Shown here: piece after piece, positions 1 through 32,000 of the stretch
Position numbering within the stretch: the first letter of the stretch is position 1
Layout: every line of letters begins with the position of its first letter
Assembly: GCF_000406145.1 (NCBI RefSeq)
Contig: NZ_CM001976.1
Coordinates: 3,834,955-3,866,954, forward strand
Direction of reading: 5' to 3'
From: Dickeya dadantii NCPPB 898
GTDB taxonomy: Bacteria; Pseudomonadota; Gammaproteobacteria; Enterobacterales; Enterobacteriaceae
DNA: 32,000 nt
Notes under the pieces: model-generated
What the model saw: only the letters and a program-made list of their open reading frames with translations
What the model was told of the DNA's origin: nothing
Databases searched by the model: none
Program-made: the position numbers and the translations under genes

Positions 1-213
1 GCCATTAGCCGCTATCAGAAAATGGCTAAATATTAATACCTTCAGGAAAGCAATTCAGGTCTGGCGCCGTTTGCCGAAGTCAGCATAACGGAGCAATCGT
101 CAGGCCGCCTTTACCAGGTGTATCGACTGGTTACACAACACGGGATCGACAAACCGGCACGGCGTGCCAGGCTGATAAAAAACGATGAAGCCGATGCGGC
201 TAACTCTATGACA

Positions 214-346
214 GGTCAGGGGAAAGTATATGGGTCGGGAGAAAGCATACGGGTCAGGGGAAAGCATATGGGTCGGGAGAAAGCATACGGGTCGGGAGAA
301 AGCATACGGGTCGGGAGAAAGTATATGGGTCGGGAGAAAGTATGTG
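214..346. repeat. Tandem array of seven head-to-tail 19-bp units (consensus GGTCGGGAGAAAGCATACG), followed by a degenerate eighth unit
   Basis: Read directly. Units occupy 214-232, 233-251, 252-270, 271-289, 290-308, 309-327 and 328-346. Units 2, 4 and 5 are identical; the others differ only by transitions. There are no spacers between units. Confidence 0.92.
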
Positions 347-353
347 GGATCAG

Positions 354-386
354 AAAAAAGCGTGCCGGGCCACAACGTGACCCGAC
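354..386 (-). terminator. Rho-independent terminator of fklB
   Basis: On the minus strand, GUCGGGUCAC / GUGGCCCGGC forms a 10-bp stem (two G-U pairs) with a short loop. ACG and then TTTTTT follow. The structure starts a few nt after the fklB stop. Confidence 0.65.
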
Positions 387-394
387 GGGGAAAC

Positions 395-1015
395 TTACAG
401 GATTTCCAGCAGTTCCACTTCAAAAATCAGCGTGCTGAACGGCGGGATAGATGCGCCTGCGCCACGTTCGCCATACGCCAGATTCTGAGGAATATAGAGC
501 TCCCATTTCGAACCGACCGGCATCAACGTCAGCGCTTCAATCCACCCCGGAATCACGCCGCTAACCGGGAATTCCGCCGGCTGGCCGCGCTGCACCGAGC
601 TGTCGAACACGGTGCCGTCAATCAGGCGACCGGTGTAGTGAACCCGAACCCGATCCTGACGCGCCGGGATCGCACCTTCGCCCTGCGTCAACACACGGAA
701 CTGCAGGCCGGTTTCGGTACTGCTAACGCCGTCTTTACCGGCATTGGCTTCCAGAAAGTTCTGGCCTTCCGCCGCCTGCTCACGCTGACGCTCAAGACGC
801 ACCGCATCCGCCCGCTCATGCACTTCACGCAACGCGCGATGTACCACATCAACCGGCACCACAGGCGCTTTTCCTGCCAGCGCATCGCACAGACCCGCCA
901 CCAGCGCATCGGGGATCAACCCCTCCAGGCCGGATTCCTGCAGTTGTTGACCAATCTGCAGGCCAATGCCGTAGCTTGCCTGCGCTTCGACGCTGTCATA
1001 AGAAGGCGTTGTCAT
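395..1015 (-). CDS. fklB: FKBP-type peptidyl-prolyl cis-trans isomerase FklB
   Basis: Taken from ORF 395..1054 using the internal Met. This gives [25 protein letters not shown]..., 206 aa, matching the enterobacterial FklB N-terminus and length. The C-terminal FKBP domain is present ([17 protein letters not shown]). The gene is divergent from ytfB as in E. coli. Confidence 0.93.
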
Positions 1016-1241
1016 GAATGTTCCTTTAATCTGTAAAATACGAAAACGCAGCATAGCAGTGAGTCGGTTAAGGGTAAAACGTTCTGTCGCGATCTCGCCG
1101 CCTCGCCGGCCGGCGGTGCGTCAAATCGCTCATGTTTGCGGCGTCGGAACCCAATGACGATGACCTTAACTGGTTATCTGCCGTTGATTACCGATATAAT
1201 TAGGTTGTTTTCACCTTTATACGGTTCTAAGAGAGGTCACC

Positions 1242-1949
1242 ATGGGCAGAATCGCGCCCAGGAGAAAGCAATCCACCTGGAATCACCTGACGCTATGGCA
1301 ATCCTGCCAGAACTGGCTGGCCCAATGGCGCCGACGCAAGGACATTCCCGGTGAACCGGAAGAAAGCGCAGACGAAGCGGAGACGGTTACCCCGGACCCC
1401 GCGCCACGCCGCCGGCATCGCAGACAGTCATCCTGGCTGCGGGCGCTTTGGCATCTGCCGGATGATTTCAGCTGGATGGAACCGCTGCCCTATTTTCACC
1501 GTCGTTGTATTCTGATTTTGCTGTGTTTGCTGTTGCTGGTGCTGTTGTGGCCGGTGTCCCCACCAGCTCCCGCGCCTTCCCGTCAGGTGGACGTGCCGCT
1601 CAGCTCGCAGACCGCGCCGATACAGGCGCAACTGGTGGACCCCGCTGCCACCGCCAGCCAGACGCCGCGCCCGGCGACGTCTGGCGCCAACTGGCAAGCC
1701 TATCAGATCGCGTCCGGCCAGACGCTGGCCCAGCTATTCCGCGACAACAACCTTCCCGTCAACGATGTCTTCGCCATGGCGCAGGTGGAGGGACAAAGCA
1801 AGCCGCTCAGCAATCTGCGGACCGGGCAAAAGGTCCGGTTGCAGCTCAATACGCAAGGTATGGTGAGCCAGCTTGAGATCGACACCCCGGACGGTCAACA
1901 GGTGCAGTTCGTTCGCCAGCAGGACGGTTCTTTCATTCGCATTCGCTGA
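1242..1949 (+). CDS. ytfB: YtfB-like OapA/LysM-type cell division protein
   Basis: The C-terminal part (GQTLAQLFRDNNLPVNDVFAMAQVEGQSKPLSNLRTGQKV...DGSFIRIR) closely parallels E. coli YtfB. It has a central TM segment (ILILLCLLLLVLLW). An AGAGAGG SD lies 5 nt before the ATG. Synteny with fklB supports the call. Confidence 0.85.
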   Translation: MGRIAPRRKQSTWNHLTLWQSCQNWLAQWRRRKDIPGEPEESADEAETVTPDPAPRRRHRRQSSWLRALWHLPDDFSWMEPLPYFHRRCILILLCLLLLVLLWPVSPPAPAPSRQVDVPLSSQTAPIQAQLVDPAATASQTPRPATSGANWQAYQIASGQTLAQLFRDNNLPVNDVFAMAQVEGQSKPLSNLRTGQKVRLQLNTQGMVSQLEIDTPDGQQVQFVRQQDGSFIRIR

Positions 1950-2307
1950 GCGCCGCCTGTTCCATCAGAAAATCACGCAACACCATCGCATGATTCCGCT
2001 CCGTATCCCGGCTGCCATACAGCAGGGTTATCGGCTGCGGCTGACGCAGTAACGCCACCAGCGGCCGCCACTCGGTATGCTGGCTCAGCTCCGCACGGTA
2101 CATCCCGACAAAGGTTTCCCATTCCACCGGATTAGCGTGAAACCAGCGCCGTAATTCATGGCCTGGCGCGACGTCTTTAAGCCAGACGACGCCGGGCAGA
2201 CGGCTTTTGGCGATGCCGCGCGGCCACAGTCGATCGACCAGAAACGTGGGGGAAGAAAAAGGGGGCTGCGCATCATAGACACGCATCAGTTGGACAGGCT
2301 TGCTCAT
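1933..2307 (-). CDS. DUF488 family protein (YeaO-like)
   Basis: 124 aa with RVYD...FLVDRLWPRGI...ELRRWFH...LLYGSRDTERNHAMVL, the pattern of YeaO/DUF488 proteins. Its 3' end overlaps the ytfB 3' end convergently by 17 bp. Confidence 0.8.
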   Translation of the reverse strand: MSKPVQLMRVYDAQPPFSSPTFLVDRLWPRGIAKSRLPGVVWLKDVAPGHELRRWFHANPVEWETFVGMYRAELSQHTEWRPLVALLRQPQPITLLYGSRDTERNHAMVLRDFLMEQAALSECE

Positions 2308-2370
2308 CTCGTATGTCGCTCAGTGATACACACAATTGATGATAGGCCGCTTTGGCTGGCTTACCAATGC

Positions 2371-2397
2371 AAAACGCTGGCACAAGGCCAGCGTTTT
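2371..2397 (-). terminator. Rho-independent (bidirectional-type) terminator after rplI
   Basis: Perfect 11-bp stem AAAACGCTGGC / GCCAGCGTTTT with a 5-nt loop. It has an A-run on one side and a T-run on the other, and lies 28 nt downstream of the rplI stop. Confidence 0.85.
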
Positions 2398-2424
2398 ACC
2401 TGTTGTGGTCAACCGAAGTAAAAC

Positions 2425-2886
<462 letters not shown>

Positions 2887-2915
2887 TCAAAGTCTCGTTA
2901 ATGGACAGTGGCCGA

Positions 2916-3468
<553 letters not shown>

Positions 3469-3473
3469 AACAA

Positions 3474-3884
<411 letters not shown>

Positions 3885-3906
3885 TTATTCAGCCTCCTGT
3901 CAGGGT

Positions 3907-3951
3907 CAGCCGCGGCCCATGGAAGCAAGGAACGTGTTGTGTGTACGGCTG
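3907..3951 (-). promoter_or_regulatory. Candidate structured rpsF 5' leader hairpin (S6:S18 autoregulatory leader position)
   Basis: On the minus strand, CAGCCG (RC of 3946-3951) and CGGCUG (RC of 3907-3912) close a long helix inside the roughly 95-nt 5' UTR. S6:S18 autoregulatory leaders are described for enterobacterial rpsF. Only the closing helix was verified by eye. Confidence 0.35.
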
Positions 3952-3967
3952 AAAAAAATGACGCGTA

Positions 3968-3996
3968 ATTATAATGACCACCATAAGGGAAAACAA
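3968..3996 (-). promoter_or_regulatory. Candidate sigma-70 promoter of the rpsF operon
   Basis: On the minus strand: TTGTTT (RC of 3991-3996), a 17-nt spacer, then a perfect TATAAT (RC of 3968-3973). It sits about 100 nt upstream of the rpsF ATG. Confidence 0.5.
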
Positions 3997-4039
3997 GCCG
4001 TATCGCCGATTTCCACCATGAGGAAACAGATAAAGGGGA

Positions 4040-4072
4040 CAGAAAAAGGAGAAATAGCCCGCCGGCAGCGGG
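4040..4072 (-). terminator. Possible terminator of yjfP
   Basis: On the minus strand, CCCGC-UGCCG-GCGGG forms a short GC hairpin followed by the T-rich CTATTTCTCCTTTTT. It begins about 15 nt after the yjfP stop. The stem is short. Confidence 0.4.
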
Positions 4073-4087
4073 TTAGAAGCGGGTAAA

Positions 4088-4840
4088 TCAAAGCGAGCGC
4101 GAGAAGAAATCCGCACCGGCCTGTAAAGCGGTCGGGGTGATTTTGTGGCCGATGCCGGCTTCGGTCAGGTAAGTCAGGCGCTGATGGGACTGGCGGGCGG
4201 TTAGTTCCCGGTACAATCGTTCGCTCTCCTGCGCCGGCACCAGTTCATCCGCCAGGCCGTGCCAGAGCAACAGCGGGCGGTCGGAAACGGTGTCCAGTTG
4301 ATGACGCACATCAAAGGGCGCGACCCGCTCAGCCAGCGCCTGTAACTGCGCCTGTGCGCCCGGTTCCTCCGGCGTTACCGGTGGAAACAGCGTCTGCGAC
4401 AGCGATGAAAAGTATCCGGAGCCCATAAAGCAGGCCGTAGCCCGCAGCCAGGGATATTGCGTCATGGCGGCCAGCGCGGTCATGCCGCCCATGGACGCGC
4501 CGCAAATCCCGACCCTATCTCCGTCAATCAATCCCTGTTCACGGCACCAGTCCAGATAGCCTGGCAATTCCCGAACATTATTAAGGAAAATATCCCAGAA
4601 ACAGCGCCAGCGGCGTGCCTCATCGCCGTCAAACCGTGCGCCATGCATCAACGCATCCGGCGCGATAACGCGGAACCCGGCCTGCGCCAGCGCGTAGGGG
4701 AAATACGCGTAAACCTCCTTCGACGAGGTATAGCCATGAAAGAAGAAAATGGTTGGCAACGGTCGCGTTCTGCCGCCGGATGGAAAAGCGTGCAGCACCT
4801 CTATCCCTGAAACATTTTCACTACCCATTTCTACCATCAT
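4088..4840 (-). CDS. yjfP: Alpha/beta hydrolase esterase YjfP
   Basis: 250 aa. It is collinear with E. coli YjfP: FFHGYTSSKEVYAYF..ALAQAGFRVIAPDA..HG, nucleophile elbow GASMGG, LLLWHG..DELVP, and a C-terminal H in GHKITPTAL. Confidence 0.88.
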   Translation of the reverse strand: MMVEMGSENVSGIEVLHAFPSGGRTRPLPTIFFFHGYTSSKEVYAYFPYALAQAGFRVIAPDALMHGARFDGDEARRWRCFWDIFLNNVRELPGYLDWCREQGLIDGDRVGICGASMGGMTALAAMTQYPWLRATACFMGSGYFSSLSQTLFPPVTPEEPGAQAQLQALAERVAPFDVRHQLDTVSDRPLLLWHGLADELVPAQESERLYRELTARQSHQRLTYLTEAGIGHKITPTALQAGADFFSRSL

Positions 4841-4990
4841 CGCCCTCTTTCCTTTGTTGATTGACAGGTAAAACCGTAAAAAACGCCTACAATTATTCTG
4901 TATATCATTTAACCATCAGTAACACTCAACACACAAAAAAATATATCGCAATGATCTCAATCAAATTAGTTACAAAAGCATCAATTAGTG

Positions 4991-5017
4991 TAAAATTTCG
5001 CACTTTTTTGCCGTTAA
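4991..5017 (+). promoter_or_regulatory. Sigma-28 (FliA) class promoter for the downstream MCP gene
   Basis: TAAAATTT (4991-4998), an 11-nt spacer, then GCCGTTAA (5010-5017). The consensus is TAAAGTTT-N11-GCCGATAA, so there is one mismatch per element. It lies 48 nt upstream of the MCP ATG in an AT-rich intergenic region. Confidence 0.75.
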
Positions 5018-5064
5018 CGGCATTAGTCACTCCCTAATAATGTCCCACAATAAAGAGAATTATC

Positions 5065-7005
5065 ATGCAGCTTGCTTTTAGACGCTGGAGCCTCGGTGTC
5101 AAACTTTCAGTTATCGCCTCCCTGAGTGTGGCTGTGCTGTTTATCGCATTCAGCCTCAGCCTGACGCGCTCGGCCGGTGAGAAACTGGAATCATTGACAA
5201 TGCATGACATGGAAAGTCAGGTTACGGGTATTACAGATATGATCGGCATGTACGACACCAGCCTGCAGGCCAGCGTCGACAGCTATACCAATCTGTTTGC
5301 CAGCTTTCTTCCTTCTCGTTTTACCGTGGACAATCAGGCACGTCTGCCCATCAGCGGCACGACCGCGCCGACCCTGAAGTCCGGTGATACCGTCCTCAAC
5401 ATGAACACCGCCGTCACCGACGACTTTCTCAGCCGCACCGGCGCTATTTCTACCATTTTCGTGCGCGACGGCGACGACTTCGTGCGTATCACCACCTCGC
5501 TCAAAAAAGAGGACGGCTCGCGCGCCATCGGCACCAAACTGGATCGCGCCAGCCCGGCGTTCGCTCCCGTCTCCGGCAACAAGTCCTTCAGCGGCTTAGC
5601 GGTGCTGTTCGGCAAACAATACATCACCCAGTACAAACCGGTCACCGATGCCAGCGGCAGCGTGATCGCCATTCTGTTCGTGGGGATTGATATCAGCAAA
5701 GAATTTGCCCAGATGCAAAAACGTATTCTGGATAAGCGTATCGGCGACAGCGGCCACTTTGTCGTGCTCAGCAAAGCTGGCGCGACGGCCGGCGCGTATC
5801 TGGTGCACCCGACGCTGGCCGGGCAAAAACCGGACTGGTCTGGCGATGTGCTGCAACAGGTGCTGAAAAACGACAGCGGCAGGCTGGAATACGATGATAA
5901 CAGCCTGAGCGGCGATGACCGTACCCAGGTGATGGTGTATCGCAGCGTACCGCAGTGGAAATGGGTCGTCGTCGGCACTATCAGCAAGGCCAGCCTGCTG
6001 GCGGAAATCAAGACGATCCGCAATCTGTTTCTGGGCGGCGGCATCGCGCTGGTGGTGCTGTTTGCCGTGTTCTTTGTCTACCTGACCCGCCGCTGGCTGA
6101 GCCGGCCGCTGGATGAAGTGGTTAAAGTGGCGGAACAGTTCGCCGCCGGCAACCTGCAGGCGACGCTGACCACCAACAGTCAGGACGAAGTCGGACGGCT
6201 GGTGGACGCCATCAACAGTATGGGCCACGGCCTGACCCGACTGGTGTCTCAGGTGCGCGACGCCGCGGAAGAGATCGCCGCCGGGACTGACGCGCTGGCC
6301 GAAGACAGCGGCAACATCAGCGAGCAGATATCCCGTCAGGCCAGCAGCGTGGAAGAAACCTCTGCGACGATGGAACAGTTGTCCTCGACGGTGAAACAGA
6401 ATGCCGACAACGTCTCCTCCGCCAAAGGGCTGGCGGCGGAAAGCGCCAGCGCGGCGCAAAACGGCAGCAAAACGGTGGCGGACTCGGTGGAAACCATGAG
6501 TGAAATTAAGCGCTCGTCGCAAAAGATCGCCGATATCACCACCACCATCCAGTCTATCGCTTTCCAGACCAACATTCTGGCGCTCAACGCGGCGGTGGAA
6601 GCCTCGCGCGCCGGCGAACACGGTAAAGGCTTCGCCGTGGTCGCCGCCGAAGTCCGCTCGCTGGCCCAGCGCAGTTCCTCGGCGGTGAAGGAAATCGAGG
6701 CGCTGATTGCCGAATCATTGCATCAGATCGAAACCGGCTACCGTTTCTCGGAAAAAACCCGTTCGGTAATGGACGATCTGCTGCACCGCATCCAGCAGGT
6801 CAGCACTATCGTCAATGACATTGATATCGCCTCGCGCGAGCAGTCGCTGGGAATCGAACAGGTTAACGTGGCTATCAACCAGATTGGGCAGGCCATCAAC
6901 CAGAACGCCTCGCTGGTGCAAAACTCGGAAAGCACCGCGCAAGGGTTACGCGAAAAAGGCCACCATCTGAGCGATGTGGTCAGCGTGTTCCGCATCCATC
7001 CCTGA
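5065..7005 (+). CDS. Methyl-accepting chemotaxis protein with a large (about 290 aa) Cache-type periplasmic domain
   Basis: Two TM segments flank a periplasmic region containing [33 protein letters not shown] (Cache_3-Cache_2 style). A HAMP region follows, then the highly conserved signalling hairpin [40 protein letters not shown]. There is no C-terminal NWETF-type pentapeptide. Confidence 0.95.
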
Positions 7006-7015
7006 TCGTTTCATC

Positions 7016-7040
7016 ACCTCTGCCGGCCGCCGGCAGAGGT
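7016..7040 (+). terminator. Stem-loop downstream of the MCP gene (terminator-like, no clear U-tract)
   Basis: Perfect 11-bp stem ACCTCTGCCGG / CCGGCAGAGGT with a 3-nt loop, starting 11 nt after the stop. A second small hairpin CCGC-TTCG-GCGG follows. A T-run is lacking. Confidence 0.5.
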
Positions 7041-7143
7041 CCGCTTCGGCGGGTTATCCTCCGTTACATGCCAGCAGTATCCCTGTTTGCCTCAAGGGGT
7101 TACACTACCTCTACCCTGTACCGGACTGACCGGAACACCACCT

Positions 7144-7539
7144 ATGACACGCCCATCATGGCTATTAAGCGCTCCGCCGTTGAACCGAGTGTTGCTGAGC
7201 CTCGTACTGTCGATGTCGATCGGCGGCTGTACGCTACTGGCCGGTAAGCCGGTCCCGCCGCCGCCGCCCGCGGAACAGGCGGTCGAAGTGTCCAGAGAAC
7301 AGAGCTATCTGCTGGAAAAAGCCGGTTCGGTTTCGGTGGATGTACGCGGCAGTCTGGATGATGCGGTACGGGAAATACAACGTCAGGCCAATGCACGCGG
7401 CATGCCTTATTACCGGGTGGTCAGCCTGACGGAAGACGAACATGTGCGACGGGATAGCTGGCGCGGCTATGCAATCTTCTATCGACCGCAGCCTGCCGCC
7501 GACCGCCCCTTGAACCAACCGGCCAAATCAGTGCCCTAA
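7144..7539 (+). CDS. bsmA: BsmA/YjfO-like DUF1471 lipoprotein
   Basis: Lipobox-like SIGGC. The C-terminal part (GSVSVDVRGSLDDAVREIQRQANARGMPYYRVVSLTEDE...WRGYAIFYR) parallels E. coli BsmA. It neighbours yjfP as in E. coli. The start is uncertain: ATG at 7144, or TTG at 7180 giving MNRVLLSLVLSMSIGGC. Confidence 0.7.
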   Translation: MTRPSWLLSAPPLNRVLLSLVLSMSIGGCTLLAGKPVPPPPPAEQAVEVSREQSYLLEKAGSVSVDVRGSLDDAVREIQRQANARGMPYYRVVSLTEDEHVRRDSWRGYAIFYRPQPAADRPLNQPAKSVP

Positions 7540-7558
7540 AGAGATTGAGAGGATAAGG

Positions 7559-7834
7559 ATGAAAACAAAGATTGCCGCCATCGCCCTGTTACTGCTGACA
7601 ACCGGCGCTAGCGGCGTGGCAGCGGCCTCAGAATACCCGTGCCGCAGCCCGGAATGGAATGTCTGGGTCGAAATGCAGGTGAATACCCGCGGGCTGCTGG
7701 GCGATGTCGAAGTGGGTTCGCTGGTCTGGCAACAGGCGGTGGAAAGCCGACTGCCTGCGGCGTCCTGGCCATCGCGTAATTCGGTGCTGTGGTGCGCGGC
7801 CGTAGAACAGAAACTCGCCGGCCTGAAAAAATAA
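7559..7834 (+). CDS. Small secreted hypothetical protein (91 aa, signal peptide, two Cys, Trp-rich)
   Basis: An AAGGA sequence lies immediately upstream of the ATG. The N-terminus MKTKIAAIALLLLTTGASGVAAA/SEY is a typical Sec signal peptide. I recognise no family. Confidence 0.6.
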   Translation: MKTKIAAIALLLLTTGASGVAAASEYPCRSPEWNVWVEMQVNTRGLLGDVEVGSLVWQQAVESRLPAASWPSRNSVLWCAAVEQKLAGLKK

Positions 7835-7858
7835 CGCCTGTCCGACACCTGATAGCAG

Positions 7859-7919
7859 CAGGGCAACCCGCCTCGGTTGCCCTGTCAATCAGGCACCATA
7901 CCTGATGCCGGTTTCTTTT
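7859..7919. terminator. Two hairpins between the convergent 7559-ORF and rlmB
   Basis: Perfect 10-bp stem CAGGGCAACC / GGTTGCCCTG (7859-7884, 6-nt loop). A second stem ATCAGG / CCTGAT (7888-7906) is followed by GCCGGTTTCTTTT on the plus strand. Confidence 0.5.
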
Positions 7920-7937
7920 AGCGCGCCTGCGCCATGA

Positions 7938-8672
7938 TTACGCCTGACGCTGGCGTACCGCTTCGAACAGGCAAACCCCCGTGGCGACCGACACGTTCAG
8001 CGACGACACGCTGCCCGCCATCGGAATGCTGATCAGTTCATCGCAATGCTCGCGGGTCAAACGACGCATCCCTTCCCCTTCAGCCCCCATCACCAGCGCC
8101 AGCGGGCCGGTGAGCTTGCTCTGATACAGGGTGTGATCCGCTTCGCCCGCCGTACCGACGATCCAGACGTTTTGCTCCTGCAGGAAACGCAGCGTTCGCG
8201 CCAGATTGGTCACACGAATCAGCGGCACGGTTTCCGCCGCGCCGCAGGCGACCTTTTTCGCGGTGGCGTTAAGCTGGGCGGAACGATCGCGCGGTACAAT
8301 TACCGCGTGCACCCCCGCCGCGTCGGCGCTGCGCAGGCAGGCTCCCAGATTGTGCGGGTCGGTCACGCCGTCCAGCACCAACAGGAATGGGGTATCCAGC
8401 GATGCCAGCAGCCCCGGCAGGTCGTTTTCCTGATACTGACGCCCTTCTTTCACCCGGGCGACAATCCCCTGATGCACCGCGCCTTCCACCTTGTCGTCCA
8501 GCCACTGGCGGTTGGCGACCTGCACCGCGATGCCGTTGGCTTCCAGCTCAGCGATCAACGGCTGCAGGCGGCGGTCCTCACGTCCTTTAAGGGTGAACAC
8601 TTCCAGAAAACGTTGGGGGTCTTGCTCCAGCAGCGCTTTCACCGCATGGATGCCGTAAATAATTTCGCTCAT
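7938..8672 (-). CDS. rlmB: 23S rRNA (guanosine2251-2'-O)-methyltransferase RlmB
   Basis: 244 aa beginning [16 protein letters not shown]. The SpoU/TrmH motifs are present ([52 protein letters not shown]). It lies downstream of rnr as in E. coli. Confidence 0.96.
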
Positions 8673-8748
8673 TAATACTCTTCAAAAATACGCTTCAAAC
8701 AGGTTAACGGGGCAGCCGGCCCGGCTGCCCATGATACGGATGCGAGGA

Positions 8749-11238
8749 TCAGGCGGGCTCCGCCGGTTTCTTCTTTTTGCTGGCGCGCTTGGCGCGAGTA
8801 GCGGCTGCAATTTTACGCGTTTTTTCGGCGTTCTTTTGCGGTTTTGCCGTCTTCTTCCGGCCACCGGTTTTCGCTTTATCTTTATCCTTGCCCTTGCCGG
8901 CACCGGCTGGCTGACGCTTGCCGTCACCCTCGCTACGGAATGCGCTATCCGGCTCAAAGTTGGCGCGCTGACCGGAACGGCGACGGCGCGGCGGTTTTGC
9001 GTCCGCCTCGCCGCCTTTCTTCGCCCGATCGCGTGCGGTTTTACCTTCGCCGCGCACCTTACGGGTGGAAGACAGCAGCGCAAAATCGATCTTGCGTTCA
9101 TCCATATGCACGGCCTCAACGCGAATCTGCACTTCGTCCCCCAGCCGGTACACCTGACCACGGGATTCGCCGATCAACCGCTGGCCGACATTGTCATAAC
9201 GATAATAGTCGTTATCCAGCGTCGAAACATGAACCAGACCGTCGATAAACAGGTCGTTGAGACGCACAAAGAAGCCAAAACCGGTGACGCTGGAGATAAT
9301 ACCGGTAAAAGCTTCGCCGACATGATCCTGCATGAAGTCGCACTTCAGCCAGTCGGCTACGTCGCGCGTGGCTTCATCGGCCCGGCGTTCGGTCATCGAA
9401 CAGTGTTCACCCAGTTGCAGCATCTCGTTGAAATCCGAATGCCAGCCGCCGCTGTGCGTCCAGCGGGCTTTGCGGTCGCTGAGCAGGTACTTGATGGCGC
9501 GATGCAGCGACAGATCCGGGTAACGCCGAATCGGCGAGGTGAAGTGCGCGTACGAGGTCAGCGCCAGGCCAAAATGACCGCGATTTTCGGGGTCGTACAC
9601 CGCCTGTTTCATCGAACGCAGCAGCATGGTTTGCAGCATTTCGTGATCCGGCCTGTCGGCGATGGAATCCATCAGTTCGGCATAGTCTTTTGGCTGCGGT
9701 TTCATGCCGCCTTTCAGCGTCAGCCCCAGTTCGCCGAGTACGCTGCGCAGCGCCAGCACATGATCCTCGCTGGGCTGGTCATGCACACGGAACAGCGCCG
9801 GTTCTTCGCTCTTCTCGACAAACTTCGCCGCCGAGATGTTGGCCAGAATCATGCATTCTTCAATCAGCTTGTGCGCGTCGTTGCGCACCACCGCTTCCAC
9901 CCGCTCGATGCGGCGTTCGGCGTTGAAGATAAATTTGGCTTCTTCGGTTTCAAAAGCGATGCCGCCGCGCACCTCACGGGCATGATCCAGTACCTTGTAC
10001 AGCCGGTGCAGCTCTTCCAGCGGCGCGACCAGCGGCTGGTAATGCTCGCGCAGCACCTCGTCGCCCTGCAGAATGCTCCACACCTTGGTATAGGTGAGGC
10101 GGGCATGCGAACTCATTACCGCTTCATAGAATTTATAGCCGGACAGTTTCCCTTGGGTGGAAACCGTCATTTCGCACACCATACACAGGCGATCCACCTG
10201 CGGGTTGAGCGAACACAGTCCGTTGGAAAGCACTTCCGGCAGCATCGGCACCACCTGCGACGGGAAGTAGACCGAAGTGCCGCGCGCGCGGGCTTCATGG
10301 TCCAGCGCCGTGCCGGGACGCACGTAGTAGCTGACGTCGGCGATTGCCACCCACAGCCGCCAGCCGCCGCCGCGTTTCTTCTCACAGTACACGGCATCGT
10401 CAAAATCGCGCGCGTCTTCGCCGTCGATGGTGACCAGCGGCAGAGAACGCAGATCCACCCGGCCTTTCTTGGCGTCTTCCGGCACCTCGTCCGCAAGGTC
10501 GCCAACCTGCTCTTCCACTTTGGGCGGCCAGCTGTGCGGAATCTCATGGGTACGCAGCGCGATATCCACCGCCAGCCCGGTGCCCATGTTGTCGCCGAGG
10601 ATCTCCACGATCTTGCCGATAGCCTTGGTACGACGAGTCGCGCGCTGGGTCAGTTCCACCACGACCACCGACCCCATACGGGCGCCGGCGATAAATTCCG
10701 GCGGGATCAGGATGTCGAAGCTCAGCCGGCTGTCGTCCGGCACGACGAAGCCGGTGCCGGCCTCGGTGAAATAACGCCCGACGATCTGGCTGGTGCGGGG
10801 TTCCAGAATACGCACGATGCGCCCTTCACGGCGCCCTCTGCGGTCTTCGCCCAACGGCTGGGCCAGCACCACGTCGCCATGAATCACCGTTTTCATCTGT
10901 TCGGCGGAGAGGTAAAGATCGTCTTTACGCCCTTCCACCCGCAGGAAACCGTAGCCATCGCGGTGGCCAAGCACCGTACCGCGCAGCAGATCCAGCTTTT
11001 CAGGCAGCGCATAGCACTGGCGGCGGGTAAACACCAACTGCCCATCGCGCTCCATAGCGCGCAACCGGCGGCGCAGGGCTTCCAGTTGCTCATCGTTGGT
11101 CAGTTGCAGGTCGGAGGCCAGTTCCTCACGGCTGATCGGCGTGTCCCGTTTTGCCAGATGCTCAAGAATGTACTCGCGGCTGGGAATAGGAAATTCGTAT
11201 TTTTCTGCTTCGCGTTCCAGAAACGGATCTTGTGACAT
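8749..11238 (-). CDS. rnr: Ribonuclease R
   Basis: The internal Met of ORF 8749..11286 gives [28 protein letters not shown]..., collinear with E. coli RNase R. It has an RNB domain, an S1 domain and a Lys/Arg-rich C-terminal tail. A GGAGGAAC SD precedes this ATG (RC of 11236-11238). Confidence 0.97.
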
Positions 11239-11278
11239 TGCGGTTCCTCCGTTGTCATCAGCAGGCGGCTGAACAAGC

Positions 11279-11704
11279 TTATTCAACCAGAAGTAATTTA
11301 TAGAGGGGCGGGTTTTCTTCCACCATATCGGCGAGCGTGTAATTATCCAGTTCCTTCAGGAAATTCTGTACGGCCTGCTGCAGCACCTGCTTCAGGCGGC
11401 AGGCGGAGGTGATATGACAAAATTCCTTGCTGCAGTTAACCAACGACAGCGGCTCCAGCTCTCGCACCACATCCCCGATGCGAATGGTGGACGGATCACG
11501 GCCCAGCCGGATACCGCCGTTTTTGCCGCGTACTGCCATAACCAGCCCGGCGCGGCTCAGCTGATTGATGATCTTCACCATATGGTTACGTGAAACGCCA
11601 TACACTTCAGTTACTTCTGAGATGCTGGTCATTTTGCCCTCCGGCAATGACGCCATATAAATCAGCGCCCTCAAACCATAATCTGTAAAACTTGTTAACT
11701 GCAC
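11279..11704 (-). CDS. nsrR: Rrf2-family nitric-oxide-sensitive repressor NsrR
   Basis: 141 aa with a GTG start: (M)[52 protein letters not shown].... The three Cys ligands are present (C..C.....C in [13 protein letters not shown]). It lies upstream of rnr as in E. coli. Confidence 0.96.
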
Positions 11705-12064
11705 AGAAACCTCTGGGTACCTTGCCGGACAGTCATACGACCGCCCCGAAAAAACGCGGACTGGAACCGGGATGGCGCTCGTTAGCCCTGATTCGTGCCC
11801 ATCATGTTCATTTTTTATCAGCAGATGATAAACCAGTGATCAACGTCGGGCGAGTTTATTTAGCGCCAACCGATCCTTTCCAAAGCCGAATTCCCCGAGT
11901 CCATGCATTTCCATTCACAAAAGATAAGAGAATCGTGCTTCCTAACATGCTGTTTCATCTGTTATGTTCTGAACAAAAATAACCCTACAACATCTTAACG
12001 TACGGCGAGCCCGGAACAGGCTCTGTCAGTGGTTTTTTGCTCTGCACACACTAGGAAATGAACC

Positions 12065-13651
12065 ATGCGTTTGAAAAATCTCTCCATCCGCACCGGTCTG
12101 CTAACATTGCTGACCGTCATCACCCTATTGTTACTGCTGGTCAGCGGTATGGGGATTCAGGCCATCAACAAAAGCCGTGCCTCCCTGACGGCGCTCAATC
12201 AGATTCAGGGAGAACAACTGGGCGCGTTGATGAATGGTTATAACCTGACGCTGCGGGCCAGAGCCTCCGCCACGCTGGCGGTGCGCAAAATCGAAATCGG
12301 TTTGCTGGATGTCGGCGTCAAAGAGACCGAAAAGCTGGAAGGCTATGTGCAACAGTCGGAAAAGGATATTCGTCAGTTCAACAGCGTTGAAACCAACGGC
12401 GAGCAAGAGCAGAAACTGGCGCAACAGGTGTTAAAAAGTTATCAGGACTACCTGAATCAGGGGCTAAAGCCGATGATGGACTCCCTGAAAAAACAGTACA
12501 CCGACGAATATTACACCTTGCTGGAAAACAACCTGACGCCCCTGAGCGACGCATTTGATAAATCCATCCAGAACTTCCGCAGCTACTCCCAGCAACTCTC
12601 CGCACAACATATCCAACAGGCCAATAGCAACGAACGGCTGATGCTGATGCTGATCGCGTTTGCCTGCCTGCTGTCCCTATCGCTGGTGCTGCTGGGTTGG
12701 CTGGCGTTGCGCCACATGCTGCTCAAACCGCTGGATCACGCCATTGAACAACTGGAACACGTGGCCTCCGGCGATTTGACCCGCCGCATTACCCAGGGGG
12801 GCAACAATGAACTGGGGCGGCTGAGCGACGCCATTGAGCGCATGCAGTTGGCTCTGCTGGATTCGGTCAGCCAGGTGCGTGACGCCAGCCACCAGATCGA
12901 TCAGGGCAGCCGTGAGTTGTTCAGCGGCAACCGCAATCTGGCGGAGCGGACCGAAGAGTCGGTCGCGGCGCTGGAACAGACCGCCGCCAGCCTGGAAGAA
13001 CTGAGCGCGACGGTGAAACGCAACGCCGACAACGCCGAGCTGGCGCATCAGTTGACCAATCAGGTTTCCGACACCACCGATCGCGGCAACGAATCCGTTA
13101 ACTACGTGGTGGAGAAAATGCGTGAAATCGCCGCCAGCGCCAAACGGATCAGCGATATTCTCGGCGTTATCGACGGCATCGCCTTCCAGACCAATATTCT
13201 GGCGCTGAATGCGGCGGTAGAAGCGGCCCGTGCGGGCGAGCAAGGCAAAGGCTTCGCGGTGGTGGCGGGCGAGGTGCGGAGTCTGGCGCAGCACAGCGCC
13301 CAGGCGGCCAAAGAGATCCGCACCCTGATCCTGGATTCGCAGTCCCATGTGTCGGAAGGGCTGGATCTGGCGGCCAAAGCCGGTACCACCATGGACGACG
13401 TGGCGGAAGAGATCAACCGAATCACCAGCCTGATGAAAGAGATCTCCTACGCCTCTCAGGAACAGCATCGCGGCATCGAACAGGTGAACATCGCCTTCAC
13501 CCAGATAGACAAAGTAGCCCAGCAGAATGCCTCGCTGGTTAAAGCGTCCGCCGACACCACCCAATCGCTGGAAGAGCAATCTCGCCAGTTGGTGCAGGCG
13601 ATGGCCATGTTCCGTATCGAAGACCACACCGCGCTGCTGCAGGCACGCTGA
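12065..13651 (+). CDS. Methyl-accepting chemotaxis protein with a four-helix-bundle (Tar-like) periplasmic domain
   Basis: Two TM segments flank a periplasmic region of about 160 aa. HAMP is present, then the conserved signalling hairpin [40 protein letters not shown]. Confidence 0.95.
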   Translation: MRLKNLSIRTGLLTLLTVITLLLLLVSGMGIQAINKSRASLTALNQIQGEQLGALMNGYNLTLRARASATLAVRKIEIGLLDVGVKETEKLEGYVQQSEKDIRQFNSVETNGEQEQKLAQQVLKSYQDYLNQGLKPMMDSLKKQYTDEYYTLLENNLTPLSDAFDKSIQNFRSYSQQLSAQHIQQANSNERLMLMLIAFACLLSLSLVLLGWLALRHMLLKPLDHAIEQLEHVASGDLTRRITQGGNNELGRLSDAIERMQLALLDSVSQVRDASHQIDQGSRELFSGNRNLAERTEESVAALEQTAASLEELSATVKRNADNAELAHQLTNQVSDTTDRGNESVNYVVEKMREIAASAKRISDILGVIDGIAFQTNILALNAAVEAARAGEQGKGFAVVAGEVRSLAQHSAQAAKEIRTLILDSQSHVSEGLDLAAKAGTTMDDVAEEINRITSLMKEISYASQEQHRGIEQVNIAFTQIDKVAQQNASLVKASADTTQSLEEQSRQLVQAMAMFRIEDHTALLQAR

Positions 13652-13667
13652 TTCTCATCCCTGCTTC

Positions 13668-13694
13668 GGCAGTGACCGCTCGCCGGTCACTGCC
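13668..13694 (+). terminator. Stem-loop after the second MCP gene
   Basis: Perfect 11-bp stem GGCAGTGACCG / CGGTCACTGCC with a 5-nt loop, 17 nt after the stop. The following tract (TTCCCTGCC) is weak. Confidence 0.55.
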
Positions 13695-13882
13695 TTCCCT
13701 GCCTAAGCGAATGTTCTGCCTTTTCCTGCCCGGTAAGCCCGCTCACGCTTTCAGTGCATGACGCACAACAAACGGGCGCGGCATGCCTGTTTTCGGCGCC
13801 AAACCATGCAACCTGCACAAGATCCCCCTATCCACCCTACTACCGCTAACCGCAAAAGCGGCACGTTCCTTGCTGTATTTTC

Positions 13883-13966
13883 AAAGACGTAGTTTCTTTC
13901 AGACGCAGTTTCAAGGACGTAGTTCAAAGGCGTAGTTTCAAGGACGTAGTTCAAAGGACGTAATTC
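13883..13966. repeat. Tandem array of about six 13/14-bp units (AAGGACGTAGTTC / AAAGGCGTAGTTTC) with a 27-bp higher-order period
   Basis: Read directly: AAAGACGTAGTTTC tt TCAGACGCAGTTTC AAGGACGTAGTTC AAAGGCGTAGTTTC AAGGACGTAGTTC AAAGGACGTAATTC. It ends 49 bp upstream of the PucR-family ATG. Confidence 0.9.
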
Positions 13967-14014
13967 CACGGACATTGCTGTTCCCCATGCCGGGGCGAAA
14001 CCAGAGGGACCACT

Positions 14015-14926
14015 ATGACGGCATTTCATCACAGGAACGGGCCTCATCATCATACCGAAAGTGACCGGGACCGGTGGCGAAGCGACTTTCTGCTCCAGTT
14101 GCTGACCTGCGATCGTCCTGATCTGCCTTTCCTCCATCAGCGTGCCGACTATCTGCAATGGCCGCTGGATAGGCCGCACCGGGTGACGGCATGGCGCCTG
14201 TCCGGGATGCCGTCGCTGTTTTCTCCGTCTTATTCCGGCTGCCCGGAAGCACAACTGCACGAGTCGCGCCGGCAGTTGCAGCAACAGCTACAGGCGCTCA
14301 TGTCAGGGGAATTGCCGCCGGTCACGCTGGGCGACCTCTGCCTGCTGGTGCTGCCGACCGACAGTCCGTTGCTAAGTCGGGGACACCAAAAGCTCACGGC
14401 ATTTCGTCAGGCCATCAACGCCGATATCGCGCCTCTGACGCTGTTTGGCGGCATCTCCGGCCCGGTAAGCGCAGCCGAGCACTACCGACGGGGGCTGAGC
14501 GAAGCCCGGCAGGCGCTTAACGCAGCGGAAAGCCTGCGCCCGGAAAAAGGCCTGTGCGACTACACTGATCTGGGGGTGTTGCAACTGCTGACCTCCGTCA
14601 GCGACCCGGCCTTACTCACCTGCTTTATGCACGATGCGCTGGGTAATCTGGTGGAGAATAACCGCAAGTCGCCCCATCTGCTGATTGAAACACTGGATGC
14701 GGTATTGCAGGAAAACGGTAATCTGATCAAGGCCGCCGAGCGGCTGGCGATCCATCGCAATACGCTGCATCAGCGTCTGCAACGTATTGAACAGCTGTCG
14801 GGCGGCACGTTGAACGATCCGCTGTTTCGTCTCAACGCCTCCGTCGCGCTATTAATCTGGCGCCTGTCAGGTTCGCAAACGCAGGGAACCGCCATGCCGT
14901 CGGTCAAGACAACATCACAGGAGTGA
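14015..14926 (+). CDS. PucR/CdaR-family transcriptional regulator (short form: linker/GGDEF-like region plus C-terminal HTH)
   Basis: The C-terminus LIKAAERLAIHRNTLHQRLQRIEQLSG is the PucR C-terminal HTH signature. RWRSDFLLQLL near the N-terminus resembles the family linker. A GAGGGA SD lies 6 nt before the ATG. An in-frame stop at 13961 precludes N-terminal extension. Confidence 0.72.
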   Translation: MTAFHHRNGPHHHTESDRDRWRSDFLLQLLTCDRPDLPFLHQRADYLQWPLDRPHRVTAWRLSGMPSLFSPSYSGCPEAQLHESRRQLQQQLQALMSGELPPVTLGDLCLLVLPTDSPLLSRGHQKLTAFRQAINADIAPLTLFGGISGPVSAAEHYRRGLSEARQALNAAESLRPEKGLCDYTDLGVLQLLTSVSDPALLTCFMHDALGNLVENNRKSPHLLIETLDAVLQENGNLIKAAERLAIHRNTLHQRLQRIEQLSGGTLNDPLFRLNASVALLIWRLSGSQTQGTAMPSVKTTSQE

Positions 14927-14928
14927 TT

Positions 14929-16179
14929 ATGAAAATTATCAACGCCGCCCTGCGTCATCAGGCCGGGTTCCACACGCTGCAACTGCAGGACGGCCTGATT
15001 GCCGCGATAACGCCCCAGCCTGCCTTACTGCCCGCCGCGCCGGATACCATTGACGCCGCCGGGCAACTGGCGATTCCGCCGCTGGTGGAACCGCATATTC
15101 ACCTTGATGCCGTCCTGACCGCCGGTGAACCGGAGTGGAACATGAGCGGCACGCTGTTTGAAGGCATCGAACGCTGGAGCCAGCGCAAAGCCGTGATCAC
15201 CCACGAAGACACCAAGCACCGGGCGCATACCGCCATCGGCATGTTGCGCGACCACGGCATCCAGCACGTTCGCACCCACGTCGATGTCACCGATCCATCG
15301 CTGGCGGCGCTGGAAGCGATGCTGGAAGTCAAAGACGAGGCGAAGGGTTTGATCGACCTGCAAATCGTCGCCTTCCCGCAGGAAGGCATCGAGTCATACC
15401 CGGCAGGCCGCCAACTGATGGAACGCGCCATCGCGCTGGGCGCCGACGTGGTTGGCGGCATTCCCCATTTTGAGAACACCCGCGAACAGGGCGTCAGCTC
15501 GGTGAAATTCCTGATGGACCTGGCGGAACGCACCGGTTGTCTGGTGGATGTACACTGCGACGAAACCGACGATCCAAACTCGCGTTTTCTGGAGGTGCTG
15601 GCGGAAGAAACGCGGGTGCGGGACATGGGCACGCGCGTCACCGCCAGCCATACCGTGGCAATGGGGTCTTATGACAACGCCTACTGTTCGAAACTGTTCC
15701 GCCTGCTGCGCCGCGCGGGCCTCAGCTTCATTTCCTGCCCGACCGAAAGCATCCACCTGCAAGGGCGATTCGACACCTTTCCCAAGCGCCGCGGCGTCAC
15801 CCGGGTAGCCGAACTGGACCGTGCCGGCATGAACGTCTGCTTCGGGCAGGACTCGATCAAAGATCCCTGGTACCCGCTCGGCAACGGCAACATTCTGCGC
15901 ATCCTCGACGCCGGGCTGCATATCTGCCACATGATGGGGTATCAGGATTTGCAGCGCTGCCTTGATTTCGTGACCGACAACAGCGCCACATCGCTGCATC
16001 TGGGCGATCGCTACGGTCTCGCCGTCGGCCGCCCCGCCAACCTGCTGATTCTGGATGCGGAAAACGACTACGACGCGGTGCGGCGTCAGGCCAAAGCGCG
16101 CCTGTCGATACGCCACGGAAAGATCATCATGCAGCGCGAACCGGAGCTGATTCGGTATCCGAGCTATCAACCGGCTTAA
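14929..16179 (+). CDS. codA: Cytosine deaminase (amidohydrolase superfamily)
   Basis: Collinear with E. coli CodA: PPLVEPHIHLD, SGTLFEGIERW, GIQHVRTHVDV, DLQIVAFPQEGI, VDVHCDETDD, RVTASHT, CFGQDSIKDPWYPLG. The ATG at 14929 is preceded by AGGAG, so it is preferred over the tracked GTG at 14923. It starts 2 nt after the regulator stop. Confidence 0.92.
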   Translation: MKIINAALRHQAGFHTLQLQDGLIAAITPQPALLPAAPDTIDAAGQLAIPPLVEPHIHLDAVLTAGEPEWNMSGTLFEGIERWSQRKAVITHEDTKHRAHTAIGMLRDHGIQHVRTHVDVTDPSLAALEAMLEVKDEAKGLIDLQIVAFPQEGIESYPAGRQLMERAIALGADVVGGIPHFENTREQGVSSVKFLMDLAERTGCLVDVHCDETDDPNSRFLEVLAEETRVRDMGTRVTASHTVAMGSYDNAYCSKLFRLLRRAGLSFISCPTESIHLQGRFDTFPKRRGVTRVAELDRAGMNVCFGQDSIKDPWYPLGNGNILRILDAGLHICHMMGYQDLQRCLDFVTDNSATSLHLGDRYGLAVGRPANLLILDAENDYDAVRRQAKARLSIRHGKIIMQREPELIRYPSYQPA

Positions 16180-16196
16180 CGCTATTCGCGCTGAGC

Positions 16197-16234
16197 GTGA
16201 CGAAGAGCCTATTGAAGCAGGCTCTTCGCGTCAC
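16197..16234 (+). terminator. Imperfect stem-loop after codA (terminator-like, no U-tract)
   Basis: CGAAGAGCCT / AGGCTCTTCG forms a 10-bp stem with an 8-nt loop. It is extended by GTGA/TCAC across a 2-nt bulge. No T-run follows. Confidence 0.35.
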
Positions 16235-16263
16235 TCGCGCAAGATAGAGCTCATTCAACGCTA

Positions 16264-16297
16264 TACATTCCACGCTACAATACATTCCACGCTACAA
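16264..16297. repeat. Perfect 17-bp tandem direct repeat (TACATTCCACGCTACAA x2), with a degenerate partial copy just upstream, in the fic promoter region
   Basis: 16264-16280 and 16281-16297 are identical. TCATTCAACGCTA at 16251-16263 resembles the core. The junctions create the -10-like hexamers TACAAT (16276-16281) and TACAAA (16293-16298). Confidence 0.9.
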
Positions 16298-16333
16298 AAT
16301 AGTGCGGTGTGATGCTGAAGGTCGGAGGATATC

Positions 16334-16954
16334 ATGGGACGATATAATGTTTTCAGCAGCGAAGGACAGTACGCGCAAGGCTCGGAAGATCAGGTGCTGA
16401 AAAACAAACTCGGTATTGCCGCCCCTGATGAAATTGACGGCGCTGAACTGGTGCTGCTGGAAAAACTGTACCATTTCGTCTTTGAAGACCACTTTCCCGC
16501 CAACCAGCCGTTGAGTGTCGACCTGATCAGGGCATGGCACGCGCTTTGGCTCGGCAACCTCTATGACTGGGCCGGTCAGAACAGGTCCGTCAATATCAGC
16601 AAAGGCGGATTCCTGTTTGCCAGTGCGTCACAAATCCCCAGCCTGCTTGCTAAATTCAACGATAAATGCCTCCCCCGATACACACCTTGCACTGGCATGA
16701 CACGCGATCGGTTGGTCGAAGCCATTGCGGTTATCCACGTAGAGTTGATACTGATTCACCCCTTTCGTGAGGGAAACGGGCGTATATCAAGGCTGGTAGC
16801 GGATGTGATGGCCGTTCAGGGCGGTTATCCCCCACTGGACTATCAGCCATGGGAACAGAACAAGAACCAATACATCAGTGCTATCCATGCCGGAATCGGA
16901 ATGGATTATGAGCCGATGAAATACTGGGTTAATCAGGCACTGACAGGCGGATAA
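16334..16954 (+). CDS. fic: Fic family protein (AMPylase-type, class-I-like: no internal inhibitory helix motif)
   Basis: Canonical Fic motif HPFREGNGRISR at residues 142-153 (nt 16757-16792). VLKNKLGI is present in the N-terminal region and the flap-like NISKGGFLFA upstream of the motif. A GGAGGA SD lies 6 nt before the ATG. I found no (S/T)xxxE(G/N) motif anywhere in the 206 aa. Confidence 0.92.
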   Translation: MGRYNVFSSEGQYAQGSEDQVLKNKLGIAAPDEIDGAELVLLEKLYHFVFEDHFPANQPLSVDLIRAWHALWLGNLYDWAGQNRSVNISKGGFLFASASQIPSLLAKFNDKCLPRYTPCTGMTRDRLVEAIAVIHVELILIHPFREGNGRISRLVADVMAVQGGYPPLDYQPWEQNKNQYISAIHAGIGMDYEPMKYWVNQALTGG

Positions 16955-17124
16955 ACAGCCAGATTCAGGTAAGCGAACTTATCCCGTTGCTCGTCCAGAG
17001 AAGAGGCAATATTGCCGGAAGACTGGCCGGTTTCAATGGCCGTCGATGTCGTCACAGTACGAATGATTTGCTCGCGAGAAGGCATCACATACTGCTCGTT
17101 CTGGCGCTTTTGGTTGACAGCCAT
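16933..17124 (-). CDS. Hypothetical 63-aa protein, candidate Fic-inhibitory antitoxin (VbhA/FicA-like S-x-x-x-E motif)
   Basis: A strong GGGAGGA SD lies 5 nt before the ATG (RC of 17122-17124). A perfect TATAAT (RC of 17151-17156) lies upstream. The protein is hydrophilic and contains TTSTAIETGQ (S27-x-x-x-E31). Its 3' end overlaps the fic 3' end by 22 bp convergently. The functional assignment is inference only. Confidence 0.55.
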   Translation of the reverse strand: MAVNQKRQNEQYVMPSREQIIRTVTTSTAIETGQSSGNIASSLDEQRDKFAYLNLAVYPPVSA

Positions 17125-17269
17125 ATCGTCCTCCCAATATTGGTCCGTTTATTATACATGCAACCTGGCATGAAGTAATCCTGCCCTGAAAGCAAAAGGA
17201 AACCACCCAAGTCTCTTTAGCCACATTGCCGTCTCCGGCAGCACATCATGACATTCACTGGCGCCCGGG

Positions 17270-18283
17270 TTAATCCGCATTGATCTCAGGCCGCAGCATC
17301 CCCTCCCGGCACCGTTGCTGGTAACTCTGTTCAAAAGTCTGCATACCGACCTGGCTGCCGGTTTGCAGCAGGCTGGGCAACTGGTGGGTTTTGCCTTCGC
17401 GGATCAGGTTGCTGACCGCCGGGGTGGCGAGCAGCACTTCAAACAGCGCCACGCGCCCGCCTTGCGCGCCCGGCAACAGTTTCTGCGCCACCACCGCCTG
17501 CAGGCTGGCGGCCAGTTGCGCGCGGACAAACGCTTTCTCCTCGGCGGGAAAAACGTCCACCAGCCGATCCACCGCCTGCACCGCCCGCCGGGTATGCAGC
17601 GTCGCCAGCACCAGATGGCCGGTTTCCGCCGCCGTCAGCGCCAGCCGAATCGTCTCGCTGTCGCGCAACTCGCCGAGCAGCAGTACGTCCGGGTCTTCGC
17701 GCAGCGCCGCCCGCAGCGCGCTGGCGAATCCTTCGCTGTGACGGCCGATCTCCCGCTGCTGGATCAGGCTGCGCTGGCTGGTATGCAGGAACTCAATCGG
17801 GTCTTCCAGCGTAATGATATGGCGCGCGCGGCGTTGATTAAGCGCGGCAATCATCGCCGCCAGGGTGGTGGATTTACCGCTGCCGGTGGCGCCGGTCACC
17901 AGAATCAGGCCATCGGCGCGCTCGGCCAGCTCCGCCACCACCGGCGGCGCGCCCAGCGTTCGCAGGTCGGGTTGGTGTGACGGGATCAGACGTAACGCCG
18001 CCGACAGGCCATGGCGCTGCATAAACAGATTAGCCCGTAACCGCTGGCCCTCCGGCAGCGTCAGCGCGCAATCGGTCTGCCCGCGTTGCCGTAGCTGCTG
18101 CTCGCAGGCCGGCTCCAGCCAACTGTGGCACCACTGTTCCAGTTCGGCGTTGTGCAACGGCGGCTGCGCGGCATCCGCCACCAGTTGCCCGTCGATACGC
18201 CAAATCGGCGGATGACCGCTGCACAGGTGCAGATCGGACACATTCTGTTTTACACTAGACCGCACCCATTCACTCACATCCAT
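17270..18283 (-). CDS. yggR: PilT-family type IV pilus retraction ATPase homologue YggR
   Basis: The internal Met of ORF 17270..18343 gives MDVSEWVRSSVKQNVSDLHLCSGHPPIWRIDG..., collinear with E. coli YggR. Walker A is GATGSGKST. Also present: REDPDVLLLGELRD and TGHLVLATLHT. A GGAGA SD precedes the start. It is divergent from yggS as in E. coli. Confidence 0.92.
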   Translation of the reverse strand: MDVSEWVRSSVKQNVSDLHLCSGHPPIWRIDGQLVADAAQPPLHNAELEQWCHSWLEPACEQQLRQRGQTDCALTLPEGQRLRANLFMQRHGLSAALRLIPSHQPDLRTLGAPPVVAELAERADGLILVTGATGSGKSTTLAAMIAALNQRRARHIITLEDPIEFLHTSQRSLIQQREIGRHSEGFASALRAALREDPDVLLLGELRDSETIRLALTAAETGHLVLATLHTRRAVQAVDRLVDVFPAEEKAFVRAQLAASLQAVVAQKLLPGAQGGRVALFEVLLATPAVSNLIREGKTHQLPSLLQTGSQVGMQTFEQSYQQRCREGMLRPEINAD

Positions 18284-18304
18284 TGATTGGTCTCCTGAAC
18301 CATT

Positions 18305-19039
18305 ATGACGATATCGACAGTCACTACATCGGTAGTCCAGCAAAATCTACAGGACGTTCGGCAGAGAATCTCGGCGGCGGCGGAACGTTGCGGGCGCGCG
18401 CCAGAAGAAATTACGCTGCTTGCCGTCAGCAAAACCAAACCTGTGAGCGCGATCGAAGAAGCCATTGCCGCCGGGCAACGCGCGTTTGGCGAGAACTATG
18501 TGCAGGAAGGGGTCGACAAGGTTCGCCATTTTCAGGCAGCTCAACCGGATACGCAGCTGGAATGGCACTTTATCGGGCCGTTGCAGTCGAATAAGAGCCG
18601 TTTGGTGGCGGAGCATTTCGACTGGTGCCACACCATCGACCGGCTGCGCATCGCCCAACGCCTGAGCGAGCAGCGCCCGGCGCATCTGCCGCCGCTCAAT
18701 GTGCTATTGCAGGTCAATATCAGCCAGGAACAGAGCAAATCCGGCATTCTGGCCCGCGACCTGTCGGGACTGGCCGCCAGCGTGGCACACTTGCCGAATC
18801 TACGGCTGCGCGGGCTGATGGCGATCCCCGCGCCGGAAACGGACCTCGCGCGTCAACTGGCGGTATTTCGCCAGATGACCGAACTTTTCCTGCAACTGAA
18901 AGCGGATTATGGCACTTTGGATACCCTGTCGATGGGTATGACCGACGATATGGCCGCCGCCATTGAGGCCGGCAGCACGCTGGTGCGAATCGGCACCGCA
19001 ATTTTTGGCGTACGTGATTACAGTTCACCGGCCAGTTAA
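18305..19039 (+). CDS. yggS: PLP homeostasis protein YggS (COG0325)
   Basis: EEITLLAVSKTKPVSAIEEAIAAGQRAFGENYVQEGVDKV...WHFIGPLQSNKSRLVAEHFDWCHTIDRLRIA...RIGTAIFG is near-collinear with E. coli YggS. Confidence 0.95.
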   Translation: MTISTVTTSVVQQNLQDVRQRISAAAERCGRAPEEITLLAVSKTKPVSAIEEAIAAGQRAFGENYVQEGVDKVRHFQAAQPDTQLEWHFIGPLQSNKSRLVAEHFDWCHTIDRLRIAQRLSEQRPAHLPPLNVLLQVNISQEQSKSGILARDLSGLAASVAHLPNLRLRGLMAIPAPETDLARQLAVFRQMTELFLQLKADYGTLDTLSMGMTDDMAAAIEAGSTLVRIGTAIFGVRDYSSPAS

Positions 19040-19072
19040 CCTTAACGGACAGACGAGAACAGCGAGAATCTG

Positions 19073-19894
19073 ATGGAACACCGTAAAATAGCCTTTATCG
19101 GCGCGGGCAATATGGCGCAGGCAATCATCGCCGGCCTGATGGCGGGCGGCTACCCGGCCGGCCACGTCAGCGTCAGCGCGCCGTCCGCCACCCACCGGGA
19201 TGCGCTGGCCGCCCGTTATGGCGTTACCAGCCTGAGCGACAATACCGCCGGCGCCCGCGATGCCGACGTCATCGTACTGGCGGTTAAGCCGCAGCTGATG
19301 GCAAGCGTCTGCGAGGCGCTGGCGCAGCAGGTGGATTTCAGCGGCAAACTGGTGCTGTCGATCGCCGCCGGCGTCAGCGTGGCCCGTTTCCGTCAGTTAC
19401 TGGGCGATTCGCTCAACATCGTGCGCATCATGCCCAATACCCCGTCGCTGGTGGGTCAGGGCATGAGCGGCTTGTACGCGCCGGCGGAGGTCAGCGAAAC
19501 CGACCGCGCCTTTGCCGCCGACCTGATGCAGAGCGTCGGTAAGCTGTGTTGGGTCGCCGACGAAGCGCAGATTAACGGCGTGATTGCCGCCGCCGGCAGC
19601 GCTCCCGCTTACTTCTTCCTGTTTATGGAAGCCATGCAGCAGGAAGCCGTGCGTCAGGGCTTCGACGCCGATACCGCCCGGCTGCTGGTACAGCAGGCGG
19701 CCAGCGGCGCTGCGGCGCTGGTGGAAGCCAGCCCAGATACCCCGCTGTCCACATTGCGGGAAAACGTGACCTCCAAAGGCGGCACCACCGCCGAGGCGCT
19801 GCGCGTGTTCAACGAGCGCCAGTTGAGCCAGACTGTGGCCGACGCCATGCAGGCCGCCGTGCACCGGGCGAAGGAAATGGAATCGCTGTTCTGA
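19073..19894 (+). CDS. proC: Pyrroline-5-carboxylate reductase
   Basis: 273 aa. It has the N-terminal Rossmann motif IAFIGAGNMAQAII, then VKPQ, RIMPNTP, SGSAPAYFFLFMEAM and VTSKGGTTAEAL, the canonical ProC motifs. Confidence 0.95.
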   Translation: MEHRKIAFIGAGNMAQAIIAGLMAGGYPAGHVSVSAPSATHRDALAARYGVTSLSDNTAGARDADVIVLAVKPQLMASVCEALAQQVDFSGKLVLSIAAGVSVARFRQLLGDSLNIVRIMPNTPSLVGQGMSGLYAPAEVSETDRAFAADLMQSVGKLCWVADEAQINGVIAAAGSAPAYFFLFMEAMQQEAVRQGFDADTARLLVQQAASGAAALVEASPDTPLSTLRENVTSKGGTTAEALRVFNERQLSQTVADAMQAAVHRAKEMESLF

Positions 19895-19937
19895 TTGCCG
19901 TCTGAAACATGATTTTTACTGAAGGAATGACCGTCTC

Positions 19938-20492
19938 ATGCTGACCCTGACTTTTCTGGTCAAAACTCTGATTGACCTGTACGTAATGGTGTTGCTGCTG
20001 CGCATCTGGATGCAGTGGGCGCGCAGTGATTTTTATAACCCGCTGGCGCAGTTCGTGGTGAAGCTCACCCAGCCGATCATCGGGCCGCTACGCCGTATCA
20101 TCCCGTCGCTGGGGCCGATCGACAGCGCGTCGCTGCTGCTGGCGTTTCTGCTCACCACGCTGAAATACCCGTTACTGTTGCTGATTCAGGTCGGCTCGCT
20201 GTCGCTTAGCCCGATCAACCTGCTGGTGGGGCTGCTAGCGCTGGTCAAATCCGCCGGTTATCTGGTGTTCTGGATAGTGATTATCCGTTCGCTGATGAGC
20301 TGGATCAGTCAGGGCCGCAGCCCGGTGGACTACATGCTGCACCAATTGACCGAACCGATGATGGGGCCGGTGCGCCGCATTCTGCCGTCGGCCGGCGGGC
20401 TGGATTTCTCGCCGATGATAGTGATTCTGGTGCTGTACCTGCTGAACTACCTCGGCATGGATTTTTTCCCGGGGCTGTGGTTCTTGTTGTGA
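19938..20492 (+). CDS. yggT: YggT family inner membrane protein
   Basis: [67 protein letters not shown] is collinear with E. coli YggT. Confidence 0.93.
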
Positions 20493-20779
20493 GTGCCGTT
20501 AGCCGTTGCGAAGACGGGCTGGTGATTCGGCTGTATATTCAGCCGAAAGCCAGCCGGGATCAGATTGTCGGGTTGCATGGCGACGAGCTTAAAGTCGCCA
20601 TCACCGCGCCGCCGGTGGATGGGCAGGCCAACGCCCACCTCATCAAATTTCTTGCCAGGCAGTTTCGCGTCGCCAAAGGCATGGTGACCATCGAAAAGGG
20701 CGAGCTTGGACGTCACAAACAGATTAGAATCGTCAACCCGCAAGCCATCCCGGCCGATGTCGCGGAACTCATCTCCTGA
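20489..20779 (+). CDS. yggU: DUF167 protein YggU
   Basis: [71 protein letters not shown] matches YggU. The GTG at 20489 overlaps the yggT TGA (GTGA) and gives E. coli-like length. The tracked GTG at 20477 is an alternative start. Confidence 0.88.
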
Positions 20780-20825
20780 GCCTATTCTCTGAACGAATAC
20801 CCTGAGCAAATTGCAGGAACAACAG

Positions 20826-21419
20826 ATGCAAAACGTGGTTTTAGCAACCGGCAATGCCGGTAAAGTGCGTGAACTCGCCGGTCTGCTGGCGGATTTCGGT
20901 CTCGACGTGGTGGCGCAAACCGCGCTGGGCGTCGACTCCGCCGAAGAAACCGGTTTGACCTTTATCGAAAACGCCATTCTGAAAGCGCGCCATGCCGCGC
21001 GTGAAACCGGCCTGCCCGCCATCGCCGACGACTCGGGTCTGGCGGTGAACGCGCTGGGCGGCGCGCCGGGAATCTATTCCGCCCGTTACGCCGGGGAAGA
21101 CGCCAGCGACCGGCAGAATCTGGACAAGCTGCTGGCGGCGCTGGACAACGTGCCGGACGAGCAGCGTCAGGCCAGCTTCCATTGCGTACTGGTGTATCTA
21201 CGCCACGCCGACGACCCGACGCCGCTGGTGTGCCACGGCAGCTGGCAGGGCGTCATCGCCCGCACGCCTGTCGGCGCAGGCGGCTTCGGCTACGACCCGG
21301 TGTTTTTTGTGCCGTCGATCGGCAAAACCGCCGCCGAACTAAGCCGCGAAGAGAAAAACGCCCTCTCCCACCGCGGTCAGGCGCTGCGTCAGTTGCTGGA
21401 TGCCCTGCGACATGCTTAA
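20826..21419 (+). CDS. rdgB: dITP/XTP pyrophosphatase RdgB
   Basis: The ATG at 20826 gives [32 protein letters not shown]...[10 protein letters not shown]...SHRGQAL, 197 aa as in E. coli RdgB. The tracked TTG at 20811 is less likely. Confidence 0.95.
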
Positions 21420-22551
21420 TCTGCCGCCGCTCAGCCTGTACATCCACATTCCCTGGTGCGTGCAGAAGTGCCCGTATTGCGACTTCAACTCCCACGCGCT
21501 GAAATGCGAAGTACCGCACGACGACTACGTGGCGCACCTGCTGGCGGATCTGGACGCCGACCTGCCGCTGGCGGGCGGGCGGCCGTTGCACAGCATTTTT
21601 ATCGGCGGCGGCACGCCGAGCCTGCTCAGCGCCGAGGCGATGCAACAGCTGCTGGATGGCGTACGGGCGCGATTGTCCTTGCCGGCCGAGGCGGAAATCA
21701 CCATGGAAGCCAACCCCGGCACGGTGGAAGCCGACCGGTTCAGCGGCTACCAGCGGGCGGGCATTAACCGGATTTCCATCGGCGTGCAGAGTTTCAGCCC
21801 GGATAAGCTGACGCGGCTGGGCCGCATCCACGGCCCGGAAGAGGCCAAACGCGCCGCCCGGCTGGCCGCCGGCCTGGGGTTGCGCAGTTTTAATCTGGAC
21901 CTGATGCACGGGCTGCCGGAGCAGTCGCTGGACGAGGCGCTGGACGACCTGCGTCAGGCCATCGCGCTCAACCCGCCGCACCTGTCCTGGTATCAGTTGA
22001 CCATCGAGCCGAATACGCTGTTTGGTTCGCGTCCGCCGGTGCTGCCGGACGACGACGCGCTGTGGGACATTTACGAGCAGGGTCACCGTTTGCTGAGCGA
22101 CGCCGGGTATCAGCAGTATGAAACCTCGGCCTACGCCAAACCGGGTTACCCGTGCCAGCACAACCTCAATTACTGGCGCTTCGGCGATTACCTGGGCATC
22201 GGCTGCGGCGCGCACGGCAAAATCACCTTCGCCGACGGCCGTATTCTGCGCACGGTAAAAACCCGCCACCCGCGCGGTTATATGCAAGGCAACTACCTGC
22301 AGCAGCGCAGCGAGGTAGCGCTGGCCGACCGACCGTTCGAGTTCTTTATGAACCGTTTCCGGCTGCTGGAGCCGGCGCCGCGCGCCGATTTCACCGCCTA
22401 TACCGGGTTGCCGGAAAGCGTAATCCGTCCGCACATCGACGCCGCGCTGGCGCAAGGCTATCTGACCGAAACCGGGCAGCACTGGCAGGTGACCGAGCAC
22501 GGCAAACTGTTTCTCAACTCGTTGCTGGAGCTGTTTCTGGCGGAGGAGTGA
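21412..22551 (+). CDS. hemW: Radical SAM heme chaperone HemW (YggW)
   Basis: The ATG at 21412 gives [30 protein letters not shown]... (CxxxCxxC radical SAM motif), collinear with E. coli HemW. It overlaps the rdgB stop by 8 nt. Confidence 0.95.
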
Positions 22552-22675
22552 GTAGCGAGAAGATGCGGCCACAGCACAAAAATCTGGCTTAACAGACTGA
22601 CAACACGTTGAATTCCTACATGGGATTATGACAAAGTGAAGGCGGGATTTGCCCCGCTATAAAAGGTAAACCACC

Positions 22676-22804
22676 ATGAAAACCCTTATTTTACTGGTCG
22701 CAACCCTGTTCATGGCGACCGCGTTGAGCGGCTGCAACACCGCTCGCGGATTTGGTCAGGACGTGCAAAAACTCGGCAGTTCCATCTCCCATACCGCCAG
22801 TTGA
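22676..22804 (+). CDS. ecnA: Entericidin A/B family small lipoprotein (42 aa; not in the supplied ORF track)
   Basis: My own translation is MKTLILLVATLFMATALSGCNTARGFGQDVQKLGSSISHTAS*. It has the lipobox LSGC. GCNTARGFG.D...LG.SIS..AS closely matches E. coli EcnA. Confidence 0.85.
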   Translation: MKTLILLVATLFMATALSGCNTARGFGQDVQKLGSSISHTAS

Positions 22805-22809
22805 CCGGC

Positions 22810-22837
22810 GCCCCGCTTGCCGCGCAGGCAGCGGGGC
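22810..22837. terminator. GC-rich hairpin between the convergent ecnA-like gene and elaA
   Basis: GCCCCGCTTGCC / GGCAGCGGGGC forms an 11-bp stem with one bulged T and a 5-nt loop. It starts 6 nt after the ecnA-like stop and ends 20 nt before the elaA stop. No strong U-tract on either strand. Confidence 0.45.
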
Positions 22838-22856
22838 CACCGTTTCAGAACAGCCA

Positions 22857-23312
22857 TTACCCCGCCGTTCGCATCGGCACGTGAGGAATACCGTCCTCGT
22901 CGTAGCCATCGCCACACACCACAAATCCAAATTGCTGGTAGAAATGCTGCAAATGCGCCTGCGCGGACAGGTATTGCGCCCGTCCCGGCCAGTGGCGCGC
23001 GCAGGCGGCCTGCGAATGCATCAATAACTGATGCCCGAACTGTTGACCGCGCGCCTCGGGGGCGACCACCACCCGGCCAATGGTCACCGCGTCCTGCCCG
23101 TCATGGGGCGCCAGTAGCCGCGCGCAGGCAATCAACCTGCCGTTTTGCCAGGCGGTCACATGACGGTTGTCGTCCACCAGATCCAGACCGTCCGCGTCCT
23201 GATAGGCGCACTGCTGCTCGACCACAAATACCTGACTGCGCAGGCGCAGAATGTCGTACAGCGCGTAAGGGTTCAGGTCTTTCACCCCCCAGTCATGCCA
23301 AATCAGACTCAT
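22857..23312 (-). CDS. elaA: GNAT family N-acetyltransferase ElaA
   Basis: LYDILRLRSQVFVVEQQCAYQDADGLDL..DNRHV...IGRVVVAPEARGQQFGHQLL...YLSAQAHLQHFYQQFGF...YDEDGIPHVPM is collinear with E. coli ElaA. A GGGAGGGGGG SD sits directly after the lplT stop. Confidence 0.88.
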   Translation of the reverse strand: MSLIWHDWGVKDLNPYALYDILRLRSQVFVVEQQCAYQDADGLDLVDDNRHVTAWQNGRLIACARLLAPHDGQDAVTIGRVVVAPEARGQQFGHQLLMHSQAACARHWPGRAQYLSAQAHLQHFYQQFGFVVCGDGYDEDGIPHVPMRTAG

Positions 23313-23323
23313 CCCCCCTCCCG

Positions 23324-24571
23324 TTATTCACTTTCATCAGAGGTCTGCGTGACCACCGTCTCCGGCCGACGCCGCCACTGGGTGACCTGCACCCAGACCC
23401 ACAGCCCGGCAATGGCGAGCGCGAACAGCACGCCGAAGCCGACGCCGATCGCCAGCACCGGCACACCGACCTTCACCGCCAGCGAGTAGAGCGCCAGCAT
23501 CAACAGCATGGCGCCGTTTTCGCCCAGGTTCTGCACCGCAATGGCGTTGCCCGCCCCGACGCTTTCCCGGCCGCGCTCCTGCAACAGCGCATTGAGCGGC
23601 ACGATGAAGAAGCCGCCCAGCGCCCCCAGCACCAGCAGGCAGGCGTACGCACTAATCAGGCTGTGTTGCAGGGTGAACACCACCACCATCACGCCGATCA
23701 ACACCCCGGCGGGCAGGCAGCGCCGCACGGTTTTCAGCGTCACCAGCTTACCGGCCGCCGCCGCGCCGACCACGATCCCCACCGCCACCATCGCGTTGAG
23801 CAGCGTCGGCGTCGAATTGTCGTTGATGCCCAGCGCCAGCGGCACCCACAGCACCAGCAGGAAACGCAGCGTCACGCCCGCGCCCCAGAACATGCCGGTG
23901 CCGACCAGCGAAAACCGGGTTTCGCCGTTGCGCCACAGCACGCGGCAGGCGTCAAAGAACGAGCGGGTCATGTGCGCCGGGCGCCAGGACGCGCCGGGGC
24001 GAGCGGGCGCCAGTTTCGGAATCAGCAGGTTGGCGGCCAGCGCGATGCCGTAGGCCAGCGCACACGCCGCCAGCGCGCCGTAGATATGCCAGTCGGCCAA
24101 GACGCCGCCCACCACCGAGCCGGTGAGAATGGCGGCGATGGTGGAGGCTTCCATCAGGCCGTTGGCTTTCACCAGCTGATCGCCGCGGGTGATTTCCCCC
24201 AGAATGCCGTACTTGGCCGGGGAATAGGCCGCCGCGCCCAGCCCCACCAGCGTGTAACCCAGAAACGGATTGCCGCCCAGGCAGATCAACAACGCGCCGG
24301 CCAGCTTCAGGGCGTTGGCGAACATCATCACCCGCCCTTTGGCGAAACTGTCGGCGAATTGGCCGACAAACGGCGCCAGCACGATATAGGCGGCGACGAA
24401 TCCCATCTGCAGGAAGGGCTGGCTCCAGTCGGGATACGCCAGCGATTTCACCAGCGCCAGCGTGGCGAACAGCAGCGCGTTATCGCCGAAAGCGGAGAAA
24501 AACTGCGCCACCATCACCGCGTTCATACCACGGGAAAACAGCGACGACGAGGGAGAAGTCTGGTTACTCAT
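23324..24571 (-). CDS. lplT: Lysophospholipid transporter LplT (MFS)
   Basis: [76 protein letters not shown] is near-collinear with E. coli LplT. Its ATG overlaps the aas TGA (ATGA). Confidence 0.95.
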
Positions 24572-26766
24572 GCATCATGCTCCGGTTGCGCATCCGACAC
24601 ATCGTCCGCCCCGTCAGCGGGCTGCTCCGCCAGTTGGCGCAGCGTGACGAAGTCCGGTTTGCCGCTGCCCAGCAACGGCAGCTCTTTCAGGTAACGGATA
24701 TCACGCGGCACCGCCAGTTCCGGCATGCCACTCTGGCGCGCCTGCGTCAGCAGGCTGTCGCGGGTAAGACCGGCATCGGTGGTAAACAACACCAGCGCCT
24801 CGCCTTTGCTGCTGTCGCTGCGGGCGCTGGCGGCGTGCTGCGTCTGCGGCGATACCTGATTCGCCAGTTGCTCCACGCTCTCCAGCGACACCATTTCCCC
24901 GGCCAGCTTGGCGAAGCGCTTAACGCGGCCGACGATGGTACAAAAGCCCTGCGCGTCCAGGTCGACGATATCGCCGGTGTCGTACCAGTTCGCTTCACGC
25001 TGCCCCAGCTCGTTTTCCGCCGCCGGCAATTCCAGCTCGCCGGGGTTTTCCACCCGCAGGTAGCCTTTCATCACGTTCGGCCCGCGCAGTTGCAGACGGC
25101 CGCCGTGATGGATGCCCGGCACCGGGATCAACCGCGACTCGATGCCCGGCAATAGCCGGCCGACGGAGTGCAGTTTGCAGGCCATCGGCACGTTGATCGC
25201 CACCACCGGCGCGCACTCGGTCACGCCGTAGCCTTCCAGAATGCGGATACCGAATTTGTCCTGCCACACGGTTCGCACCCGTTCGGACAATTTTTCCGCC
25301 CCGGCTACCACGTAGCGCAGGCGGGCGAAATCGTACGGGTGGGCGAAGCGCGCATAGTGCCCGAGGAAGGTGGAGGTGCCGAACAGCACCGTGCAGTTGC
25401 GGTCATACACCAGCTCCGGCACGATGCGGTAATGCAGCGGGCTCGGGTAGAGGAACACCCGCGCGCCGGTCATCAACGGCGTCAGCAGCCCCACCGTCAG
25501 CCCGAAAGCGTGGAACAGCGGCAGCGCCGACATGAAACGGTCGCGCGGCGTGAAATCGGCCACGGTGCGAATCTGCTCCACGTTGGCCGTCAGGCTATTG
25601 TGGGTATGCACTACCCCTTTCGGGTTGCCTTCCGAGCCGGAGGTAAACAGGACGATCGCCGCGTCGTCCGACTGTTGCGGGCGCATAGCGCGCAGCGGGA
25701 ACAGCAGGTGGAACAGGATCCACAGTTTGTCCGACAGCGTGACGGTGTCCTTCAAATCTTCCAGATAGACCCAGTTAGCCTCTTTCACCTGCTGCGGCAA
25801 GTGGGTTAGCTTGCCTTTCTCCAGAAACTGCCGTGAGGTGACGATGGTTTTGATCCGCGCCGCGCTCATCGCGCTCTGAATCCCTTTCGCCCCGGCGGTG
25901 TAGTTCAGCATCGCCGGCACCCGGCTGCCGAGCGACGCGCCGAGAATCGCGGCGGCGGTGACGGTGGCGTTGGGCAGCAGCAACCCGACATGTTCGCGCT
26001 CGCCGGTAAAGCGCTGAAGAATACGCGACACCCCCAGCGATTTTTTCAGCAGGCCGTGGTAGCTGTCTTCCTTCAGGTTGATGTCTTCAATGCAGGGCGA
26101 GTGGTAGCCATAACGGCCGCAGGCGGCCAGAAACGCCTGATACAAGGTGTGACGCGGGCGCACCGCCATGCGCGCGTCCATCATGATGCGGTGCAGCGCT
26201 TCCCCCGCCAGTTCGCGGCGCTCACGCGCCGAAGGCGCCACCGGCATCGGTAATTTGGCCGGCGGCAAAAAGTGCAGGGAGATCTGCGGAAACAGGCGAC
26301 GGCGCAACACCCCGCCCAGACGGCCGAAATGGGTGAACTCCGGTCCTTCGATGCGTACCGGCACCACGGTGGCGCCTGAACGAGCGGCCACGAACGCCGC
26401 GCCGCCGTAGATTTTCATCAGCGAGCCGGTGACGGTAATACGCCCTTCCGGGAACACCACCACCGGACGCCCCTGCTCTACCAGCCGGATCAACTGCTTG
26501 ATAGCCAGCGGCTTGCTCGGGTCCAGCGGCAAAAAATCGATGTACGGTTTCAGCCAGCGCATGAACCAACGATCGGTGATGCTGGAATAAACGGCGAACA
26601 CCGGCTTGCTTTGCACCGGCAGAAACAGCGCCATCAACACGCCATCAAGGAATGAAACGTGGTTTGGGGTAATCAATATCTTTGACTGCCGGAAACCGCT
26701 TTCATCACCCGTGATCTGAATACGATACAGTTGCTTCAGCGCCCAGCGTAAAAAGGTATAAATCAT
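24568..26766 (-). CDS. aas: Bifunctional 2-acylglycerophosphoethanolamine acyltransferase / acyl-ACP synthetase Aas
   Basis: 732 aa. The N-terminal acyltransferase has [11 protein letters not shown] and VVFPEGRIT. The C-terminal adenylate-forming domain has [20 protein letters not shown], and WYDTGDIV. It is collinear with E. coli Aas and has a GGGAGGTGGG SD. Confidence 0.96.
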
Positions 26767-27027
26767 CCCACCTCCCTATGTGTAAACAGTGACCCTGTCC
26801 GGTGTGGACCCGCTCGCCGCCGATGGTTCATGCCCGAACGTTCTCTCAGGCATTCACTCTCGCCGCCGCCATAACTGCGCCCCGGGATAGCGCGCGCACC
26901 GCGGCGCGGCTCCCCGTCAACGGGTTCACCATACCATAAACCACACCAACATTAGCGATGAAAACACCGCCGTAACAAGCGGTGACGGGGAGTAAAAAAA
27001 CATCCGGAAATCATTGTTCTGTGGTGC

Positions 27028-27057
27028 AGAAAGGCAGGGCGGGTAATGGCCCCGCCC
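27028..27057 (-). terminator. Likely terminator of the PTS-GH1-GH1 operon
   Basis: On the minus strand, GGGCGGG-GCCAUUA-CCCGCCC forms a 7-bp GC stem (27037-27057). TGCCTTTCTGC follows. It starts about 10 nt after the stop of the last GH1 gene. Confidence 0.5.
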
Positions 27058-27067
27058 GGGGAGGAGA

Positions 27068-30025
<2,958 letters not shown>

Positions 30026-31924
30026 TCAGGCCGCCGCAGCGGTCAGTTTCATCAAGGCGTCGCGCGAGTGGACGTCGCCGTTCAGCAACGGGCGCACCTC
30101 GCCATAACATTCGGTATTGGTGACAATGACGATCACGCTGGGGTCGATGCCTTCCGCCAGCAGCGCCGGCAGGTCGAAACTCACCAGCGGTTCGCCGACT
30201 TCCACCATCTGCCCAGGCTGGGCGCGACGGATAAAGTGGCGGCCGCCGAGCTTGACGGTGTCGATGCCGATGTGGATCAGCACCTCGGCGCCGGTGTCGC
30301 TTTTGAGCGTCAGCGCGTGATGAGTGTCGAATATCGACTCGATGCGTCCATTAACCGGCGACAGCAGTTCGCCGCTTTCCGGGTAGATGGCGATCCCCTT
30401 GCCGAACACTTCCCCAGCGAACACCGGGTCGCTGAGGCTCTCCAGCGACACCACCCGCCCAGCTACCGGCGCGAACAGCTTTTCGTTATGGAACAGCTTT
30501 TCGTTATGGCCGCTCAGCGCCACCGGCGCGGCCGGCATCACCGTCTGCCCGTCGCGGGGAATGGCGGCTTTTTCCGGGTGCTCCTCAAACCCGAGCACGC
30601 AGGTCATCACCGTTGCCGTGGTGAAGGAAATCGCCATGCTGGCCAGCGCGTACAGAAAGGTCGGCCCTACCAGAGCGGGCAGCCCCGGCAGCCCGCTCAG
30701 GGCAAAAGCGTAGGTTTTCACGCCGAAGAACATGGCGAACGCGCCGCCGCAGGCGCCGCCAATCAACGCGGCGGCGAACGGACGTTTGAAACGGATATTG
30801 ACGCCGTACATCGCCGGTTCGGTGATGCCCATCGTGGCGGTCAGGCTGGTGGACAACGCCAGCGATTTGGTTTTCTTGTCACGGGCGCGCAGGAACACGC
30901 CGAACGCCGCCCCCGCCTGCCCCATGTTGGCGATGTAGAAGATGATCTTGAACGGATCGAACCCCATCTTGCTGATGTTGTTGATCATGATCGGAATCAG
31001 CACATAGTGCATACCAGTGATGATGATCATCGACAGCGTGCCGCCCAGAATCAGCCCGGCGAGAATGCCCATGTTATCCACCAGCCAGACGATGCCGGTA
31101 GAGAGGTGGTTGCCGACGAGGATGCCGAGCGGACCGATGGCGATCAACATGACTGGCGCGACGATCAACAGCGTCAGCAGCGGCACGAACATGGTTTTCA
31201 GCGCGCCGGGCATGATGCGGTCGATACGGCGCTCCACCCAGGACATCAGCCACACCGCCAGCAGAATCGGGATCACCGACGAGGCGTAGGACACCGGCGA
31301 CACCGGCAGCCCGAGAAAGGTAATCTCGCCGCCGCCTTGAAACAGCTTCATCAGGGTGGGATGCAGCAGCGTGGCCGCCAGCGCCACCGCCACATACGGA
31401 TTACAGCCAAACTTGTGGGCGGCGCTGAACGCCAGCACCAGCGGCATGAAGTAAAAAATGCCGTCGCTGATGGCGGACAGGATCAGGTAGGTCTGGTTGG
31501 TGTTGGATACCCACTGCAACGCCACCAGTAACGACAGGATCCCTTTGAGGATACCGGCGCCGGCGATGGCCGGGATCACCGGCGAGAAGATACTGGAAAA
31601 CGCCTCCAGCAGCGCCGAGACAGGGTGGCGCGGCCGCCCGGTTTCCGGGGCGTCGGCGGTCTGGCTCGCCAACCGCGGATACTGCCGTATCAACGCCCGG
31701 TAGACATCCGCCACTTCGTTGCCGATGATCACCTGAAACTGTTCGCCGGCGACATTAATACCAATTACCCCGTCTAATGCTTCCAACTGGGCGCGATCGA
31801 TACGTTGCGCTTCATGCAAATAAAAACGCAGGCGGGTAATACAATGAAAAACCTGTCGGATATTTCCATCTCCGCCGACAAGCGCCACAATTTTCTTTGC
31901 AGTCTCCTGATAATTAACTGACAT
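30026..31924 (-). CDS. PTS beta-glucoside-specific EIIBCA component (BglF/ArbF-like)
   Basis: The N-terminal EIIB has the phospho-Cys context VFHCITRLRF. A multi-TM EIIC core follows. The C-terminal EIIA has THHALTLKSD...LIHIGIDTVKLGG. An AAGAGGA SD precedes the ATG. Confidence 0.94.
   Translation of the reverse strand: MSVNYQETAKKIVALVGGDGNIRQVFHCITRLRFYLHEAQRIDRAQLEALDGVIGINVAGEQFQVIIGNEVADVYRALIRQYPRLASQTADAPETGRPRHPVSALLEAFSSIFSPVIPAIAGAGILKGILSLLVALQWVSNTNQTYLILSAISDGIFYFMPLVLAFSAAHKFGCNPYVAVALAATLLHPTLMKLFQGGGEITFLGLPVSPVSYASSVIPILLAVWLMSWVERRIDRIMPGALKTMFVPLLTLLIVAPVMLIAIGPLGILVGNHLSTGIVWLVDNMGILAGLILGGTLSMIIITGMHYVLIPIMINNISKMGFDPFKIIFYIANMGQAGAAFGVFLRARDKKTKSLALSTSLTATMGITEPAMYGVNIRFKRPFAAALIGGACGGAFAMFFGVKTYAFALSGLPGLPALVGPTFLYALASMAISFTTATVMTCVLGFEEHPEKAAIPRDGQTVMPAAPVALSGHNEKLFHNEKLFAPVAGRVVSLESLSDPVFAGEVFGKGIAIYPESGELLSPVNGRIESIFDTHHALTLKSDTGAEVLIHIGIDTVKLGGRHFIRRAQPGQMVEVGEPLVSFDLPALLAEGIDPSVIVIVTNTECYGEVRPLLNGDVHSRDALMKLTAAAA
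30473..30508. repeat. Perfect in-frame 18-bp tandem duplication inside the PTS gene (encodes HNEKLF-HNEKLF in the EIIC-EIIA linker)
   Basis: GAACAGCTTTTCGTTATG occurs at 30473-30490 and again at 30491-30508. Its reverse complement CATAACGAAAAGCTGTTC encodes HNEKLF, which appears twice in the translated ORF. Confidence 0.95.
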
Positions 31925-32000
31925 GGCAATTCCTCTTTCCAGAAAGAAATCTTACGATTTCCGCAACAACCGCCCGGTATTTACCGTAGCGCCTTGTTCC

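Follow-up and report, generated by a model that had tools for sequence, protein, structure and literature searches.

The founding class I FicTA modules, VbhT–VbhA of Bartonella and EcFicT–YhfG of E. coli, share an in-trans logic with the module proposed here: the partner of the Fic protein is a separate small helical inhibitor with an S-x-x-x-E motif. In both modules the antitoxin gene, vbhA or yhfG, lies upstream and is co-transcribed. In Fic-1–AntF of Pseudomonas bijieensis 2P24 (PDB 8WT0), a class I Fic is again paired with a separate small inhibitor, and antF is directly upstream in the same operon (PMC13327609). AntF carries the canonical motif. In 8WT0 its residues S24 and E28 contact R146, the second arginine of the Fic motif, and E28 is required both for inhibition and for deAMPylation (PMC13327609). 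Fic-1 prefers GyrB.

A further module, FicY–AntY, was described in Yersinia pseudotuberculosis YPIII (YPK_0608; Lu et al., 2020, Front Microbiol; PMC7479194). Here antY is an ORF downstream of ficY and convergent with it, and its product contains the sequence S22TAIET27 (PMC7479194). Overexpression of FicY leads to growth arrest, filamentation and the SOS response, all of which are abolished by the substitution H141A (PMC7479194). Purified AntY alone blocks the AMPylation of Tyr106 of YpParE by FicY in vitro, and does so in a dose-dependent manner (PMC7479194).

The window analysed here is a stretch of 32,000 nucleotides from Dickeya dadantii NCPPB 898, and all coordinates below are positions in it. 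Near its middle, a fic gene faces a short ORF on the opposite strand. We consider it very probable that the two form a Fic toxin–antitoxin module, of class I and of FicY–AntY type, a reading that draws on homology to the Yersinia pair, on the conservation of the small protein and on the company that its gene keeps in other species.

The fic gene and its convergent neighbor

The features on the strand of fic are as follows.

16334..16954, forward strand: fic, a 206-aa class-I-type Fic AMPylase, predicted to be a FicY-family toxin (ORF; Pfam and PADLOC matches)
16757..16792, forward strand: Fic active-site motif HPFREGNGRISR, H142-P-F-R-E-G-N-G-R-I-S-R153 (residues 142-153)
16324..16329, forward strand: Shine-Dalgarno sequence GGAGGA of fic (read from the sequence)
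16263..16296, forward strand: perfect 17-bp tandem direct repeat (ATACATTCCACGCTACA twice) in the region upstream of fic

The protein matches the Pfam Fic model PF02661 (E 3e-17). It also matches PDLC04839, a PADLOC model of the candidate defence system PDC-S04, and does so end to end: residues 1-203 cover positions 1-202 of the 205 in the profile (E 1.5e-89). The active site had been called perfect in the initial annotation, and the core HxFx(D/E)GNGRxxR is indeed intact as HPFREGNGRISR. Across 35 relatives, six positions never vary (H142, P143, R145, G147, N148 and G149), and three more, E146, R150 and R153, reach a conservation of 90% or higher. A regular-expression search of all 206 residues for the inhibitory motif [ST]xxxE[GN], and also for the bare [ST]xxxE, returned nothing, in keeping with the initial annotation, which had seen no such motif in Fic. 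By its amino acid sequence the protein thus has both marks of class I in the classification of Engel et al. (2012), an intact core and no (S/T)xxxE(G/N) helix of its own. The possibility that an internal inhibitory helix had been overlooked was rejected on the same ground, and the lack of an internal [ST]xxxE implies that Fic needs a partner.

Such a partner is not found where the founding modules have theirs. The 154-bp gap between codA and fic holds no plausible small ORF on the fic strand in the ORF list, as had been stated before. A candidate exists at the other end of fic, on the opposite strand.

16933..17124, reverse strand: antY-like small gene, encoding a 63-aa predicted inhibitory-helix antitoxin (ORF, homologues, dN/dS, conserved Fic partner)
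16933..16954, no strand: 22-bp convergent 3′ overlap of the coding regions (ORF coordinates)
17129..17135, reverse strand: Shine-Dalgarno sequence GGGAGGA of the small gene, 4 nt before its ATG (read from the sequence)
17151..17156, reverse strand: perfect -10 hexamer TATAAT of the small gene (read from the sequence)
17026..17046, reverse strand: codons of S27-T-A-I-E31-T-G33, a variant inhibitory motif at the C-terminal end of predicted helix 1

The strong Shine-Dalgarno sequence and the TATAAT noted for this ORF are both present. The -35 element is poor, with at most three of six matches, and for this reason the promoter was not called by a promoter scan. The two genes are convergent, and in the ORF list of the window their 3′ ends overlap over 16933-16954; re-checking confirmed the 22 bp claimed earlier. 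NCBI records already carry both ORFs as genes, named 'Fic family protein [Dickeya dadantii]' and 'hypothetical protein'. The neighbors are cytosine deaminase (codA) on one side and, on the other, a PilT/PilU-family ATPase (yggR) followed by yggS. The pair had been thought to sit in a lower-GC islet between codA and yggR, and the composition agrees: G+C is 51.6% across 16180-17269, as against 60.2% and 62.2% in the flanks. Horizontal acquisition of the pair is plausible.

Upstream of fic, the 17-bp ATACATTCCACGCTACA repeat is possibly an operator or promoter element of the gene. Other Enterobacterales lack it in front of fic. They share a conserved block there, in which a LexA box was considered and, the match to CTGT-N8-ACAG being poor, is not claimed.

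Homology to FicY–AntY and the inhibitory motif

The antY gene of Yersinia was recovered in silico with the published primers, which amplify a 159-bp ORF (PMC7479194). The 90% identity cluster of this ORF contains the Y. pseudotuberculosis protein P0353 (AntY), MTKKTVHSQITKTQIYRAVASSTAIETG... AntY and the small protein of Dickeya share 39% identity over 41 aa (E 4e-7), and their S-T-A-I-E-T motifs are the same; an AntY-type ORF (locus L116) matches the HMM of the small-protein family at E 1e-16. The Fic at L116 is FicY-type, and the small ORF beside it shares the 90% cluster with Y. pseudotuberculosis AntY. Dickeya Fic is 45% identical to it over 203 aa, that is, over its full length (E 2e-58), and H142 aligns with H141. 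The two Fic proteins belong to the same clade, and both match PDLC04839.

The two systems have much in common: a Fic of roughly 205 aa that has HPFREGNGR and lacks an inhibitory helix of its own, and a partner of 52-63 aa, encoded downstream on the opposite strand, with S-T-A-I-E-T-G. All that marks the FicY–AntY subfamily is found in Dickeya: homology over the whole of Fic, a small protein homologous to AntY and bearing its motif, and a downstream convergent gene. The Dickeya pair is therefore a copy of an already described type of system, real but not new. With Fic just 45% and the small protein just 39% identical, it represents a paralogous sub-clade rather than the orthologue. Its small protein exceeds AntY at both ends, by a longer N-terminus and by six residues at the C-terminus, the latter widening the overlap of the genes from 4 to 22 bp.

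The small protein belongs to a large family, with homologous clusters numbering 103 at 50% identity and 2,746 at 90%, spread across Proteobacteria; every named member seen is labelled "hypothetical" in the source databases. Read in its annotated frame, the ORF has a dN/dS of 0.15, below the values of 0.28 to 2.2 obtained for the remaining five frames, and the alignment shows many synonymous changes. The protein evolves under strong protein-level purifying selection. This value and the 103 clusters set the ORF well apart from one that arose by chance. In a set of 63 family sequences, as in a set of 106, no member deviates at S27 or E31. A chance ORF, or an element acting only as antisense, was considered and rejected on account of the protein-level selection and the invariant serine and glutamate.

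The S27-x-x-x-E31 seen at the outset reads in full S27-T-A-I-E31-T32-G33. Thr32 stands where (S/T)xxxE(G/N) needs Gly or Asn, and the Gly comes one residue later; the strict partner motif of the Engel et al. (2012) classification is thus absent from the 63-aa protein. The threonine had been pointed out as standing in the place of the expected Gly or Asn. The residue is as stated, and it is common to the whole family: S27, A29, E31, T32 and G33 are all invariant in the alignment of 106 sequences, so that E-T-G is fixed in the family.

An AlphaFold2 model of the small protein (mean pLDDT 83) has a helix at 17-32, a GQS loop and a helix at 36-49. The motif is therein predicted with confidence to lie at the C-terminal end of a helix, ahead of a turn that leads into helix 2, a position resembling that of the motif in VbhA. 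In the published VbhA structure, the inhibitory motif ends the first helix.

A likeness to the VbhA and YhfG families, suggested earlier from the motif, was not borne out by profile searches. Neither Pfam VbhA (PF18495) nor YhfG (PF10832) matches the Dickeya protein or 63 family members at E up to 10, whereas both models do recognise VbhA and YhfG themselves. The profile libraries of Pfam, NCBIfam, PADLOC and PHROGs gave no match for the small protein, nor for its sister clade with the canonical motif. Searching all PDB sequences with the family profile gave chance matches alone (E above 0.8), and AntF has no detectable sequence similarity to the Dickeya protein. Alignment of the family, or of the sister clade, to the single VbhA sequence with hhalign was not significant, a single sequence being a weak template that may miss remote homology. 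Foldseek with the AlphaFold2 model found nothing in the PDB below E 5, a two-helix hairpin being too small to inform. Because no similarity to VbhA, YhfG or any PDB chain was detected by sequence or fold, what ties the protein to the canonical inhibitory helix is the short motif, the AntY experiment and the continuum with the sister clade.

That continuum came from more distant relatives of Fic, which have the same convergent ORF with a canonical S-x-A-I-E-G motif. When the E-T-G family was compared with this E-G sister clade profile against profile, they matched with 90% probability (E 1.5e-6), the serines and the glutamates each falling on one another, and the Dickeya motif falls in register with the canonical SSAIEG. 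Intermediates connect the two partner types. This continuum from S-x-A-I-E-G to S-T-A-I-E-T-G shows that the textbook motif (S/T)xxxE(G/N) is too strict. The small protein of Dickeya departs from the letter of the motif and, by analogy with AntY, a proven inhibitor with the same STAIET, appears to keep its function.

Co-occurrence, decay and the tail-to-tail layout

In a survey of 80 species carrying the small gene, a convergent Fic gene is full-length in 52, frameshifted in 4 and a remnant in 16; in 6 there is none. The small gene is thus tail-to-tail with a Fic gene or its remnant in 72 of the 80. Orphan small genes, without a nearby Fic, occur in those 6 species and in some Serratia strains. 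Two further Fic remnants were found in loci whose small ORF had gone unrecognised. A survey centred on Fic in metagenomes gave a convergent small ORF in 62 of 69 informative loci, 24 with an E-T-G partner and 38 with the canonical S-x-A-I-E-G. Co-occurrence of the two genes is near-obligate and their orientation is conserved. Homologues of the small gene therefore do adjoin Fic genes, which was the comparative check proposed for a true partner. The organization had been called atypical, a description that has to be dropped: the convergent layout is the rule for the whole Fic clade, and it was published in 2020.

Where the pair is decaying, it is the Fic gene that goes first, being broken next to an intact small ORF in 20 of 80 species. 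This is the order expected for a toxin and its antitoxin.

The comparative evidence, together with the published biochemistry of the homologous pair, strongly supports the 63-aa protein as the trans-acting inhibitory-helix partner of the class I Fic. The proposal that it supplies the inhibitory glutamate in trans is likewise upheld by the AntY biochemistry, by family membership and by co-occurrence, and is not new.

The extent of the overlap varies. In 41 of the 52 species with a full-length Fic it is 4 bp, an overlap of both stop codons that is the norm of the family; in some species there is none, and the genes are 15-23 bp apart. The 22 bp of Dickeya stem from a Dickeya-specific stop-loss in the small gene (TTAA/TTAG to TTAT), which adds the six C-terminal residues YPPVSA.

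It can be asked if Fic is controlled mainly by RNA, through antisense pairing or collision of RNA polymerases in the manner of a type I system, with the small protein secondary or dispensable. In almost every locus the coding regions touch or overlap (by 4 bp in 41/52), leaving no room for terminators, and no intrinsic terminator was detected within 16100-17400 of the window, so each transcript must read into the other gene. An antisense layer from convergent overlapping transcription, raised earlier for the Dickeya locus, is plausible. As the main means of control, however, we regard RNA as highly improbable. The small ORF is conserved as a protein (dN/dS 0.15, many synonymous changes, S and E invariant across 106 sequences), purified AntY inhibits FicY in vitro on its own (PMC7479194), most species have an overlap of just 4 bp and some have none, and the small gene outlasts the decay of Fic intact.

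A related idea keeps the inhibitor protein and makes the tail-to-tail overlap a regulatory device, an RNA-level switch laid over a protein-inhibitor module that would trigger the candidate phage defence PDC-S04. The layout, with overlapping stop codons, has been kept across the clade with E-G and E-T-G partners alike. We think this idea unlikely. If it were true, the two promoters would be coupled by polymerase collision or by 3′ antisense pairing, and a drop in antitoxin transcription would directly de-repress the toxin; the 'single-gene' PDC-S04 of PADLOC would really be a two-gene system.

Proposed mechanism and possible biological role

Under the preferred reading as a FicY–AntY-type toxin–antitoxin module, we infer binding, inhibition, target and toxicity in Dickeya from the relatives. 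Fic would be an AMP-transferase whose most likely target, going by its homology with FicY, is the tyrosine in the ATP lid of ParE (topoisomerase IV), with GyrB as a possible second one. Through this AMPylation, chromosome segregation would come to a halt, and the cells would form filaments and mount an SOS response. At an identity of 45%, the target of the Dickeya Fic (ParE or GyrB) could differ from that of FicY. The 63-aa protein would bind the Fic domain such that the end of helix 1, S27-x-x-x-E31-T-G, sets E31 against R153, the second arginine of the Fic motif. This contact would force ATP into a non-productive pose and so block AMPylation. The two genes are probably transcribed towards each other from separate promoters, unlike vbhAT or yhfG-fic. 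With the genes transcribed separately and convergently, the ratio of toxin to antitoxin would be set by two independent promoters, and convergent transcription may also affect it.

By analogy with Fic-1–AntF, the complex of Fic with the small protein may also strip AMP from the target. Taken further, the pair would not arrest growth at all: it would be a reversible regulator of topoisomerases, the complex being the physiological form and acting chiefly as a deAMPylase. The serine and glutamate equivalent to those of AntF are invariant in the small-protein family, as such a role would have it. Fic-1 is the closest solved Fic by sequence, but it is distant (phmmer E 7.5e-14, 54.9 bits), and deAMPylation is known for this one pair, which has the upstream operon layout unlike the convergent one of Dickeya. 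FicY is clearly toxic on overexpression (PMC7479194), and the frequent decay of Fic with the small gene retained fits a toxin better. A purely reversible regulator is, in our judgement, quite unlikely.

The module may serve mainly in abortive infection by phages, with the AntY-like protein as a labile or phage-sensitive brake, the loss of which during infection would free Fic to poison topoisomerase and so halt the infected cell. This possibility has a modest chance of being right. The strong match of Dickeya Fic to PDC-S04 (PDLC04839, E 1.5e-89) extends to FicY-type and EG-type members. The pair is sparsely and unevenly distributed in E. coli (14/5,426 genomes), where it sits at the ygbA variable spot, adjoining type I restriction-modification and AAA ATPase genes; in Marinomonas it adjoins DUF262 genes; some orphan small genes have restriction-modification or ATPase neighborhoods; and FicY-type pairs are met beside integrases and on contigs assigned to viruses or prophages. 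Yet PDC-S04 is a candidate put forward by computation and never validated, the one test found in a native host (E. coli NILS69) gave no defence activity (bioRxiv 10.1101/2024.12.20.629700), and the neighbors in Dickeya, codA, yggR and yggS, are housekeeping genes. Abortive infection would not conflict with the toxin–antitoxin mechanism; the two readings part over biological role alone.

In closing, we prefer to see the Dickeya locus as a toxin–antitoxin module of the FicY–AntY type. Dickeya gains one more chromosomal toxin–antitoxin locus, the mechanism of which is predictable from the work in Yersinia. PADLOC treats PDC-S04 as a single gene and has no model for the small partner. As the AntY family is without a model in Pfam, NCBIfam or PADLOC, the Fic genes of its clade are routinely read as orphan class I genes or as single-gene PDC-S04. 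Recognition of the partner matters for cloning these Fic genes, for scoring defence systems and for counting toxin–antitoxin loci.

Convergent anatomy of the Dickeya dadantii locus

The locus pairs a gene for a class-I-type Fic protein with a small ORF on the opposite strand, both supported by the ORF list and the sequence:

16334-16954, + strand: fic, 206 aa
16933-17124, - strand: small ORF, 63 aa
16933-16954: overlap of the two 3' ends, 22 bp

The initial annotation described this anatomy correctly. The Fic protein matches the Pfam Fic model (E 3e-17) and has an intact active-site motif, HPFREGNGRISR, at residues 142-153. A scan of the whole protein found no [ST]xxxE, and Fic is therefore without an internal inhibitory motif; the ORF list has no small same-strand ORF 5' of fic, the usual position of a partner. 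The small protein carries S27-T-A-I-E31-T-G. Its ATG is preceded by GGGAGGA at a distance of 4 nt and by a TATAAT, perfect in all six bases, at 26 nt, though the -35 is weak, which is why the promoter scan did not call it. The lower-GC islet, earlier judged by eye to lie between codA and yggR, has 51.6% G+C (16180-17269) against about 60-62% in the flanks; a cytosine deaminase gene adjoins it on one side and a PilT-family ATPase gene, then yggS, on the other.

Two repeats lie nearby. A perfect 17-bp tandem direct repeat (ATACATTCCACGCTACA twice, 16263-16296), with a third, partial copy at 16253-16263, ends 38 bp before the fic start codon. It is missing from the fic upstream regions of other Enterobacterales, which instead have in common another conserved block, with GCGTTATAAT at its end. 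The repeat may be an operator or promoter element, or the scar of an insertion. At 16201-16228, 22 bp past the codA stop codon, the 10-bp arms of a perfect inverted repeat (CGAAGAGCCT...AGGCTCTTCG) enclose a loop of 8 nt; the structure resembles a terminator hairpin but lacks a T-run.

The small-protein family and its association with Fic

Homologues of the small ORF form 103 clusters at 50% identity in an exhaustive HMMER search, and a profile search expands the family to 2,746 clusters at 90% identity; those listed are all unnamed or "hypothetical", and most of the listed proteins are about 50-65 aa long. In an alignment of 106 sequences R22, S27, A29, E31, T32, G33 and L55 are invariant. 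For 80 distinct sequences, each from a different species, dN/dS has a median of 0.15 when the annotated frame is read and of 0.28 to 2.2 in the other five. We conclude that selection acts on the small protein itself, and not just on the DNA or on an antisense RNA. This speaks against control of Fic by RNA only, a reading also contradicted by the activity of the published inhibitor AntY as a protein in vitro. AlphaFold2, run on the family alignment, models the small protein with a mean pLDDT of 83, as two helices (17-32 and 36-49) joined by a GQS turn, with the motif at the end of the first. Sequence and fold searches detected no similarity of the small protein to VbhA, YhfG or any PDB chain; the Pfam VbhA and YhfG models recognised their own proteins.

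Gene order was surveyed in the best 80 loci encoding the small protein, one genome per species.

State of the convergent Fic gene beside the small gene (80 loci)
Full-length: 52
Full-length but frameshifted: 4
Partial remnant: 16
Absent: 6
Small ORF itself not recognised: 2

The genes overlap by exactly the 4 bp of their stop codons (TTAA, TTAG, CTAA or CTAG) in 41 of the 52 full-length loci. The 22-bp overlap in Dickeya is, by sequence comparison, a stop-loss at this junction (TTAA/TTAG to TTAT), which adds six residues, YPPVSA, to the small protein; these are HPPVSA in the related Dickeya protein cluster P0018 (named for D. fangzhongdai). A broken Fic accompanies an intact small gene in 20 of the 80 species, and loss of Fic first is the decay order expected of a toxin and its antitoxin. 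Among the loci fetched for comparison, those in which the small gene is intact but the Fic gene next to it (around 3000-3800) is truncated, frameshifted or almost gone are L014, L019, L021, L024, L032, L038, L040, L047, L053-L055, L058, L059, L062, L069, L071 and L085. Orphan small genes with no Fic nearby occur in six species (L041, L045, L075, L077, L086, L087) and in some Serratia strains (L001, L002).

A search that started from Fic agreed with this: a convergent small ORF is present in 62 of 69 metagenomic Fic loci with enough downstream DNA, so that the proposed check of co-occurrence and orientation came out in favour of the pair from both directions. The partner has the E-T-G motif in 24 of the 62. 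The remaining 38, beside more distant Fic proteins (about 35-45% identical), carry the canonical S-[ST]-A-[IV]-E-G preceded by a conserved TNPYLRDP segment. Some ORFs are intermediate, having both TNPYLKDP and SSTAIETG, and profile-profile comparison aligns the two types with 90% probability (E 1.5e-6), matching Ser to Ser and Glu to Glu. No such convergent partner accompanies the more distant, phage-borne Fic proteins among the loci surveyed, and one distant relative (L168) has the classical upstream layout with the partner motif SSKLEG.

Published relatives and the likely mechanism

In Yersinia pseudotuberculosis the class I Fic protein FicY (YPK_0608) AMPylates ParE at Tyr106, and AntY, the product of a convergent ORF downstream of ficY, inhibits this reaction in a dose-dependent manner. 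Under the action of FicY cells stop growing and filament, with a par phenotype and SOS induction, all abolished by H141A; the authors assign ficY and antY independent promoters (Lu et al., 2020, PMC7479194). We recovered the AntY sequence through primers of that paper, which in silico amplify a 159-bp ORF in several fetched loci; its 90% cluster includes MTKKTVHSQITKTQIYRAVASSTAIETGVSVQKIEQQLKQNLAQAKAVGLAR from Y. pseudotuberculosis, a protein with STAIET at S22 to T27. The primers labelled 'FicY-BamHI-F/SalI-R for cloning YPK_0608' in the supplement encode MTKKTVH... and ...VGLAR* and yield the 159-bp antY-type ORF, not fic; the label is probably a mix-up.

The AntY type is 39% identical to the Dickeya small protein over 41 aa, and an AntY-type ORF (L116) matches the family HMM (E 1e-16). 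The FicY-type Fic beside it shares 45% identity with that of Dickeya across 203 aa (E 2e-58), with the catalytic histidines aligned. The Dickeya motif does not strictly fit (S/T)xxxE(G/N), but AntY shows that the variant works.

The explanation with the most support, which we hold with considerable confidence, is a class I Fic toxin–antitoxin module of the FicY–AntY type. Observed here are the anatomy of the locus, the homology of both proteins, the selection on the small one, its co-occurrence with Fic and the pattern of decay; binding, inhibition, target and toxicity in Dickeya we infer from homology. Fic would AMPylate the ATPase subunit of a type II topoisomerase, most likely ParE; the S27/E31 helix of the small protein would block productive ATP binding via R153; and separate, convergent promoters would drive the two genes. 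The solved relative closest in sequence is Fic-1–AntF (PDB 8WT0), a complex with deAMPylase activity in which AntF reaches the second Arg of the Fic motif through S24 and E28 (PMC13327609); by analogy, the Dickeya complex may possibly act mainly in deAMPylation.

A possible role in defence, signs of mobility and the place of the module

A role in phage defence, as a rival or an addition to the toxin–antitoxin reading, is suggested by the match of the Dickeya Fic to PADLOC PDC-S04, an unvalidated single-gene candidate (E 1.5e-89), a match common to FicY-type and E-G-clade members. Few E. coli genomes, moreover, carry the pair (14 of 5,426 complete ones), and there it lies in the ygbA variable region (L088, L089, 7001-7785), adjoining an AAA ATPase and genes for type I restriction-modification; the only native-host test of PDC-S04 that we found was, however, negative (bioRxiv 10.1101/2024.12.20.629700). 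RefSeq names the E. coli small gene 'hypothetical protein'.

Integrase-type genes lie directly 5' of the Fic gene in two loci:

L005, 1618-2970: Aeromonas caviae, 450-aa integrase-like ORF (sequence read by eye)
L006, 1680-2996: IncHI plasmid pNDM-CIT, annotated site-specific integrase

Some contigs that carry FicY-type pairs are classified as viral, and both observations are consistent with carriage on integrative elements. In Pragia and Limnobaculum the pair has, at a distance of 1-2 kb or less, a second, unrelated Fic-domain ORF of ~340 aa with HPFSDGNGR or HPFPDGNGR (L008, 1704-2726; L018, 4247-5269).

Of the "atypical organisation" first proposed, inhibition in trans stands, by homology; the layout is not atypical, having been published in 2020 and being the norm for this Fic clade. 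Modestly new are the findings on how large the unannotated AntY family is, that the 4-bp overlap of the stop codons is conserved, that the motif grades from E-G into E-T-G, that the toxin gene decays first and that the PADLOC PDC-S04 model misses the partner gene.
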